From a virus (Duplodnaviria; Heunggongvirae; Uroviricota; Caudoviricetes), in the IMG/VR virus record IMGVR_UViG_3300025778_000009: DNA of 64,000 bases; one strand, written 5' to 3'. Below the pieces are notes generated by a model. That model saw nothing but the letters and a program-made list of their open reading frames with translations, searched no databases and was not told where the DNA came from. Position 1 is the stretch's first letter; each line of letters starts with the position of its first letter. The position numbers were made by a program, and so were the translations under genes. Shown in pieces: positions 1 to 64,000 of the stretch.

Positions 1-1
1 T

Positions 2-910
2 AATATTCAAATCAGTCCAGTTAATTCAGCTAATGGTCAAGTATTAGTATCTAATGGCTCAGCTGTATTTTGGACCAGTAATGTTTCTATTACAGCTAAT
101 AATTTAACTACAGTTACTAATTTAATAAGTCTCACATCAAATGTGTTAATAGCTAATACAATTACAACAAACGTGTTTATATCAAATACGATTACAACTA
201 ATACGATTACAACAAACTCTATAACAACTAATACTATAAGTTCTAACAGTATTATTTTATCTTCTGGTGGGTCTTCTTTTGCACCGTTGCTATTTACATC
301 AGGAACCAATTTAAGTATTCCAGCTGCTGGTTCTATTGAGTATGATGGTAACGAAATGTATTTCACACCTAGAGGAACACAAAGAGGTGTTATTCCAAGT
401 GCGCAGTATTATCAATTAAACACAGGCTTCCCTGGATTAAACGCTACCGGTGCACAAAATACATATGGAGTCGGGGTTACTCTTTCTTCTAATACAACAT
501 ATGCATTTGAAGCTTTATTTGCAATGAATAAACCTTTGGGTGCAACATCTCATACAATTTCACTTGGATTTGGTGGAACAGCCAATAACTATAGTATTTT
601 ATATGTTGGTACATATGAGTTTCTAGCTTCAGCTTATACGTCAGGTTATACAACAACATTAGGTAATTTTACTTCTAATACATCCTCTCTAGTTGTTGTG
701 ACAGGTGCTATTGCTTCAGCTGCATATTCTCTTTCATTTTGGTTAAAAGGTACTGTTAATATTAATAACGGCGGAACATTTATCCCACAATATGCTCTTT
801 CTGCTGCGCCCGGTAACCAACCAGCTTATACTACTTTACCTGGTAGTTATTTTTCAATATATCCAATTGGAACCAGCACAGCTAATATTTCAATAGGAAC
901 ATGGGCTTAA
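2..910 (+). CDS. Tail fibre / virion structural protein, C-terminal part (5'-truncated by window)
   Basis: Frame 2 is open from base 2 (NIQISPVNSANGQVLVSNGSAVFW...), so the track start at 143 is internal; GQVLxSNG..W fibre motif, TTN(T/S)I pentapeptide repeats, Ser/Thr/Gly/Asn-rich. Confidence 0.65.
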   Translation, partial: NIQISPVNSANGQVLVSNGSAVFWTSNVSITANNLTTVTNLISLTSNVLIANTITTNVFISNTITTNTITTNSITTNTISSNSIILSSGGSSFAPLLFTSGTNLSIPAAGSIEYDGNEMYFTPRGTQRGVIPSAQYYQLNTGFPGLNATGAQNTYGVGVTLSSNTTYAFEALFAMNKPLGATSHTISLGFGGTANNYSILYVGTYEFLASAYTSGYTTTLGNFTSNTSSLVVVTGAIASAAYSLSFWLKGTVNINNGGTFIPQYALSAAPGNQPAYTTLPGSYFSIYPIGTSTANISIGTWA

Positions 911-913
911 CAA

Positions 914-1408
914 ATGGCAACTAATTTTCCAGCAAATCCTACAGCAGGTCTTACATACACTAACGGTATTAAAACATGGACATATACTGGTGCTTTTTGG
1001 CAGGCTAACAACTCTTCAACATTAGGTATTGTAAATTTTGATTTTGATGATATATCTAACTATACTGATGGTTACAAAAACACATTTATACTTAAATATA
1101 ATCAAAATACATATCCAGTTGGAAGTTCAGCTAGCCTACAAGTAACAATTAACGGTATAGATCAGAGATCTTTTAACTATGCAACAGATACGTTTTGGAT
1201 GTCAAATGTGCTATTTGCCAATAAAGGATTTACTGTTGTAACTTCTAATACAATGGTAGATAGAAACACATTTGCAACCGGAGTATTGAAATTTGCAGAA
1301 TCTGTTCCTATGAATTCCGATGTTTACATTAAATATACTGGGGGAATACCTTCAAATACACCTAAAGTGTATCCTTTTAAACCTGTTGATATTGTAATGG
1401 GTATTTAA
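914..1408 (+). CDS. Hypothetical virion-associated protein
   Basis: 164 aa ORF 3 nt after previous stop; N-terminus MATNFPANPTAGLTYTNGIKTWTY is typical of phage fibre-associated modules. Confidence 0.5.
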   Translation: MATNFPANPTAGLTYTNGIKTWTYTGAFWQANNSSTLGIVNFDFDDISNYTDGYKNTFILKYNQNTYPVGSSASLQVTINGIDQRSFNYATDTFWMSNVLFANKGFTVVTSNTMVDRNTFATGVLKFAESVPMNSDVYIKYTGGIPSNTPKVYPFKPVDIVMGI

Positions 1409-1415
1409 TTAGTTT

Positions 1416-1423
1416 TATAAATA
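1416..1423 (+). promoter_or_regulatory. T4-type late promoter TATAAATA
   Basis: Exact TATAAATA in the intergenic gap upstream of the 1458 structural cluster. Confidence 0.75.
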
Positions 1424-1457
1424 GAAGACAAATTATTATTATTTTAGGGAATGAAAA

Positions 1458-4400
1458 ATGGCTAGAAAAGCAATTTTAGATACTTATTATACCTTCAATC
1501 CAGCAACAAGAACTATTGTTGTTCCTAGAGCAATTCAAAGAGAACGTATTGCTCTTATTACTGATGTTACAACAAACCAGGTATTGTATAACTTTTCAGA
1601 TAGTACATTAACATTCTCTTCTTATACTGTTGCAACATCTGCAGATGGAACCACAACTACAACAACAATGGTGTTAAACTACAATACAACAAACCTTTCT
1701 GCTACAGATAAAATTCAAATTATCGTAGATGAATATGATGAAAAATTTACTCCATCAGAAACATATATTGACGCTGCTGATAAATTGCGCGTTGGAACAC
1801 CTCAGTCTCTAATTGATACTGACTTTGAATATTCAACCCAGTCTACAAAATGGGAAGCTCTTTCTCTTGTTAATAACAGAGGTTTTGCATCATTTAACCC
1901 TGCCGTTAACCAGCTTACATTTTCTGATATTACCGGTACACCAGGTTCAAGATCTTATTTTGTAACTACAACCGTACCACAAACAAACGGTACACCTATC
2001 GTTATTACAGATTCTTTCTTTACTGGTGCTGATGGTCTTTATGTAGTAGATAGTTCAAACTCAACTGGATTCTCTTATACAGGTAAGTTTGCATATACAG
2101 GTACATCTGTTACTTCTCTTAATAACAGCGGTACAACAAATATGTATAACACATCATATTTGTCATACACTAACATTCCATTAGCTTTAGTTACTAACGC
2201 TGCACCATCAAGTAACCAAGTATTAATTACTACATCTCAAAACCATGGTTTAGCTGTTGGTAATGAAGTAGCTCTTTTAGGTACTACACAAGCATCTGGT
2301 CCTAATACAATTAATGGTTCATGGATCGTAGCAACAGTACCTAATACTTCTTCTTTCTATACTTACACTAACCAGTTAGTAGGTGGTACGGTATCTATTT
2401 CAAGTACGCAAACAGGTACTCTAGTAAGTAACTCATTTGCTATCACTTTAGCAGGTACAACTGCAAACTTAGCAGTCGGTATGGTAGTTACTGGTACTGG
2501 TATCCCATCAGCTCCTCCAACAATTATTACTTCTGTTGCCAATACAACAGTAATTAATATCAGCCAGGTTCCTACTGCAACTGGTGCTCAAACACTTACA
2601 TTTAACGCAGCACTATATGTAAGACCGCAAGGTATGTCAGTTCATAGACCGTTTGATGGCGGTTTGAGATTTAGTGTTAATTCACCATCCCATAATGGTC
2701 AAATGGTTCGTCAGACTCGCCGTGCTTTCCGTTATCAATCAGGTAAAGCTATTCAAGTATCTACTGGAACACTTCTAAAACCTAACCTTCAAATTGATTC
2801 TTTGACAAGTGTTGGTAATACTGCAACAGTTATAACTAAAGATGCACACAACCTAACACAAGGTACATATATCAGCATTACAAACGCTTCATATGCTAAC
2901 GGTTCTTTAGATCCAAATTATAATACTTCTAACTCAGTAGTTACAGCAGTATTATCACCATATGCATTTACATACACTACAAATGGTACACCAGTTTCAA
3001 CTACTGCATATGGTACATATACTGGCTCAGTAGTTAACTGGTATGGTGGGTCAACTCGTGTAGGTATTTTTGATAACCAAAACGGCATGTTCTTTGAATA
3101 TGATGGACAAACAGTAAATGCAGTAAGAAGACATTCAACCTACCGTCTTTCTGGTGAAGCATTCATTCAACAAGGGAACAACGTTGTAGTTTCAAACAAC
3201 ACAATTACAAACACAAACTGGACTAACCAATTAGTAGCTGGTGATTATATTGTAATTAAAGGTCAATCTTATCGTGTATTGACTATTGCCAATAGTTCTT
3301 ATATGACTATTAATCCATCATATCGTGGTCCTACAATTAACTCTGCACAGATAAACAAGACTATTGATATACGTATTCCTCAATCACAATGGAATATAGA
3401 CCGTATGGATGGTACAGGTCCATCTGGTGGTAACTTAGACTTCTCTAAGATGCAAATGTTCTATATCGATTATTCTTGGTATGGTGCCGGATTTATCCGT
3501 TATGGTTTAAGAACTGCTGATGGTAATATTCAGTATGTTCATAAGTATTTGAATAACAATACTAACTATCAAGCGTATATGAGATCAGGTAACTTACCAG
3601 GTCGTTATGAAACTAATACATTTGGTAAAACAACTTATCTAGCAGCTAACGTGTTACCTGGTTCTACTTCATTCCAGGTAGCTAACGGTGCAGGTTTCCC
3701 ACCTTCTGGCACTGTTATAATGAGATCAGCATTAGGTGACATTCAAGAATATATAAGCTATTCAGCAGTTTCTGGTAACACATTTACTATTCAAAATCGT
3801 GGATTACAAGGTAACTCTGCTATTTCATTAACACTAGCAAACAACAGCCCTACAGTTACTATCTCATCAAACTCAGGTCTACAAGTAGGACAGTTCATAT
3901 TTGCACCTGGTGTTCCACCTTCAACATCTATTGCTTCTTTAGGTGCAACATCACTTAATATGTCCCAAGGTGCTATTTACACCGGAACAGTAACTGGTAT
4001 TATTGCACCTCTTGGTTTAACTGCTGCACAAACATTTATTGCTAACAGTGCAGCGCCAGTAGTGGTAGAAACACATGCTCCTCAATATGCGTCAGAAATA
4101 TCTCACTGGGGTACTTCTGCTATTATGGACGGCGGGTTTACTGCAGATAAAGCGTTTATCTTCCAGAGAGCTATGTCAACACCAGTAACAATTCCTGTCG
4201 GCAATACATACGCTCTTATGAGTATGAGAGTAGCACCTTCTGCATCAGGTTCAGCACCAGGAGCAACTATTGGCTCTCGTGAAATTTTAAACAGAATGCA
4301 GATGATTTTAAATACAATGGATATTTACGGTGCTTATCCAACATATATTCAAATCTTCCTTAATGCTCAGCTATCTGCAAATGCTGCAGGTTGGCAGAAC

Positions 4401-4706
4401 GTTGGTGGTTCAAGTCTAGCGCAATATATCTTCCATAACTCTACCAATCCAGTTACTATATCTGGTGGTGAAGTTATTTACGCAACGTATCTAAACACTG
4501 TGGGTGGTACTAACTTGACAACAACTACCGTTGACTTAACTCAGGTTCGTGACTTGGGCAACTCAGTTCTTGGTGGTGGTTATACTGCATCTCAAATTGG
4601 CGTGTATCCAGATGGTCCTGACACTATTACTGTTGTGGGTACTAATTTGTTTACATCACCAGCCAACACATATGTTCGTTTAGCTTGGACAGAAGCTCAA
4701 GCATAA
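1458..4706 (+). CDS. Large virion structural / fibre protein (1082 aa)
   Basis: Long beta-rich T/S/G/N protein after a late promoter; N-terminus MARKAILDTYYTFNP...LITDVTTNQVLYNFSD resembles a family recurring in aquatic T4-like phages (recollection, not searched). Confidence 0.65.
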   Translation: MARKAILDTYYTFNPATRTIVVPRAIQRERIALITDVTTNQVLYNFSDSTLTFSSYTVATSADGTTTTTTMVLNYNTTNLSATDKIQIIVDEYDEKFTPSETYIDAADKLRVGTPQSLIDTDFEYSTQSTKWEALSLVNNRGFASFNPAVNQLTFSDITGTPGSRSYFVTTTVPQTNGTPIVITDSFFTGADGLYVVDSSNSTGFSYTGKFAYTGTSVTSLNNSGTTNMYNTSYLSYTNIPLALVTNAAPSSNQVLITTSQNHGLAVGNEVALLGTTQASGPNTINGSWIVATVPNTSSFYTYTNQLVGGTVSISSTQTGTLVSNSFAITLAGTTANLAVGMVVTGTGIPSAPPTIITSVANTTVINISQVPTATGAQTLTFNAALYVRPQGMSVHRPFDGGLRFSVNSPSHNGQMVRQTRRAFRYQSGKAIQVSTGTLLKPNLQIDSLTSVGNTATVITKDAHNLTQGTYISITNASYANGSLDPNYNTSNSVVTAVLSPYAFTYTTNGTPVSTTAYGTYTGSVVNWYGGSTRVGIFDNQNGMFFEYDGQTVNAVRRHSTYRLSGEAFIQQGNNVVVSNNTITNTNWTNQLVAGDYIVIKGQSYRVLTIANSSYMTINPSYRGPTINSAQINKTIDIRIPQSQWNIDRMDGTGPSGGNLDFSKMQMFYIDYSWYGAGFIRYGLRTADGNIQYVHKYLNNNTNYQAYMRSGNLPGRYETNTFGKTTYLAANVLPGSTSFQVANGAGFPPSGTVIMRSALGDIQEYISYSAVSGNTFTIQNRGLQGNSAISLTLANNSPTVTISSNSGLQVGQFIFAPGVPPSTSIASLGATSLNMSQGAIYTGTVTGIIAPLGLTAAQTFIANSAAPVVVETHAPQYASEISHWGTSAIMDGGFTADKAFIFQRAMSTPVTIPVGNTYALMSMRVAPSASGSAPGATIGSREILNRMQMILNTMDIYGAYPTYIQIFLNAQLSANAAGWQNVGGSSLAQYIFHNSTNPVTISGGEVIYATYLNTVGGTNLTTTTVDLTQVRDLGNSVLGGGYTASQIGVYPDGPDTITVVGTNLFTSPANTYVRLAWTEAQA

Positions 4707-4718
4707 GAGGTTTCTAAT

Positions 4719-5264
4719 ATGCTGAGCAAAAGTTCGATACCTGTATTACCTGCAGTAAATGACAATATAAATTATAATTTAGGAATGCAACCAGCTTCAC
4801 AGATTCAAGCTGGTTCTCCTCCTACAGATTATTTGTATGCTAGCCCAAATTTAACTTTTAATCCAGTTAATAACACTCTAGTAGTAAATTCTGCTATTGT
4901 TTTTAATAATACAGTTTCATACGGATATTCTCCTGGATACTTGTCAGCGTTATACTTTCAAATGAGCCAAGCAGGTGTTTTATACCCCTTTACTGGTACT
5001 AGTAGATGGTATGCACCTCGCAACCTAAGTATTAGTGCAGTTACTGCAAGAGTAGGTACAGCACCGACAGGTAATGCTATTGCAATTGCAATAAAAATAA
5101 ACGGTAGTACAGTTAATACTCTTACAATACCAATTGCTGGGCTAACTGCAGGTTTTACTGCAACTATAAATATGTCTGCAGGGGATTATATGACTATAGA
5201 TATTGTTACTGTAGGATCAATTACTGCTGGTTCAGATTTAAATGTAACATTTACATACAACTAA
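4719..5264 (+). CDS. Putative fibre-associated structural protein
   Basis: 181 aa, SD GAGG upstream; C-terminal beta-sandwich-like segment APTGNAIAIAIKING...AGDYMTIDIVTVGS. Confidence 0.5.
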   Translation: MLSKSSIPVLPAVNDNINYNLGMQPASQIQAGSPPTDYLYASPNLTFNPVNNTLVVNSAIVFNNTVSYGYSPGYLSALYFQMSQAGVLYPFTGTSRWYAPRNLSISAVTARVGTAPTGNAIAIAIKINGSTVNTLTIPIAGLTAGFTATINMSAGDYMTIDIVTVGSITAGSDLNVTFTYN

Positions 5265-5282
5265 TAATTTTAAGGATTTACA

Positions 5283-6428
5283 ATGTACGTAAGGTATGAA
5301 TTAAACACAGGAAATATTGCTAATAATAAGTATAATTTAAATTTAGTTTTAACTGATTTATCTAAAATTATGACTGGTAATATTACCTCAACCTCACAGT
5401 TTACATCTAACGTATGTAATATTTCTGCATCTGAATTTTATGGCTCTATTAATAACACGGTTTATCCTAGTGCAAACGTTGCATTAAATGCTAATGCCGG
5501 CACCGGTGATAGCACTCTTATTTTTCAAAAAAATGCGTATGCTGCTAACAGCACTTTTTCTCCATCTCAAAAATTTCAATTATATTGGGATACTGCAACT
5601 TACGGTATAAGAACAAGAATTGCAAACGGTGCTAATACAAACCTTTCGCCTCTATCAGATATTGGTCAAGGACAACAAGTATCATCAAATTACAACAATA
5701 TTACAACTCCTGGTGGTGCAGTTGCATCCTGGGCAAATACAGTTAATAGAATACTGATGTATGTTAGTGATTATTATTTTGCTATGACTATTGTTACATC
5801 AGGCTCTTATGCTACCACTAGTGCTATATTTGATTGGGAAATTTCCTCTGCTGATACATACGCTTATTCAGTAAACAATCTATGTTATCCTGGAATAAGA
5901 TATTTTAATTGCTCAACAGGATATGGTACAATAGGGAGCCCTGGAGGTGCAGATTATTTTGGTTTATTCCAAAGTGAATATATGAATTCTTCATTTAACG
6001 TTATTACCGGACAATCAGGTGAAACTGGTCCATATAATGCTAATGCTTTCTTTGGTACTGCATATGCATCTGGTGGTTCTGTTGGTGTACCTTATGCAAC
6101 TTTATACCCTAATCCATCCTGGGCTATTGGAAGGTTGCCTTCATCTGGTATAAATTCATTAAACACATTTACACCAGTATATTTAGTACCTAACATGAAT
6201 TATTATAGGTATAATACTGGAACTACAAAAGAATTAGCTATGAGAGCTAAATTTCCTAACTTATATAGAACTTCTGATAATATAGGATCTCCAGGTGATA
6301 CATTAAATTATGGTGGTGTAGATTATATGGTACTTGTATTACATAAGACTGGCGGTGTATCTATAAATGATGCATATAATTCGTTAAATGCTTGTTATTT
6401 AGTGCCTAAATTAATTAACGGAAAGTAA
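5283..6428 (+). CDS. Putative receptor-binding / structural protein
   Basis: 381 aa, SD AAGGA; Tyr/Asn/Ser/Gly-rich, in late structural cluster. Confidence 0.45.
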   Translation: MYVRYELNTGNIANNKYNLNLVLTDLSKIMTGNITSTSQFTSNVCNISASEFYGSINNTVYPSANVALNANAGTGDSTLIFQKNAYAANSTFSPSQKFQLYWDTATYGIRTRIANGANTNLSPLSDIGQGQQVSSNYNNITTPGGAVASWANTVNRILMYVSDYYFAMTIVTSGSYATTSAIFDWEISSADTYAYSVNNLCYPGIRYFNCSTGYGTIGSPGGADYFGLFQSEYMNSSFNVITGQSGETGPYNANAFFGTAYASGGSVGVPYATLYPNPSWAIGRLPSSGINSLNTFTPVYLVPNMNYYRYNTGTTKELAMRAKFPNLYRTSDNIGSPGDTLNYGGVDYMVLVLHKTGGVSINDAYNSLNACYLVPKLINGK

Positions 6429-6433
6429 TAAAA

Positions 6434-7522
6434 ATGTTTGCAAGATTTACATGTTTATCAAATGACGTTAGAGGTTTATATAATGCAATCTATGCAACAG
6501 CAACAGCAAATGCTGGATTTACACCAGTATTGCCAGCAGGGTGTTCTCAGTATACCGTAATTAATAATGCTGAAGCCGGTGGATGGACATTAGATGCACG
6601 CACTAACTTGCCTGCATCTGCAACTTATGCAACTGGTCAGTATATGACATTAACTGCACCAGTTCCTAAAACTAGTACTTCAGATTATGGTACGTACAAA
6701 AAAGCTCTTCAATTAGTAACTACTAGTGCTACCAATAATGCTGGTGACGCTATAATGTTCCAGGGCGTAGTACTATATCAAAATAACTTTGTTCAGTTTA
6801 TGCCAACATCACCAGCTAATACTGGTTCACAAGGTGTTCAGTCGTTTGATTACTTTCCTTCTGGAATTTATACGCCTGATGTTGGTGTGTGGTATATTTC
6901 TTGTACTTCTCAATATATTGTATTAGCGCATGTTGACGTCACTACAGCACTAGACAATGAAGGCGGTAAATTCTTAGTTTTTAGTGATCTTTCACAAGGT
7001 GCAGCATATGATTACGATCCTGGAAATCCACATTTCCCTGCAGCATTTGTAGCAGGGTCTAATTGTAGAAACACTACATATAATGCCTCTGGATATGCAG
7101 ACAAATATCAATATAGACTATTTAGAAATGGCAGCGTTACACAATCATTAGGACCATTAGTAGGACCTAATACATACTGGGGCCCATTGAATGAAAATAA
7201 TGATACAGATATAATACATAACTCACCATATTATGGTGATAATACTGCAGAATGGACTAGCTATAATATGCAGCCGGATAAACATAATAATTTAAGACCT
7301 ACATTAGCTGATTTTGCATTTTGGCATCCATTGAAAAATCAACCTATGAGAAAATTATACGGTATCAGACATGTAGGATTGAGATCATATCCTCAATGGA
7401 ATGACTCGTACTTACAAGCCTCACCTTATGGTAATCAAATTGTATATGACGATGATGGTATTCCGTGGTTTATTGTAAGAACAGGATGGAATAGCAACTT
7501 TAAAGCGATAAGAGCTAGATAA
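6434..7522 (+). CDS. Putative receptor-binding / structural protein
   Basis: 362 aa, tightly coupled to previous gene, similar aromatic-rich composition. Confidence 0.45.
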   Translation: MFARFTCLSNDVRGLYNAIYATATANAGFTPVLPAGCSQYTVINNAEAGGWTLDARTNLPASATYATGQYMTLTAPVPKTSTSDYGTYKKALQLVTTSATNNAGDAIMFQGVVLYQNNFVQFMPTSPANTGSQGVQSFDYFPSGIYTPDVGVWYISCTSQYIVLAHVDVTTALDNEGGKFLVFSDLSQGAAYDYDPGNPHFPAAFVAGSNCRNTTYNASGYADKYQYRLFRNGSVTQSLGPLVGPNTYWGPLNENNDTDIIHNSPYYGDNTAEWTSYNMQPDKHNNLRPTLADFAFWHPLKNQPMRKLYGIRHVGLRSYPQWNDSYLQASPYGNQIVYDDDGIPWFIVRTGWNSNFKAIRAR

Positions 7523-7524
7523 TA

Positions 7525-7812
7525 ATGGTTACATTAATAAGTAATTCTGCATTGTTTATTTCTAGTACAACTAATTCTAATGCTAGTTTTTCAGCAGTTA
7601 CTTATGCATATAATATTTTAGATGAATATAATGCCGGTAATAACACAGGTAAAATTGCTACTACCGCTCCTCCTAATAATATTTTAGTAGACGGTAAATT
7701 TTTCTCTAATGCATCAATTTTAGTACCATTAAATAGTAATTTTAATGTTAAATTTATGTCGCAAACTAATGAAATATTAGGTGTTAATCAAAAACAAGTA
7801 TGGTCGGGTTAA
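7525..7812 (+). CDS. Hypothetical protein
   Basis: 95 aa ORF filling the gap exactly between neighbours. Confidence 0.5.
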   Translation: MVTLISNSALFISSTTNSNASFSAVTYAYNILDEYNAGNNTGKIATTAPPNNILVDGKFFSNASILVPLNSNFNVKFMSQTNEILGVNQKQVWSG

Positions 7813-7818
7813 TTTATA

Positions 7819-8175
7819 ATGTCACATTTTGCACAAATAGATGATAATAATATTGTTGTTAACGTAATTGTTGCAGAACAAGATTTTATTAATTCTGGTG
7901 CTGTTGGTGACCCTTCCATGTGGATTCAAACTAGCTACAATACATTTGCAGGTATTCATAAAAATGGCGGAGATCCTTTACGTAAAAATTATGCTGGAAT
8001 TGGATACTCATATGATGCACAAAGAGATGCATTTATTTCTCCAAAACCGTTTGAAAGCTGGTTATTAAACGAAGATACATGTCTTTGGGAAGCGCCAACT
8101 CCTTATCCAAATGATGGTAAGACTTATGAGTGGAATGAGCTTGGTCGTGTATGGCAAGAAGTTAATTTGCCATAA
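7819..8175 (+). CDS. Conserved phage protein usually next to fibre genes (possible fibre assembly factor)
   Basis: MSHFAQID...WIQTSYN...LRKNYAGIGYSYDAQRDAFISPKPFESWLLNEDTCLWEAP pattern is a common aquatic-phage family. Confidence 0.6.
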   Translation: MSHFAQIDDNNIVVNVIVAEQDFINSGAVGDPSMWIQTSYNTFAGIHKNGGDPLRKNYAGIGYSYDAQRDAFISPKPFESWLLNEDTCLWEAPTPYPNDGKTYEWNELGRVWQEVNLP

Positions 8176-8178
8176 ATA
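8171..8178 (+). promoter_or_regulatory. Late promoter variant CATAAATA
   Basis: One mismatch to TATAAATA, overlaps previous stop codon, upstream of 8204. Confidence 0.5.
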
Positions 8179-8203
8179 CTATATAAACTAATAGGAAAAG
8201 ACC

Positions 8204-10141
8204 ATGCCTGAATTTAATGACGCAGCAGAGCCAGATAAAAAGCCAGAAAAGAAGCCAGCAGCTAAAATGAAAACATCTTCTACTAAAGGAGATGTTATCG
8301 ATAAAGGTAAAACTATTACTGGCTCTAAACCTGATACTATTAATATTAATCCTGAACTACAGCGTAATGAAGCAAGAGCTTTTGCAGAAATTGCAAAGAT
8401 CTATGATAAAGTGGTCGGTGAAAGTATTAATTCTGCAGGTGGTGGTGCTGTAAGAGGTCTTGGATACGTAACAGGAAATCCATTAACCGATCAAGATTCG
8501 GAAAATAATTATATTAATGCTAATATTGCTAATGCAGATACGCATGATAATATATTAAAAGGTATACGTGGCAGTATGCATGATACTTTACATGCTAAAT
8601 TTACAGCTGCAGCAAAAGCAGTAAAAGAAAATTTAGATATTATTAACACTCATAACAGAGAAGTTGGCACTGACTCTTTAACTCAAATCTATAAAGCAAG
8701 TACGCCAGGTCAAGGTGTAAATATGGATTTTGCTTTTAGATTTAAAGATCCAAAAAAAAGTAAAGAAGCGTTTACTCGTTCTGGCCAACCAAGAAAAAAA
8801 ATGGATCTAGTTCCTAGAATGGATCCGGGTAGAAATAGAAGCACAGATAGTGATTTTTACCGTCAACAGTCTATTGTTAAAAAAATAGTAGATGAAACAT
8901 TTAATGAAGCGTTTGGTAAAAGCAGAACACAAGGTAAAGGCTATAAGTCACCTTGGGATAAAATTGAAAAAGCAAAGCCTGGCATTGGTAAAAGAATAGA
9001 TACTGCTGTTGCAGGATTAAAGCAAAATGCTAAAGATTACGAAAATATAGTTAACAAAGAAAAAACTAATGAAGAGTTAGTTTCAGAATTAACTAAAAAA
9101 TTTATGAATAATTTTGTAGCCAAAATGATTGCTTCTCATCCTGAAACAATGAAAATGACTGCCAAAGGGCATAATGTTAAAAGAAAAAAAGCACTAGATT
9201 TAGCAATGGATAAGCTAAATCCTATGTCCGCTATTCATAAACCTAAAGTATTAGCTACCGAAGAAAACCTAGATGAAATTTCTAAAGAGTTAGTTGGTAG
9301 AGTAAATACACTTAGAACATTAGGACCTGATGTTATAAAAGGGATCCCTCCTAAACCACATAAGACAAAGGCTGGATATGAGACTCTAAAAAAAGCTGTA
9401 GATAAGGCTGCAGGTGTAAAGAGAGTATCTACATACACACTACCTAAAGTTACTGAAGATGCTACTACAGAAAAAGACCCGTTTGCTCATCTAGAAAATA
9501 GATTAAACAAAGCAGGTGATGTTTCTCATAATGCTGTTGATAAAATTATGAGAGAAGTAGCTAAAGATTTTAATATGGATGTTCATGATCTTCATGATAA
9601 ATGGGTAAACAAATATAAAATGACTCCTGACCAGTACGTAAAAGAAGATCTTCGTGATTGGTTTAAGGACAAATGGGTTCGTATGGATACCAAAGGCAAT
9701 ATTAAAGGTGATTGCGCAAGAGAACCTGGTGAAGGTAAGCCAAAATGTCTTCCTATTGCCCGAGCACGCTCTATGAGTAAAGATGATCGAGCAGCTGCTG
9801 TACGTAGAAAAAGAAGAGAAGATCCTGTTGCTGACAGATCAGGAAAAGGTAATGCACCTATTAATGTAAGAACAGAAGCAGCTAATCCAGCTCAACAAGC
9901 AGCAATTGCTATTGCTCTTATCAAAGCAGGAAAGAAAAAAGGTAAAATGCCTCCTGCAAGAAAACATACAAACGAAGAAATTGAATATATAGAAGAAAAG
10001 AATAAACCTACTAATCCTTCGCTATGGTTAAGAGCTAAATCTCTTGCTAGACAAAAATTTGATGTATATCCTTCAGCATATGCTAACGGTTGGGCTGCTA
10101 AATGGTATAAGTCAAAAGGTGGCGGTTGGAAAGCAGATTAA
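8204..10141 (+). CDS. Mosaic basic protein, candidate internal head (poly)protein
   Basis: 645 aa Lys-rich; modules (EDLRDWFKDKWVRMD...KPKCLP; NKPTNPSLW...VYPSAYANGWAAKWYKSKGGGWK) separated by xxE-E/D/A motifs. Confidence 0.55.
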   Translation: MPEFNDAAEPDKKPEKKPAAKMKTSSTKGDVIDKGKTITGSKPDTININPELQRNEARAFAEIAKIYDKVVGESINSAGGGAVRGLGYVTGNPLTDQDSENNYINANIANADTHDNILKGIRGSMHDTLHAKFTAAAKAVKENLDIINTHNREVGTDSLTQIYKASTPGQGVNMDFAFRFKDPKKSKEAFTRSGQPRKKMDLVPRMDPGRNRSTDSDFYRQQSIVKKIVDETFNEAFGKSRTQGKGYKSPWDKIEKAKPGIGKRIDTAVAGLKQNAKDYENIVNKEKTNEELVSELTKKFMNNFVAKMIASHPETMKMTAKGHNVKRKKALDLAMDKLNPMSAIHKPKVLATEENLDEISKELVGRVNTLRTLGPDVIKGIPPKPHKTKAGYETLKKAVDKAAGVKRVSTYTLPKVTEDATTEKDPFAHLENRLNKAGDVSHNAVDKIMREVAKDFNMDVHDLHDKWVNKYKMTPDQYVKEDLRDWFKDKWVRMDTKGNIKGDCAREPGEGKPKCLPIARARSMSKDDRAAAVRRKRREDPVADRSGKGNAPINVRTEAANPAQQAAIAIALIKAGKKKGKMPPARKHTNEEIEYIEEKNKPTNPSLWLRAKSLARQKFDVYPSAYANGWAAKWYKSKGGGWKAD

Positions 10142-10163
10142 TTAACAGAGAACGGTAGAAAAA

Positions 10164-10568
10164 ATGAAAACATTTGTTCAATACACTGGATGTTTTATTG
10201 ATGAAGAGTCTGATGTGGAAGGTATAATTGAAGAAAACTTTATTTCTTCTGGTGATGAAAATTACGAAGACTGGGGTGAGTTAAACGAAGAAGCTGAACA
10301 TGGCGGACGTCATGTTAAACTAGGTAAACCTTTCCTTACACCAGGTGGTCCAAAGAAAAGAGCCGTTTACGTTAAAAATGATAAAGGTAATGTAGTAAAA
10401 GTTAACTTTGGTGATCCGCATCTTTCAATTAAGAGAGATCAACCTGCAAGAAGAAAATCTTATAGAGCAAGACATCATTGTGAAACACCAGGACCAAGAT
10501 GGAAAGCTAATTATTGGTCATGTAAATATTGGTCATCAACACCAACATCTACATTGGATAAAGGTTAA
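10164..10568 (+). CDS. Conserved phage protein, candidate internal head protein
   Basis: MKTFVQY N-terminus, acidic leader, then EAEHGGRHVKLGKPF...VYVKNDKGNVVKVNFGDP...RRKSYRARHHC module. Confidence 0.6.
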   Translation: MKTFVQYTGCFIDEESDVEGIIEENFISSGDENYEDWGELNEEAEHGGRHVKLGKPFLTPGGPKKRAVYVKNDKGNVVKVNFGDPHLSIKRDQPARRKSYRARHHCETPGPRWKANYWSCKYWSSTPTSTLDKG

Positions 10569-10714
10569 TGATTACATTTAAGAAATTTGTAAGTGAAATA
10601 ACTATTCACGATGCAACTGGTAAAGTAGTAAAAATTAAAAAACAAAAAGTCAGGGAAATAGATGGTAAGATCCATATGGAATATCCTGGCAAAAGCAGAA
10701 GTTCTGAAAGGTAA
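10568..10714 (+). CDS. Small protein (48 aa) not in ORF track, candidate internal head protein
   Basis: ATG overlaps previous TAA; MITFKKFVSEITIHDATGKVVKIKKQKVREIDGKIHMEYPGKSRSSER; ends 5 nt before dps. Confidence 0.6.
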   Translation: MITFKKFVSEITIHDATGKVVKIKKQKVREIDGKIHMEYPGKSRSSER

Positions 10715-10719
10715 TTATT

Positions 10720-11160
10720 ATGGATAGTCTTATTGAAGCAATGAAAAGATATTTGGCTACTAATTTTTCATTTTATATGAAAATACACCAATTTCATTGG
10801 AACGTAGAAGGCCCAGATTTTCCTCAATATCATAAATTTTTACAAAAATTATATGAAGAAATATTTGAGACCCATGACACAATTGCAGAAGAAATAAGAG
10901 CATTATCTGCATATGCTCCGTCTTCATATAAAGATTATAAAGAATTGACAATGATAGAAGATCAAACAGATCTTAAAGTAGATGCAATTCAAATGATGAA
11001 CATCTTATACGGTGATAATGGCACAGTAATGGAAGCTATTAAAATTGCTTATAAGTCAGCTGAATTTAATAATGAAATTGGGTTATCTAATTTCTTACAA
11101 GATAGAATGAATGCCCATAAAAAACACGCCTGGATGTTAAGATCCATTACAAAAGCTTAA
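10720..11160 (+). CDS. dps: Dps / ferritin-like DNA protection protein
   Basis: Ferroxidase signature K-IHQFHWNVEGPDFPQYHKFLQKLYEE...D-IAEEIR and C-terminal HKKHAWML. Confidence 0.9.
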   Translation: MDSLIEAMKRYLATNFSFYMKIHQFHWNVEGPDFPQYHKFLQKLYEEIFETHDTIAEEIRALSAYAPSSYKDYKELTMIEDQTDLKVDAIQMMNILYGDNGTVMEAIKIAYKSAEFNNEIGLSNFLQDRMNAHKKHAWMLRSITKA

Positions 11161-11228
11161 TCATTGACTTTAAGCAAAACCTAAATAAAGCATAGAAAAA
11201 ACAATTTTTTCTAGAAAAGGAGAAAACA

Positions 11229-12077
11229 ATGTCAGGTCAATGGGGAAATACAGACAACGCCAGCAATTCAGTGCTTTGGGGCGTTGTTAATGCAAAACTA
11301 CATGTAAATACATACAATCAATCAGCACTATTTGAAAATACTACACCAAGTGCTTTTATTAGCAATATGGAAATTGGTCAGTTTGGTGTTGAAGCATCAC
11401 AAATGGGTGTCTCATCTGGTCCAATTTATGAAGCATCAGTAACTTATGCAGGTTCAGGTTATCAAAACTCACCAGCTCAATCAGTTATTACTGGTGGAGG
11501 AGGCTCTGGTGGTGCAAACTTGACTTTCACTAACGTAACAGGTAGAGTAACAGGATATACTATTGTTAATGGTGGTAACTATAATACTAAACCATCTATT
11601 GTAGTTCATGCTCCAGAATTAAATGTATTCAATGGTAATACAGGTATTTCTGGTGGTGGTATTCTATTTACAAGTGCAAGCTCACACTGGCAGGTAGGCG
11701 ATGGTGTTACTTATGCTGGTAACGCAACATCTACACCAGTTGGGTTAACTAATAATACTAGATACTATATTCAAGCAGTTAACACAACTGTTATTACACT
11801 TTCAACAACACAGGGTGGTCCTGCCTTAACACTAACTGGTGCTCCTTATGCAAGCACTCTAGCAGGTGGTGCTACTATTCAAGGTGATACAGCTACTGCA
11901 ATCGTAACTGGTGTTGGTGGTGCACTTAATAATGGTGTAGCACATGCTGGTTGGGTACTACGTAGAGCTGGTACAGGTGGTCGCGCTGGTCGTGTTCAAT
12001 ATGAAACATTGGTAGCAATGGGTACTCTTCAGGGTACTATTGACGCTGCTGCTAATACTGTTCTTCCATCAGCGTAA
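11229..12077 (+). CDS. Virion structural protein (T4-like conserved)
   Basis: SD AAGGAG; MSGQWGNTDNASNS N-terminus and GVAHAGWVLRRAGTGGRAGRVQYETLVAMG C-terminal motif. Confidence 0.6.
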   Translation: MSGQWGNTDNASNSVLWGVVNAKLHVNTYNQSALFENTTPSAFISNMEIGQFGVEASQMGVSSGPIYEASVTYAGSGYQNSPAQSVITGGGGSGGANLTFTNVTGRVTGYTIVNGGNYNTKPSIVVHAPELNVFNGNTGISGGGILFTSASSHWQVGDGVTYAGNATSTPVGLTNNTRYYIQAVNTTVITLSTTQGGPALTLTGAPYASTLAGGATIQGDTATAIVTGVGGALNNGVAHAGWVLRRAGTGGRAGRVQYETLVAMGTLQGTIDAAANTVLPSA

Positions 12078-12102
12078 TTTAATAATATTATAGAGGGTAA
12101 CT

Positions 12103-15030
12103 ATGCCAAAGATTTCTGAGCTAAATGAAATTACATCGCTATATGCAAATGACTATTTCGCTGTGGCTCATGATCTTAACGGGTTACCCTCTACTAAAAA
12201 AATTACTGCAGAAAATTTAGCTACTTCTTTAAGCACACTCTCTACATCTGGTGGTAATGGTTATACAGGATCACAAGGTGATGCTGGACCGATAGGATAT
12301 ACAGGCTCACAAGGTGATCCAGGTGATTTAGGTTATACCGGTTCTGCTGGTGCGTTTGCAGGAATGGGATATACAGGTTCAAAAGGCGAAACTGGTTATA
12401 TTGGTTCACATGGTGTTACAGGAAGCACTGGACTTAAAGGTGATTTAGGTTATACAGGATCACAAGGTGATACAGGATATACCGGTTCTTCTGGTGCTTC
12501 TGTCTACATGGGATATACTGGTTCCGCTGGTTATACAGGATCTCTTGGTGCAATAGGTTATACAGGTTCTTTTGGTCCTACAGGCGGCACATTTGGTCAA
12601 GTATTAGTATCATCTGGAAATGGTTCCTCTTCTTGGTTGTTTAACCCGGGTATCGATTCACTTATAATAGAAAATTATACTACAACTTACACTGCATCAA
12701 ATACAGATAATTATATTTTCTGTGATCCAAATGATCCAGGTTCTATAACAGTTATTTTACCATCTTCACCACCACAAGGTAAAGAATATAATATTAAAAA
12801 TTTAACAGGTGTAGTTGGTGTTAAGTATGTTACTGTAACTACAGATCAACCAACACATCGTTATCTAGAAAATCCAGAAACAGGTCAATTTGTAGAATCC
12901 TATATTATTGCAAATCGCGGAGATATGCAATCTTGGATTCACGATGGGAATGTTTATAGACATATTGGGTCACAAACTGGTGTCCCGTCATTTATTACTA
13001 GTGCTAATGCCTACACACAAGTTGTAGTTAAAAATTCAAATTCAGGTAATAACGCATCTGGAGATATTGTAGTTTATTCTGATACAGCTGATTATACTGT
13101 AGGTAATGGTCCATTTATTGATTTAGGTATTGATAGCTCAACTTATTCTAATGCAGAATTTACATTATTTGGTCCTAATGATGCATATGTTTATACAGGT
13201 AACACAAATCTTCTTTTAGGCACATCAACCGGCAATACTTCTATTAAATTTTTTGCTGGTAATACTAATGCAGAAGATTTAAAGTTAACTATTACTGATA
13301 GTACTATTATTGCAAATACTAATTTTATTCCTTCTCAAGCAAATGCATTTAGCTTAGGTAATTCTACATTTCAGTGGAATGAACTTTACGTTTCTAGTAA
13401 TGCAGTCTATATTGATAGTGTTGCACTTACTACTGGGTCTGGCAACTCTTTAAGAATTAATAGTACTTTATTAGACATGGGTCCTGGAGGATATACCGGT
13501 TCTCAAGGTGAAATAGGTTATACCGGTTCTTCAGGTAGCGGGTCAAGTCTTGGAAATTTACAAGTCGGTGGTACCAACAACGACACCTTGCAAAATATTT
13601 CTGGCACAGGTAACGTAGTAATTGGAAGTGCATATCTATGGAATTTTGATTATTCAGGTAACCTAAACCAACCTATAGGTTCTTATATTAAATCTTCTAG
13701 TGTAGCATCTATAGGTAATGCGCCAATCACAGTTTTACAGTCTGATATTGTTGATGGTCCAGACACTAATACATGGGTAGATCTTCCAAATGCAGCTCCA
13801 TATACTAATATTCAAGCTGGATGGATTATAAATTCTTCTGATGTTATTGCACCACAATTAATTACTGCAACCCAAGTTGTAAATTTAGGCGGAGGTAGCT
13901 TTACTTACAGAGTTAGTGGTTTCCCTAGTTACTATTCAAGTATAGATTATCCATTAACATTTAATGATCCTACTTATTTACCTGCCGCAACTGCCGCATT
14001 AAGTGTAGCGGCAGATTCAAATACATGGGTATTTAATTCTAACGGATCATTATCATTCCCTGATACTTCTACTCAATACACAGCGTTTAATAATAACTAT
14101 TCTTATTCTTGGTCAGCAAATCAAACATTCTTAAATCCAACTACTTTTAGTAATGCTGTTTATTTAACAAGTATAAATGCAAATAACTCATTTGGTACTT
14201 CTGGTCAAGTATTGACAACAAATAGTACAAACGGATTATATTGGTCAAACGCTACTGCTACTTCTAATGCAGCAACTTTAACAGGTAATACATTAAGTAA
14301 CACAGTTAAAAACTCTAATTTAACTTCGGTAGGCACACTAACTAACTTAACTGTTACAGGGAATGTAACATCTACATCTGGTAAGTTTATTGGTGATGGA
14401 TCTCTTTTAACAAACCTTAATGTAACCCAGCAAGCTAATATAGTGGGTTCCCAGGCTAATGTTACGTTAATAGCCGGTAACTATTCTTATGTTTTCGATA
14501 ACACCAGCACATTTACAATGCCTGCTAATGGTGATATAGTATTACCTGGTGTCAGTGCTAACTTATCTGTCGGAGGTACTATTACCGTTGGCGGTAATAT
14601 TATTATGCAAAATCGCCCTGCTTTCCGTGTTTACGGTTCGGGTACAATGAGTAACTTGTCGACTACACAAAACGGCAATGGTATTCTAAACATCAACAAT
14701 TTTGCTGTTGATTATAATCAAGGTTCAGCATTAAATACTTCAACCGGGATATTTACTGCTCCAATCGCAGGACTATACAACATACATCTTGTAGCTCGTA
14801 TAACAAGTAATTCATCAGGCCAGGCACAAATAACTGTTGTCAAGAATAATGGTCTAGGCAGCCAGGCTAATCAAGTTATGTGGGAAATTGGCCCTAATCC
14901 TTCAGTTAATCACTTTGGTGTTAGCACAATAGCTAAATTAGCCGTGGGAGATACTCTTGTGCTCAAGGTAACATTGGGAACAATAAACTTTGATGCTAAT
15001 GATAATTGGTCAGTAGCCTTTATAGGATAA
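12103..15030 (+). CDS. Collagen-like fibre protein with C-terminal C1q/TNF-like trimeric head
   Basis: GYTGS-based Gly-X-Y repeats; C-terminus RPAFRVYG...NTSTGIFTAPIAGLYNIHL...LAVGDTLVL matches gC1q-like pattern. Confidence 0.7.
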   Translation: MPKISELNEITSLYANDYFAVAHDLNGLPSTKKITAENLATSLSTLSTSGGNGYTGSQGDAGPIGYTGSQGDPGDLGYTGSAGAFAGMGYTGSKGETGYIGSHGVTGSTGLKGDLGYTGSQGDTGYTGSSGASVYMGYTGSAGYTGSLGAIGYTGSFGPTGGTFGQVLVSSGNGSSSWLFNPGIDSLIIENYTTTYTASNTDNYIFCDPNDPGSITVILPSSPPQGKEYNIKNLTGVVGVKYVTVTTDQPTHRYLENPETGQFVESYIIANRGDMQSWIHDGNVYRHIGSQTGVPSFITSANAYTQVVVKNSNSGNNASGDIVVYSDTADYTVGNGPFIDLGIDSSTYSNAEFTLFGPNDAYVYTGNTNLLLGTSTGNTSIKFFAGNTNAEDLKLTITDSTIIANTNFIPSQANAFSLGNSTFQWNELYVSSNAVYIDSVALTTGSGNSLRINSTLLDMGPGGYTGSQGEIGYTGSSGSGSSLGNLQVGGTNNDTLQNISGTGNVVIGSAYLWNFDYSGNLNQPIGSYIKSSSVASIGNAPITVLQSDIVDGPDTNTWVDLPNAAPYTNIQAGWIINSSDVIAPQLITATQVVNLGGGSFTYRVSGFPSYYSSIDYPLTFNDPTYLPAATAALSVAADSNTWVFNSNGSLSFPDTSTQYTAFNNNYSYSWSANQTFLNPTTFSNAVYLTSINANNSFGTSGQVLTTNSTNGLYWSNATATSNAATLTGNTLSNTVKNSNLTSVGTLTNLTVTGNVTSTSGKFIGDGSLLTNLNVTQQANIVGSQANVTLIAGNYSYVFDNTSTFTMPANGDIVLPGVSANLSVGGTITVGGNIIMQNRPAFRVYGSGTMSNLSTTQNGNGILNINNFAVDYNQGSALNTSTGIFTAPIAGLYNIHLVARITSNSSGQAQITVVKNNGLGSQANQVMWEIGPNPSVNHFGVSTIAKLAVGDTLVLKVTLGTINFDANDNWSVAFIG
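12259..12588 (+). repeat. Collagen-like GYTGS(Q/A/S)G repeats
   Basis: About ten GYTGS units in a Gly-X-Y tract; two more near 13488-13533. Confidence 0.85.
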
Positions 15031-15033
15031 TTT

Positions 15034-15744
15034 ATGATTATACAAGGTGTAACACTAAAAGGTATTACAGTAGCAGATTCTTATATTGTAAATCAAAATC
15101 TTGCTATCTGGATTGATGCAAATAACTCATCGAGTTATCCTGGTAGTGGAACAACCATTACAGATTTATCAGGAAATGGTCGCACGCAGAATTTACAAAA
15201 TGCTTCTCAATTCACTACATTAAGTGGTGTTAAATGTTGGGATTGTTCTAATCCTAGCACTTACAATGCAATATCTGCAGCATCTATAGGTCCAACTCTA
15301 CCTACATCAGGCTTTACATATATAGCATGGGCTAGAATGATTGCCAGTACGGCAACTTTTAGGACTTTATTTAGAACCAGCCCAAACGACCATCCTATTT
15401 TAATTAACACAGGAACCAACGACTTAGGTATGTGGGATAACTCAGTATCAATATTTTATCCGTGCGGATATAATGTAGCCGGCCTGGCTAATAAATGGGC
15501 TCAATGGGCTGTAACCGGTGACAGTTCAGGACAGTCATTTTATATAAACGGTCAGTACGTAGGAACAGTCACAGCACAAACATCTGCAGGTAACGCTCAC
15601 AATATCATAGGTAACGTTGGTTCAAGCTTTGGTGGAACGCAACCGTTTGGTTATATTGCAAATATGTTTTTATATACTTCTAAGCTTACGCAGACGCAAA
15701 TATTACAAAATTATGGTGCACATAGAAACGTGTTCGGGTTATAA
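15034..15744 (+). CDS. Concanavalin A-like lectin / LamG-domain protein
   Basis: LAIWIDANNSSSYPGSGTTITDLSGNG ... FYINGQYVG ... GYIANMFLYTSKLTQTQILQNY is the LamG-type pattern. Confidence 0.8.
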   Translation: MIIQGVTLKGITVADSYIVNQNLAIWIDANNSSSYPGSGTTITDLSGNGRTQNLQNASQFTTLSGVKCWDCSNPSTYNAISAASIGPTLPTSGFTYIAWARMIASTATFRTLFRTSPNDHPILINTGTNDLGMWDNSVSIFYPCGYNVAGLANKWAQWAVTGDSSGQSFYINGQYVGTVTAQTSAGNAHNIIGNVGSSFGGTQPFGYIANMFLYTSKLTQTQILQNYGAHRNVFGL

Positions 15745-15747
15745 ATA
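15740..15747 (+). promoter_or_regulatory. T4-type late promoter TATAAATA
   Basis: Exact motif overlapping the LamG stop, upstream of 15776. Confidence 0.7.
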
Positions 15748-15775
15748 ATTTTAATAATAACAAAAATAGAGTACA

Positions 15776-16165
15776 ATGGATAAACTCGACGAATCAAATT
15801 TTTTATTATACGCAGCGAAACATTATGATAATCCTCAATGTTATGATACCATTGAATTTTATGATGATATGAAAAGATTCAAGTATATTAAAAGATTATT
15901 GAATAGATACCTTGAAGAAGATGATTTAAAAGAAAGATTAATATTAAATCATATTATTGTACTTTATAATGTATTTGGTGCTGAAGCTACTATAAGAATG
16001 TTGTTTTTAAAATGCAAGGGAATGGAAAAACAACTTAAACCATTTTTAGTATTTTTAAATCTACTACCAGCTAAAGTTGAAAATATTGGAATTGAAAATA
16101 AAACAATATATACAAATAACATAGACATAGATTTAAATATATTAAAAAAATTAAGAGAAATATAA
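15776..16165 (+). CDS. Conserved T4-superfamily hypothetical protein
   Basis: LDESNFLLYAAKHYDNPQC...EFYDDMKRFKYIKRLLNRY...ERLILNHIIVLYNVFG motif. Confidence 0.7.
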   Translation: MDKLDESNFLLYAAKHYDNPQCYDTIEFYDDMKRFKYIKRLLNRYLEEDDLKERLILNHIIVLYNVFGAEATIRMLFLKCKGMEKQLKPFLVFLNLLPAKVENIGIENKTIYTNNIDIDLNILKKLREI

Positions 16166-16167
16166 AA

Positions 16168-17520
16168 ATGTTAGTAGATACAGTACTCACTTATCAATTT
16201 ATTAAAAAACTAACAACACCTTTTAATCAACTACCCGCATATAAAATGCATTTAATTGATGATAAAGGTAATTTTTTAAAAGCAAGAACTCAGTTTACTC
16301 CACAAGAAACAAAAGCTTGTGGTTTATTTGATGTTATGATTATCAATCTTAAAAAATTAATTGCTAAGATTCCTGGTGGTAGTTCTAGATTAGGTACTGT
16401 AGCTGCTACTTTAGTTCTTCTCAATTCTAAACCTATCCGTGAAAGCGTCGAGGATATTGATTTAGAAGAGCAATTTAACTACTACTACAACAAAATTAAA
16501 GATATTTCAGAAGAAGGTGCTGTAGCTGCTGCTCCTGTTAATAATGTTGCGTCAGGTGATATTGCTGGTATAGGTCAACCACCAGGTTCAGCAAAAGGTT
16601 TTCCTCCTGTATCTATAAACAACAAATATAAGAAAAAAAATATAGAAGATACTAAGAAAATGAAGCGCGGAATTATAGGCGCTCTTTCTATGAAGGAAGC
16701 TGAATCACATTATATTGAAAAAGTATTCCGTGATGACTATAAAGAAAAAAATGCTAAGCAAGAACCTAAATTAAACAAAATAACTAAAAAAATAAAAGTA
16801 TTCTCTAAATTCAAAGAAGACACTACATTAGAGTATCATGATGTTCTTAATCCTAAGATATGGGATGGAGCAGAGTTAAAATCAGAAGTAAGAGGTAAAC
16901 TATTACAGATTGCTGAGGCATGGAGAGAGTTTGCAAAGATTCACCCAGACACTGTAGTCAATATAATATTGACAGGCGGTAATGCAAACTATAATTATAC
17001 ACCTCAATCAGATTTAGATCTACACCTTATTATTAACAGAGGCGAATTTAACGGTAGTATGATTGACCGTGCTTTTGTTGATGAGTATCTACAAGATAAA
17101 AAAATTCTATGGACATTAACACACGGTGATATTAACATATATGGTTATCCTGTAGAGTTATATGCTCAAGATATTAATGATCAACCACATTCAGGTCAAG
17201 GTGTTTATTCAGTAAGCGGTAATTACTGGATGCAAGAACCAAAATATTTAAATCTTGATTTTGAATCTGATCCTAATTTGCAGGATAAAGTAGATTTCTA
17301 TAAAGATATGATTGATAAGTTAATTGATCAACAAGCAGATTCAGATGCTATAGATACTCTTAAAGATAGAATTAAAACTATGAGAGGCGACTCTATCGCA
17401 CAAGGTGGTGAGTTTGCTTTTGGTAATTTGGTATTCAAAGAACTACGTAATTCTGGTTATCTAGATAAACTATCAGATTATGATAGAACTAAAAAAGATA
17501 AAGCATTGTCATTAGGGTAA
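16168..17520 (+). CDS. Conserved T4-like N-terminal domain fused to a Pol-beta-superfamily nucleotidyltransferase domain
   Basis: N-term YQFIKKLTTPF...IDDKGNFLK; C-half IILTGGNANYNYTPQSDLDLHLII (hG[GS]x10DhD) and PVELYAQD third carboxylate. Confidence 0.7.
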   Translation: MLVDTVLTYQFIKKLTTPFNQLPAYKMHLIDDKGNFLKARTQFTPQETKACGLFDVMIINLKKLIAKIPGGSSRLGTVAATLVLLNSKPIRESVEDIDLEEQFNYYYNKIKDISEEGAVAAAPVNNVASGDIAGIGQPPGSAKGFPPVSINNKYKKKNIEDTKKMKRGIIGALSMKEAESHYIEKVFRDDYKEKNAKQEPKLNKITKKIKVFSKFKEDTTLEYHDVLNPKIWDGAELKSEVRGKLLQIAEAWREFAKIHPDTVVNIILTGGNANYNYTPQSDLDLHLIINRGEFNGSMIDRAFVDEYLQDKKILWTLTHGDINIYGYPVELYAQDINDQPHSGQGVYSVSGNYWMQEPKYLNLDFESDPNLQDKVDFYKDMIDKLIDQQADSDAIDTLKDRIKTMRGDSIAQGGEFAFGNLVFKELRNSGYLDKLSDYDRTKKDKALSLG

Positions 17521-17523
17521 AAA

Positions 17524-17904
17524 ATGATTATATTGAGATTTTTTCTATTTACTAGATTTGGTTTAATTATTACTATTATAGGTTCTTTAATTGGGGTATT
17601 TTATGGTTGGCTTTATATGCACGATCAGAGTATAATAACATCTGCTACAAATGCATATAATACTATGCAACAACAAATATATCAAAAGAAAGAAGAAGAA
17701 TTTGTACAAAAAACAATTACTCTTTCTAATGATGCAATTGATATAGCAAATGATGTTAATCATCAAAAACAAGATACTACCAACAATCTTAAGGCTATTG
17801 AAAGAAAAGCAATAGATGAAGCACCAGACGAGCAAAGACCATCTTCAGTATATTTGAAAAGTATTATTACACAATTGAACGAAATTTATGGTATGAAAAA
17901 ATGA
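17524..17904 (+). CDS. Putative inner-membrane spanin (Rz-like)
   Basis: Single N-terminal TM helix then predicted coiled coil; directly precedes a lipoprotein gene. Confidence 0.7.
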   Translation: MIILRFFLFTRFGLIITIIGSLIGVFYGWLYMHDQSIITSATNAYNTMQQQIYQKKEEEFVQKTITLSNDAIDIANDVNHQKQDTTNNLKAIERKAIDEAPDEQRPSSVYLKSIITQLNEIYGMKK

Positions 17905-18176
17905 AAAAACTTTTATTACTTTCTTCTTTACTATTAGCAGGTTGCAATCAAACTGTAAGTCTTTTGACTCCTGAATATAAATTAGTAAAGGCACCAGATA
18001 GTCTTTATGATTGCCCTACTGTTACAAAATTCCCTAAAGCAGATACTCTTACTGATGAACAAGTCGGTAAGTTATTATTAAAACTTCAAAGAAACAACGT
18101 TGCCTGTAAGAATTCAGCAGAAGCAGTTCGTAAATTCTATACAGAAGCAGAAAAAACTATAAACGATAAAAAATAA
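17901..18176 (+). CDS. Putative outer-membrane spanin lipoprotein (Rz1-like)
   Basis: Signal peptide with lipobox LLAG-C, Pro-rich, two further Cys; ATGA overlap with i-spanin. Confidence 0.75.
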   Translation: MKKLLLLSSLLLAGCNQTVSLLTPEYKLVKAPDSLYDCPTVTKFPKADTLTDEQVGKLLLKLQRNNVACKNSAEAVRKFYTEAEKTINDKK

Positions 18177-18179
18177 CTG

Positions 18180-18207
18180 TTGATTATTATTCTAACTATA
18201 TTATAAT
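18180..18207 (+). promoter_or_regulatory. Sigma70-like early promoter TTGATT-N16-TATAAT
   Basis: Intergenic, upstream of primase; same TTGATT -35 recurs at 26282, 29146, 33731 and 35302. Confidence 0.6.
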
Positions 18208-18235
18208 AACTTGTTCCATTAAAGGGTATAGAGTT

Positions 18236-19276
18236 ATGAATTTACTATGGTTAGATCAGAAGTTTGCTTCACTTATCGGTACACAGCTTGAGCAATTTAA
18301 GGTAAAGAAAACAAAACCTTATATTGCTCAATTTCGTTGCCCTATATGCGGAGACTCACAATCTAGTAAATTTAAGACTAGAGGTCATTTATACGAGCAT
18401 TCTGGCCGTATTAATATGAAATGCTTTAATTGTGGTTACAGTACATCTCTTAGTAAATTTATTAAAACGCTTAATCCAGTACTATATACCGAGTATAGAC
18501 TTGAAACTCTTAAAGAGACTGGTGGTTCTGAGTCAGATGAAAAATTTATACCTGCTATCGAAAAATTCTCTACCAGAAGGGTTGATCACTTCGAACCTTT
18601 TAAAGAATTACGTAAGATTTCACAGTTAAAACCGGAACATCCAGCAAAAAAGTACATAGTTGACAGGCGTATTCCTTCTAATGCGCATTTTCAAATTTAT
18701 TATTCCCATACATACTATCACTGGGTAAATAATATACTACCAGAGAAGTTCAATGACAAGGCTCTTAAGTTAGATGAGCCTCGTATTGTATTTCCCTTCA
18801 TAGATGCTAAAGGATACGTATTTGGTTGTACAGGTCGTTCCATTAGTAAAGTATCCAATTTACGATATTCTACAGTAATATTCGATGATACAAAGGAAAA
18901 GTTATTTGGACTAGATTCTATTGATAAATCTAAAAGGGTTTATGTAGTTGAAGGTCCAATCGATAGTCTTTTCCTTGATAACTGTATTGCAATGGCAGGT
19001 TCTGATGTTATATTAGCCAATGTAGCAGATAGAGATAAAATAGTTGTTATATATGATAATGAACCACGTAACAAAGAAATTGTAAAGAAAATTGAGAAAG
19101 CTATTGATCAAGGATACAAAGTATGTATTTGGCCATCTAATATCGAGGAAAAAGACATCAACGATATGATATTAAAAGCTGATCTTACTGGCCCAGCAGT
19201 CCAGCATATTATTGACGCTAATACATTTGAAGGATTAACTGCAAAGATAATGCTTCAACAATGGAGAAAAGTATGA
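18236..19276 (+). CDS. 61: DNA primase (T4 gp61)
   Basis: Zn ribbon CPICGDS...KCFNCG, TOPRIM VVEGPIDSLF, DNEPRN, KDINDM. Confidence 0.93.
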   Translation: MNLLWLDQKFASLIGTQLEQFKVKKTKPYIAQFRCPICGDSQSSKFKTRGHLYEHSGRINMKCFNCGYSTSLSKFIKTLNPVLYTEYRLETLKETGGSESDEKFIPAIEKFSTRRVDHFEPFKELRKISQLKPEHPAKKYIVDRRIPSNAHFQIYYSHTYYHWVNNILPEKFNDKALKLDEPRIVFPFIDAKGYVFGCTGRSISKVSNLRYSTVIFDDTKEKLFGLDSIDKSKRVYVVEGPIDSLFLDNCIAMAGSDVILANVADRDKIVVIYDNEPRNKEIVKKIEKAIDQGYKVCIWPSNIEEKDINDMILKADLTGPAVQHIIDANTFEGLTAKIMLQQWRKV

Positions 19277-19458
19277 AAAATTTCACAGTACAAATTCAAT
19301 TTGATATTAGGGAAGGTGACTACTATTTTCCTATTCCAGACGATATGTTAGCTGATATTGCTGCTTTAGGATGGACGGTTGATGATGAACTTGAATGGAA
19401 TGATAATAAAGACGGTACGTTTACAATAAAGAAAAAAGAACAAGAAAAAGAGGTATAA
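19273..19458 (+). CDS. AbrB/MazE-like small DNA-binding protein
   Basis: GDYYFPIPDDML...LGWTVDDELEW swapped-hairpin pattern; ATG at 19273 overlaps primase TGA, SD GGAG. Confidence 0.55.
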   Translation: MKNFTVQIQFDIREGDYYFPIPDDMLADIAALGWTVDDELEWNDNKDGTFTIKKKEQEKEV

Positions 19459-19462
19459 TAAC

Positions 19463-21673
19463 ATGACTACTTATAGAGACGCTAAAAAACTTTTATCTGA
19501 TGCCAAGTTTTATGAAGGGTATGCAAGATATATTGAGAATGAAGGAAGATACGAAACTTGGAATGAAGCAGTAGATCGTGTTATTAAAATGCATATGGGA
19601 TTTTATGCAGACAAAATGTCATCTAAGTTAATGACATATATTGACGAAGCAACAACAGCTTATAAACAGAAATTAGTTCTTGGTGCACAGCGTTCTCTAC
19701 AATTTGGTGGTGATCAACTCCTAAAGCATCAGATGCGTATGTATAATTGTACCTCTTCTTATGCAGACCGTCCTGCATTCTTCGGTGAAGTATTCTATAT
19801 TCTTCTTTGTGGTGCTGGTGCCGGTTTCTCCGTTCAAAAGCATCATATTGATAAACTACCTAAAATTATCCACCGTACTAAAGCACCTAAAGTTCACGTA
19901 GTAGAAGACTCAATTGAAGGATGGGCGACAGCACTAGATGTTCTTATGTCATCCTTCTTTGAAAATGGCGGCAAGTATCCAGAATATGCAGGCCGTAAAG
20001 TTGCACTAGATCTTTCTAATATTAGACCAAAGGGTGCAAAAATTTCTGGTGGGTTTAAGGCACCAGGCCCAGAACCTCTTCGTCGTTCTTTAGACAGAAT
20101 TGAATATATATTAACAGGACTTACACTTAGTGAGAAAACCACAACATTAAGGCCTATTCATGTATACGACATTGTTATGCACGCTGCTGATGCTGTTTTA
20201 TCTGGGGGTGTCCGTAGAAGTGCTACGATTTGTCTTTTCTCCTCCAATGATAACGAGATGGCTGCCGCTAAAACTGGCAACTGGTATATTGATAATCCTC
20301 AGCGCGGTCGCAGTAATAATTCCGCTGTTATCGTCCGTGATGAGATTACTAGAGAGCAGTTTGCAGCTCTTATGGGGTCAATAAAGCAATTTGGAGAACC
20401 AGGATTCTTCTTTGTTGATGATAAAGATATGACAACTAATCCTTGTGTTGAGATTGGTATGTGGCCTCAAATCGACGGTGAGTCTGGATGGCAAGGATGT
20501 AATCTAACTGAGATCAACGGCGGATTATGCGATAGCGAAGAAACATTTTATAAAGCATGTCGTGCAGGTGCTATTTTAGGAACCTTACAAGCCGGCTATA
20601 CAGATTTTAGATTCCTTTCACCTACATCTAAAAAGATTTTTGATCGTGAAGCTCTACTAGGTGTTTCAATAACTGGTTGGATGAATAATCCAGCAACATT
20701 GTTTAATGAAAAGATCCTACAAAAAGGAGCTGAAATTGTCAGAGAAACTAATAAAGAAGTTGCTACTCTTCTTGGGATTAATCCAGCTGCTCGCACTACT
20801 TGCGTTAAGCCATCAGGTAATGCATCAGTCCTTCTAATGACAGCTTCCGGTATTCACGCAGAACATTCACCAATGTATATTCGTAATGTACAGTTGAATA
20901 AAGAGACAGAAGTAGCTAAATTAATTAAAAAGTTTAATCCTAATATGGTAGAAGAATCAGCTTGGTCATCTGGTAAGACAGATTATGTTATTTCTTTCCC
21001 AGTTGTATCTAAGCAAGGTTCCATCTATAAGGATGATTTAATTGGTATTAAGCATCTAGATCTAATTAAGAAAGCGCAAGAGTTTTGGGTCAATGCAGGC
21101 ACTAACGTTGATCTATGTTCACATCCCGGTATTCGTCATAATGTATCTAATACAGTTATTGTTGATAATTGGGGTGAGATTGAAGAGTACGTATTTGTAA
21201 ACAAAGATTACTTTGCAGGTATTTCATTTCTTCCTATGACAGGTGATAAGGATTATTATCAGGCACCAAACACTGAGGTATTAAATGCAGCACAACTTAC
21301 TGAGAAGTATGGTGCAGGTGCAATTATGGCTTCTGGTATTATAGTTGAAGCACTCAAAGCATTTGATAATCTCTGGATGGCCTGTATGACTGCTAATGGT
21401 TTTGGTGAAGATCTTTCTGCAGATAATCATCAGAATACTCTCAAGAGAGATTGGGTTCGCCGTTTCAAGAAGTTTGCTACAAACTATTTTAACGGAGATG
21501 TTAAGAAGACAGAATATTGCTTTAAAGATGTTTATCTACTCCATAAATGGGAAAAAATTCAACAAACTATCCAAGATATTAAATGGGAAGATGAGTTGAA
21601 AGAGATCAAATATATAGACGTAGATACAATAGGGTCAGCAGCATGTGTTGGAGGTGGATGTGAGCTCTTCTGA
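19463..21673 (+). CDS. nrdJ: Class II (adenosylcobalamin-dependent) ribonucleotide reductase, monomeric type
   Basis: MYNC, TNPCVEI, GCNLTEIN, TTCVKPSGNASVLL, C-terminal ACVGGGCELF Cys pair; no nrdB nearby. Confidence 0.88.
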   Translation: MTTYRDAKKLLSDAKFYEGYARYIENEGRYETWNEAVDRVIKMHMGFYADKMSSKLMTYIDEATTAYKQKLVLGAQRSLQFGGDQLLKHQMRMYNCTSSYADRPAFFGEVFYILLCGAGAGFSVQKHHIDKLPKIIHRTKAPKVHVVEDSIEGWATALDVLMSSFFENGGKYPEYAGRKVALDLSNIRPKGAKISGGFKAPGPEPLRRSLDRIEYILTGLTLSEKTTTLRPIHVYDIVMHAADAVLSGGVRRSATICLFSSNDNEMAAAKTGNWYIDNPQRGRSNNSAVIVRDEITREQFAALMGSIKQFGEPGFFFVDDKDMTTNPCVEIGMWPQIDGESGWQGCNLTEINGGLCDSEETFYKACRAGAILGTLQAGYTDFRFLSPTSKKIFDREALLGVSITGWMNNPATLFNEKILQKGAEIVRETNKEVATLLGINPAARTTCVKPSGNASVLLMTASGIHAEHSPMYIRNVQLNKETEVAKLIKKFNPNMVEESAWSSGKTDYVISFPVVSKQGSIYKDDLIGIKHLDLIKKAQEFWVNAGTNVDLCSHPGIRHNVSNTVIVDNWGEIEEYVFVNKDYFAGISFLPMTGDKDYYQAPNTEVLNAAQLTEKYGAGAIMASGIIVEALKAFDNLWMACMTANGFGEDLSADNHQNTLKRDWVRRFKKFATNYFNGDVKKTEYCFKDVYLLHKWEKIQQTIQDIKWEDELKEIKYIDVDTIGSAACVGGGCELF

Positions 21674-21851
21674 GTCACCCTGCACAACTAATTGTGAGTT
21701 GGACGTAACAACTGAGTATTGCGTTAAGTGTGGACGCAGTACTCAGCAAATTCAAGATTGGTCGTCATATCCTAGTGACAAACGTAAACAGATTATGAAA
21801 GAAATTAAATCTAAAAGGAGAACAAAAAATGGATTGGGAACAGATAATTGA
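21645..21851 (+). CDS. DUF1289-like small Cys-rich protein
   Basis: SPCTTNCELD...YCVKCGRSTQQIQDW pattern; start codon uncertain. Confidence 0.6.
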   Translation: MLEVDVSSSESPCTTNCELDVTTEYCVKCGRSTQQIQDWSSYPSDKRKQIMKEIKSKRRTKNGLGTDN

Positions 21852-22104
21852 CTCTCTTATGGAACTAGTAAAAGACGAAGAAACAAGAACTGATATTTAC
21901 AAGACAATTTTAGAAGCTTCTGATGATGTAGATGAAGGGTATATAGAGACAGTTGTTCATGGTATTGATGATGCTTTTGATAATGCCTGGTCTCTATATC
22001 AAGATGATATCGTATCTGAAGATGATGATGAAGATGAAGAGCACGAAGAAGATGACGACTATGAAACCAATGATGATTGGGAAATAGAAGATTCAGAAGA
22101 ATAA
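21829..22104 (+). CDS. Highly acidic hypothetical protein
   Basis: 40 of 91 residues Asp/Glu versus 3 Lys/Arg; SD AGGAG. Confidence 0.6.
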   Translation: MDWEQIIDSLMELVKDEETRTDIYKTILEASDDVDEGYIETVVHGIDDAFDNAWSLYQDDIVSEDDDEDEEHEEDDDYETNDDWEIEDSEE

Positions 22105-22105
22105 T

Positions 22106-22660
22106 ATGAGAATTGTAGGGATAGATTACAGTCTATCATCCCCCTGTATATGTATTAGTGAATCTGATAAATTTAAGTTTTCAGCATGTAAGTTTTACTA
22201 TCTTACTGACATTAAGAAATATGATATAGATATTGATAATATACAGGGGGACCTACACGCCCCGTATTTTACTAATGAAGAAAGATTTTTTAATATTACC
22301 AATTGGGTGTTGAATAAATTAAAAGAAGGTGATATTATATACTTAGAAGGTTATTCAATGGGTTCTACAGGTATGGTTTTTAATATCGCTGAAAATGCTG
22401 GATTATTAAAACATTATCTATGGAAACAAAAACATACATATAATATAATAGCTCCAACGGTTATTAAGAAATTTGCTACCGGTAAAGGTAATTCTAATAA
22501 ACAAGTTTTACAAGATTGCTTTGAACAGGAAACAAATTATTACATTAAAAAGAAACTGGTGATGACCGATAAACAATGGAATCCATCATCTGATATAATT
22601 GATAGTTATTTTATTTGTAAATATGGATATGAACAGGAGAAAAAAAATGAGTGTATCTAA
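22106..22660 (+). CDS. RuvC-like Holliday junction resolvase
   Basis: MRIVGIDYS, IYLEGYSMG, IAENAGLLK, IAPTVIKKFATGKGNSNK, SDIIDSY RNase H-fold motifs. Confidence 0.85.
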   Translation: MRIVGIDYSLSSPCICISESDKFKFSACKFYYLTDIKKYDIDIDNIQGDLHAPYFTNEERFFNITNWVLNKLKEGDIIYLEGYSMGSTGMVFNIAENAGLLKHYLWKQKHTYNIIAPTVIKKFATGKGNSNKQVLQDCFEQETNYYIKKKLVMTDKQWNPSSDIIDSYFICKYGYEQEKKNECI

Positions 22661-23018
22661 ATGGTTTGCAAGTCTGTTTGGTTTTGGTACTAAAGCAGAA
22701 GCACAAGAAATTAATGAAACAGTGAAAAAGGATGTTGAAATGCTTAAGAAAAGTTCTCAATGTGGTTGTGGTCGTAGTCCAACAGGTTCATGTTTAGGTC
22801 TTCATAAACTTTCAGAAGAAGAGTGGGCAACACACGAAGTAAACCCAAACAGAATTATACCTCCAGTAGTTGAAGCTAAGCCGGAGGTAGAAGAAGCTGC
22901 ACCAGCAGTTGAAGCTCCTAAGGTTGTTAAAGCACCTAAAGCTACTAAAACTTCAAAGAAGACTGCAGATGTAAGCGCACCTAAGAAGTCAAGAGCAAAG
23001 AAAGCAAATGCTTCCTAA
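22647..23018 (+). CDS. CDGSH-like 3Cys-1His motif protein with Lys/Ala/Pro-rich tail
   Basis: CGCGRSPTGSCLGLH; start reassigned to ATG 22647 after SD AGGAG. Confidence 0.55.
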   Translation: MSVSKWFASLFGFGTKAEAQEINETVKKDVEMLKKSSQCGCGRSPTGSCLGLHKLSEEEWATHEVNPNRIIPPVVEAKPEVEEAAPAVEAPKVVKAPKATKTSKKTADVSAPKKSRAKKANAS

Positions 23019-23223
23019 TAACGAACTTAGAGTGTGCAGTGAGCTAGGTAGCAATGTTCCTGTAGTAATAGGTAATTGTCCAAGTTGTGGTTCAGGTGAT
23101 AGATCATTAATTCTTATTGATTTTGTTCCTAATGGGCTACAGCCAGAACACAGCACACTCTATTTTAAATGTATAAGTTGTACTACAATTACACAAAAGA
23201 AAATTATTGAAGTAGCAGAATAG
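23008..23223 (+). CDS. Small Zn-ribbon protein
   Basis: CPSCG ... CISC pairs. Confidence 0.5.
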   Translation: MLPNNELRVCSELGSNVPVVIGNCPSCGSGDRSLILIDFVPNGLQPEHSTLYFKCISCTTITQKKIIEVAE

Positions 23224-23240
23224 TGATAAAGGAATAAATT

Positions 23241-23528
23241 ATGGGTAAGAAAACATCAAGAGCCAAATATTCTTCTAAAGGTCAAAGAGACAGTATTTCT
23301 AAAGATACTGTAAGGGCTATGCGTGCTGATCGTTCAGAGTTAGATAAGATTCTTAACAAGCTTAATGCATGGGCTGTTGGTAAGAAAGTTATGGTAACTA
23401 TTCCTAATCCAAATAAAAATGAAACTAACAAGCGTTTTATTCGCGTAGAAGGTACTCATTCTGCTGCTTTCGGTCCATGGAAGAGACCAGATAAGGATAT
23501 GGGTATTAGGATGACTTCAAATGATTAA
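23241..23528 (+). CDS. Conserved basic phage hypothetical protein
   Basis: SD AAGGA; MGKKTSRAKYSSKGQR...GKKVMVTIPNPNKNETNKRFIRV. Confidence 0.6.
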   Translation: MGKKTSRAKYSSKGQRDSISKDTVRAMRADRSELDKILNKLNAWAVGKKVMVTIPNPNKNETNKRFIRVEGTHSAAFGPWKRPDKDMGIRMTSND

Positions 23529-23769
23529 TGTCTACGGTAAACACGACTGTACATATTGTGCAGCTGCTAAAAATCTTTTAGATAGTAAAAATATTCCATA
23601 CAACTATTTTAATGTAGGTGAAGATGTGGGGATAGATTTTGTTATAGAAACTTTCCCAGGTGTTCGCACAGTGCCTATTGTTCAAGTTAACGGTAAGCAT
23701 ATCGGTGGTTATGATGAATTGAGAGAATATCTAGAGGAGATTTCCGGTGGACATGCAGACCATATCTAA
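23521..23769 (+). CDS. Glutaredoxin
   Basis: VYGKHDCTYC, RTVPIV, HIGGYDEL. Confidence 0.9.
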   Translation: MINVYGKHDCTYCAAAKNLLDSKNIPYNYFNVGEDVGIDFVIETFPGVRTVPIVQVNGKHIGGYDELREYLEEISGGHADHI

Positions 23770-24001
23770 ATCAAACCTTATGAATATGCTACATGGTGGT
23801 ATAATTAGCGTCAAATTTACTAAAAAAGATGGCTCTGAGCGTACTATGCGATGTACTTTAAATGAGGCTTATATTAAGCCTTATGAAAAAAAGACTGATA
23901 AAGAGAAAACTGTAAATGATAATTCAGTTTCAGTCTGGGATATAGAAAACGACAGCTGGAGATCGTTCCGTTTAGATTCAATACTAGAGATTTATAAATA
24001 A
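23747..24001 (+). CDS. SH3/WYL-like conserved T4-superfamily protein (DUF2693-like)
   Basis: VKFTKKDGSERTMRCTL ... VWDIENDSWRSFRLDSI. Confidence 0.75.
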   Translation: MDMQTISKSNLMNMLHGGIISVKFTKKDGSERTMRCTLNEAYIKPYEKKTDKEKTVNDNSVSVWDIENDSWRSFRLDSILEIYK

Positions 24002-24034
24002 AGTCAGTAGCGTTTTTTGACTGAGGTTTATATG
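23993..24034 (+). promoter_or_regulatory. Late promoter TATAAATA embedded in an RBS-sequestering hairpin
   Basis: TATAAAT(23993-99) pairs with GTTTATA(24026-32); AGTCAG(24002-07) pairs with TTGACT(24017-22); SD GAGG at 24023-26, ATG 24032. Confidence 0.65.
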
Positions 24035-24376
24035 TCTGATCCCTTAACATCGTCGCTTATGACGAAAATGATTACTGGTTTAGCTGGTCTGGTAGGCGGA
24101 GTGTCATTTATGGCGTTTTTTAGACCTAATAATGTTTGGGATGCATCTGTTAGATCTGGTTTGAGTGTTATAACTGCTATTGTTTTTGCTCCTATTATTA
24201 TAGAATGGTTGAATTTATATTCTACAACCGATAATATAGTAGCAATATCAGTGGCTTGTGGTTTTTGCTCATGGAGTATTTTATCACTAGCAGCACATCT
24301 TCTAATTGGTGTACAGGATGAAAAAGTTTCATTGAAACTTCCTAGTTTTATAGTGCGTGAAGAAAAAAAAGATTAA
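24032..24376 (+). CDS. Putative holin (three TM helices, charged C-terminus)
   Basis: Three hydrophobic segments, C-terminal REEKKD, late promoter; start reassigned to ATG 24032. Confidence 0.55.
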   Translation: MSDPLTSSLMTKMITGLAGLVGGVSFMAFFRPNNVWDASVRSGLSVITAIVFAPIIIEWLNLYSTTDNIVAISVACGFCSWSILSLAAHLLIGVQDEKVSLKLPSFIVREEKKD

Positions 24377-24400
24377 TTATTAATTTGTGAGTTATTTGTT

Positions 24401-25384
24401 ATGGAAAAGAATGAACTGAATAAGAACGCCAGAGGCGGTTCTGAGCTTATGCAAGAACGTCTCTATAGAGATCTTCCAGCAGATCTTTTAGAAAAATTTC
24501 AAATTATTTTATCTAGAGTCAGAGACGTTAGCTCTGATAAGCGTAAGATTCTTTGGCTCCATGATCTTCCAAATGACCCAGAATCACAACACCTAAAAGA
24601 AGCTAGTAGCCGTCAGAGATTTAATAAGATTGTTTGTGTATCTAATTGGCAGATGCAATTATATAATCTCATACTAGGTGTACCATATCAAGATTGTATG
24701 GTAATTAAAAATGCTATTGAGCCTATCGATATTGATGTAAAAGAATATGACGGTACAGTACGTTTAATTTATCATACTACACCGCATCGCGGATTAGAAA
24801 TTCTAGTTCCAGTATTTGAAGAACTATGTAATATTTTTGATAATATACATTTAGATGTATATTCTAGCTTTAGTGTTTATGGTTGGGAACAACGCGATGA
24901 GCAATATAAAGCTCTTTTTGATCGTTGTAGAGCTCATCCTAAGATTACATACCATGGTGGTGTATCCAACCAGGAAGTTAGAGAAGCTCTTAAGAAGTCT
25001 CACATTTATGCTTATCCATGCATATGGCCAGAAACAAGCTGTATATCTGTTGTAGAAGCTATGTCTGCTAAAAATTTAGTAGTATGCCCTAACTTTGCTG
25101 CTCTTCCAGAGACTTGCGCTAACTTTGCTATGATGTACCCATGGAATGAAAATCCTAATGCACATGCAGTTCTATTTGCAAATACGTTAGATAATGCTAT
25201 CAGAACTATTATTAAGAATAAAGGTTCAACAGACCCTTATCTAGATTTTCAAAAGCAATACTTTGATTATTTCTACAATTGGGAAATAAGAAAAGGAGAG
25301 TGGTTAGCTCTCCTTTCGGCATTAGCTGATGCAGAACCTGCTCAACCACAAAATAACGATACTTTGATTTATAGAACTTCTTAA
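24401..25384 (+). CDS. Glycosyltransferase, GT-B fold (GT4-like)
   Basis: GGSELMQERL, LIYHTTPHRGLEIL, SHIYAYPCIWPETSCISVVEAMS (E-x7-E motif). Confidence 0.85.
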   Translation: MEKNELNKNARGGSELMQERLYRDLPADLLEKFQIILSRVRDVSSDKRKILWLHDLPNDPESQHLKEASSRQRFNKIVCVSNWQMQLYNLILGVPYQDCMVIKNAIEPIDIDVKEYDGTVRLIYHTTPHRGLEILVPVFEELCNIFDNIHLDVYSSFSVYGWEQRDEQYKALFDRCRAHPKITYHGGVSNQEVREALKKSHIYAYPCIWPETSCISVVEAMSAKNLVVCPNFAALPETCANFAMMYPWNENPNAHAVLFANTLDNAIRTIIKNKGSTDPYLDFQKQYFDYFYNWEIRKGEWLALLSALADAEPAQPQNNDTLIYRTS

Positions 25385-25387
25385 TAT

Positions 25388-25609
25388 TTAACTTCTATAT
25401 ACATTAACTGCATCCCAATTCCTTTCACCATAAATTACAAGCGTGCATGCTGATGGTGGAATTGAATCATCTATATTTTTTAACTTAATCGGATTATAGA
25501 CAACCAATGGTGCTTCTGTCACTCTAATTGGTACTAAACGATCTTCTATGCTTGGATCATGTGACATCCAAGACATTTCAGGCATATACATAAAATATTG
25601 TTTTTTCAT
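25388..25609 (-). CDS. Hypothetical early protein
   Basis: ATG at 25609 after SD AAGGA; part of minus-strand cluster driven from 26287. Confidence 0.55.
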   Translation of the reverse strand: MKKQYFMYMPEMSWMSHDPSIEDRLVPIRVTEAPLVVYNPIKLKNIDDSIPPSACTLVIYGERNWDAVNVYRS

Positions 25610-25622
25610 AGCAGATCCTTTA

Positions 25623-25859
25623 TTAATCACAAGATGACCAACGACTACAAGAAGCGTAATGCTTATCTTCTATAATGGTTGCTTTTGCACGACCATTATA
25701 CCCCATTTCCCAGGCATCTGAATACTCTTTACAATACTGCCTGCACTCATCAACTGTATCAAAAGGTCCTACGTAGTATTCTATAATACCACCATAGGTT
25801 TTTTGATCATACACACCTAATGTTTTACCATTTTTGGAAACATTATAATTGAGCTGCAT
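25623..25859 (-). CDS. Hypothetical early protein
   Basis: 78 aa, tightly packed; GPFDTVDECRQY motif. Confidence 0.6.
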   Translation of the reverse strand: MQLNYNVSKNGKTLGVYDQKTYGGIIEYYVGPFDTVDECRQYCKEYSDAWEMGYNGRAKATIIEDKHYASCSRWSSCD

Positions 25860-25860
25860 A

Positions 25861-26055
25861 TTACTTTACCAATACTGAACGGATAAACCCGTCTTTATCG
25901 ACATTCTGAGATTTAAGCTTCCAACCTTCTTCAACGAGAAGGTTGATGCGCTTCCAAGAATATTTTCTATTCTTACTCGTTACAACATATTGTTCTGGAT
26001 AAAGTTGCTGCATTTTAAAATAATCCTCAGAAAAAGCTGATACACGACCACCCAT
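25861..26055 (-). CDS. Hypothetical early protein (64 aa)
   Basis: True start likely ATG 26055 after SD AAGGAG; the track extension to 26160 overlaps a better ORF. Confidence 0.6.
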   Translation of the reverse strand: MGGRVSAFSEDYFKMQQLYPEQYVVTSKNRKYSWKRINLLVEEGWKLKSQNVDKDGFIRSVLVK

Positions 26056-26065
26056 ATTAAGCTCC

Positions 26066-26233
26066 TTATTTTTTACCAACATAAGACATAACGTAAGTTT
26101 CAGACCCATCAGGGTGCTTATGAGAACGAACAACAGCCCAGCCACGTCGCTGATGATCACGTAGCTTACGAGTAACGTAAGCTTTCTGTCCAGTAAACAC
26201 GGTAGTCATATTTCCCGTAAATGCCACAGTCAT
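26066..26233 (-). CDS. Small early protein (55 aa), not in ORF track
   Basis: SD GGAG; MTVAFTGNMTTVFTGQKAYVTRKLRDHQRRGWAVVRSHKHPDGSETYVMSYVGKK; first gene after the leftward promoter. Confidence 0.65.
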   Translation of the reverse strand: MTVAFTGNMTTVFTGQKAYVTRKLRDHQRRGWAVVRSHKHPDGSETYVMSYVGKK

Positions 26234-26249
26234 TTTTATCTCCATTCCT

Positions 26250-26287
26250 TATATTATTATAATCGTATATTTTTATTAAAAAATCAA
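26250..26287 (-). promoter_or_regulatory. Leftward early promoter (TTGATT -35; GATTAT or TATAAT -10)
   Basis: Mirror image of the rightward promoter; exact -10 spacing ambiguous (17 or 20 nt). Confidence 0.5.
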
Positions 26288-26300
26288 CAGGTTTTTTTAA

Positions 26301-26391
26301 AAAAACACCGTTGAAATCATTGAGTTTTTCTTAATAAAATATCCAATGTTTTCAATGAGTTAAAAAATCCAATGATTTCAACGGTGTTTTT
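26301..26391. repeat. Perfect 22-bp inverted repeat with 47-bp spacer
   Basis: AAAAACACCGTTGAAATCATTG (26301-26322) and CAATGATTTCAACGGTGTTTTT (26370-26391); partial third copy CAATGTTTTCAA at 26344. Confidence 0.9.
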
Positions 26392-26394
26392 CTG

Positions 26395-26423
26395 TTGCTT
26401 TTATTATAAAACTATTATATTAT
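26395..26423 (+). promoter_or_regulatory. Rightward early promoter TTGCTT-N17-TATTAT
   Basis: Upstream of SD AAGGAG and ATG 26449. Confidence 0.6.
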
Positions 26424-26448
26424 TAAGTATAAGCAAAGGAGAGTAAAA

Positions 26449-26715
26449 ATGTCTAAATATAAATCTAAATTTTTCACTCAACTAATACCTTCAACTCCAA
26501 AAAATACAGATTTTCTTATAGATATTTTAGAACAAATTTTAGAATCAGATACTCTTTCTCAAGCACAAAAAAACCAATTAGAATATATTTTAGATTCATC
26601 ATTTAACCAGGTAGAAGTTTTACCTAAAAAAGATTATATAATAAACATGCCTTTTTCAGAATTCTTTTTTGAAAATTGCCCTTCTTTATCTCAACCTAAA
26701 ACTAACATAAACTAA
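26449..26715 (+). CDS. Hypothetical early protein
   Basis: 88 aa, strong SD. Confidence 0.55.
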   Translation: MSKYKSKFFTQLIPSTPKNTDFLIDILEQILESDTLSQAQKNQLEYILDSSFNQVEVLPKKDYIINMPFSEFFFENCPSLSQPKTNIN

Positions 26716-26725
26716 AAGGTTAAAA

Positions 26726-26926
26726 ATGAATCAAGAATTACGAGAAGCATTAGATGATGCAGATAAATGGTACGAGCTGTATCTTGGTCAAAAGTTTGCT
26801 AATGAACTTCTGGTAAAAGAAATTAATCAGCTTAAAGCTGAACTGTTGAGATCTGAACAACACTATCTTATAGCGGCAGAGATGCTAGAACAAGAATCTA
26901 ATCGAAGGAATTTGGTAAATGGCTAA
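26726..26926 (+). CDS. Small coiled-coil protein
   Basis: 66 aa heptad pattern; SD AAGG. Confidence 0.55.
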   Translation: MNQELREALDDADKWYELYLGQKFANELLVKEINQLKAELLRSEQHYLIAAEMLEQESNRRNLVNG

Positions 26927-28034
26927 AAGTCTCCTCAGCACTAAAGCTCTTAAAAAGAAAGCTCCTCGTAAGACGAAGAGTGAAAATTATTTGGTTAATT
27001 GGAAGTATCTTGGAGAAGAGCCAAAGAACGTTTCTTTTAATACAGTTGACTTGCTAAAAGCTTTTAACTGGTATAACGTTATGGCTGAAAAAGATGATGT
27101 TCGCCAGTATCTCAAAGATTATTTTAAGTCAGATAAAAACATGGTCAAACTGATTGACCGTATACCGGATAATCGTCTCCCCACAACAGCTGCCTGGTTA
27201 TGTCGCATTGCTGTTAATCAAAATCGTGATCTTGAACCTAATGATTGGGTACGTGTTAACGAGGATATTAAAATCGCAGCAAAATATGTAGAAGATGTTA
27301 AAGAAGAGAATACAAAACCAGCTGCAGTTAAACCTTCTATTCAGGATCGCGTAAGAGAGCGTGTATCTGATATTATAGGTGATGTAGAAGCTCTCATCGA
27401 TAAGGGTGAGAAGTTTAATATGTATGAATGGTTGCAGAAGAATGAAATTCCTGCTATGCATTCTAACAAGATTGCAGATTTTTATCAACCATTAATGGAA
27501 GAGTATCTTAATGTTCTTAATGGTGATAAAGAAGGTTATGAGCACTTCTCTAAGAAACAAATGCAGGAAAAATATCAAACAGTAAGCGATATGTTAAATG
27601 ACTGTCGTCGTTTCTCAGGCAATGTTAAAAAAGCACGCGCACCCCGTAAGAAGAAAGCGCCTACTACAGAGAAGCTTCTCAAGAACTTTACATATCTAAA
27701 GGCATTCAATGAGTATAAATTACAATCGATTGACCCAGCAACGATTATTGGCGCTCAAGAACTTTGGACTTACGATACTAAGTATAGTAAGCTCACGGTA
27801 TTTCGTGCTAGGGGCCCTGCAGGGCTTACTATTAAGCGCACTGCTATTGATGGTTATGATGTCGACCAATCACTAACGAAAAAGATTGGTCGAAAGACAG
27901 AAGAAACGTTAAAGAAAGTTCTTACTGGTGGTAAGATCGTTCTCCGTAAACTTATGGATGAAATTAATGTTCAACCTACCAATTTTTCAGATCGGATAAA
28001 TAATAATACCATCCTCTGCAAAGTTGTGAGGTAA
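26919..28034 (+). CDS. Conserved T4-superfamily hypothetical protein
   Basis: 371 aa; AFNWYN, IDPATIIGAQELWTYDTKYSKLTVF, KKIGRKTEETL motifs. Confidence 0.65.
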   Translation: MAKSLLSTKALKKKAPRKTKSENYLVNWKYLGEEPKNVSFNTVDLLKAFNWYNVMAEKDDVRQYLKDYFKSDKNMVKLIDRIPDNRLPTTAAWLCRIAVNQNRDLEPNDWVRVNEDIKIAAKYVEDVKEENTKPAAVKPSIQDRVRERVSDIIGDVEALIDKGEKFNMYEWLQKNEIPAMHSNKIADFYQPLMEEYLNVLNGDKEGYEHFSKKQMQEKYQTVSDMLNDCRRFSGNVKKARAPRKKKAPTTEKLLKNFTYLKAFNEYKLQSIDPATIIGAQELWTYDTKYSKLTVFRARGPAGLTIKRTAIDGYDVDQSLTKKIGRKTEETLKKVLTGGKIVLRKLMDEINVQPTNFSDRINNNTILCKVVR

Positions 28035-28036
28035 CA

Positions 28037-28387
28037 ATGACTGATAACGTAATACAATTTCCTACTAGAAATACAGATAAATTTTTTCCAACTAATGCTG
28101 AAGAATCAATAGATCATATCGAATTAATACGTAAAGACTACTGTGATGAGGTTGCCGATGATGCTGTAGAAGCAGTATTTGCAGTATTATCATCATACGG
28201 ACTACAAGTAAAGCCAGGTGAATCATCCATTAAAAATATTGTCTTTATGGAAGAGGCTATAAAATCTTTGTTATATTCAATTAAAAACGTACCACACACT
28301 TTCCAAGAAATAGCCGAAACTTGTGTCACTATAGATGGTGAAGCAAGAGAAGAGATGGAAAGATTAATAGAAGAAACTACTCAATAA
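28037..28387 (+). CDS. Hypothetical protein
   Basis: MTDNVIQFP N-terminus common in phages; SD GAGG. Confidence 0.6.
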   Translation: MTDNVIQFPTRNTDKFFPTNAEESIDHIELIRKDYCDEVADDAVEAVFAVLSSYGLQVKPGESSIKNIVFMEEAIKSLLYSIKNVPHTFQEIAETCVTIDGEAREEMERLIEETTQ

Positions 28388-28397
28388 CAGGTGTTTT

Positions 28398-29138
28398 ATG
28401 AGCGATATTTTAGAGAGTCAATTAGATACTTTACTTAATCAGTGTCTTGACCCAGCACAAAGCAATGAATCAATAAGATGGTTATTCAGTCAGGCTACAT
28501 CAGCTGCTTTAAAAACCAGACATGTATCTTTTGACAAATTTATTAAAATGGGTAATTTTAATTATACCGATATATTAAATGAAATAGTTCCAGAAGATTG
28601 GAATGATAATACAAACCGCCAAAATAATACTGATAGAGTACAGACAGAAAGTATTACATTAAGAAAAGCAAAAAATATTGACGGTATTACTGACCTTAAT
28701 TATAATCAAGACGTAAGAACAACTAAAGTAGGTTTAGATCATTATCCTAAAACTCTTCAATTTTTAAACAATTTTGCATTGAAACAAGGTGCAGGTAAGT
28801 TAGAAAGAGCTATGATCGTTAATTTAAAGCCTCATAGTGAAATTAGTTTACATTTTGATAGCGGATTATATTATCTTTTTAGAGATAGATATCATTTTAT
28901 ATTAAAGTCTAATGGCAGTGTTATGCAAGTTCATGATGAGCAATCAACATGGAATGAAGGTGAAGTATGGTGGTTTCAAAACAAATTAATGCATCAGGCA
29001 TATAATAATTCCGACGAGGATCGTATTCACATTATTTTTGATGTTCTTCCTTACAATAATATCGGTATGGTTACTAATGTTAGAAGAAAAACCTATGGCA
29101 ATTTTGGTGTAAAGCAAGATATTATTGAAAATTATTAA
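28398..29138 (+). CDS. 2OG-Fe(II) oxygenase, aspartyl/asparaginyl beta-hydroxylase-like
   Basis: AMIVNLKPHSEISLHFDSG (HxD), RYHFIL, GEVWWFQNKLMHQAYNNSDEDRIHIIFD. Confidence 0.8.
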   Translation: MSDILESQLDTLLNQCLDPAQSNESIRWLFSQATSAALKTRHVSFDKFIKMGNFNYTDILNEIVPEDWNDNTNRQNNTDRVQTESITLRKAKNIDGITDLNYNQDVRTTKVGLDHYPKTLQFLNNFALKQGAGKLERAMIVNLKPHSEISLHFDSGLYYLFRDRYHFILKSNGSVMQVHDEQSTWNEGEVWWFQNKLMHQAYNNSDEDRIHIIFDVLPYNNIGMVTNVRRKTYGNFGVKQDIIENY

Positions 29139-29145
29139 AAACCAG

Positions 29146-29174
29146 TTGATTAATTAATCTATACATATTATATT
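29146..29174 (+). promoter_or_regulatory. Early promoter TTGATT-N17-TATATT
   Basis: Intergenic upstream of rnh. Confidence 0.6.
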
Positions 29175-29204
29175 AATAGTACAGATTAATGTGGAACATT
29201 TAAA

Positions 29205-30065
29205 ATGATTTTGGTAGATTTTAATCAGGTCATGATTTCCAACCTGATGATGCAATTAGGAAATCATACAAACATCCCTATCGAAGAGGGACTGTTTAGA
29301 CACATGGTAATTAATTCTCTCCGTACTTACAAAACTAAATTTGGTAAAGACTACGGAGAGATTATTATTGCTTGTGATGATAAAAATTATTGGCGTAAGC
29401 AAGTATTTCCTTACTATAAAGCAAATCGTAAAAAGAACCGTGATGCCTCAGAGATAGACTGGGTAAACGTATTTGAGTGCTTTAATAAAGTAAAGCAGGA
29501 AATTAAAGAAAATTTTCCTTACAGAGTTATTCAAGTGGAATCAGCGGAAGCTGATGATATCATTGCAACATTAGTTCTACAAAACGGTTCTGATGTTTTA
29601 AATTATGGTGAGAGTATTCTTATACTTTCTGGTGATAAAGATTTTATTCAGCTGCAGACGTTTGGTAATGTTAAGCAATATGATCCTGTAAGAAAAAAAT
29701 GGATCTCTCACAATGATCCTAAAAAATATCTTTTTGAGCAGATCTTAAAAGGTGATACTGGTGATGGTGTTCCCAACGTTCTTAGTAGCGATAATGTATT
29801 TGTTACTAATGGTAGACAGCGCCCTCTTACACAAAAAAAGATAGATAAAATTTATAGTGATGGTGGAATGCTTTTAGACCCTCAAGCAGATCGTAATTTT
29901 CTTCGTAACAAGCAAATGATCGATTTGACTATGATTCCAGAAAATATTAAAAATGAAGTAATTAATAAATATAATGAGGAATCAGGAAAAGATCGCAGTA
30001 AATTGTTTAATTATTTTATAGAACATAAGTTAAAACTTCTTATGGAAAACATTGGTGAATTTTAA
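29205..30065 (+). CDS. rnh: T4-type RNase H / 5'-3' flap exonuclease
   Basis: MILVDFNQV, YWRKQVFPYYKANRK, AEADDIIA, ILSGDKDFIQL, GDTGDGVPN. Confidence 0.92.
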   Translation: MILVDFNQVMISNLMMQLGNHTNIPIEEGLFRHMVINSLRTYKTKFGKDYGEIIIACDDKNYWRKQVFPYYKANRKKNRDASEIDWVNVFECFNKVKQEIKENFPYRVIQVESAEADDIIATLVLQNGSDVLNYGESILILSGDKDFIQLQTFGNVKQYDPVRKKWISHNDPKKYLFEQILKGDTGDGVPNVLSSDNVFVTNGRQRPLTQKKIDKIYSDGGMLLDPQADRNFLRNKQMIDLTMIPENIKNEVINKYNEESGKDRSKLFNYFIEHKLKLLMENIGEF

Positions 30066-30066
30066 T

Positions 30067-30510
30067 ATGAGTACACTATTTAAAATGAATTCTGTTGCTA
30101 AGGTATTGCAACAGATAAATGACTTAGATGACAAGAAACAAATTATCGAGTCATTAAGAGTAAATGGGCATCCAGTATTGATGAATATTCTTAAATACAT
30201 GTTTGATCCGTCCATTAAATTTCTTCTTCCAGAAGGTAGACCTCCTTTTAAAGTAAATATGTATGATGAACCTAAAGCTTTATTAAATGAAGCTAGGAGA
30301 TTATATTTGTTTATAGAAGGTGGTAATCCTAATTTGAAACCAATCCGTAGAGAACAAATTTTTATTGAAATTCTACAAATGGTAAGCCCTGCTGATGCAG
30401 ACTTACTTATTGCTATGAAAGATAAAAAATCACCTTATAAGAATATTACTAAAGCTGTCGTTAAAGAAGCATTTCCAGGGTTAATTAGCGAAAATGAACA
30501 AGTCAAATAA
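30067..30510 (+). CDS. Conserved T4-superfamily hypothetical protein
   Basis: FLLPEGRPPF...EARRLYLFIEGGNPNLKPIRREQIFIEILQ; start likely ATG 30067. Confidence 0.65.
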   Translation: MSTLFKMNSVAKVLQQINDLDDKKQIIESLRVNGHPVLMNILKYMFDPSIKFLLPEGRPPFKVNMYDEPKALLNEARRLYLFIEGGNPNLKPIRREQIFIEILQMVSPADADLLIAMKDKKSPYKNITKAVVKEAFPGLISENEQVK

Positions 30511-30682
30511 ATTTCAAAAGTTTGATTTTAAACCATCTAAAAAAAGAAACGGATACATCGATGAAGAGAATATATCATTCAAAGATGTTAAAAGAGATAA
30601 ACACCAGAAGCAATATCGCAATTATGATAATGCTTTAAGATCAAAAAATTTAGATCGCCTTCTTTCATACGACGAAGAATAA
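30494..30682 (+). CDS. Small basic hypothetical protein
   Basis: 62 aa in operon. Confidence 0.55.
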   Translation: MNKSNKFQKFDFKPSKKRNGYIDEENISFKDVKRDKHQKQYRNYDNALRSKNLDRLLSYDEE

Positions 30683-30686
30683 TTAC

Positions 30687-30884
30687 ATGGAAAATTTTTT
30701 ATTTGCAATTGGTTACACTTGTATCTTGGCTGTTATTTCTTATTACTATTGGATTGAAGGTAATAAAAGAGGTATTAGTGAGACAGTTCATATTATTATG
30801 CAACACGAACCTGAAGCTTTAATGAGAATGAGACCGAAACTTAAGGAGATGCTAAATGTCACAACAACAGATGTTGAACAGTAA
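30687..30884 (+). CDS. Small membrane protein
   Basis: N-terminal TM helix. Confidence 0.5.
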   Translation: MENFLFAIGYTCILAVISYYYWIEGNKRGISETVHIIMQHEPEALMRMRPKLKEMLNVTTTDVEQ

Positions 30885-31059
30885 CCCGTCAGATTCTACC
30901 AAGATTATTGACGAATATTATAACCCAAAAAATCTTTCAGAAAAAGCATATCTTCAAGATTTAGTAGAAGAAGAGATGCGCGCCAAAGGCATGGATCCCC
31001 TAAATAAAGATGACGTTCAAAAGTACTGGGCGTCTAAGGGTATACATTTTAATGGCTAA
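30856..31059 (+). CDS. Hypothetical protein
   Basis: SD AAGGAG; 67 aa. Confidence 0.55.
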   Translation: MSQQQMLNSNPSDSTKIIDEYYNPKNLSEKAYLQDLVEEEMRAKGMDPLNKDDVQKYWASKGIHFNG

Positions 31060-31288
31060 TTATACATTCTATAATAAGACTACTAAAAAAGTATCTATTA
31101 TTAATATGCCTATGGATGAGTTAGATTCATTTAAAGAGGCAAACCCTCATTTAGAACAACAAATCACCGTTCCTAATATTGCAGACCCAACCAGATTAGG
31201 CCTTCATAAGCCTGATTCTGGCTTTCGTGATGTTCTAAAGCGTATTAAAAAGGCAAGCGGTAAAAGGAGCACTATTAATACATGGTAA
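31052..31288 (+). CDS. Conserved small protein upstream of phoH
   Basis: MANYTFYNKTT...NPHLEQ...KPDSGFRDVLKRIKK; start reassigned to ATG 31052. Confidence 0.65.
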   Translation: MANYTFYNKTTKKVSIINMPMDELDSFKEANPHLEQQITVPNIADPTRLGLHKPDSGFRDVLKRIKKASGKRSTINTW

Positions 31289-31304
31289 AATAAGAGAGGC
31301 CTAC

Positions 31305-32111
31305 ATGCAAGCATTATCTCGCGCTGAAAAAAGATTAATGAAACAACAAAAGCGTCAGGAGCAACAAAAACAAAGAAATAGCCTCGAACTAAAAACAATA
31401 CAACCTAAGACAAAGAACCAGGAGTTAATTTTTAAAGAATTTATTAACGGTAAGAATCTTTTAATCCACGGTCTTCCAGGTACAGGTAAATCATTTTTAT
31501 CATTGTATTTGGCATTGTCAGATATTGAAGAATATAGAGACTATAATAGTGTTACGATCATTAGATCGGTTGTTCCATCAAGAGATATGGGATTCCTTCC
31601 AGGGTCCATTGCAGATAAAGCTAAAATTTATGAAGCCCCTTATAAATCTATCTGTGCCGAACTTTACGGTAGAGGGGATGCTTACGAAATTCTAAAAAAC
31701 AAAAATACCATTTATTTTGAAACATCTTCTTTCCTAAGAGGTATGACTCTAGACAATACAATCATTATTGTTGATGAGTGTCAAAACATGACATATTCAG
31801 AATTATGTACTATTATTACTAGAGCAGGAAATAACTGTAAGATTATTTTCTGTGGCGATTATAGACAAACTGATTTAAAATGGGATGATGAGAAGTCTGG
31901 TATTTTCCAATTTATGAAAATTCTTCACAAAATGAATAAGTATTTTTCATGTATTGAATTAGTAGAAGATGATATTGTTAGATCAGGTTTAGTTAAAGAT
32001 TTTATTATTAAGAAGACACAAATTGAAAATAATTTCAGAGTTCCAGTCAGAGCTGCCGGCTCTTTTAGCCCAACGCAAGCGCTTCACTCACCTCCCCCAA
32101 AAGATCCTTAA
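31305..32111 (+). CDS. phoH: PhoH-family ATPase
   Basis: GLPGTGKS Walker A, RSVVPSRDMGFLPG, FLRGMT, IIVDECQN, CGDYRQTDL, DIVRSGLV. Confidence 0.93.
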   Translation: MQALSRAEKRLMKQQKRQEQQKQRNSLELKTIQPKTKNQELIFKEFINGKNLLIHGLPGTGKSFLSLYLALSDIEEYRDYNSVTIIRSVVPSRDMGFLPGSIADKAKIYEAPYKSICAELYGRGDAYEILKNKNTIYFETSSFLRGMTLDNTIIIVDECQNMTYSELCTIITRAGNNCKIIFCGDYRQTDLKWDDEKSGIFQFMKILHKMNKYFSCIELVEDDIVRSGLVKDFIIKKTQIENNFRVPVRAAGSFSPTQALHSPPPKDP

Positions 32112-32754
32112 TTCAACTGAGGTGTTAGAACAAGTAAATACAGACACCGGTAGGTACTATAAAACACCTACCGGTGAACTCTATCCATCAGTAACAACAG
32201 TAACAGGATTAATGGGCGCAGATGCAATTAAACAATGGCGAGATAGAGTCGGTGATGAAGAAGCAAATAGAGTTAGCAGCCAAGCAGCTACTCGAGGTAC
32301 ACGCATTCATCAACTCTGCGAAAACTATCTCAATAATGATAACATCGATACCTCTAAATATACTTTCGATGATGTTGAAAACTTCAGATTACTTAAACAG
32401 CAACTTGACACAAACATCGACAACATCCACCTACAAGAAGTAAGATTGTATTCAGATTATCTTAAGATGGCTGGTACAGTAGACTGTATTGCAGAATGGA
32501 AAGGTAAGTTGGCTATCATAGATTTTAAGACAGCGAGAAAGCCAAAGAATAAAGAATACATTCTTAATTATTTTTGTCAGGCTACAGCATATGCTATTAT
32601 GTACGAAGAGAGATTTAGTATCCCAGTAAGTAGAATAGTTATTCTTATTTCAGTAGATGATGAAGAGCCTCAGATTTTTGAAGACCGTAGAGATAATTAT
32701 ATTAAACCGTTATTAGATATTAGAGAAAAATATATATTAAAATTTGGAGTGTAA
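32023..32754 (+). CDS. PD-(D/E)xK exonuclease
   Basis: YPSVTTV, RGTRIH, AGTVDCIAEWKGKLAIIDFKT, YFCQATAYAIM; start uncertain (TTG 32023 or GTG 32122). Confidence 0.85.
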   Translation: MKIISEFQSELPALLAQRKRFTHLPQKILNSTEVLEQVNTDTGRYYKTPTGELYPSVTTVTGLMGADAIKQWRDRVGDEEANRVSSQAATRGTRIHQLCENYLNNDNIDTSKYTFDDVENFRLLKQQLDTNIDNIHLQEVRLYSDYLKMAGTVDCIAEWKGKLAIIDFKTARKPKNKEYILNYFCQATAYAIMYEERFSIPVSRIVILISVDDEEPQIFEDRRDNYIKPLLDIREKYILKFGV

Positions 32755-32755
32755 A

Positions 32756-33406
32756 ATGCAATTCTCTGATGATGAAATAAAAGAAATGAGATCAATATTA
32801 TATAATTATATAAATGATAACTGTATAATAAGAAGACCGCCAGGTGATAGAAATTTTGTTTTACTAACACATAGTGGTGATCGTTACATATGGCAATTTT
32901 ATTTACGTAAAATGCTGTTTAATAGTAAATTTCTCACATACACAGGTATGCTTTTTTGGTCAAAGTACGCAGAAGAATTTAAAAAATCACCTTTTCAAAT
33001 AGCAGGTTTAGAAACCGGATCAACACCTCTTATAGTTGGTCTAGCTATGACCGCCCCTTCTTTTGGTATTAACGTAAATGCTTTTTCTATAAGAAAAGAC
33101 AGAAAAACTTACGGTACTCTTAATAGGATGGAAGGTATAGTTACTGATGAGCCTGTCATGCTAGTAGACGATTTATGTAATTCTAAAAACACAATGTTTT
33201 TAGCTAAAAAATATTGTGAAGAGGAAGATCTTAAAATTTACAATAAAGCTTTTACAGTCGTAAATAAAAACATTTTAAAAACTGACTCAACTGAGTTTGA
33301 CAAATATATAGGTGAGACACTTCCGGTAGATTCATTATTTTATATTAATGAATTTGATTTAGAATATCTAGATTATTTCGATAAGAAAAATAATATTGGA
33401 GAGTAA
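32756..33406 (+). CDS. Type I phosphoribosyltransferase-fold protein (OPRT-like)
   Basis: IAGLETGSTP, IRKDRKTYG, PRPP-binding loop VMLVDDLCNSKNT; start ATG 32756 after SD GGAG. Confidence 0.75.
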   Translation: MQFSDDEIKEMRSILYNYINDNCIIRRPPGDRNFVLLTHSGDRYIWQFYLRKMLFNSKFLTYTGMLFWSKYAEEFKKSPFQIAGLETGSTPLIVGLAMTAPSFGINVNAFSIRKDRKTYGTLNRMEGIVTDEPVMLVDDLCNSKNTMFLAKKYCEEEDLKIYNKAFTVVNKNILKTDSTEFDKYIGETLPVDSLFYINEFDLEYLDYFDKKNNIGE

Positions 33407-33408
33407 TA

Positions 33409-33555
33409 ATGAAAAAACCTTTAGATGATATTAAAGTTAATAAAGTAAATGTTCCTAATATTAAAAAAGATCCTAATTTAAATTCTATGAAAATGAAACA
33501 AAATTTTAATGTAAAGAGTTCTAAAAATTTTACAGGTAAAAGTAGAGGCAGATAA
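33409..33555 (+). CDS. Small basic protein (48 aa), not in ORF track
   Basis: SD GGAG; MKKPLDDIKVNKVNVPNIKKDPNLNSMKMKQNFNVKSSKNFTGKSRGR. Confidence 0.55.
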   Translation: MKKPLDDIKVNKVNVPNIKKDPNLNSMKMKQNFNVKSSKNFTGKSRGR

Positions 33556-33556
33556 A

Positions 33557-33727
33557 ATGTTTGGTCTATTTGGTAAAGGTAAGACTGTCTCAAAGTCTAG
33601 ATCATCCAAAGTTGTTAAAACTAAATCCGGTTCTTCTACATTTACTAAATATAAATCTTCTAATGGTAAAACCAAATGGGTTAAGTCAGGTGGCACGGGT
33701 AGTTTTAAGCACCGCAAGAAAAAATAA
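33557..33727 (+). CDS. Small extremely basic protein (56 aa), not in ORF track
   Basis: 1 nt after previous stop; MFGLFGKGKTVSKSRSSKVVKTKSGSSTFTKYKSSNGKTKWVKSGGTGSFKHRKKK. Confidence 0.55.
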   Translation: MFGLFGKGKTVSKSRSSKVVKTKSGSSTFTKYKSSNGKTKWVKSGGTGSFKHRKKK

Positions 33728-33730
33728 CAG

Positions 33731-33761
33731 TTGATTTCTACTTTATAATATAGTATAAATA
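33731..33761 (+). promoter_or_regulatory. Composite early/late promoter of tmRNA
   Basis: TTGATT-N17-TATAAA, whose -10 box is the first six bases of a perfect TATAAATA (33754-33761). Confidence 0.65.
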
Positions 33762-33764
33762 TAA

Positions 33765-34198
33765 TGCTGATGTTGTTGACATCTAGTAGAATAGACATTC
33801 TGGACGCGGGGGCAGTACCCGCCGCCTCCACCATAGATACACAAACATCCTGCGAGATTGTTGCTTTAGGGTAGGGTGACAAGAAATAGAACAGCAACTA
33901 ATACTTGTTTTATTTGTGTATCTTTGATGGGGGCGCACTAAGGTGTGTTCCATAATATACATGAGGGTTGAAGTTCCTAGTTGTTCGGCGGTAGCGGGAC
34001 ATTCCAGCTTTGGGTGTATATCATATGGGGGCGAAATAGGATCGACAGGTGTAGTAAAGACAAGATCGAGACTGAGGCAAAAAAAACTAAATGGCATGTT
34101 AAAAGCATCCAACGACAACGTTCCTTACTCAGCAATGAAAATTGCTGCTTAAGAATTGAGTCTGGGGTATGAGCTCCACCCTATTAAATAACGGGCTC
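33765..34198 (+). ncRNA. ssrA: Two-piece (circularly permuted) tmRNA gene, alphaproteobacterial type
   Basis: Acceptor piece ends GACGCGGGGGCAGTACCCGCCGCCTCCACCA (33833; GGCAGUA T-loop, encoded CCA) upstream of coding piece GGGGGCGAAATAGGATCGAC (34027); tag frame 34105-34152 ASNDNVPYSAMKIAA*; 3' pseudoknot GGGG/CCC with TGAGCTC/GGGCTCA; outer ends approximate. Confidence 0.92.
33834..34026 (+). other. Expanded tmRNA intervening region with duplicated ATGGGGGCG junction and two long hairpins
   Basis: ATGGGGGCG at 33927-33935 and 34025-34033; TAGATACACAAA/TTTGTGTATCT stem; ATATACAT/GTGTATAT-closed second hairpin. Confidence 0.75.
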
Positions 34199-34238
34199 AC
34201 TACACTTTAAACACAAACACAACACATAGGAGACTAAA

Positions 34239-34454
34239 ATGACAAAGACACCTTTTGAAATCAGATTTGATTTAATTCAATATGCACGTGGACAATTAAG
34301 CGATACTTATTATGCTGCCATGGAACGCATTAGAGAAACTACAGCAGAACATTCTATAGAACGCACAGCTGCTATTAATGCATTATCTTACCCTACTAAT
34401 GAGCAAATTATGGCTTTAGCAAATGAGCTAAAAGTTTTTATTGATAGTAAGTAA
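34239..34454 (+). CDS. Conserved small phage protein
   Basis: SD AGGAG; MTKTPFEIRFDLIQYAR...YPTNEQIMALANELKVFIDSK. Confidence 0.7.
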   Translation: MTKTPFEIRFDLIQYARGQLSDTYYAAMERIRETTAEHSIERTAAINALSYPTNEQIMALANELKVFIDSK

Positions 34455-34464
34455 CAACATATAA

Positions 34465-34487
34465 AGTGGAGGGTACCCCCCTCCACT
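34465..34487. terminator. GC-rich 9-bp hairpin (possible terminator or processing site)
   Basis: AGTGGAGGG-TACCC-CCCTCCACT; lacks a clear U-tract on the + strand. Confidence 0.4.
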
Positions 34488-34505
34488 CCCCATTAAGGAA
34501 TAAAA

Positions 34506-34733
34506 ATGGTAAAAATTAAAACTAACGAAGATTTTATTCGTGAGATAGAAAATATTGTCAAGACTAAAAATATTGAATTTTTTGAAGCAGTATTATATTA
34601 TTGTGAAGTAAACAATGTAGAAGTAGAAGTTGCTGCTTCACTAGTAAAGCAAAGTAGTGCATTAAAAGCTAAAATTCAATTTGAAGCTGAAAACCTTAAT
34701 CTTATGAAGAAGACAGCACGACTTCCAATATGA
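34506..34733 (+). CDS. 33: Late transcription co-activator (T4 gp33)
   Basis: FIREIENIVKTKNIEFFEAVLYYCE...LKAKIQFEAENLNLMK; synteny 33-59-32. Confidence 0.85.
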   Translation: MVKIKTNEDFIREIENIVKTKNIEFFEAVLYYCEVNNVEVEVAASLVKQSSALKAKIQFEAENLNLMKKTARLPI

Positions 34734-35305
34734 CACCTTTTGAGGCTTATAAATTATACAATGCCGTCTCTATGCATTTTACCACAGAAAGCTACGACTA
34801 CTTCAAGTATAACGGGAAAGTCCGTGCAGACGAACATACATTTGAAACCCGCAAAGACAAATATATGTTCTATAAACTTTCTAAGCATCCCGATCCCATC
34901 ACCTTCCTTGTCGCAAATTTCGCTGAAGGTAAAAAAATATGGGTCGGAGATTTATTCAGCCAAGATAAAGATCTGGCCTATAATGAGTATCTTAGAAGAA
35001 AACAATCATTAACCTATATCTTTGAAACAGATATAGATAATCTACTAGAAGATTTTGATAAGAATTTTGAAGTACCTGACGATGGTGATTATCCATACTT
35101 ACTTAAGCTTCTTACCAGAAAAAAGATAGCCAAAGAATCATTTATTATAATTAATGACTGTGTGAGATTCTTTGGTTCTTGGAATAAAAAAATTGCAGAT
35201 CCTGTACTCTGGCCACAGATTGCATTGAACTGTAAAAAATTATTTCCATTTATGTCCTATGATAAGGATAAATATTGTGGGATTTTGAGAAGCAAATTCT
35301 CTTGA
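34730..35305 (+). CDS. 59: Helicase loader (T4 gp59)
   Basis: YKLYNAVSMHFTTESYDYFKYNGK, RKDKYMFYKL; synteny. Confidence 0.88.
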   Translation: MTPFEAYKLYNAVSMHFTTESYDYFKYNGKVRADEHTFETRKDKYMFYKLSKHPDPITFLVANFAEGKKIWVGDLFSQDKDLAYNEYLRRKQSLTYIFETDIDNLLEDFDKNFEVPDDGDYPYLLKLLTRKKIAKESFIIINDCVRFFGSWNKKIADPVLWPQIALNCKKLFPFMSYDKDKYCGILRSKFS

Positions 35306-35330
35306 TTTCATATACATCGTAAACTACAAT
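35302..35330 (+). promoter_or_regulatory. Early promoter TTGATT-N17-TACAAT for gene 32
   Basis: Near-consensus sigma70 boxes at exact 17-nt spacing. Confidence 0.65.
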
Positions 35331-35360
35331 TAATATATCGTATACATCGTAACACATCGG
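35311..35360 (+). repeat. A(C/T)ATCG repeats in gene 32 leader
   Basis: TATACATCGTAA exact at 35311 and 35341; variants ATATCG at 35335 and ACATCG at 35354. Confidence 0.8.
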
Positions 35361-35369
35361 AGAAATAAT

Positions 35370-36293
35370 ATGGCTACTAATTTTGACGCAATGAAGCAGA
35401 ACCGCAAAGCTAATTTTGAAAAGCTCACATCAGAGCTAAACAAGCTTAATCAAGGTTCATCACAAAATCAGGATAATTCAAACAATGACGAACGCCTCTG
35501 GAAACCAGATGTCGACAAAGCCGGCAATGGTTATGCAATCATCCGTTTTCTTCCCGCTCCAGTTGGAGAAGAGGTACCTTTCGTACGCATTTGGGACCAT
35601 GGGTTTCAAGGTCCTGGAGGTTGGTATATCGAAAAGAGTCTTAACTCACTCGGCAAACCAGATCCAGTCTCAGAGTACAACTCAAAGCTCTGGAACTCCG
35701 GTATTGAGGCTAATAAAGAGTTAGTTCGTAAGCAGAAGCGCCGTCTTTCATATTACAGCAACATTTATGTTGTTAAGGATCCTACCCGTCCAGAAAACGA
35801 AGGTAAGGTATTCTTGTTTAAGTATGGCAAGAAAATCTTTGATAAGCTTAACGAAGCAATGTATCCTCAATTTGCTGATGAGAAGGCAATTAACCCGTTC
35901 GATCTCTGGGAAGGTGCTAACTTTAAGCTTAAGATCCGTCAGGTAGAGGGCTATCGTAACTACGATAAGTCTGAATTAGATACACCAGCACCAATGCTTC
36001 CTGACGATGATGATATGGAAAAAGTTTGGAAGAGTGAATACTCACTTCAAGAACTACTTGATCCAAAGCACTTTAAGTCGTACGAAGAATTAAAGATGCG
36101 TCTTGAAAAAGCTCTTGGTACTGCTACCGAATCTTCTAATTCAAAGTCATCACATATGAATGATGAAGATGAAGCATTCCCGGTACCACAGAAAGCTGTA
36201 CCTGCTAAGGAAACTCCTAAAGCATCTGCACCTTGGGATGATGATGAGGATGAGGATCTTAGCTTCTTTAAGAAGTTAGCTTCTTCAGATTAA
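35370..36293 (+). CDS. 32: Single-stranded DNA-binding protein (T4 gp32)
   Basis: DERLWKPDVDKAGNGYAIIRFLP, YKYGKKIFDK-like motif, NFKLKIRQVEGYRNYDKSE, acidic C-tail. Confidence 0.95.
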   Translation: MATNFDAMKQNRKANFEKLTSELNKLNQGSSQNQDNSNNDERLWKPDVDKAGNGYAIIRFLPAPVGEEVPFVRIWDHGFQGPGGWYIEKSLNSLGKPDPVSEYNSKLWNSGIEANKELVRKQKRRLSYYSNIYVVKDPTRPENEGKVFLFKYGKKIFDKLNEAMYPQFADEKAINPFDLWEGANFKLKIRQVEGYRNYDKSELDTPAPMLPDDDDMEKVWKSEYSLQELLDPKHFKSYEELKMRLEKALGTATESSNSKSSHMNDEDEAFPVPQKAVPAKETPKASAPWDDDEDEDLSFFKKLASSD

Positions 36294-38722
36294 AAGACGC
36301 CAGCACCAAACATGTCCCCGTAAAGGGTTCTATCAATATGTGACGGAACAGGAGCGGTCATGACCGCTCCTGAAGTTCTAGGTGGAGGAGGCGGAGATGC
36401 ACCTGCACTTGGAGCAGCGTTATTGTTATTGTTTATTACTACTGGTGCTTGAGCAGGAGCAGCATTTTGAACTGCCATTTGAGATGACTGTTGATTTAAA
36501 GTAGAAGCAGAATTATTAGGTACTGGTGTTACACTCACTCCACTCTTATCTAAAGTAATATTGCCTGCAGGTGTTACGCTATTTTCTGCTTGAGTTATTA
36601 TTTTAGTTGCTTCATTTTCGTTACCATTTTTAATATAGTCTAAGACAGTTTTATATAATTTATCATTTATTGTACCAGCTGTATGCATAGTTTCTAATCT
36701 ATTAGTTAAATCTTCAGCAATCATCGGATCAATGCTAGTATTATTAGAAGAACTTTTTACTCCAGGTGCATAAGGCGTTGTACTTTTTACATTAGGTGTG
36801 GTTTCTGCAGGTTTATTATTAGTTTCTGCAGATTTATTATTATCTACAGCAGCATTTATTAATTTTTTAGCTTGATCTATATTACCGTCTCGTATAAGCT
36901 GTTTGGCTTTTTTAGCATCATCTGGAAGAATAGTACCTTTCTTTACATATTGATCGATTAGATTTAACATATCAACAATATTTTCAGATGATTTATCATA
37001 AGGTGATAGTGCTTTACTGCTTGTATTTGCAGCAGCAGGTGAAGGCGCAGCAGCTGGTGGGGGAGCATAAAGAGCAGCAGTAAACTGTTCTTCTGTTATT
37101 TCACCTTTTTTTAATTTTTGTTGTAGTACTTTTTGAGATAAACCAGCATACGGAACTGGCGGTGGTGGAGGTGGTGTTGATGAGGCAGCTTTTTCTCCGG
37201 AAGAACTTCCAAATACAGCGTTCCAAGCACCCTTTAGCGCATCAGGAATAGTACTACCCACTAAATCCATTAACTTACCAGGTATTGATGTAAAGAATCC
37301 ATAAATTGTGTTTATGACACTCTTTACCATATTTGCAATTCCGTCAATTAAATCATCAAAAGATTTTTGAAAAGAAAAAGAATCTAAAGCTTTAGATGCA
37401 CTATCCCATCCAAATAATTCTAACATCCATGATACGAAATCTTTAATTAAGTCTAATGGTGCTGCAATTAATGAGTCAAATAGACCTTTAACAGCGCCTC
37501 CAATAGCGCCAACAATACCACCTTCTTTATAACCTTCGATTGCACCTGTGATTGCTTCATATGCGCCTTGAATTGCCATAACAATCCATCCTATCGGCTC
37601 CATCCACTTAAGTGCAAATGAAAATACACCGACAAGTTTCTCAAGAAAAGGCATAAATTTTCCTATTGTACCAGCAAACTCTCCAGCACCTTCAACTAAA
37701 CTTCCAATATACTTAAATGCAGATACGAACGGTTCTACTACCGCTTTTAATAATTCACCTGTTTTTGCAAATATATCAGATAAGAATGTGCCTACTTTTT
37801 CTAGTGGAGCTAAAAAGTCTTTAACTGCATCAACAATAGTAGTAAATACTTTACCTATTTTACCAGCAACACCTTCACCAGAAAAAATAGATTTAAACAT
37901 ACCAATAGCATCTTCGGCTACTGTACCAAGACCTTTAAATAATTTTTCAAATGTAGAAGCTAAAAATTTACCAAATTCTTCTAGAGGTCTTAAATAACCT
38001 TTTAGAAACCCTAGTATTCCTCCAAGTGTTGCAGCAAGTGCAAGCCCAACACCTTTTAATATACCCAACCAATCGGTACCACCAGCACCTTTATCTGAAC
38101 CAGATTTTCCTCCAGAAGAAGAACCTAAGATACTAGCGTTTAATTGTTTTAATAAATCATTAGTCATTCTAGTCTGACCAATAAATTCTTGAGTCTGTCT
38201 ATCAACAGCTGCATTGATATCGTCAAGTTTAGAATTACCGCTTTGAATAGCACTTAAAACATTACTTTCAATAGATATCATTTGAGTTAGTATACCAGCT
38301 AGACCTGAAATACCTCCACCAGATCCACCACCGGAACTGCTTCCTGAAGAAGATCCTCCACCTTTATTACTACCACCACCTCTACCAGAAGTAGCAGCGT
38401 ATCCTGCAGCTCCAGCTTCAATAAAAGGGGCGACACCTAATTCTTCCACAGTACCTTTAGCAATAAGTCCGCCTAAACCTAAAGCACCAGCAGCTCCTAT
38501 TTTTAAAGCTCCTTTAACACCTTTACGTAGCATAGAATCAGTTTTACCTAACATCCCTGGTTTACTATTAGGAGCATTTTTTACTTTTTCTACAACAGGG
38601 CTGGTTTTTTTTGGTTCTGAAGCTGGCTGACTACCTAATTCAGCTGCAGCTTGTTCTCTGCCTTTACCACCGCCTTTTTGAGCAATAGTTCTAAGAATAT
38701 CTTCACCGGTTTCTTTAGCCAT
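36290..38722 (-). CDS. Baseplate hub / tape measure-like protein (gp29-like)
   Basis: 810 aa, long amphipathic helical repeats, Gly/Ser and Pro linkers; follows gp26-gp51. Confidence 0.6.
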   Translation of the reverse strand: MAKETGEDILRTIAQKGGGKGREQAAAELGSQPASEPKKTSPVVEKVKNAPNSKPGMLGKTDSMLRKGVKGALKIGAAGALGLGGLIAKGTVEELGVAPFIEAGAAGYAATSGRGGGSNKGGGSSSGSSSGGGSGGGISGLAGILTQMISIESNVLSAIQSGNSKLDDINAAVDRQTQEFIGQTRMTNDLLKQLNASILGSSSGGKSGSDKGAGGTDWLGILKGVGLALAATLGGILGFLKGYLRPLEEFGKFLASTFEKLFKGLGTVAEDAIGMFKSIFSGEGVAGKIGKVFTTIVDAVKDFLAPLEKVGTFLSDIFAKTGELLKAVVEPFVSAFKYIGSLVEGAGEFAGTIGKFMPFLEKLVGVFSFALKWMEPIGWIVMAIQGAYEAITGAIEGYKEGGIVGAIGGAVKGLFDSLIAAPLDLIKDFVSWMLELFGWDSASKALDSFSFQKSFDDLIDGIANMVKSVINTIYGFFTSIPGKLMDLVGSTIPDALKGAWNAVFGSSSGEKAASSTPPPPPPVPYAGLSQKVLQQKLKKGEITEEQFTAALYAPPPAAAPSPAAANTSSKALSPYDKSSENIVDMLNLIDQYVKKGTILPDDAKKAKQLIRDGNIDQAKKLINAAVDNNKSAETNNKPAETTPNVKSTTPYAPGVKSSSNNTSIDPMIAEDLTNRLETMHTAGTINDKLYKTVLDYIKNGNENEATKIITQAENSVTPAGNITLDKSGVSVTPVPNNSASTLNQQSSQMAVQNAAPAQAPVVINNNNNAAPSAGASPPPPPRTSGAVMTAPVPSHIDRTLYGDMFGAGVF

Positions 38723-38893
38723 TTACTTTTTATTTTCTTCTTCTATTTGTTTTAAATGCATTAATAAAAGTTCTACGAAAAGATCTCTTTCATAAGGATA
38801 CATTTCATATACCTCTGTCATAGAATATTTATGGTGTTGTACTAAAGAAAATATAGTTTGATAATAGACCGAGATATTACTATATCCGGTCAA
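38723..38893 (-). CDS. 51: Baseplate hub assembly protein (gp51-like), not in ORF track
   Basis: TTG start overlapping gp26 TGA; YYQTIFSLVQHHKYSMTEVYEMYPYERDLFVELLLMHLKQIEEENKK. Confidence 0.8.
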   Translation of the reverse strand: MTGYSNISVYYQTIFSLVQHHKYSMTEVYEMYPYERDLFVELLLMHLKQIEEENKK

Positions 38894-39582
38894 GACATAA
38901 AAAAACTATTTAATCCTTTGAGTACTACTTCTTTTTCTATACCTTGTTTGTTCTTTACTATTGCTTTATGTTCTAAAACTGGCATAGTATCGAAGAATTT
39001 TTTAATCTCATTCATGCTTTCCATTGGAAGATTATCGATAAACTCGATCAATTCTTCTCTAGTAAATTCACTATAAACAGTATCATTATCAAAAATCTTA
39101 TCTATACAGTTTATTAAAACTTCTATTACAGAATCTTCAGCTTCTAATTCAACATTTTTAACATCTTTAAGAGTAGGATATTTCATTACAATTCCAAGTT
39201 CATCATTTATCATAATCTTATTAGAATGATCTGGGTTGTTTTTTATTTCTACATCATCTAAATTTACTTGAAATTTAATTTCTTCTTCGCTTTCAGTATC
39301 GGTATAAATTAGATCAACAACTTCACCGATAGACTTTGATCTTAACTTTATAAAAAGATATTCTATATCAAAAGTTGCTAGTTTATCTACTTCTATAGGT
39401 TCAATAATACAATTTTGAATAATTTGTTTTACGGCAGAAAGCACATCTTCAGATTTATTAGATGATTTTGCCATAAGTAAAATTTTCTCTTCTTGAACTG
39501 TAAAAGGTCTTACATTTACAGCTTTTTTAAGAGAAGGGATAGTAAAACTATATGTTGGGTGTTTAATTTTAGGAAGTGCCAT
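38890..39582 (-). CDS. 26: Baseplate hub subunit (gp26)
   Basis: MALPKIKHPTY, VRPFTVQEEKILLMAK, LATFDIEYLFIKLRSKSIGE. Confidence 0.88.
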   Translation of the reverse strand: MALPKIKHPTYSFTIPSLKKAVNVRPFTVQEEKILLMAKSSNKSEDVLSAVKQIIQNCIIEPIEVDKLATFDIEYLFIKLRSKSIGEVVDLIYTDTESEEEIKFQVNLDDVEIKNNPDHSNKIMINDELGIVMKYPTLKDVKNVELEAEDSVIEVLINCIDKIFDNDTVYSEFTREELIEFIDNLPMESMNEIKKFFDTMPVLEHKAIVKNKQGIEKEVVLKGLNSFFMS

Positions 39583-39605
39583 TTCAAAATATCCTTATAA
39601 AATAA

Positions 39606-40406
39606 TTAAAAATAATTTAAGTATTGAGAATAATAATTAGTTTGTTGTTGAAGTTCTGCAGGCTGTACATACAGCAATTCTGTAGCTTTGCTTAAAGTAG
39701 CATCAACTCTTGATTGAGTGCTATCAATTGTGGATGCTCTTGCTTGTGATGCATCATTTGAAATATTAGGAGCCATAGTTGTAGAAGTCCAGTTAGTATA
39801 AGCAAAAGTAACTGGTATTCTTACTAATTCGTCCGATGACCCCCAGTTAAGACTTACGTCTCCTATAGAGATAGGAAATGCATCATAAAGCGTATAATTA
39901 ACTATTATTTGACTATCTACATCTGGTTTAGAGGCAGGTCCTGTATTTTCTGCTCCTGCTAGATTAGTATATCCGTCACTTTTATCTTCTAGATGTAATA
40001 TTTCTATAGTACTTCTATATTCTTTTGGATATGCAAATACATTAACACCTAAATTTTGAGCTACACCATAAGGATTATCAAAATTGTTAAAATTATAAAC
40101 GCTCTGTATCCATTTATGAAAAAATCTTAATATGTTTCCATCAGTATCACTAAAGAATGACATCGGCATATCTGTAAAATTAGCAGAATGAGGTCTTTTT
40201 TCTACGTTACCAAATCCTGACATTTTGACATCATCGGTACCAAATGAAATACCTGGAAGCTGTGCTGATTCACAAAAAAATAGTAGATCCTGATTAGAAT
40301 CACCTACTGCAGGAGGAGGGTGCATTCTTACTATAAATTTTGATGCTTTACTAATTCCTCCATTGGAACTAATAACAGCTAACATTTCATTAATGCTGAA
40401 GGCCAT
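39606..40406 (-). CDS. 54: Baseplate tail-tube initiator (gp54-like, gp19 fold)
   Basis: FCESAQLPG, YTLYDAFPISIGDVSLNWGSSD, VTFAYTNW. Confidence 0.7.
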   Translation of the reverse strand: MAFSINEMLAVISSNGGISKASKFIVRMHPPPAVGDSNQDLLFFCESAQLPGISFGTDDVKMSGFGNVEKRPHSANFTDMPMSFFSDTDGNILRFFHKWIQSVYNFNNFDNPYGVAQNLGVNVFAYPKEYRSTIEILHLEDKSDGYTNLAGAENTGPASKPDVDSQIIVNYTLYDAFPISIGDVSLNWGSSDELVRIPVTFAYTNWTSTTMAPNISNDASQARASTIDSTQSRVDATLSKATELLYVQPAELQQQTNYYSQYLNYF

Positions 40407-40986
40407 TTATCATTGCTCTTGAATCTTTATAAACTTGATTAACGTTTTGTTTTTGAAATCTTTGTAATGGTAAGAATAAAGCTATATCCCATTCATTAGC
40501 AGGTATTAATAAAAATTTTGTTTTTAAATGCCCGTACAAGTATCTTTTAACGCAAGGGTGAAAATATTTATACTTGGCTACTGAATTTAGTAAATTGTAT
40601 GATGCTTTAATCCTGGTAGTTTCATCAAATTTAAGATTGGTAACCAAAGGATATAAATTATCCATTAACTTAGCTCTAAAATTTGGTGCAATATAATGTA
40701 GATTCATAGCAAGAAAGCCATCAGTATCGCTTTTAAACGGGAATATTAATGGAAATCGATCATAATAAGGTAATTCATTTTTTAACTTAGGATCATAACC
40801 AAACAAATACATAAAACCAGGTTTTATAGTTGTTCTATTATAATGAACATTATCAGTGATAATTTTACCCGGACTAATAGATTTTACTTGTTGAGCTTTT
40901 TCCCTATACCAATCATGGGCATTCATATCACCAGGCTTGTCAATACCTGTTCTTGTATTACTTAATATATCTGTAAAAATTGGCAT
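40390..40986 (-). CDS. 2: DNA end protector (T4 gp2)
   Basis: YDPKLKNELPYYDRFPLIFP, FLAMNLHYI, CVKRYL. Confidence 0.88.
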   Translation of the reverse strand: MPIFTDILSNTRTGIDKPGDMNAHDWYREKAQQVKSISPGKIITDNVHYNRTTIKPGFMYLFGYDPKLKNELPYYDRFPLIFPFKSDTDGFLAMNLHYIAPNFRAKLMDNLYPLVTNLKFDETTRIKASYNLLNSVAKYKYFHPCVKRYLYGHLKTKFLLIPANEWDIALFLPLQRFQKQNVNQVYKDSRAMINGLQH

Positions 40987-40988
40987 TT

Positions 40989-41438
40989 TTAAAACTTATC
41001 TAAACCTAGTTCTTTTTCTGTTAGTACTTTAAATTGCCATTTTCTATCTAAACAATACTGCTCTGCGGCTTTCCATTTAGCGGTATTGACCCCGTATGTT
41101 TTTAATTCGTTAATATATCTTCTTGTTGCTTTTTCTTTTTTAACAGGAAGCCGAGTTTGAACATCTGGTTTTATTTCAATAATCATAGTATTTATGATTC
41201 CGTCTGAACCTTTAGTTCTTACCCAAAAATCAGGAAAATACCTATGAATTTTTTTATCTACCGGGCTAAAATATGGTATCGCTATTTCTTCTGATGCCCA
41301 TTGTGTTACGCTTGGATGGGTATCTAAATACCTCATGAAACGAAGTTCCCACAAAGATCTATAAATGATGTTTGTAGGATTACCAGCATATTTGTCGGGA
41401 TTGTGAGGTTTAAATCTACCTTTATAAGACATTCGCAT
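40989..41438 (-). CDS. 4: Head completion nuclease (T4 gp4, TnsA-like fold)
   Basis: YKGRFKPHNPDKY, YRSLWE, QWASEE, HRYFPDF, IEIKP, VNTAKWKAA. Confidence 0.9.
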   Translation of the reverse strand: MRMSYKGRFKPHNPDKYAGNPTNIIYRSLWELRFMRYLDTHPSVTQWASEEIAIPYFSPVDKKIHRYFPDFWVRTKGSDGIINTMIIEIKPDVQTRLPVKKEKATRRYINELKTYGVNTAKWKAAEQYCLDRKWQFKVLTEKELGLDKF

Positions 41439-41444
41439 TTACCA

Positions 41445-41468
41445 CATAAATAATATTAAATATTTATA
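41445..41468. promoter_or_regulatory. Overlapping divergent late promoters
   Basis: CATAAATA (+, 41445-52) toward gp48 and TATAAATA (-, 41461-68) toward gp4. Confidence 0.7.
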
Positions 41469-41477
41469 GGAATAAAA

Positions 41478-42269
41478 ATGCCTCAATCAAATTTTATATA
41501 TTCTTTCCCTGCTAAAGAACCTACATTCTATACTAGACTTTCTATGAGAAAATATGAAAGACCTAGACCAGGTAGTGGTATAAGTCAAAATCTTCAAGGT
41601 GTAATTAGATTACCAATGCCTACACAATTAATGGATGACTATAATATTAGAGTAAATGAAACTAAGTTTGGATTACTAGGTAATGTTAATAACTATCAAG
41701 AAACTTTAGCTGCAGGTAAAAGTGCAGCTGAAAATGCTATTAAAGAATTAAATTCTGGTGGTTCTATAATGTCACTTATGGGTACTATTGCGTTACAAGC
41801 AGCTGCTACACTTCCTGGAATATCTGATACACTTCCAGGTCAGCTAGCTCAACAACAAGCTGGTATGGTAAGAAACCCGCATATATCAACTGTATTTGAA
41901 GGTGTAAATCTCAAATCTTATTCATTTAGTTGGAGACTTTCACCTTCTAGTCCAGAAGAAGCATCCGGTATTAATTCAATGATAAACCATATCAAAGCAT
42001 ATATGCATCCTAAAATAATAGGTGGCGGGTTTGCTTTAGAGTACCCTTATCTTGCTAATTTAGATTTTGAAGTAGGTGATGTAGCATTTTCTCAACTTCC
42101 AAAAGTAAGAGATTCATTTATTACTAGATTGGACGTAAATACATCTGGCGGCGGTTCTCTTGCTTTTTATAGAGATGGTAACCCAGTAGCAATAGATATT
42201 GCTATGAATTTTCAAGAAATTGATATTCTTACTAGAGATGATTTTATTGATACTTCAAGAGGCCGTTAA
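41478..42269 (+). CDS. 48: Baseplate tail-tube cap (gp48)
   Basis: IRLPMP, NPHISTVFEGVNLKSYSFSWRLSP, IAMNFQEIDILTRDDF. Confidence 0.82.
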   Translation: MPQSNFIYSFPAKEPTFYTRLSMRKYERPRPGSGISQNLQGVIRLPMPTQLMDDYNIRVNETKFGLLGNVNNYQETLAAGKSAAENAIKELNSGGSIMSLMGTIALQAAATLPGISDTLPGQLAQQQAGMVRNPHISTVFEGVNLKSYSFSWRLSPSSPEEASGINSMINHIKAYMHPKIIGGGFALEYPYLANLDFEVGDVAFSQLPKVRDSFITRLDVNTSGGGSLAFYRDGNPVAIDIAMNFQEIDILTRDDFIDTSRGR

Positions 42270-42832
42270 TGTCTATATTTAATTTTTATCCATATATTAA
42301 TTATAATAATCAAAAAGCAAGATTTATAATTGGTAAAGCAGAAATTATAAAAAACAGTTTAAGTAATTACGGTAGTTTCTATACATACACTGTTTTAGAC
42401 GGTGAAAGACCCGATACTGTTGCTTTTGATCAATACGGTGATTCTTCTTTAGACTGGGTAATATTATTAGTAAACAGTGTTTTAGACCCTTATTTTGATT
42501 GGCCTTTATCTTCTGAAAATTTTAATTATTACTTAGAAGACAAATACGGTACAGCTGCATATAAACTATCTTCTGTAAAAATACCATCCTCAATTGCTTA
42601 TTACTATTATAAAGGCCTTGATACAGATTCTCCAGATATAATTAACTCTTATAATTATACTATGTCGCCGTTAACTTATGAAACTTTAGGTATGCCGGCA
42701 GGCTGGGTAGCAAAAAGCATATATGATGTAGAGAGTGAAATTAACGAAAGCAAAAGAGATATTAAATTATTAAGACCACAATATCTTGGTGATTTTCAAC
42801 AACAATTAAAAGATCTTTTTATTAATGGCTAA
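42269..42832 (+). CDS. 53: Baseplate wedge protein (gp53)
   Basis: YTVLDGERPDTVAFDQYGDSSLDWVILLVN..LDPYFDWPL, NESKRDIKLL. Confidence 0.88.
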   Translation: MSIFNFYPYINYNNQKARFIIGKAEIIKNSLSNYGSFYTYTVLDGERPDTVAFDQYGDSSLDWVILLVNSVLDPYFDWPLSSENFNYYLEDKYGTAAYKLSSVKIPSSIAYYYYKGLDTDSPDIINSYNYTMSPLTYETLGMPAGWVAKSIYDVESEINESKRDIKLLRPQYLGDFQQQLKDLFING

Positions 42833-44252
42833 TCTTAATCCTTTAGAATTAAAAATAATTGATATTAAAATTGAAAAATTTAATAATCAAGATAGAATGA
42901 GTATTTTTCCTCAGTTTATCGAGTTATCAATTTACCAATCATTATTTGAACCTGTTATTAAAGCGGAATTAGTTATTAACGATACTATTGGTTTATTTGT
43001 TAATTACCCTTTTACTGGAGAAGAGCTAATTACTATTAATTACCAACATATTTCAAATCAAGGAAGCGATTATTCTGTAGATAGAATTACACCTAAACAA
43101 TTACAGTTTATTATTAAAGGTGTAAGAAATATAGTAATGAGTGATAAAGCTAGATCTTTGATGTATATTGTTGATTTAGTGAGTGTTGAATTTTTACAAA
43201 ATGTTAAAAAATATGTTTCACATGCTTTTAATGATCGTCTAGAAGATGCAGCTGAAAAAGTATATGAAGAATATATTGCAAACGATACTCAAATTAAATT
43301 TAAACAATCTAAAAATTTTAACAAAGAAAAATCTGTTAAAGTAAGACGCATAATAGTTCCTAATTTAAGACCTCTACAGGCTATTCAATGGTTAGCAAAA
43401 CACGCAGTTTCCGCTGACTATGATAATAAATTTTTATATTTGTTCTATGAAAATTTTGACGGGTTTAATTTTACGACTATTCAGCAATTAATAAAAGATG
43501 CATTAGATAATAAAGATCTTCTTATTCAAAACAAATATCAATATGTTTCAGATAAAGAAATAGTACAAAATGATCCTGCTGATACTTCAGATCCAAATTC
43601 TGATTTGAGATTAATCACTAACGTAGTTACAAACAAAAGATTCTCTTCTATAGAAAAGATAGCAGGCGGGTATTATCAAAGTGAATTATTTGAAATTAAT
43701 ATGCTACAAAAATCTTATAATAGCGCCAATACAGAATTAGATCCAACTAATACTGGGCAGTATATGTTAGGTAAGAACCCTCTTAATACTACAGATTATA
43801 TTAACTATGTTAAAAATCAAATAGATGGGGTTGAATATTCTAATAGAATAAGATATATTATTAACAACTATGAAGATACTGATACTGAAAATAGAGGGCA
43901 GCCTGATTATAGACTTAAATTTGGTCCTGCAACAAGATACCTATATGCGTTAAATCAAATAGATCTTAGTATTACTGTCCCTGCAAATATGGATTTAAAT
44001 GTAGGGGATGTTATATATTGTATCATACCAGAAATGCATGGGTTTAATACAGTTTTACGTGATATATACATTAGTGGTTTTTTTATTATATCAGAAATTA
44101 AACATGTTCTTGGAGCAGGTAATAGGGCTGCAACAACAATGAGAATTTATAAAGACGGATATTCATCCGCAATTTTAGAAACTTCTGAGTATAATACTTC
44201 AACATTTACACCAAGAATATCAACAAGCGGTAAACTCGTAGGTACAGTATAA
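42825..44252 (+). CDS. Baseplate hub protein (gp27-like)
   Basis: Position between gp53 and gp5; IYQSLFEP, FYENFDGFNF, ITVPANMDLNVGDVI, SGFFIISEIKH. Confidence 0.7.
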   Translation: MANLNPLELKIIDIKIEKFNNQDRMSIFPQFIELSIYQSLFEPVIKAELVINDTIGLFVNYPFTGEELITINYQHISNQGSDYSVDRITPKQLQFIIKGVRNIVMSDKARSLMYIVDLVSVEFLQNVKKYVSHAFNDRLEDAAEKVYEEYIANDTQIKFKQSKNFNKEKSVKVRRIIVPNLRPLQAIQWLAKHAVSADYDNKFLYLFYENFDGFNFTTIQQLIKDALDNKDLLIQNKYQYVSDKEIVQNDPADTSDPNSDLRLITNVVTNKRFSSIEKIAGGYYQSELFEINMLQKSYNSANTELDPTNTGQYMLGKNPLNTTDYINYVKNQIDGVEYSNRIRYIINNYEDTDTENRGQPDYRLKFGPATRYLYALNQIDLSITVPANMDLNVGDVIYCIIPEMHGFNTVLRDIYISGFFIISEIKHVLGAGNRAATTMRIYKDGYSSAILETSEYNTSTFTPRISTSGKLVGTV

Positions 44253-45196
44253 TGATTTCCGACGATTTTTATGGTGACAGATATAGATGGTTTACTGGAG
44301 TTGTAAAGGATATTGCTGACGATAGAGCGCGCGTCAGAGTAAGAATATTTGGTATTCATCATACAGAAGATCTTACTAGAGTCTCTAATGGCGACTTACC
44401 TTGGGCGCTCGTGATGTACCCTACTACAGGCGGCCAAACTTCTGGTGGTACTGCAAGTCATAATTTAAAAGTGGGTACTTGGGTAGTAGGTTTTTTTGCT
44501 GATGGAGAAGATTCTCAACAACCTATAGTTATTGGGGTAATTAACGGAGGTAATGGGTCAGTAAATAATTCTCCTCAAGATGCTATTCAAAATTCACCTT
44601 ATACTAATGGCTCAGTAAATTCTTCTGAGTCACAGCCTGCTACTGATACAGGAGCTGCCTCTACTACTCAACTATCAGGTAGTGATAATGCTAACAAAGC
44701 TTATAATTTTTTCTGGGAAAAACTTACTACAGAAAATTCATTTACTGGCGATAAAAAATGCATAGTTGCAGCTATTGTTGGTAATTTGCTAGTAGAGTCA
44801 GGTGATGGGTTAAATCCACAAGCGTATAATCCAAATGATCTTGGACAATCTTCTTACGGAATTGCTCAATGGAGAGCAGGTAAGTATGATAGAGCTACAC
44901 CGATGTTTAGATTTTGTGGATTATCTTCTAACGTAGTACCACCTAACCTCCCTCCTCTTGAAAAACAATTGGATTTTATTTGGCATGAATTTCATACTAC
45001 AGAAAAAGCTGCATATGGTAAAATATTAACTGCCACTAATATTCAAGATGCGGTAGTAGGTATTATAACATACGAAAGAGATGAATCATACAAGGGTAAA
45101 AATGGCGTAGATACATCTAATAGAACATACATAAGAAAACTTACAAAAGCGAGACAAGTTTTATCATCATTTTCTTATAGTGGAGGAGTATCATGA
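44252..45196 (+). CDS. 5: gp5 N-terminal part: OB-fold plus phage tail lysozyme domain
   Basis: WFTGVV...RVRVRIFGIH...DLPWA...WVVGFFADGEDSQQPIVIG; then AIVGNLLVESG...NP...YGIAQWR...QLDFIWHE. Confidence 0.85.
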   Translation: MISDDFYGDRYRWFTGVVKDIADDRARVRVRIFGIHHTEDLTRVSNGDLPWALVMYPTTGGQTSGGTASHNLKVGTWVVGFFADGEDSQQPIVIGVINGGNGSVNNSPQDAIQNSPYTNGSVNSSESQPATDTGAASTTQLSGSDNANKAYNFFWEKLTTENSFTGDKKCIVAAIVGNLLVESGDGLNPQAYNPNDLGQSSYGIAQWRAGKYDRATPMFRFCGLSSNVVPPNLPPLEKQLDFIWHEFHTTEKAAYGKILTATNIQDAVVGIITYERDESYKGKNGVDTSNRTYIRKLTKARQVLSSFSYSGGVS

Positions 45197-45573
45197 ATAA
45201 AGTATCACCAACAGCTTTAGCATATAGTAAAAATTTATCTTTTGATTTTTCAAATACTCTTAGAGACTTTGAAGTAAACTTAGACGACTATAGTCAATAT
45301 ACCTATATTATAGATGTAGACGGAGAAGTTTATCAATCTGCACAAGCAGATGAAAATAGTGCAACCGTATTATTAGTAGGCGGCACAGATCTGTTTATAA
45401 ACGAAAAAATGGAAAGACTTGGTTCAAGTTTCTTTGTTACTGAGCCTCAAAAAGTTACACTATATAAAGCATTAAAAGAATTATCAAAATTTTATGATTC
45501 TGCTCAAATAACAAGCAGTAATGATAAATTAGAAATATCATTAAACGCCCTTTACTCTAATTATTGTGGATAA
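45193..45573 (+). CDS. Degenerate amidase-2 (T7 lysozyme/PGRP-like) fold protein
   Basis: YTYIIDVDGEVYQ...NSATVLLVGG...TEPQKVTLYKALKEL parallels YHYxIxxDGxxxxGR..NSIGIxLVGG..TxxQxxxL without the Zn His ligands. Confidence 0.5.
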   Translation: MNKVSPTALAYSKNLSFDFSNTLRDFEVNLDDYSQYTYIIDVDGEVYQSAQADENSATVLLVGGTDLFINEKMERLGSSFFVTEPQKVTLYKALKELSKFYDSAQITSSNDKLEISLNALYSNYCG

Positions 45574-45576
45574 AAT

Positions 45577-47442
45577 ATGTCTATTGATAAATTTACTACT
45601 GATCCGCAAAGAATAAAAAAATTTTTAGATTCTACAAAAGATGGTCAATCAAGATCTTTTGCACCACAAATGATAGGTGCAGGTGGTAATCATGCCCCTT
45701 ATTATGAAGTGTCAGTAAAAGATAAACCAGGTATTGGGAGTGATCAAACTATAGTTCATACAGGGCCTGGTGCAGGTGTTATGGGAGGTATCGGGCACCC
45801 TACAGATCTTCAAGGATTTGTTTCTGCAACCGGTAATAAGATATTAATTGATAATACTTTTGGTTCTGATGTTATTACTATTCAACACCATTCAGGTGCT
45901 ACCATTGCAATAGATGCTGATGGTTCTATTCATATGGTATCATCGGGCAAAAAAGGTGTTGGTGTAATTGCACCCGCTGGTGATTCTACTAACTATGCTC
46001 GTGGACATATGATACTAAAAGGTGATGGTAGAATTACAGTTGAAACTAATGGGGACTTAGATTTTAATGTTGGAGGCTCAGTAAACTTTCATGTAGGACA
46101 CGATATGTCTTATCATGTTAAAGGTACCATTCAAGAAATTGCCGGTAGTAAAGTTACTGATATTGAAAAAGAAATGTCTACTATGATTGCTGGTGATAAT
46201 AGAATTACAGTTGCAGGTAATATGCAAACACAAGTTGCCGGTACAAAAATAACAGATGTTGGTAAAGATATAACAATAAGAGCAGATGGTGCAATTTCTA
46301 TTAACACACAACAAACTTTAAAAGCAATTGCTAAAGCATTAATTTCTATCGATACAAAAGATACTTATACTGTAACAGCTGCTAGTGATATGAAACAACA
46401 GTCTCAAGGTATTATTAGTATGATTGCAAAAGGCAATCTTAACCTTGAGACAAAAGGTAATTTTGCAACTAAATCAACTGGCACATCTAAAGTATCTTCA
46501 ACAGGCGACTTGTCATTTAATACTTCAGGCGGTATGGGTGTATATGCATCTGGTGAAATTGCAATTAAAGGCTCAGATACTACTATTCAAACAAGCGGAT
46601 CACCTAGTGTTGATACTGTATCAGATGCTGCAGATGCTGCAGATGCACCATTAGCACAATTTGTTCCAGCTAATACAATTATTGATAATGTTACTACTAC
46701 ACGTGTTGCACCAGATTTTCCTCATAATGCAAAACATATGTCTAAAGAAGAGTTTTCATTATATAAAAACGAAGGTGCAACTCCTAACCCTAAAGCAGAG
46801 GCGGCTGCTACTCCTAATTCTGGATCAGGTGTAAAACCAGAAATTAAAGATACAGGTATTACTGCAGAACCGGTTACACAAGGATCTTACGATAAGCCTG
46901 CAGGTAATGTTACTAATAATGGTAAAGCAGAACAAAATCCAATGCAAGTATCTTATTCAATTTATAATTCTAATGAAAAGATATCAAGACATATTACTAT
47001 TGGTCAGGTATTAGGTCTAAGAGAAGTACCTCACGATCAACAAAAAGCGGTAATTGATGAAGCTAGAAATACTGCATGGAATCTTTTAGATCCTCTTATA
47101 GAACATTTTGGAAGTAGAATGCAGATTACATCATGGTATAGAAATAACTCTAGTAACCATATAAAAGGTGGCGCAGTAGATATCAGAGCTACTAATAAAA
47201 ATGATGTTAATTTAACTGCAGAAATTGCAGCATATGTGAGAGACAACTTACCATATAATCAAGTATTTTTAGAAAAAAATGAATCACCAGGCATTCACTG
47301 TCATATTCAATCTGCTCAACCAGGGCAGCCTGGAGGAGGTATGGTATTTACTTGTGCTGATTCTAAATGTCATCAGAAAATATCTGGTCTACAATTATCA
47401 TATGCAGTGGCGGCTCTAGAAGGGAGAAGTAACGTTGGGTAA
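45577..47442 (+). CDS. gp5 C-terminal part: beta-helix needle plus Peptidase M15 domain
   Basis: GNKILIDNTFGSDVITIQHHSGATIAIDADGS, beta-helix repeats; C-term ITSWYR...NHIKGGAVD (H-x6-D) and IHCH. Confidence 0.8.
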   Translation: MSIDKFTTDPQRIKKFLDSTKDGQSRSFAPQMIGAGGNHAPYYEVSVKDKPGIGSDQTIVHTGPGAGVMGGIGHPTDLQGFVSATGNKILIDNTFGSDVITIQHHSGATIAIDADGSIHMVSSGKKGVGVIAPAGDSTNYARGHMILKGDGRITVETNGDLDFNVGGSVNFHVGHDMSYHVKGTIQEIAGSKVTDIEKEMSTMIAGDNRITVAGNMQTQVAGTKITDVGKDITIRADGAISINTQQTLKAIAKALISIDTKDTYTVTAASDMKQQSQGIISMIAKGNLNLETKGNFATKSTGTSKVSSTGDLSFNTSGGMGVYASGEIAIKGSDTTIQTSGSPSVDTVSDAADAADAPLAQFVPANTIIDNVTTTRVAPDFPHNAKHMSKEEFSLYKNEGATPNPKAEAAATPNSGSGVKPEIKDTGITAEPVTQGSYDKPAGNVTNNGKAEQNPMQVSYSIYNSNEKISRHITIGQVLGLREVPHDQQKAVIDEARNTAWNLLDPLIEHFGSRMQITSWYRNNSSNHIKGGAVDIRATNKNDVNLTAEIAAYVRDNLPYNQVFLEKNESPGIHCHIQSAQPGQPGGGMVFTCADSKCHQKISGLQLSYAVAALEGRSNVG

Positions 47443-48955
47443 CGTACAATTTGATTCACAAGGTAATCCTACTTCAGCAAGCTCATCTCCTGCAATAAAC
47501 AAAGATGTGATGGCTTTTATTCAGAAAAGTCTAATTCATCAACCTGGTGTTTATGGTAACCAGGAACATCAAAACTCTAATGTTGCCTTTAATAATGCAA
47601 TTCAATCTTCTGTGCAAAAATCTGGTATTGCAAATGTATTAAAAAATAAAACTGCTCCTCAAAATTATGTTAGAACTCATGATAATTATATTTTAACTGA
47701 AAAAGAACATTATGCAATCAATAGTACATGTGATAGACTTTCACAAGAAGGTGTAGTTCCATTCGACACGCTTCAAAATTTCTTTTATATATTAGCGGGA
47801 ACTGATTCTCTATCAGACTTAGAATATATTGGAGCTGTTACTGGTATAGATGAAATAAGTGACCAACAATACATAAGAAATATTACGGGTATTTGTTCTA
47901 TCCCTACAATCTATAAAGTAGGTTATCTTTCACATGGTGTTGCATCTGTAAATCAAAGATACTCTGCACAATACTTAAGCTCTAGTCAGTATGATGATTA
48001 CAGACAATCAAGCGGCGGTCTTACTTCATATACAGCAAATTATGCAGGCAATCTTGGTGTTATTGGGCAAGTAGCTTTAGGTATTGCATCCAATTTAATT
48101 GGTAATCAGACTGGTATTTTAGCTAATGCCCCTTCTTTAACATCATCATCAATTTATCAATCAGTAGGTGCACTCTCTAATTATGCAAGCGGTGAAACAT
48201 TATCACCTACAACAATAAGTGCAGTATTAAATCCTACTGCAACTGCACAATCTACCGCTTTACAAGCCGGACCAAATGCAATAAACAGTTTGTTAAATAT
48301 GTCACCTCTTGGTGGTGCTCTTTCTTCTTTTGGAGCACTAGGTGGTGTAGTTGCTGCTTCTCTATTAGGAGGAACTGGTGGGGGTGCATTAGGTGGGTTT
48401 ATGTCGGGTGTAGTTATGGGTCAAAGACTAAAAACATCACAAATTGCTAACAACCCAATGCTTACTCCTCCATCTTACGCCGGAAGAAGTTTCTTTGGAG
48501 AAGCACCTGTATCTCTTCCTGCAACTGATCAGGTATTTTGTAGACGAGTAGGATCTTTTGGTAGCACTAACGGAGGATCCGGTGTAGTATCATTTAGTAT
48601 GCAAAATTTTGCTTCTATGGGAGGAAGCATGAATTTATCTTCATTAGTATCCTCACTAGTTTTAGGAAGTTCTGAACCACCTCCAATGGGTACATTCATG
48701 GGTAATCATATTAGTAATACTACAGAAAATATTGCTAGTATATTAAATGTAAGTCCTTTCTCTAAAATAGAGCCTAGAAGATCAGATAACGCTATTCCGT
48801 TTTTATTAAGCATGAGTGCTGCTATTGTGGGTGAGAAGTTCTCTCCTTTTGGTTCTAAACCTATCACTGGAGGCTGGGCTTTAGCTGCTTCTGCAGCAAA
48901 TGATATTCAAAAATATCAACCGCAATTCTTAGAAACATGTAAAACATCTCTATAA
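47435..48955 (+). CDS. Hypothetical baseplate-region protein (Gly/Ser-rich)
   Basis: TTG start after SD GGGAG, overlaps previous stop; 506 aa. Confidence 0.6.
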   Translation: MGNVQFDSQGNPTSASSSPAINKDVMAFIQKSLIHQPGVYGNQEHQNSNVAFNNAIQSSVQKSGIANVLKNKTAPQNYVRTHDNYILTEKEHYAINSTCDRLSQEGVVPFDTLQNFFYILAGTDSLSDLEYIGAVTGIDEISDQQYIRNITGICSIPTIYKVGYLSHGVASVNQRYSAQYLSSSQYDDYRQSSGGLTSYTANYAGNLGVIGQVALGIASNLIGNQTGILANAPSLTSSSIYQSVGALSNYASGETLSPTTISAVLNPTATAQSTALQAGPNAINSLLNMSPLGGALSSFGALGGVVAASLLGGTGGGALGGFMSGVVMGQRLKTSQIANNPMLTPPSYAGRSFFGEAPVSLPATDQVFCRRVGSFGSTNGGSGVVSFSMQNFASMGGSMNLSSLVSSLVLGSSEPPPMGTFMGNHISNTTENIASILNVSPFSKIEPRRSDNAIPFLLSMSAAIVGEKFSPFGSKPITGGWALAASAANDIQKYQPQFLETCKTSL

Positions 48956-48958
48956 ATA
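48951..48958 (+). promoter_or_regulatory. T4-type late promoter TATAAATA
   Basis: Exact motif 5 nt before gp25 ATG. Confidence 0.7.
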
Positions 48959-48963
48959 AAAAT

Positions 48964-49353
48964 ATGGCTACAGATGTTATTTTTAGAGATTTACCTATTA
49001 ATTTTGATGTCCACCCTATAAAGGGTGACATGATAATGATTACTAATGAGCAAGCGGTAAAAAGATCAATTATTAATTTATTACTTACTAATCCGTATGA
49101 GAGATTTTTTACGCCTAATTTAGGGTCTGGAATCAGAGCTTCTTTATTTGAAAACTTAAATAAAGATTCAGAATATTTTTTAAGAGAGAAAATTACAGAA
49201 GTAATAAAAAACTATGAAAAAAGAGCTAATCTTTACAGTGTAAACGTAAAAGCTCTTCCAGATAGCAACACATATAATGTTACTATTGTATTTTTTATTA
49301 CTAATTCAACACAACCAATTACACTTTCTGTTGTATTAAGAAGAGTACGTTAA
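48964..49353 (+). CDS. 25: Baseplate wedge subunit (gp25)
   Basis: AVKRSIINLLLTNPYERFFTPNLGSGIRASLFE, IKNYEKR. Confidence 0.9.
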   Translation: MATDVIFRDLPINFDVHPIKGDMIMITNEQAVKRSIINLLLTNPYERFFTPNLGSGIRASLFENLNKDSEYFLREKITEVIKNYEKRANLYSVNVKALPDSNTYNVTIVFFITNSTQPITLSVVLRRVR

Positions 49354-51146
49354 TGAGCAATCCTGGATTTTTAAATGTATCAGAATTAAGTTTTGATGGT
49401 ATTAAAAATAATTTAAAACTATTCTTACAATCAAGACCGGAATTTTTAGATTATGATTTTGAAGGTTCTAATTTAAGTGCTCTTTTAGATATTATGTCAT
49501 ATAATACATATATGAATGCATATTATTTGAATATGGTAGGAAGCGAGTCATTTTTAGATTCTGCTCAAATTAAAAGTTCAATAGTATCTCATGCTAAAGA
49601 ATTAAATTATATTCCTAGATCTAGATCTTCTTCTAAAGCAATTGTATCGTTTACTATTAACACAGGAGCTGATAATCCTCCGGTAGTAATTTTGCCTAAA
49701 TTTTTTACTGTTAAAGCATCAGTTAATAATACTTCTATGGATTTTTCTACTGATGCATCAGTAACAATTTATCGTGGAGCAGATGGTTTATATACTAGTA
49801 ATCCTGTGCCTGTTTATGAAGGTAAGATAGTAGATGAATTTTTTAGATATCCATATGATACTAAATTTATATTGCAATCATCTAATATAGATACATCAAG
49901 TATTTTAGTTAATGTTACTAATTCTTTAACTGATTATTCTAATACTAACTTTACATATACAGAATCAATAATTGGGTTAAACAGTACATCAACAGTATAT
50001 TTTTTACAAGGTTATAATAATGATCAGTATGAAATAGTATTTGGTGATGGTGTATTTGGTAAAGCTTTATCTCCAGGCAATATTATAAAAGTTACTTATA
50101 GATCTACTAATGGTGAATTAGGCAATAAAGTATACGCTTTTAGCTCACCTAATAAAATTGATAACTATAGCGTGTCTGTTTCTACAAATGTGCCTGCTGC
50201 GTCTGGAACTGAAAGAGAAAGCGCCGACTCTATTAAATTTTATGCTCCTCGTCACTACACAACTCAAAATAGAGCAGTGACAAAAGATGATTACATAAAT
50301 TTAATAAGAGAAAAATATCCTCAAATTATAGCCATTAATGTTTATGGTGGTGAAGAAACAATACCACCAGTTTATGGTAAAGCTATTATTAGTATGGTAG
50401 TTGGAGGAAGCAACCCTATTGTGCCTGATGATTTAAAAGCAGACATAGTTTCGTACTTACAAACTAAATCTTTTACTACACTACCAGTAATTGTTGATCC
50501 AGTATTCATTTATGCTGAAATTGTAGTTAATGTATATTATAATCCTTCACTCACTACTAAATCAGTTCAACAATTAAAAACTGATGTTCAAAAACAGATT
50601 AATCAATATCAAGTAGATTATCTTGCCGACTTTGGTGCAGATGTTAGAAAATCTAAACTTTCATCATACATTGATTCTGCTGACGCATCTATTGTAAGTG
50701 ATGATCTTAATTTAAGAGCTATCTATAAAATTAAACCAAGAAGAACAGTACAAGAAATTTATGATTTTTCTTTTGAAAATGCTTTAAACAGACCAATCCA
50801 ATATGCCTATAATAAAAAAGAAACACCAGTTATTGTAAGCTCAACTTTTTATTACGATAATAACGGTGTTCTGGTTACAAATGCGCAGCTTGCAGATGAT
50901 GGTAATGGCACACTTATTACTTACTATACACTAAGTGATGGTACTAAAGTGATTCTTGATAGCGCAGCAGGCACAGTTAATTATGATACAGGTGAATTAA
51001 AATTTAATCTTACTGCTTATGATTATCCAGGTAATATTGACATTTTTGCTAAATTTTTAAATGCTGATATTATTGTTAAATCAAACAAATATCTCGAAAT
51101 AGATTTTACTAAACTTCAAATTAATGTTCTTCCTTACGTTTACTAA
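49353..51146 (+). CDS. 6: Baseplate wedge subunit (gp6)
   Basis: LSFDGIKNNLK, DYDFEGSNLSALLDIMSYNT, AKELNYIPRS, TQNRAVTKDDY. Confidence 0.92.
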   Translation: MSNPGFLNVSELSFDGIKNNLKLFLQSRPEFLDYDFEGSNLSALLDIMSYNTYMNAYYLNMVGSESFLDSAQIKSSIVSHAKELNYIPRSRSSSKAIVSFTINTGADNPPVVILPKFFTVKASVNNTSMDFSTDASVTIYRGADGLYTSNPVPVYEGKIVDEFFRYPYDTKFILQSSNIDTSSILVNVTNSLTDYSNTNFTYTESIIGLNSTSTVYFLQGYNNDQYEIVFGDGVFGKALSPGNIIKVTYRSTNGELGNKVYAFSSPNKIDNYSVSVSTNVPAASGTERESADSIKFYAPRHYTTQNRAVTKDDYINLIREKYPQIIAINVYGGEETIPPVYGKAIISMVVGGSNPIVPDDLKADIVSYLQTKSFTTLPVIVDPVFIYAEIVVNVYYNPSLTTKSVQQLKTDVQKQINQYQVDYLADFGADVRKSKLSSYIDSADASIVSDDLNLRAIYKIKPRRTVQEIYDFSFENALNRPIQYAYNKKETPVIVSSTFYYDNNGVLVTNAQLADDGNGTLITYYTLSDGTKVILDSAAGTVNYDTGELKFNLTAYDYPGNIDIFAKFLNADIIVKSNKYLEIDFTKLQINVLPYVY

Positions 51147-52783
51147 TGATTAATAAAATACAAAATATTGCCCCATTAATTCAAAAGCAGTTTCCTGCCT
51201 TCTATAATGAAGATGGGGCAAATTTTATTCAATTTGTTAAAGCTTATTATGAATGGTTAGATCAACAAGGTCCAATCTATAAAGCAAGAAGATTAGACAA
51301 ATTTACTGATATTGATACTACATCTAATGATTTTATTCAATATTTTATTGACAAATACCTACACGGTATTCCAGCTAATATTTTAGCTAATAAAGCATTA
51401 TTAGAAAAACATATTTTAGATCTTTATAGTTCTAAAGGAAGTGTTGAAGGTATTAAATTACTTTTTAGATTACTTTATAATTTAGATGCAAATGTTTATC
51501 TTCCCCAAAATGATATATTAAAAATATCAGATGGCAAATGGATAGTTAAAATATACTTAGAAGTAGAAGAAAAAAAATATAACTATACCTTTAATAAACA
51601 AACAATTAAAGGTACTACTTCTGGTGCAACGGCACATGTTTCTGATGCGGTTAAAATAAGTCAAGCAGATAAAATTAATCACCTCTTCTATATTACTAAT
51701 GTAAAAGAAGGACCTACTGGTTCATTATTTGTGCCAGGAGAGTATATAACTTATGATGGTTTAAATATAAATGATGCTCCTAAACTTTTAGGGTCTGTGG
51801 CTACTACTGATGTGTTAGGTTCTACGGAAGGTAATAAAATTGGGGATATTTTTATTCCTTCCAATACAAATCAAAATATAGGTGAAGGATTAAAATTTGT
51901 AGTTTCCGGATTACAAGATGCAACAAAATCTAGAGGTATTATTACTTTCAAGTTAGTAGACGGTGGGCAAGGGTACACTTTACACTCTAATGTAAATATA
52001 AGTTACGGAACAGCAACTCAAGGAACAGGTGCAGGATTTGTTGTAAAATCTATTATAAACCCTCAACAGTTTAGATATAATTTAAATAAAATTAGTCATT
52101 CTTTAGATACTAATTTAAATGATAATTTTGGTGACCCATTGAACTCTTCCAATATTGATACTCTTTTAAATTCAGCTCTAACAGATGATGTTATAACAGT
52201 AGGTACTATTGGTAGTATAGGAAGCGTAACTTCTGGTAATAGAGCATACAACGGAACATTAAATGTCAGTGTGTACGAGCCAATTACTTATGGATATGGT
52301 GTTAAAGGATCTAATGGTGGTATATGGGGCGGCAATGCTGTAATAACTGGAAAACCTGCATCTGGTAATGGCATTATTTCTCAATTATCAGTTCTTTCTT
52401 CTGGATACAATTTTAATGAAGGAGATACTATAGAAATTGAAAATATAAATGATGGTACAAAAAATGCAGAAATTACACTTCATTTAGATGGTCAAGGAAA
52501 AGAAGAAGGGTTCTGGCAAAATAATGATGGATTTTTAAATTCAGATAAATTTATGCAAGATAACTTTTATTATCAAGTATATTCCTACGAGGTACAAGTA
52601 GAAAAATCTCTGGATAAATATATTGATATATTGAAGAAAGTAGTACATCCTATTGGAAATTTAATTTTTGCTAAGAATCTATATGTTGATAAAGATGTAA
52701 GCACTTTTACTAATCAATATGAAGCTATAGAAGTATATCACGGTATTTCATGGGAGAATGGTGTTTTACAAAACACTTATTAA
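51146..52783 (+). CDS. Baseplate wedge protein (gp7-like)
   Basis: FIQFVKAYYEWL, LYSSKGSVEGIKLLFRLLY, QDNFYYQVYSYEV, KKVVHPIG. Confidence 0.75.
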   Translation: MINKIQNIAPLIQKQFPAFYNEDGANFIQFVKAYYEWLDQQGPIYKARRLDKFTDIDTTSNDFIQYFIDKYLHGIPANILANKALLEKHILDLYSSKGSVEGIKLLFRLLYNLDANVYLPQNDILKISDGKWIVKIYLEVEEKKYNYTFNKQTIKGTTSGATAHVSDAVKISQADKINHLFYITNVKEGPTGSLFVPGEYITYDGLNINDAPKLLGSVATTDVLGSTEGNKIGDIFIPSNTNQNIGEGLKFVVSGLQDATKSRGIITFKLVDGGQGYTLHSNVNISYGTATQGTGAGFVVKSIINPQQFRYNLNKISHSLDTNLNDNFGDPLNSSNIDTLLNSALTDDVITVGTIGSIGSVTSGNRAYNGTLNVSVYEPITYGYGVKGSNGGIWGGNAVITGKPASGNGIISQLSVLSSGYNFNEGDTIEIENINDGTKNAEITLHLDGQGKEEGFWQNNDGFLNSDKFMQDNFYYQVYSYEVQVEKSLDKYIDILKKVVHPIGNLIFAKNLYVDKDVSTFTNQYEAIEVYHGISWENGVLQNTY

Positions 52784-52794
52784 TATAAAACAAC

Positions 52795-54294
52795 ATGTCA
52801 AGTATTTTTACAAGAAATCTTAAATCAAAATTTACAGAAGAATTTATTAATGATGTAGCAAGCGCTAATTCAAATTATTATATTTGTTTTGGTAAAGTTG
52901 ATTCTTGGGATGATGATCAAAATCCTCCTTTAGCAAATGGAAGTGTTTTTGCTTCTTTTTATGATGTGCAAAAAAATATTTTATACGGCAAGAAAGTCAG
53001 CGTATCTGATATTGCTTATATGGCAAAAAACATTCAATATGTTCCAGGCACAATATACGACTATTATGATGATAAAGACCCGGATCTTTATAATAAAAAT
53101 TTCTACGTAATTAATCAATACGGAAGAGTATATAAGTGTTTGTTTAATAATTATGGAGCTCCTTCAACTACAGTTCCAAACATAACAAGTACTATAGGTG
53201 ATTTTACAACTGCTGATGGTTATATTTGGAAATATCTTTTCTATGTGCCTACTACTTTTCAAAAGAAATTTAGTACAGATGAATATTTTGCAGCTAACAC
53301 AGATCCTTCCGTACAGTTTCATTCAGAACCCGGAGCTATACATGTTATAGTTGTTGATAGCAGCGCAAACGGTTATATTCAGACATCAGGTTATGTACAA
53401 GAATATATCTCACCTACATTAGTGAGAATAGATACCGGTGCACTTCCAGTAAATGGTGCATATACTAATTCTGCTTTTTATGTAGTTTATGGTACCGGAG
53501 CTGGATCTATTTTAAAAATTTCAAACTATGTTGCTAATGAACAAGGTAATTTTGTTTACACCACTGATAATATACCTCAATTAGATACTACTTCTTTTTA
53601 TAGTATTGTACCTTACGTAACAATTAATGGTGATGGTAACGGCTGTGCTGCAATACCAGTAGTTAATAATTTTACTTCATATATTGACTCTATTCAAGTT
53701 ATTAATAGAGGCTCTAATTTTTCTTATGCTGATATAAGTGTAGAAGCAAATAGTGTTTTTGTTACCGGCAATACTGTTTTACATGCAATTATATCTCCAC
53801 CAGGAGGTCATGGCTCTAATGTAGTTAAAGAATTAGGTTGTGATACTACAGGTATGTCTGTTTTTGTTGCTAATACCGATGGATTCCCTTCATGGGTTAC
53901 CTATAGACAATTAAGCCTGCTTTACAATCCAATTTCAGCATCTAATAATAGTATATTTAATGATTCAGGGTTTAAAAATTATTATACTATGAACGTTACT
54001 ATAAATAATTTGCCATTTCAACCTTTTGAAACTATTACAGGATTTTTAAGTGGAGCAACTGGTATAGTACTTTATTGTGATGATGGTCAAATGTTCGTTT
54101 ATAACGTACAAGGCACATTTGCTGCTTTCGAATTAGTAACCGGTACATATTCCGGATATACTGCTTTAATTTCTACAATAATACCTCCGCAACTTACAAT
54201 AAATACTGGAGAAATATTTTATTATAGAAATATAGAACCAATTACAAGAGATCCATTCTCTTCAGAACAAATTAAATTATTTTTTAAGGTTTAA
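52795..54294 (+). CDS. 8: Baseplate wedge subunit (gp8)
   Basis: NFYVINQYGRVYKCLFNN, TADGYIWKYLF, SPPGGHGSN, GEIFYYRNIEPITR. Confidence 0.85.
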   Translation: MSSIFTRNLKSKFTEEFINDVASANSNYYICFGKVDSWDDDQNPPLANGSVFASFYDVQKNILYGKKVSVSDIAYMAKNIQYVPGTIYDYYDDKDPDLYNKNFYVINQYGRVYKCLFNNYGAPSTTVPNITSTIGDFTTADGYIWKYLFYVPTTFQKKFSTDEYFAANTDPSVQFHSEPGAIHVIVVDSSANGYIQTSGYVQEYISPTLVRIDTGALPVNGAYTNSAFYVVYGTGAGSILKISNYVANEQGNFVYTTDNIPQLDTTSFYSIVPYVTINGDGNGCAAIPVVNNFTSYIDSIQVINRGSNFSYADISVEANSVFVTGNTVLHAIISPPGGHGSNVVKELGCDTTGMSVFVANTDGFPSWVTYRQLSLLYNPISASNNSIFNDSGFKNYYTMNVTINNLPFQPFETITGFLSGATGIVLYCDDGQMFVYNVQGTFAAFELVTGTYSGYTALISTIIPPQLTINTGEIFYYRNIEPITRDPFSSEQIKLFFKV

Positions 54295-54303
54295 GGATAT
54301 AAA

Positions 54304-57261
54304 ATGGCTGGACTAACAACAAATTTTAATGTTGCTCCTTTTTATGATGATTTTGACGAAGCAAACAATTATTATAGAATTCTTTTTAGACCAGCAACAG
54401 CAGTTCAAGCTCGTGAATTGACGCAATTGCAATCTATTTTGCAAACACAAATTGCAAGATTTGGAAATAGTATCTATAAAGATGGCTCTATTATTGAAGG
54501 CTGTAATTTTACATCTTATCCAAATATTAACCAAGTTAAATTTAAAGACAGTAATAATATTACATTAGATTTTACTACTATTACACCATCTTATCAAGAT
54601 ATCGCCGTTGATGCTAACAATACAACGTTTAATTCCTCTAATACATTTCTTTTAGTATCAAATACTAACGGACTACGTGCTTCTGTGTTTAGAGCTTTTA
54701 CTGGTACCGAATTACAAGTACCTAATACTAATAGAGCATATGTTCAGTATTTAAATACAGGAAACAATGGTGCTACTGACTTTGGTCAAACATCACAGCA
54801 AATTGACGTCTACTCTTCTAATCAACCTAAGAATGGTTTACTTTCTGCAGACAATAAATTAGGTGTAGTATATACCCTCACTTCTAATTCTACCGTTAAC
54901 GCTTTAGGTAAAGGTTATGGTATGAGAGTAGGTAAAGGTATTATTTACCAAAAAGGTTTCTTCTTAAGAACTCTTCCATCTAATTTTATTATTAAAGAAC
55001 ATGATTCTAATGCAGCCGGTATAGTGATTGGATTTGATACTTCAGAATATATTGTAACACCTTATGAAGATCCAGCATTATTTGATAATTCTCAAGGTAG
55101 CCCTAATTATGGTGCACCAGGAGCATTTAGATTAAAATTAACACCATCACCAATATTTTATGATTCATCTAATACATCTGTAGCAGTTCCAAATAACTTT
55201 ATGACAATTGTAAGTTTCGATCAAGGTACTGGTCAATTTATTACTCAACAAAATACTGGATTAGCATTAAGCACGCTAGGCGATTTTATGGCTCAACGCA
55301 TTAGTGAGATAAATGGTGATTTTATTGTTAAGCCTTTTGCTATTAATGTTGTTCCTCATGAAGCTAATACTTCTCTCATGTATTATACAGCATCACCTGG
55401 TATTGCCTATGTTGATGGGTATAGAGTGCAAATTAGAAATCAAGTTAGAACATTAGTTCCTAGAGGCATTAACGGTAAATCAATTACTGGAGATTCTATA
55501 ATTTTATCAATGGGCAATTACTTCTTCTTACAAGAAGTAGTAGGAGCGTTAGATGTTCAAAATTTAGAAACTGTAACATTTTATGATACATTTCAAAATG
55601 CAATATCATTGAATCCCACTATTACATCTCCTGCAGGAACTGCACTAGGTAAAGCAAATATTAAAGCTTTTAAAATTTATTCTGGTATTAAAGGTACACC
55701 TTCTGCGGTTTATCAATTATTTGTTTTTAATATTCAATTAAACCCGGGTGTAAAACCAAGCTCTATTAAAAGCGTTTATGGTAATTCTTCTATTTTTGGA
55801 AAATTTTATGCAGATATTGTTCCTGATTCTTTAACTGGTTTATCTGTATTAAATGAAGCTTCTCTATCTGCACCTCTTTATAACATAGGGTTTACTGGTG
55901 TTAATTCGTTAAAGAATTTTGACGGTGTTAATGGAACGCAGTTTAACTATAGAACTGTATTAACTGGTTCACTTACACCGGAAACTGTTGCAGGTAATAG
56001 AATAAGTAAGGTAACATTTACAATTCCTGGGCCTGATGAATTTCCTTATGGTACAGGTTACTTAGATGATTTTACTTCTCAAGATCTTCAAATTATGTTT
56101 GGCCAAGATTCTTTAAGCAACACAGTTATTAATACTGCACAAATATTAGGCGATACCGGTAATACAATTACAAGTGCTGATGATTTTACTATTAGTCTCT
56201 ACCCAGGTGCTACTATTGCAGTAACTAACACAATTACTAATTCTGTACAGTATGGAACTATTAGTAGTGTTAATTCAAGTAATTCTATTTCCTTATATAC
56301 AAATATAACAAATGCTGGCAATCTTAGATTGCAACAATTTTTTAAGAAAGGTGAAGCAGTAAACTTCTACGGAAGCGGTAATACTATTCATCAAGATTCT
56401 TCAACATCAATTACAGCAACTATTGCTTTTGATCCAGCCTCACCATCTTATGTAATGTATGGGCAAATTCCACAAACTAGAACTGCTGCATTACCTATAA
56501 AAAAGAAAGTTCTTAAAAATCAACTAGTAAAAATTGATTGCGGTACTAATGATGGCGGTTTAACCGGTCCATGGACTTTAGGTATTTCTGATGCATTTAA
56601 TATAGCTAATGTTTATATTGGTACATCATACAGCACTGATAATCCTGATCAAAAAAACTGGTTTACTTTAGATACAGGTCAAAGAGACGGATATTATTCA
56701 AATGCTAGATTAAGTTTAAAACCGCAATACAAAAATGCATTAACTTCTCTTTCTAAACTATTAGTACAAGTTGACTGTTTTTATCCTAATACATCATCAA
56801 CCGAGGCTGGATTCTTTAGTAAAGATTCTTACCCTATAGATGACTATAATCCATCAACTAATGCAAATGCTATTGCAACTGCTCAAATTCCTATCTATAC
56901 AGATTCTTCTAATTTAACTTATGATTTAAGAAACCATATAGATATTAGACCGGTAATGTCAAATACTGCAGTTTATACAAGTATAGTAAGCTTAGCAACC
57001 GAAAATCCAATATTAAATACTAATACTTTCTTTACTTCTAATAACGTTACTATAGATCCAGATTCTAAATTTTCGTTTAATGTAAATTATTTTCTTCCTA
57101 GAATAGATTTATTAGTAATAGATAAAAACGGTAAATTAATAGCTAAATTAGGTACAGTATCAAATGATCCTCAACCGCCTGCCCTAAATAATTCAGGGTT
57201 AAGTATTGCACAAATTTATGTTCCACCTTATCCTTCTTTAACATTCCCAGAAGCACAGTAA
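54304..57261 (+). CDS. VrlC/DUF4815-like virion structural protein, part 1
   Basis: NFNVAPFYDDFDEANNYYRILFRP..AVQARELTQLQSILQ; YFLPRIDLL; ends YVPPYPSL. Confidence 0.8.
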   Translation: MAGLTTNFNVAPFYDDFDEANNYYRILFRPATAVQARELTQLQSILQTQIARFGNSIYKDGSIIEGCNFTSYPNINQVKFKDSNNITLDFTTITPSYQDIAVDANNTTFNSSNTFLLVSNTNGLRASVFRAFTGTELQVPNTNRAYVQYLNTGNNGATDFGQTSQQIDVYSSNQPKNGLLSADNKLGVVYTLTSNSTVNALGKGYGMRVGKGIIYQKGFFLRTLPSNFIIKEHDSNAAGIVIGFDTSEYIVTPYEDPALFDNSQGSPNYGAPGAFRLKLTPSPIFYDSSNTSVAVPNNFMTIVSFDQGTGQFITQQNTGLALSTLGDFMAQRISEINGDFIVKPFAINVVPHEANTSLMYYTASPGIAYVDGYRVQIRNQVRTLVPRGINGKSITGDSIILSMGNYFFLQEVVGALDVQNLETVTFYDTFQNAISLNPTITSPAGTALGKANIKAFKIYSGIKGTPSAVYQLFVFNIQLNPGVKPSSIKSVYGNSSIFGKFYADIVPDSLTGLSVLNEASLSAPLYNIGFTGVNSLKNFDGVNGTQFNYRTVLTGSLTPETVAGNRISKVTFTIPGPDEFPYGTGYLDDFTSQDLQIMFGQDSLSNTVINTAQILGDTGNTITSADDFTISLYPGATIAVTNTITNSVQYGTISSVNSSNSISLYTNITNAGNLRLQQFFKKGEAVNFYGSGNTIHQDSSTSITATIAFDPASPSYVMYGQIPQTRTAALPIKKKVLKNQLVKIDCGTNDGGLTGPWTLGISDAFNIANVYIGTSYSTDNPDQKNWFTLDTGQRDGYYSNARLSLKPQYKNALTSLSKLLVQVDCFYPNTSSTEAGFFSKDSYPIDDYNPSTNANAIATAQIPIYTDSSNLTYDLRNHIDIRPVMSNTAVYTSIVSLATENPILNTNTFFTSNNVTIDPDSKFSFNVNYFLPRIDLLVIDKNGKLIAKLGTVSNDPQPPALNNSGLSIAQIYVPPYPSLTFPEAQ

Positions 57262-57264
57262 AAA

Positions 57265-58830
57265 ATGTCATATAATAGACCAGATCTTGCAGTAAAAGTA
57301 AATATTCAAACTATTAAAGGCTATACTATGAAAGAAATTGGGAATTTAGATTCCCGTATTTCTAGACTTGAATATTATACTGTACTTAACGCCTTAGAAA
57401 CTTCTGCTAATCAAAAATCAGTATCTAATAATGTCACTGGTCAGCAAAGATTTAAAAACGGTATTTTTGCCGATCCTTTCAATGATTTTTCATTAAGTGA
57501 CGTAAATGATCCAGAATTTAGAATAGCTATTGATTCAAGTCAAGGCAATTTAAGACCTTTATTTTCTCAGCAATATGGTCTTTATTTGTTTGTAGGATTG
57601 GCAAGCTCAGGTTATAAAATGCAAGGCCGAATGGCCATGATTGATTATGACGAGGAGCAAGTTATTGCTAATCCAGCTGCTTCAAACTATAGAAACCCCA
57701 TAGAAAATTTCTTTTCCTTTACTGGGCAAGTTACATTATTTCCTAATTTTGATAATGCTGTTAGCGTAACATCTAATCCAGTACCGCAAAATATAACAGT
57801 TGATTTATCTTCAGGGTATAAAAATTTACTTTCTACTGGTTCTATTCAAACACACCAAGATATAAGTTCTGTAGCAGCTGCACCCACTCTAGTTTCATCT
57901 ACGTCAACTACTAATTATTGGTCTCAAACAACTACTACTACCTCTTCTGATTTAACTGTAGGAAGTCAAAGCAGCACTCAAGATTTAGGAAGTGTAGTAA
58001 CCGATGTTAGTATATTAGAATATATGAATCAAAATATTATTATGGGTATTATTTTTGGTGTTAAACCTAACACTATACTATACGCGTTTTTTGATACTCA
58101 ACCTGTAGGCCAGTATATTACTCCTGCATTAGTAAATCAAAAATATCAAGATGCTAAAGGAGATTTTAATTCTCAATCATTTAACCTTTTAGGCACTGGA
58201 AGAACTACACCTATTTTAGTTAAAAACGGAAACTTAGGAGACCCTATAGTTTCAAATGAAAACGGTAAAGCTTATTTCTTCTTTTATTTACCGGCGAATA
58301 CTTTTAGAACTGGTACAAAACAAATTTATTTTTCAGATCAACCAAATTATTCATTAGCATCGACTTCAAAAACTACTGCTGTTGGTACCTACACCGGACA
58401 ATCTTTATCATATACTACAAAGCCGCAATCATTTACTGCTATTGAACCTGTATTTTCTAAACAAACTACAACAACAGAAACTTCTTCGGGATATACTACT
58501 GCCGTACCGCAGCCACCTCCTCCACCTCCGCCACCAATACCTAATCCTACTCCATCACCACCATGGCCAGTATATGTTCCAGCTCCACCTCCACCACCAC
58601 CGGGCCCACCATATCCATGGCCAACATACGTTACACCAACACCTCCACCTCCACCACCACCACCACCTCCTCCACCGGTTCCACAACCTGATCCGCAACC
58701 TACTCCGGTAATAAGTTACGATTATGGTGTTGATACTGGCTATGACGGCGGCGGTGACGGCGGAGGCGCATCTGCAGGTTGTGGTAATAGTTCAGATTCC
58801 GGTGAAGGATGTGGAACATCTGCAGAGTAA
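57265..58830 (+). CDS. VrlC/DUF4815-like virion structural protein, part 2 with poly-Pro tail
   Basis: YTMKEIGNLDSRISRLEYYTVLNALE, RFKNGIFADPF; in frame with part 1 across a single TAA. Confidence 0.75.
   Translation: MSYNRPDLAVKVNIQTIKGYTMKEIGNLDSRISRLEYYTVLNALETSANQKSVSNNVTGQQRFKNGIFADPFNDFSLSDVNDPEFRIAIDSSQGNLRPLFSQQYGLYLFVGLASSGYKMQGRMAMIDYDEEQVIANPAASNYRNPIENFFSFTGQVTLFPNFDNAVSVTSNPVPQNITVDLSSGYKNLLSTGSIQTHQDISSVAAAPTLVSSTSTTNYWSQTTTTTSSDLTVGSQSSTQDLGSVVTDVSILEYMNQNIIMGIIFGVKPNTILYAFFDTQPVGQYITPALVNQKYQDAKGDFNSQSFNLLGTGRTTPILVKNGNLGDPIVSNENGKAYFFFYLPANTFRTGTKQIYFSDQPNYSLASTSKTTAVGTYTGQSLSYTTKPQSFTAIEPVFSKQTTTTETSSGYTTAVPQPPPPPPPPIPNPTPSPPWPVYVPAPPPPPPGPPYPWPTYVTPTPPPPPPPPPPPPVPQPDPQPTPVISYDYGVDTGYDGGGDGGGASAGCGNSSDSGEGCGTSAE
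58504..58704 (+). repeat. Poly-proline low-complexity linker
   Basis: CCA/CCT/CCG runs encoding PQPPPPPPPPIPNPTPSPPWP... Confidence 0.85.
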
Positions 58831-58870
58831 TATATATTAATGAGATTAAGTAATTAACAGGGAATAAAAA

Positions 58871-60523
58871 ATGGCTACTGACGCCTTACTGCAAACATTT
58901 CAAATGAACTATTCAACATCTCCTAATATACCGGGGACGTATCTTACTAGTTTGGGTGTTTTTTTTAAAAATAAAAGTGAAACATTTGGCATCGCTTGCG
59001 TTATATACGGAACAACTAATGGATACCCAGACTCTAGTAAAAATTTAGGTTCTGGATACCTAACACCTGATCAAATAATTACTAGCGACGATTCTAGCGC
59101 TGAATCTAAGTTTTTATTTAGTACTCCTATTATGATTCAAAATGATCAATTGTATGCGTTTGCACTTTTACCAGATGCAGGAAGCCCTGATTTTGATGTT
59201 TTTACATCAGAATTAGGAGGAACAGATTTATTAACTGGTAATTTAATTTCTACTCAACCGTATTCTGGAACATTATTTACTACTTCAAACCAAACAACAT
59301 TTGTTCCTAACGTTACTACTGAAATTAAATTTAATTTATATAGAGCTAAATTTAAATACAATCAAGCTACTTTAGTATTCCGTAATCAGAATATAGATAA
59401 CCTAACTCTAGAAGGTTATAAACGCTATAGCACTTCTATACCATTACAGATCGGTGATGAAGTGTATGCAGTAAATACAAGTACCGGTGAATTATTAACT
59501 AATACTGCCATATATCCGTATGGTAAAATATTTACAGCTGATGAATTATCACAAGAAGTGCAGTTAATTAATACTACTGGTAATTTTAACGTAGAAAATT
59601 ACCCTATGTTAAAAATATTTAGATCTCCAGAACCTGGTAATACATCATACCTTACTAGTAATGATTATTTAATAGCTACTGCAAATTTACAATCTATTGA
59701 TAATATAAGCTATCATTCTTTAGTACCTAAATTTGTAGTTACTGAGCCTGCAGGCTCTTCAGTTACTATGAATTATCAGGGAACCTCTAATACTCTAAAT
59801 GGAAGCGTAAAAGATATTTCTGCATTAGCAGTTCATAATGAACAAAGATATGACTTTACTGATTATGAAAGATCTCTGCTTTCCTATTCTAATGAAAGAC
59901 ATAGAATATTTGGTTCATATGGAGCAAATGGAACAGGTACTGTTATAATTAACATGTATTCTTCTTCTCCTTATTCATCACCTGTTTTAGATACATTAAC
60001 TAAAAGAGTTAATTATATTTCTAATCAAATAAATAATTTAGCAGATAATGAAGATACTATTTACGGTGATGCACTTAATAAGTATATCTCACAACCAGTA
60101 GTTATGAATATAACTGCAGAAGATTTAAGATTCTACTTAATTGGATATCGCCCTCTAGGGACTAATATTAATGTTTATGCAAGATTTAGAAATAATCATG
60201 ATTCTTCTCTATTAAAAGATAATCCATGGAGTCAATTATATCTAGATCCAACACAAACAAATCTTTATAGTTCTTCTAAGGATCAAACAGATTACCAAGA
60301 GTATAATTATTATATACCTGTCGGTAACACGGTCGCTAATCAAACAATTGCCTATATGGATCCTCACTCACAACCACAAGCAAATACTCTAACTTATTTT
60401 GGTACTAGTGGTGCTCAATATGATGGTTTTGATAGTTTCCAAATAAAAGTTGTTCTTTTATCTGATGATCAAATTAAATATCCAACCCTTAAATCAATAT
60501 CAGCAATTGCATTGTTACAATAA
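58871..60523 (+). CDS. VrlC/DUF4815-like virion structural protein, part 3
   Basis: DALLQTF, YLTSLGVFFK, EIKFNLYRAKF, YISQPV, YQEYNY, FQIKVVL..YPTLKSISAIAL. Confidence 0.75.
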   Translation: MATDALLQTFQMNYSTSPNIPGTYLTSLGVFFKNKSETFGIACVIYGTTNGYPDSSKNLGSGYLTPDQIITSDDSSAESKFLFSTPIMIQNDQLYAFALLPDAGSPDFDVFTSELGGTDLLTGNLISTQPYSGTLFTTSNQTTFVPNVTTEIKFNLYRAKFKYNQATLVFRNQNIDNLTLEGYKRYSTSIPLQIGDEVYAVNTSTGELLTNTAIYPYGKIFTADELSQEVQLINTTGNFNVENYPMLKIFRSPEPGNTSYLTSNDYLIATANLQSIDNISYHSLVPKFVVTEPAGSSVTMNYQGTSNTLNGSVKDISALAVHNEQRYDFTDYERSLLSYSNERHRIFGSYGANGTGTVIINMYSSSPYSSPVLDTLTKRVNYISNQINNLADNEDTIYGDALNKYISQPVVMNITAEDLRFYLIGYRPLGTNINVYARFRNNHDSSLLKDNPWSQLYLDPTQTNLYSSSKDQTDYQEYNYYIPVGNTVANQTIAYMDPHSQPQANTLTYFGTSGAQYDGFDSFQIKVVLLSDDQIKYPTLKSISAIALLQ

Positions 60524-60744
60524 TGGCAGACAGTAATTTTATACTTCAAAAAGGTAATAGAGGTGCCGCAATAAACAATAATAGAGAATCTTATGGTTCC
60601 TATTATAGACAAAGAAATTTGATGGCTAAAAATTTAGCACAAGGTGAGCAAATAGAAAACTTGCAAAATCAAATTAATCAGATTCAAGAAGATCAAATAC
60701 AAATAAAAGAATTGTTGTTACAACTACTAGAAAAAAGCAAATGA
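60523..60744 (+). CDS. Small coiled-coil protein
   Basis: AAINNNRESY...EQIENLQNQINQIQEDQIQIKELLLQLL. Confidence 0.65.
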   Translation: MADSNFILQKGNRGAAINNNRESYGSYYRQRNLMAKNLAQGEQIENLQNQINQIQEDQIQIKELLLQLLEKSK

Positions 60745-62585
60745 CAGTACAAATAGCTCCTATTACCCAAACTACAGATACTTTTGGACAATGGTTAGAA
60801 AAAACTAATCAGTTAATTACTGCAGTTAATAATTATGTTGTTTCTGTTAACTCAAATACTGCAGTAGGCAATGCTGATATATCCGGCAAATTGAGCGCTA
60901 TTCAATTTGTTGCAAATAGTGATGGTGGATTTTATGCAGGTATTAGTTCTGCAAATGCTACTTTAGATACTACGTCTTTGTTGTTTAGAACATCATTAAC
61001 TTCTAATGCAATTATCACAGCAAGCGGTATGTTAATTAATGATAGTACACTATATGCTGGTTCTGTAATGACTATGGGTAATACAGTAATTCATAGTGCT
61101 AATATTTCTGTAGATAATCTTTATTTGTCGACATTTGCTAATGTTGGTAATACATTCTTAACTACTAGTAGCATTTATTCAGATTTAGTAAACACTCAAA
61201 TATTTTATGCAAGTGCAAATGGAACGTTTGGTGATAATGAAGCTAACACGTACATAGATAGATATGGTGTTATTGTATATTCACAGCCTACTGGTACTTA
61301 TACTGTAAATACTATAATAACTTCAACATCTGTTTCTTCTGTAGATGTTATCGCAAACACAGTACATGTAGACAATATTATTTCTCGCACACCAGGGCTA
61401 CCTTTCCATATTAAAGGTAATATTGAGTTTCAAGGTGCTAACAACTACTTTGATTTAGGATTAAATTCTAACGGCGATATTAATATTATTAACGGTGCAA
61501 GACTTCATGTTATTACTTCTGATCCAATAAGTGCACAACCTCCTAATAGCAACACATCTATTTTACTTGATAGCAATAACAATAAGCTAATTCAATTTAG
61601 AAATTCTGCTGACTCTGGTCAATATAGCGGATTGGTGTTCAGTGATAGTAAGCAAGGTGGCTACGTTGTTTACAACTCACCTGGCGGATCTTCTGGTGCA
61701 AATAGCGATTGGATGTCTTTAGGTTCTTACAATGGGTTTAAATTTGGTATTGGGCATGATGATACTAGAGATGGTATTGCATTTAAAGGTCAAATAGCAA
61801 CTACTATTGACACTCATGGTATTGAAATAAGAAGCCAAAATGGTGGTCCAAATCTAAGAATGAGAGATTCTTCTGCTGGTGTACTAGCATTTTATGATCC
61901 GGCGGATACAACAAGTTCCGGTACATACAACTATAATATCACTATGGCAGACGGAGAGATGGATTTCAATTTCTCCAGTACAAATTCACCATATGATACC
62001 GGTGATACACAGATGATATTATATGATACTGGAGACTTAACTGTTTATAATTCTTTAGGTGTCGGTACCGATGCAACTGGTAATGATGGTGATATTGCTG
62101 CAAACACAATTATACTAACAGGTACAGCAACAATTGCAAAAGGATTAAATGTAACTGGTAATACAGGTATAAATGGATCTGCATTTGTTAATTTTGATAT
62201 TACTGCTGGCGGGACTATAGCTGCTGGTAATCAAATAAGAGCCGCGCAAGATATTATTGCATTTACTAGTTCTGATAGAACATTAAAGACTAATATTGTA
62301 AATATTCCAGATGCCTTAAACAAAGTAAGTCAAATTAACGGTGTAGAATTTGACTGGACTGATGAGCATATTGTAAAATATGGTGGTATTGATAACTATT
62401 TTAACCGTAAGCATGACGTTGGTGTAATAGCTCAAGAAGTAGAAGCAGTACTTCCAGAAGTTGTAGCAACAAGAAGCGATGGCACTAAAGCAGTTAAATA
62501 TGATAGAATTGTTGCACTTTTAATTGAAGCAGTAAAAGAGCTTAAAGCAGAAGTAGATAGATTAAAAAATGTCAGCACAAAATAA
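60741..62585 (+). CDS. Tail fibre with C-terminal intramolecular chaperone (Peptidase S74 / ICA)
   Basis: TDTFGQWLEKTN N-terminus; SDRTLKTNI, DVGVIAQEVEAVLPEVV, AVKYDRIVALLIEAVKEL. Confidence 0.88.
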   Translation: MTVQIAPITQTTDTFGQWLEKTNQLITAVNNYVVSVNSNTAVGNADISGKLSAIQFVANSDGGFYAGISSANATLDTTSLLFRTSLTSNAIITASGMLINDSTLYAGSVMTMGNTVIHSANISVDNLYLSTFANVGNTFLTTSSIYSDLVNTQIFYASANGTFGDNEANTYIDRYGVIVYSQPTGTYTVNTIITSTSVSSVDVIANTVHVDNIISRTPGLPFHIKGNIEFQGANNYFDLGLNSNGDINIINGARLHVITSDPISAQPPNSNTSILLDSNNNKLIQFRNSADSGQYSGLVFSDSKQGGYVVYNSPGGSSGANSDWMSLGSYNGFKFGIGHDDTRDGIAFKGQIATTIDTHGIEIRSQNGGPNLRMRDSSAGVLAFYDPADTTSSGTYNYNITMADGEMDFNFSSTNSPYDTGDTQMILYDTGDLTVYNSLGVGTDATGNDGDIAANTIILTGTATIAKGLNVTGNTGINGSAFVNFDITAGGTIAAGNQIRAAQDIIAFTSSDRTLKTNIVNIPDALNKVSQINGVEFDWTDEHIVKYGGIDNYFNRKHDVGVIAQEVEAVLPEVVATRSDGTKAVKYDRIVALLIEAVKELKAEVDRLKNVSTK

Positions 62586-62901
62586 CCTTACTATAGATAA
62601 AGGCACTGACTTTATCTACAATATACATTTAATAGATTCTTCTGGGGTACCTGTTGACATTTCTGATTTTACAGGAAACTCTCAAATGAGAACATCCTAT
62701 TCGTCCAATGTGCATGTAACATTGGACGTTGCAATATCAACAGCTAATAATGGGCTTATAACTCTATCAATGAATTCTGAAACTTCTAGCACACTTACTG
62801 CGTCTAGATATCTCTATGATTTAACACTAACAAGTAGTAACAATGTAGTTTCCAGATTAATGGAAGGCTTTGTTACTATTAATCCTAGTGTAACGCGTTA
62901 A
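62569..62901 (+). CDS. Conserved T4-superfamily structural protein
   Basis: NLTIDKGTDF...SQMRTSYSS...ITLSM...RYLYDL...SRLMEGFVTINPSVTR. Confidence 0.7.
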   Translation: MSAQNNLTIDKGTDFIYNIHLIDSSGVPVDISDFTGNSQMRTSYSSNVHVTLDVAISTANNGLITLSMNSETSSTLTASRYLYDLTLTSSNNVVSRLMEGFVTINPSVTR

Positions 62902-63998
62902 ACGCGGTAAATATAAGATCCTGTATGATCACACATTATTGATGTATCAGCATAGATTTTAAACCTTTTTTCTTTACACATTCTAGCAAAGTATAGATCT
63001 TCTGAGAATGTGTGAGCATGATCTAATGCTGACTTATACACAAACTGCGGATAACCAATCTCAGTAAGCACATGCTGTTTAATAAGAGCGCAACCAAAAC
63101 CAACAGCCCCAACTTCTACTAAACCTTTGTCTTTTATTTTCTCATAAGGTATATGAGTATAGCCACCAAGCTCATTTGATTCAAAAATCTCTAGGGTATG
63201 CTGACCTTGTATTCGTTGAATATAAAGACCAGATACTACATCAACATCATGGCTTAATAGTTTAACTAAAGTATCTGGTGCAAATGAAATATCAGAATCA
63301 ACTGCAAACAAATAATCATACCCTTTAACAACCCAGTCAGCAATCAAGTTACGTACTTGATCTACCTGATATCCGTAAAAGAATTGAAAGTAAGTTTCAT
63401 ATCCAGCTGGTACAATCAAATCATAAATGGCTTTAAACGTAGACGCTTCTATATTTCTAGCTGTTGGAATTGCGATTAAAATCTTTTTTTTTATCATATT
63501 GTTTAACTTTTCTGTTGTATTATAAGCAATGATATCTTTTGTAGGAACCATTTCAACATTCAACGGACGAGGCGTCGAATTTACTTCTACTTTATTGATC
63601 TGTATTTTTTTATCACCAGCTATCTTACTAGCATTCTTATTCTGAATCTCACCATTTACTTTATAATCATTCAATGGATTCTTATCATTATAAAGCATAA
63701 CAATATCAGAAACTACTGCAATCTTATTAGGATCAGCTTGTTCTAATATATTATAAAATGTTGCATTATCACCACCTGCCTTAAACCATTCACCGTTTTC
63801 ATCTTTAAATACAGAATCATCTTCAATGTTATGAACTAGTTCAGATCTAAAAACTCTGAGATGCGGATAAGGCATTCCCCAATTAAACTTATACTGACGA
63901 TATGCCTTCTGATCCTTTACCCATTGCGGATATGGTTGTGACTGTAGCGGGATGTTATCAACCTCCGACCAGCAACTGCCATAAGCATATTCTGTCTT
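62898..63998 (-). CDS. Multi-domain GT-A (GT2-like) glycosyltransferase, 5'-truncated by window
   Basis: Frame open to the window edge (KTEYAYGSCWSEVDN...); C-domain KKILIAIP...RNLIA...YDYLFAVDSD (DxD), VGAVGFGCALIK. Confidence 0.8.
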   Translation of the reverse strand, partial: KTEYAYGSCWSEVDNIPLQSQPYPQWVKDQKAYRQYKFNWGMPYPHLRVFRSELVHNIEDDSVFKDENGEWFKAGGDNATFYNILEQADPNKIAVVSDIVMLYNDKNPLNDYKVNGEIQNKNASKIAGDKKIQINKVEVNSTPRPLNVEMVPTKDIIAYNTTEKLNNMIKKKILIAIPTARNIEASTFKAIYDLIVPAGYETYFQFFYGYQVDQVRNLIADWVVKGYDYLFAVDSDISFAPDTLVKLLSHDVDVVSGLYIQRIQGQHTLEIFESNELGGYTHIPYEKIKDKGLVEVGAVGFGCALIKQHVLTEIGYPQFVYKSALDHAHTFSEDLYFARMCKEKRFKIYADTSIMCDHTGSYIYRV

Positions 63999-64000
63999 AT

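Follow-up and report, generated by a model that had tools for sequence, protein, structure and literature searches.

What becomes of a phage nucleotidyltransferase that is made as the tail end of a longer protein? The window analysed here, a stretch of 64,000 nucleotides of viral DNA, carries an open reading frame whose C-terminal part resembles a Pol-beta nucleotidyltransferase (NTase), preceded by a short stretch that recalls the capsid-targeting sequence (CTS) of the T4 internal proteins (Table 1). The T4 capsid-targeting system is textbook knowledge, yet most of what is known about it comes from a handful of coliphage proteins. On balance, and with moderate confidence, we favour the view that the gene specifies a precursor that arose when a complete gp61.1-family protein became fused, once, to a capsid-targeted Pol-beta NTase whose stand-alone relatives are CTS-bearing virion cargo, and that the enzyme would be cut free, ejected and active in nucleotide transfer.

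Table 1. Features of the fusion gene and its upstream region, numbered from the first letter of the window
Feature	Positions	Strand	Remarks
Late-promoter box TATAAATA, T4-type	15740..15747	+	exact match; 29 nt 5' of the DUF7207 gene
DUF7207 / phrog_407 gene, 129 aa, no assigned function	15776..16165	+	Pfam PF23837, E 2.6e-39
Fusion ORF	16168..17520	+	450 aa, ATG start
Helical domain, T4 gp61.1 family, residues 1-95	16168..16452	+	phrog_18642, E 1.4e-27; phrog_2086, E 1.5e-16
Acidic variable linker, conserved PVN..G.IAG.G and basic KYKKKN..KR tail, residues 96-175	16453..16692	+	end of the putative ancestral gp61.1-like protein
Fusion junction, residues 176-208	16693..16791	+	hypervariable in length and sequence; indels up to ~60 columns in alignment A1
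IKVFSKFKED, residues 209-218, putative internal CTS remnant (F212 = position 4, F215 = position 7, E217 = candidate cut site)	16792..16821	+	aligns with stand-alone N-termini
Pol-beta-type NTase core (to about 365) and C-terminal helical bundle (about 366-450), residues 219-450	16822..17517	+	phrog_36119, E 1.9e-71
Catalytic motif ILTGGNANYNYTPQSDLDLHLI: G270-G271, ten residues, D282-L-D284	16975..17019	+	invariant in A1
E330, third carboxylate (VELY, in YPVELYAQD)	17155..17157	+	invariant in fused forms

Expression and architecture of the fusion gene

The initial annotation had described the ORF as driven by a late promoter. An exact TATAAATA box does exist upstream, but it stands before the DUF7207 gene and not directly before the fusion ORF. 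The DUF7207 stop lies 2 nt ahead of the fusion ATG, an arrangement of translational coupling that was found in all 18 related loci. The box is rarer in the window than expected (9 occurrences versus 17.8), and it occurs at -60 or at about -430 to -475 in the window and in 10 of the 18 related loci, where ~0.05-0.1 would be expected per 700 nt. We predict that the fusion gene is expressed late from this conserved box at 15740, on a transcript that spans DUF7207 as well as the fusion gene coupled to it.

By profile and alignment, residues 1 to about 175 of the fusion protein are a complete member of the T4 gp61.1 family, with a helical domain, a variable linker and a basic tail. The N-terminal region had been taken for a set of linkers, a description that has to be replaced by that of a gene fusion. 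In tblastn searches the N-domain matches genes annotated gp61.1 in Aeh1, PX29, CC31 and Acj61, and stand-alone gp61.1-like proteins of 150-200 aa align up to residue 175 and then end. The AF2 model of the N-domain is all-alpha (pLDDT 87); Foldseek gave no match to it at E <= 0.001, the best VIA match had a Z of 4.5, neither Pfam nor NCBIfam profiles matched, and the ESM Atlas returned viral unknowns only. Two N-domain homologues are labelled "capsid protein", to which we give no weight as the label fits a small all-alpha model poorly. Our literature search on gp61.1 function found nothing.

More than 100 full-length homologues of the fusion ORF were found, down to 46% identity, and the fused form is present in 16 of 18 IMG/VR relatives; two loci have a stand-alone gp61.1-like gene with no NTase within 6 kb. 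The fusion occurs only within a single uncultured clade, and gp61.1 is a separate protein in cultured phages. We propose that the fusion arose once in evolution. The idea that gp61.1-like proteins are general carriers of cargo was rejected, the NTase being the sole partner found among longer proteins. An origin by joining of adjacent genes was also considered, but S-CRM01 g126, which lies upstream of a stand-alone NTase, has no relationship to the N-domain or to DUF7207.

The junction motif and the case for packaging

Just ahead of the NTase domain the initial annotation had noticed KIKVFSKFKE|DTT, which is present at residues 208-220, and had called it capsid-targeting-like. The resemblance reflects descent, since stand-alone NTase homologues start with a T4-type CTS, e.g. 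MKTFSKFCEQ or MQSFTKFIEE, that aligns to the internal KVFSKFKE. The strict pattern M..[FYW]..[FYW][LIVM].E is found in 10 of 93 stand-alone representatives, compared to 0.014 expected, and a relaxed form in 31; in IMG/VR the strict pattern is matched by 14 of 48 stand-alone NTase genes. Among fused homologues [LIVFM]-x-E is kept at the junction in 113 of 118 (96%), L/I/V-x-E in most, and both CTS aromatics in only 25. A hydrophobic-x-Glu also stands ahead of the NTase where the domain is joined to one of three other partners, as in GFANFLKE, PFIRFLSE and GLVE|TKIS. The alignments thus show that the junction motif is homologous to real CTS N-termini and is conserved.

In T4 the CTS requires residues 4 and 7 for targeting and residues 8 and 10 for processing, and gp21 cuts after L/I-x-E, with weaker cuts at xxE; the experiments were done with N-terminal tags only. 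Measured against these rules, the motif of the fused protein keeps the aromatics at positions 4 and 7 and departs at the processing positions: the decapeptide is internal, behind ~208 residues, position 8 is Lys, and the Glu falls at position 9 and is followed by Asp, such that the proposed cut F-K-E|D has Phe at P3 rather than L/I. The junction has neither ATG, GTG or TTG nor a Shine-Dalgarno sequence, and an internal start giving a separate NTase was accordingly rejected. The linker motifs ISEE and MKEA, at residues 113-116 and 181-184, exist as described but carry no weight alone, since the [LI]-x-E count in the fused protein is not above shuffled expectation. On the same count we rejected the idea that the linker is rich in protease sites.

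The leader is not restricted to the NTase. Genes just downstream of the fused gene start with MKTFINFISE and MKSFSDFVDE in two relatives (L035 and L038), the ORF at window position 10568 starts with the canonical CTS MITFKKFVSE, and a CTS leader is found on 23 of 998 unrelated neighbour genes, compared to 0.33 expected. Conversely, several family members start at M(R/K)FH(D/E)ELNP with no leader, which indicates that the NTase fold does not need it. A Glu before the domain is seen in stand-alone forms too, and could partly be a structural feature.

The fused protein could instead be a late cytoplasmic enzyme, in which the tag became vestigial after fusion and the 450-aa protein stays unpackaged and acts in the producing cell, perhaps with a gp61.1 role beside primase. 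We consider this unlikely, though it has several observations in its favour. The tag sits inside the protein, and its processing positions are degenerate; gp61.1-like proteins have no virion annotation (phiM12 gp161 is not annotated as a virion protein, and the family is not among known virion components); and the fusion gene has ribonucleotide reductase and primase as neighbours (the primase gene at 18236, ~0.7 kb downstream), which is also the setting of gp61.1 in phiM12, Melville and S-CRM01-type genomes. Genes of T4 internal proteins, however, also lie outside the head module. A vestigial tag is moreover at odds with a hydrophobic-x-Glu that persists in nearly all fused homologues despite the hypervariable linker before it and recurs ahead of the NTase in independent fusions, and a cytoplasmic role for the enzyme is at odds with the detection of a stand-alone homologue in virions.

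That homologue is ORF156 of S-CREM2 (WNL51075.1), recorded as "hypothetical protein" with 6 unique peptides and 15.2% coverage in the published proteome of CsCl-purified virions. The S-CREM2 paper does not name it as a nucleotidyltransferase and does not mention a targeting sequence. It is 48.6% identical to the fused protein over the whole NTase domain and has the same catalytic motifs. Another cultured phage with an NTase of this family is Caulobacter phage Cr30 (gp180). Among the annotated genes of S-CREM2, 5 of 6 with a CTS-like start encode virion proteins compared to 52 of 219 overall (p = 0.0032), and the carriers of the leader include an unrelated SAM hydrolase, a kinase and a cytidylyltransferase. 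For phage Molly our literature search found no virion proteomics.

The S-CREM2 authors caution that abundant proteins may co-purify with virions, and the coverage of ORF156 is modest. One could accordingly read the detection as co-purification and M-K-x-F-x-x-F-L-x-E as a mere structural element at the N-terminus, inherited with the domain and enriched partly by common descent, with no family member being targeted. This reading appears improbable to us, as it has to contend with the leaderless members, with the same leader on unrelated S-CREM2 enzymes and neighbour genes, with the predominance of virion proteins among its carriers, and with key positions that agree with the mutationally defined CTS of T4. 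Packaging of the NTase family is in our view well supported, and for the fused protein itself we infer it.

Under the precursor model that we favour, the protein would enter the prohead core via the CTS-like IKVFSKFKED or by another contact. A prohead protease of the gp21 type would then cut after E217, with E92, E101 and E115 as possible additional sites, to release a ~27 kDa enzyme of residues 218-450; neither the prohead protease nor the capsid proteins are encoded in the window. The enzyme probably enters the host cell along with the DNA, and early in infection it would transfer a nucleotide from an NTP to an acceptor.

The nucleotidyltransferase domain and its possible acceptor

The catalytic residues expected from the initial annotation, hGG-x10-DLD and a third acidic residue in VELY, are in place and conserved. 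G270, G271, D282, D284 and E330 are invariant in all 23 fused homologues of alignment A1, and all 73 family members of alignment A2 retain D282, D284 and one of the two Gly, while at least 90% retain E330. In the helical bundle R406, K424 and R427 are conserved. In the AF2 model of the domain (pLDDT 95.5) E330 lies on predicted strand 112-120. The Pol-beta-like fold that had been anticipated is borne out by this model, whose core matches superfamily structures at Z 5-6.6: 1ylq (Z 6.6, 87 aa), 2rff (Z 6.2, 105 aa), AadA (Z 5.9-6.0), TENT5 (Z 6.0) and CdnD/E (Z 5.6-5.9), modest scores that all fall within the Pol-beta superfamily. Model and alignments support a Pol-beta-type fold whose catalytic triad is intact. 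Comparison with individual NTase families, which had been suggested as a means of assignment, placed the domain in the superfamily but not in a branch, as many branches match at Z <= 6.2 and none stands out.

Judged from its sequence, the family is a divergent branch, a near miss to PF01909 (NTP_transf_2), whose match of 20.8 bits (E 5e-4) falls just short of the cut-off of 21 and covers residues 250-303 only. Attempts to name the enzyme by sequence failed at this sub-threshold match, NCBIfam and PADLOC giving nothing usable and a PDB-sequence profile search giving E >= 0.17. Attempts by structure fared no better: the best Foldseek match in the PDB, ANT(9), had E 7.8e-4 at a TM of ~0.27, with no sequence-level match to aminoglycoside NTases; generic helical bundles made up the bulk of the hits in a wide VIA search; and a viral structure library returned only uncharacterised members of the same family. 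CD-NTases matched over the core only (Z 5.5-5.9, Foldseek E 1e-3 to 1e-2), and the sole PADLOC hits, the undescribed profiles PDC-S09 (E 7.5e-4) and PDC-M70A (E 0.015), both cover just the GG..DxD stretch. AadA (4cs6) aligned over 158 residues across core and helical domain (Z 5.9, rmsd 6.0, 10% identity). The family is found in phages only, comprises 3,705 clusters at 50% identity, is labelled "unknown function" in PHROGs, and has its own signatures, LEYHxxLNPxxW, QGVYS and GEFxxxNLxFKxLRNxGYLDK. No homologue has a demonstrated activity, and the structure matches stand at Z 5-6.6.

The minimal core and helical bundle, lacking RNA-binding domains, suggest that the acceptor is a protein or a small molecule rather than that the enzyme has a polymerase or CCA-adding role. 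That the domain is an RNA 3'-end enzyme, CCA-adding or tailing, which services the phage tmRNA or a microhelix, is highly improbable: the Pol-beta fold, the TENT5/FAM46 and poly(A) polymerases among the structure matches (Z 4.6-6.0) and a phage-encoded tmRNA speak for it, but the domain comprises only ~233 residues and lacks an RNA-binding neck, body or tail, matches to RNA polymerases are limited to the shared core and are no better than those to MNT, AadA or CD-NTases, Pfam gives PF01909 alone and below threshold, and the NTase family also occurs in phages that do not have that tmRNA. For CCA addition to the microhelix, which the initial annotation had raised, we found no support; beyond its core the domain has a three- to four-helix bundle, PF01743 gave no hit, and no CCA-adding enzyme appeared in the fold lists, although absence from such lists is not exclusion.

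A more far-reaching version of the packaging model is speculative and, in our estimate, doubtful. The CTS decapeptide would be a portable, position-independent module that combines an address with a cut site; the gp61.1-like pro-domain would keep the NTase inactive in the producing cell; and the head protease would free the enzyme, which once injected would nucleotidylate a component of host defence or translation. If true, the ~3,700 clusters would constitute a major class of first-strike effectors of phages that has so far gone unrecognised.

Relation to known cargo systems

The sequence and virion data connect a very large unnamed family of phage enzymes with capsid targeting of the T4 type, and bring to the surface published virion evidence for an NTase homologue of which the original authors had only a "hypothetical protein". 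The rule M-x-x-[FY]-x-x-[FY]-[LI]-x-E explains in retrospect the SAM hydrolase, kinase and cytidylyltransferase found in cyanophage particles, and the tag kept at internal domain junctions suggests that cargo may be delivered as cuttable fusions. Should the nucleotide be transferred to a factor of host defence or translation, the enzyme would represent a new kind of injected counter-measure.

As an enzyme, the domain is closest in kind to the minimal or KNTase types of PF01909 (MNT antitoxins, 2rff, 1ylq) and to AadA/ANT(3'')(9), with which it shares G[GS]-x9-13-SD-x-D, a third carboxylate and the alpha/beta core (Z 6.2-6.6), the alignment with AadA extending over both core and helical domain. 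It differs from them in its identity of ~10-14%, its score below the Pfam cut-off, its own signature and its restriction to phages. The T4 gp61.1 family is represented here by a full-length member, residues 1-175, in the same place upstream of primase; in cultured phages that member is a separate protein, and its fusion to an NTase is seen in this one uncultured clade. S-CREM2 ORF156 likewise belongs to a T4-like phage and is similarly placed, with primase and ribonucleotide reductase downstream of it, whereas it is stand-alone, has 237 aa and carries the short leader MKKLISELK.

Among cargo systems, the phiKZ-like giant phages have head proteins with a long N-terminal region and several candidate Glu sites, cut after Glu by a gp21-related protease. 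Their propeptides were established by mass spectrometry and belong to another lineage, whereas the "propeptide" here is a conserved, independent gp61.1 protein. The T4 internal proteins IPI, IPII, IPIII and Alt provide the nearest parallel: stand-alone NTase homologues carry the ten-residue leader of these proteins (aromatics at 4 and 7, L/I at 8, Glu at 10), late expression is predicted here, as is cleavage behind hydrophobic-x-Glu, and Alt sets the precedent for an enzyme as cargo. Whereas T4 packages an ADP-ribosyltransferase and small basic inhibitors, the proposed cargo here is a Pol-beta NTase, and the tag, known here from sequence, is internal behind an unrelated protein of ~208 residues and departs from the T4 processing residues.

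Fusion of a gp61.1-like protein to a nucleotidyltransferase

The source of the window is a T4-like myovirus, and the gene content includes baseplate genes 48/53/5/25/6/7, a gp61-type primase and ribonucleotide reductase. The initial annotation proposed a packaged and ejected Pol-beta-family nucleotidyltransferase (NTase) behind a capsid-targeting-like motif, and all the motif strings that it quoted are found in the ORF. Alignment of 23 full-length homologues together with PHROG scans divides the protein into three parts.

Features of the fusion gene, its product and the flanking DNA (residue numbers refer to the fusion protein; a slash marks the proposed cut)
Feature	Position	Strand	Remarks
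Fusion ORF	16168-17520	+	450 residues encoded
gp61.1-family domain	residues 1-95		conserved, helical; phrog_18642, E 1.4e-27
ISEE	residues 113-116		
Junction	residues 176-208		hypervariable
MKEA	residues 181-184		
KIKVFSKFKE/DTT	residues 208-220		
NTase domain	residues 219-450		phrog_36119, E 1.9e-71; annotated unknown function
GG-x10-DLD	G270-D284		
VELY	includes E330		
TATAAATA	15740-15747		exact T4 late-promoter box
DUF7207 gene	15776-16165		phrog_407
Overlapping gene pair	17524-18176		directly 3' of fusion gene

Residues 1-95 match genes annotated gp61.1 in Aeh1, PX29, CC31 and Acj61. Stand-alone proteins of this family are 150-200 aa long and adjoin the primase in phiM12, Melnitz and Melville; as they align to, and end at, about residue 175 of the window protein with a common basic tail (KYKKKN..KR), residues 1-175 constitute a complete gp61.1-like protein. 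The fusion is real and common, with more than 100 full-length fused homologues down to 46% identity and the fused form in 16 of 18 IMG/VR relatives, and among longer proteins carrying the gp61.1-like domain no partner besides the NTase was found.

The NTase family comprises 3,705 clusters at 50% identity (exhaustive profile search, E <= 0.001), the majority stand-alone proteins of ~240 aa. Annotated phages account for only 45 records of the domain, the carriers being cluster-C T4-like cyanophages, Caulobacter phage Cr30, Maribacter phages Molly and Colly, and Lak and other huge phages. Its confident AlphaFold model (pLDDT 95.5) consists of an alpha/beta core and, C-terminal to it, a helical bundle; the core is about equally similar to several branches of the Pol-beta superfamily: 1ylq (Z 6.6), 2rff (Z 6.2), AadA (Z 5.9-6.0), TENT5 (Z 6.0), CdnD/E (Z 5.6-5.9) and OAS, cGAS and MNT (Z about 5). 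AadA is the only match spanning both core and bundle, over 158 residues. PF01909 scored 20.8 bits, below its cut-off of 21, and sequence searches of PDB, NCBIfam and PADLOC with the domain gave nothing significant. One glycine of G270-G271, D282, D284, H286, W354, R406, K424 and R427 are invariant family-wide, and E330 is retained in at least 90% of the family. We read residues 219-450, from sequence and model, as a divergent Pol-beta-type nucleotidyltransferase that is predicted to be active.

A probable internal capsid-targeting sequence at the junction

The T4 capsid-targeting sequence (CTS) corresponds to residues 1-10 of IPIII, acting in targeting mainly through residues 4 and 7 and in processing through residues 8 and 10, and the prohead protease gp21 cleaves after L/I-x-E (PMC9026906); xxE is also cleaved, more weakly. 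Stand-alone NTases begin with MQSFTKFIEE, MLEFGQFISE, MKTFSKFCEQ, MLSFKNYILE, MKDFNTFLTE and similar leaders, having F/Y at 4, F/Y at 7, L/I at 8 and E at 10. The strict pattern occurs in 10 of 93 stand-alone representatives against 0.014 expected from composition, and the relaxed one in 31 of 93, the probabilities overstating independence as the sequences are related by descent. The strict pattern also occurs in 14 of 48 stand-alone IMG/VR NTase genes, the majority of which begin M-x-x-[FY]. Several family members are leaderless, beginning M(R/K)FH(D/E)ELNP, and the fold therefore does not need the leader.

IKVFSKFKED of the window aligns residue for residue with MKTFSKFCEQ, at equal spacing to the conserved LEYH. 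By its sequence, the junction segment is thus recognizable as the counterpart of a capsid-targeting sequence, here internal, which is the decisive result. Of 118 fused homologues, Glu occupies position -2 in 105, [LIVFM]-x-E precedes the NTase domain in 113 and both CTS aromatics are retained in 25. NTase fusions to three other N-terminal partners carry GFANFLKE, RFSEYLSE, SFSLFMSE, PFIRFLSE or L-x-E/TKIS before the domain.

A second recurrent fusion joins an unrelated N-terminal domain of ~170 residues (..PRFKARVAKI..) to the NTase via the canonical L-x-E/TKIS junction (loci L050, L051, L054, L063, L069, L072, L082 and L099). The 783-aa polyprotein of another locus (L104:4570-6921) starts with the CTS MNPFLTYLTE, and a further CTS-like motif, PFIRFLSE, lies inside the chain directly ahead of its NTase domain (residues 475-706), an arrangement that suggests multi-module cargo that would be cut apart. 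In the fused homologue P0108 and its relatives (junction ..RKMKKKLKEE/SSLQYH) an in-frame Met lies exactly at the stand-alone NTase start site, so this subclade might make both the fusion and a separate NTase; its position is comparable to the start MKKLISELK in cyanophage S-CREM2, and the window has Ile (ATA) there.

Judged from gene starts, the clade of the window uses the tag. At two loci of close relatives, genes just 3' of the fused gene open with MKTYFTFMKE, MKTFINFISE and MKSFSDFVDE (L035) and with MKSFIEFIKE (L038), and the strict tag is present in 23 of 998 neighbour genes overall versus 0.33 expected. Of 514 ATG-started window ORFs just one is a strict match, a 48-aa ORF at 10568 (MITFKKFVSE); its neighbour at 10164 (134 aa, phrog_7595) starts MKTFVQY, and these adjacent small ORFs (10164-10714) are candidates for genes of internal head proteins in this phage.

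A homologue in cyanophage particles

The published proteome of CsCl-purified S-CREM2 virions includes ORF156 (126012-126725; Table 3, 6 unique peptides, 15.2% coverage), called a hypothetical protein with a targeting sequence never mentioned; the authors warn of possible co-purification of abundant proteins with the particles (PMC10665884). ORF156 is a stand-alone NTase homologue, 48.6% identical, with a shorter leader. When 4,841 candidate S-CREM2 starts were compared with M..[FYWL]..[FYW][LIVMF].E, eight fitted, six of them annotated gene starts, and five of these six genes are in the virion proteome compared with 52 of 219 overall (p = 0.0032). The five are a SAM hydrolase (MKDFDSFLEE), an APH/ChoK-like kinase (KRFDAFLTE after a GTG start codon), a cytidylyltransferase (MKNFSSFLTE), ORF13 and ORF136. 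The three 'regulatory' enzymes, which begin M-K-x-F-x-x-F-L-x-E, a start not pointed out in the paper, would be in the particles because of it, and the shared leader argues against contamination. The S-CREM2 genes in question (OR473000.1; loci L028-L031) are gp6, gp13, gp14, gp136 and gp154.

Predicted late expression and proposed fate of the protein

The fusion ORF had been described as driven by a late promoter; an exact TATAAATA exists, but it sits 5' of the preceding DUF7207 gene. As the gap between the two genes is 2 nt, they are probably co-transcribed and translationally coupled, and the coupling of DUF7207 to the gp61.1-like gene is kept in all 18 related viral contigs. The box is found at -60 in six related loci and at about -430 to -475 in four others and the window, against a chance expectation of 0.05-0.1 per 700 nt. 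DUF7207 is widespread, with 764 records, in T4-like cyanophages and Salmonella, Klebsiella, Dickeya and other enterobacterial phages. Of the overlapping pair, one gene encodes a 126-aa product that has a membrane helix at its N-terminus and the other a 91-aa lipoprotein (LLAGC lipobox; matches to Pfam LysC at E 1.1e-4 and to the PHROG Rz-like spanin at E 1.1e-5); the two resemble an i-spanin/o-spanin pair belonging to the late unit of the fusion gene.

On balance we lean to a model in which the precursor would be expressed late and enter the prohead, where a gp21-type protease would cut it at the junction, freeing a ~27 kDa nucleotidyltransferase that would accompany the DNA into the next host. 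Several points weaken the packaging model: the tag is internal; its position 8 is Lys, with Glu at position 9 followed by Asp; the proposed cut has Phe at P3; the window contains neither the protease gene nor the capsid cleavage sites; and gp61.1-family proteins are not known as virion components. The main alternative, in which the tag lost its role upon fusion and the protein works in the cytoplasm, is distinctly less likely. That the leader is a structural artefact is improbable, as it conflicts with the leaderless NTases and with the identical leader type on unrelated virion enzymes. The CCA-adding or microhelix enzyme envisaged initially finds no support and is hardly credible, the domain being without the RNA-binding modules of CCA-adding and poly(A) enzymes.

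The mechanism proposed for the fusion protein is itself known from the T4 internal proteins and Alt. New here, and different from these, are the cargo, a member of an NTase family that is very large and unnamed, the placement of the tag inside the protein, and the fusion partner, which is gp61.1-like.
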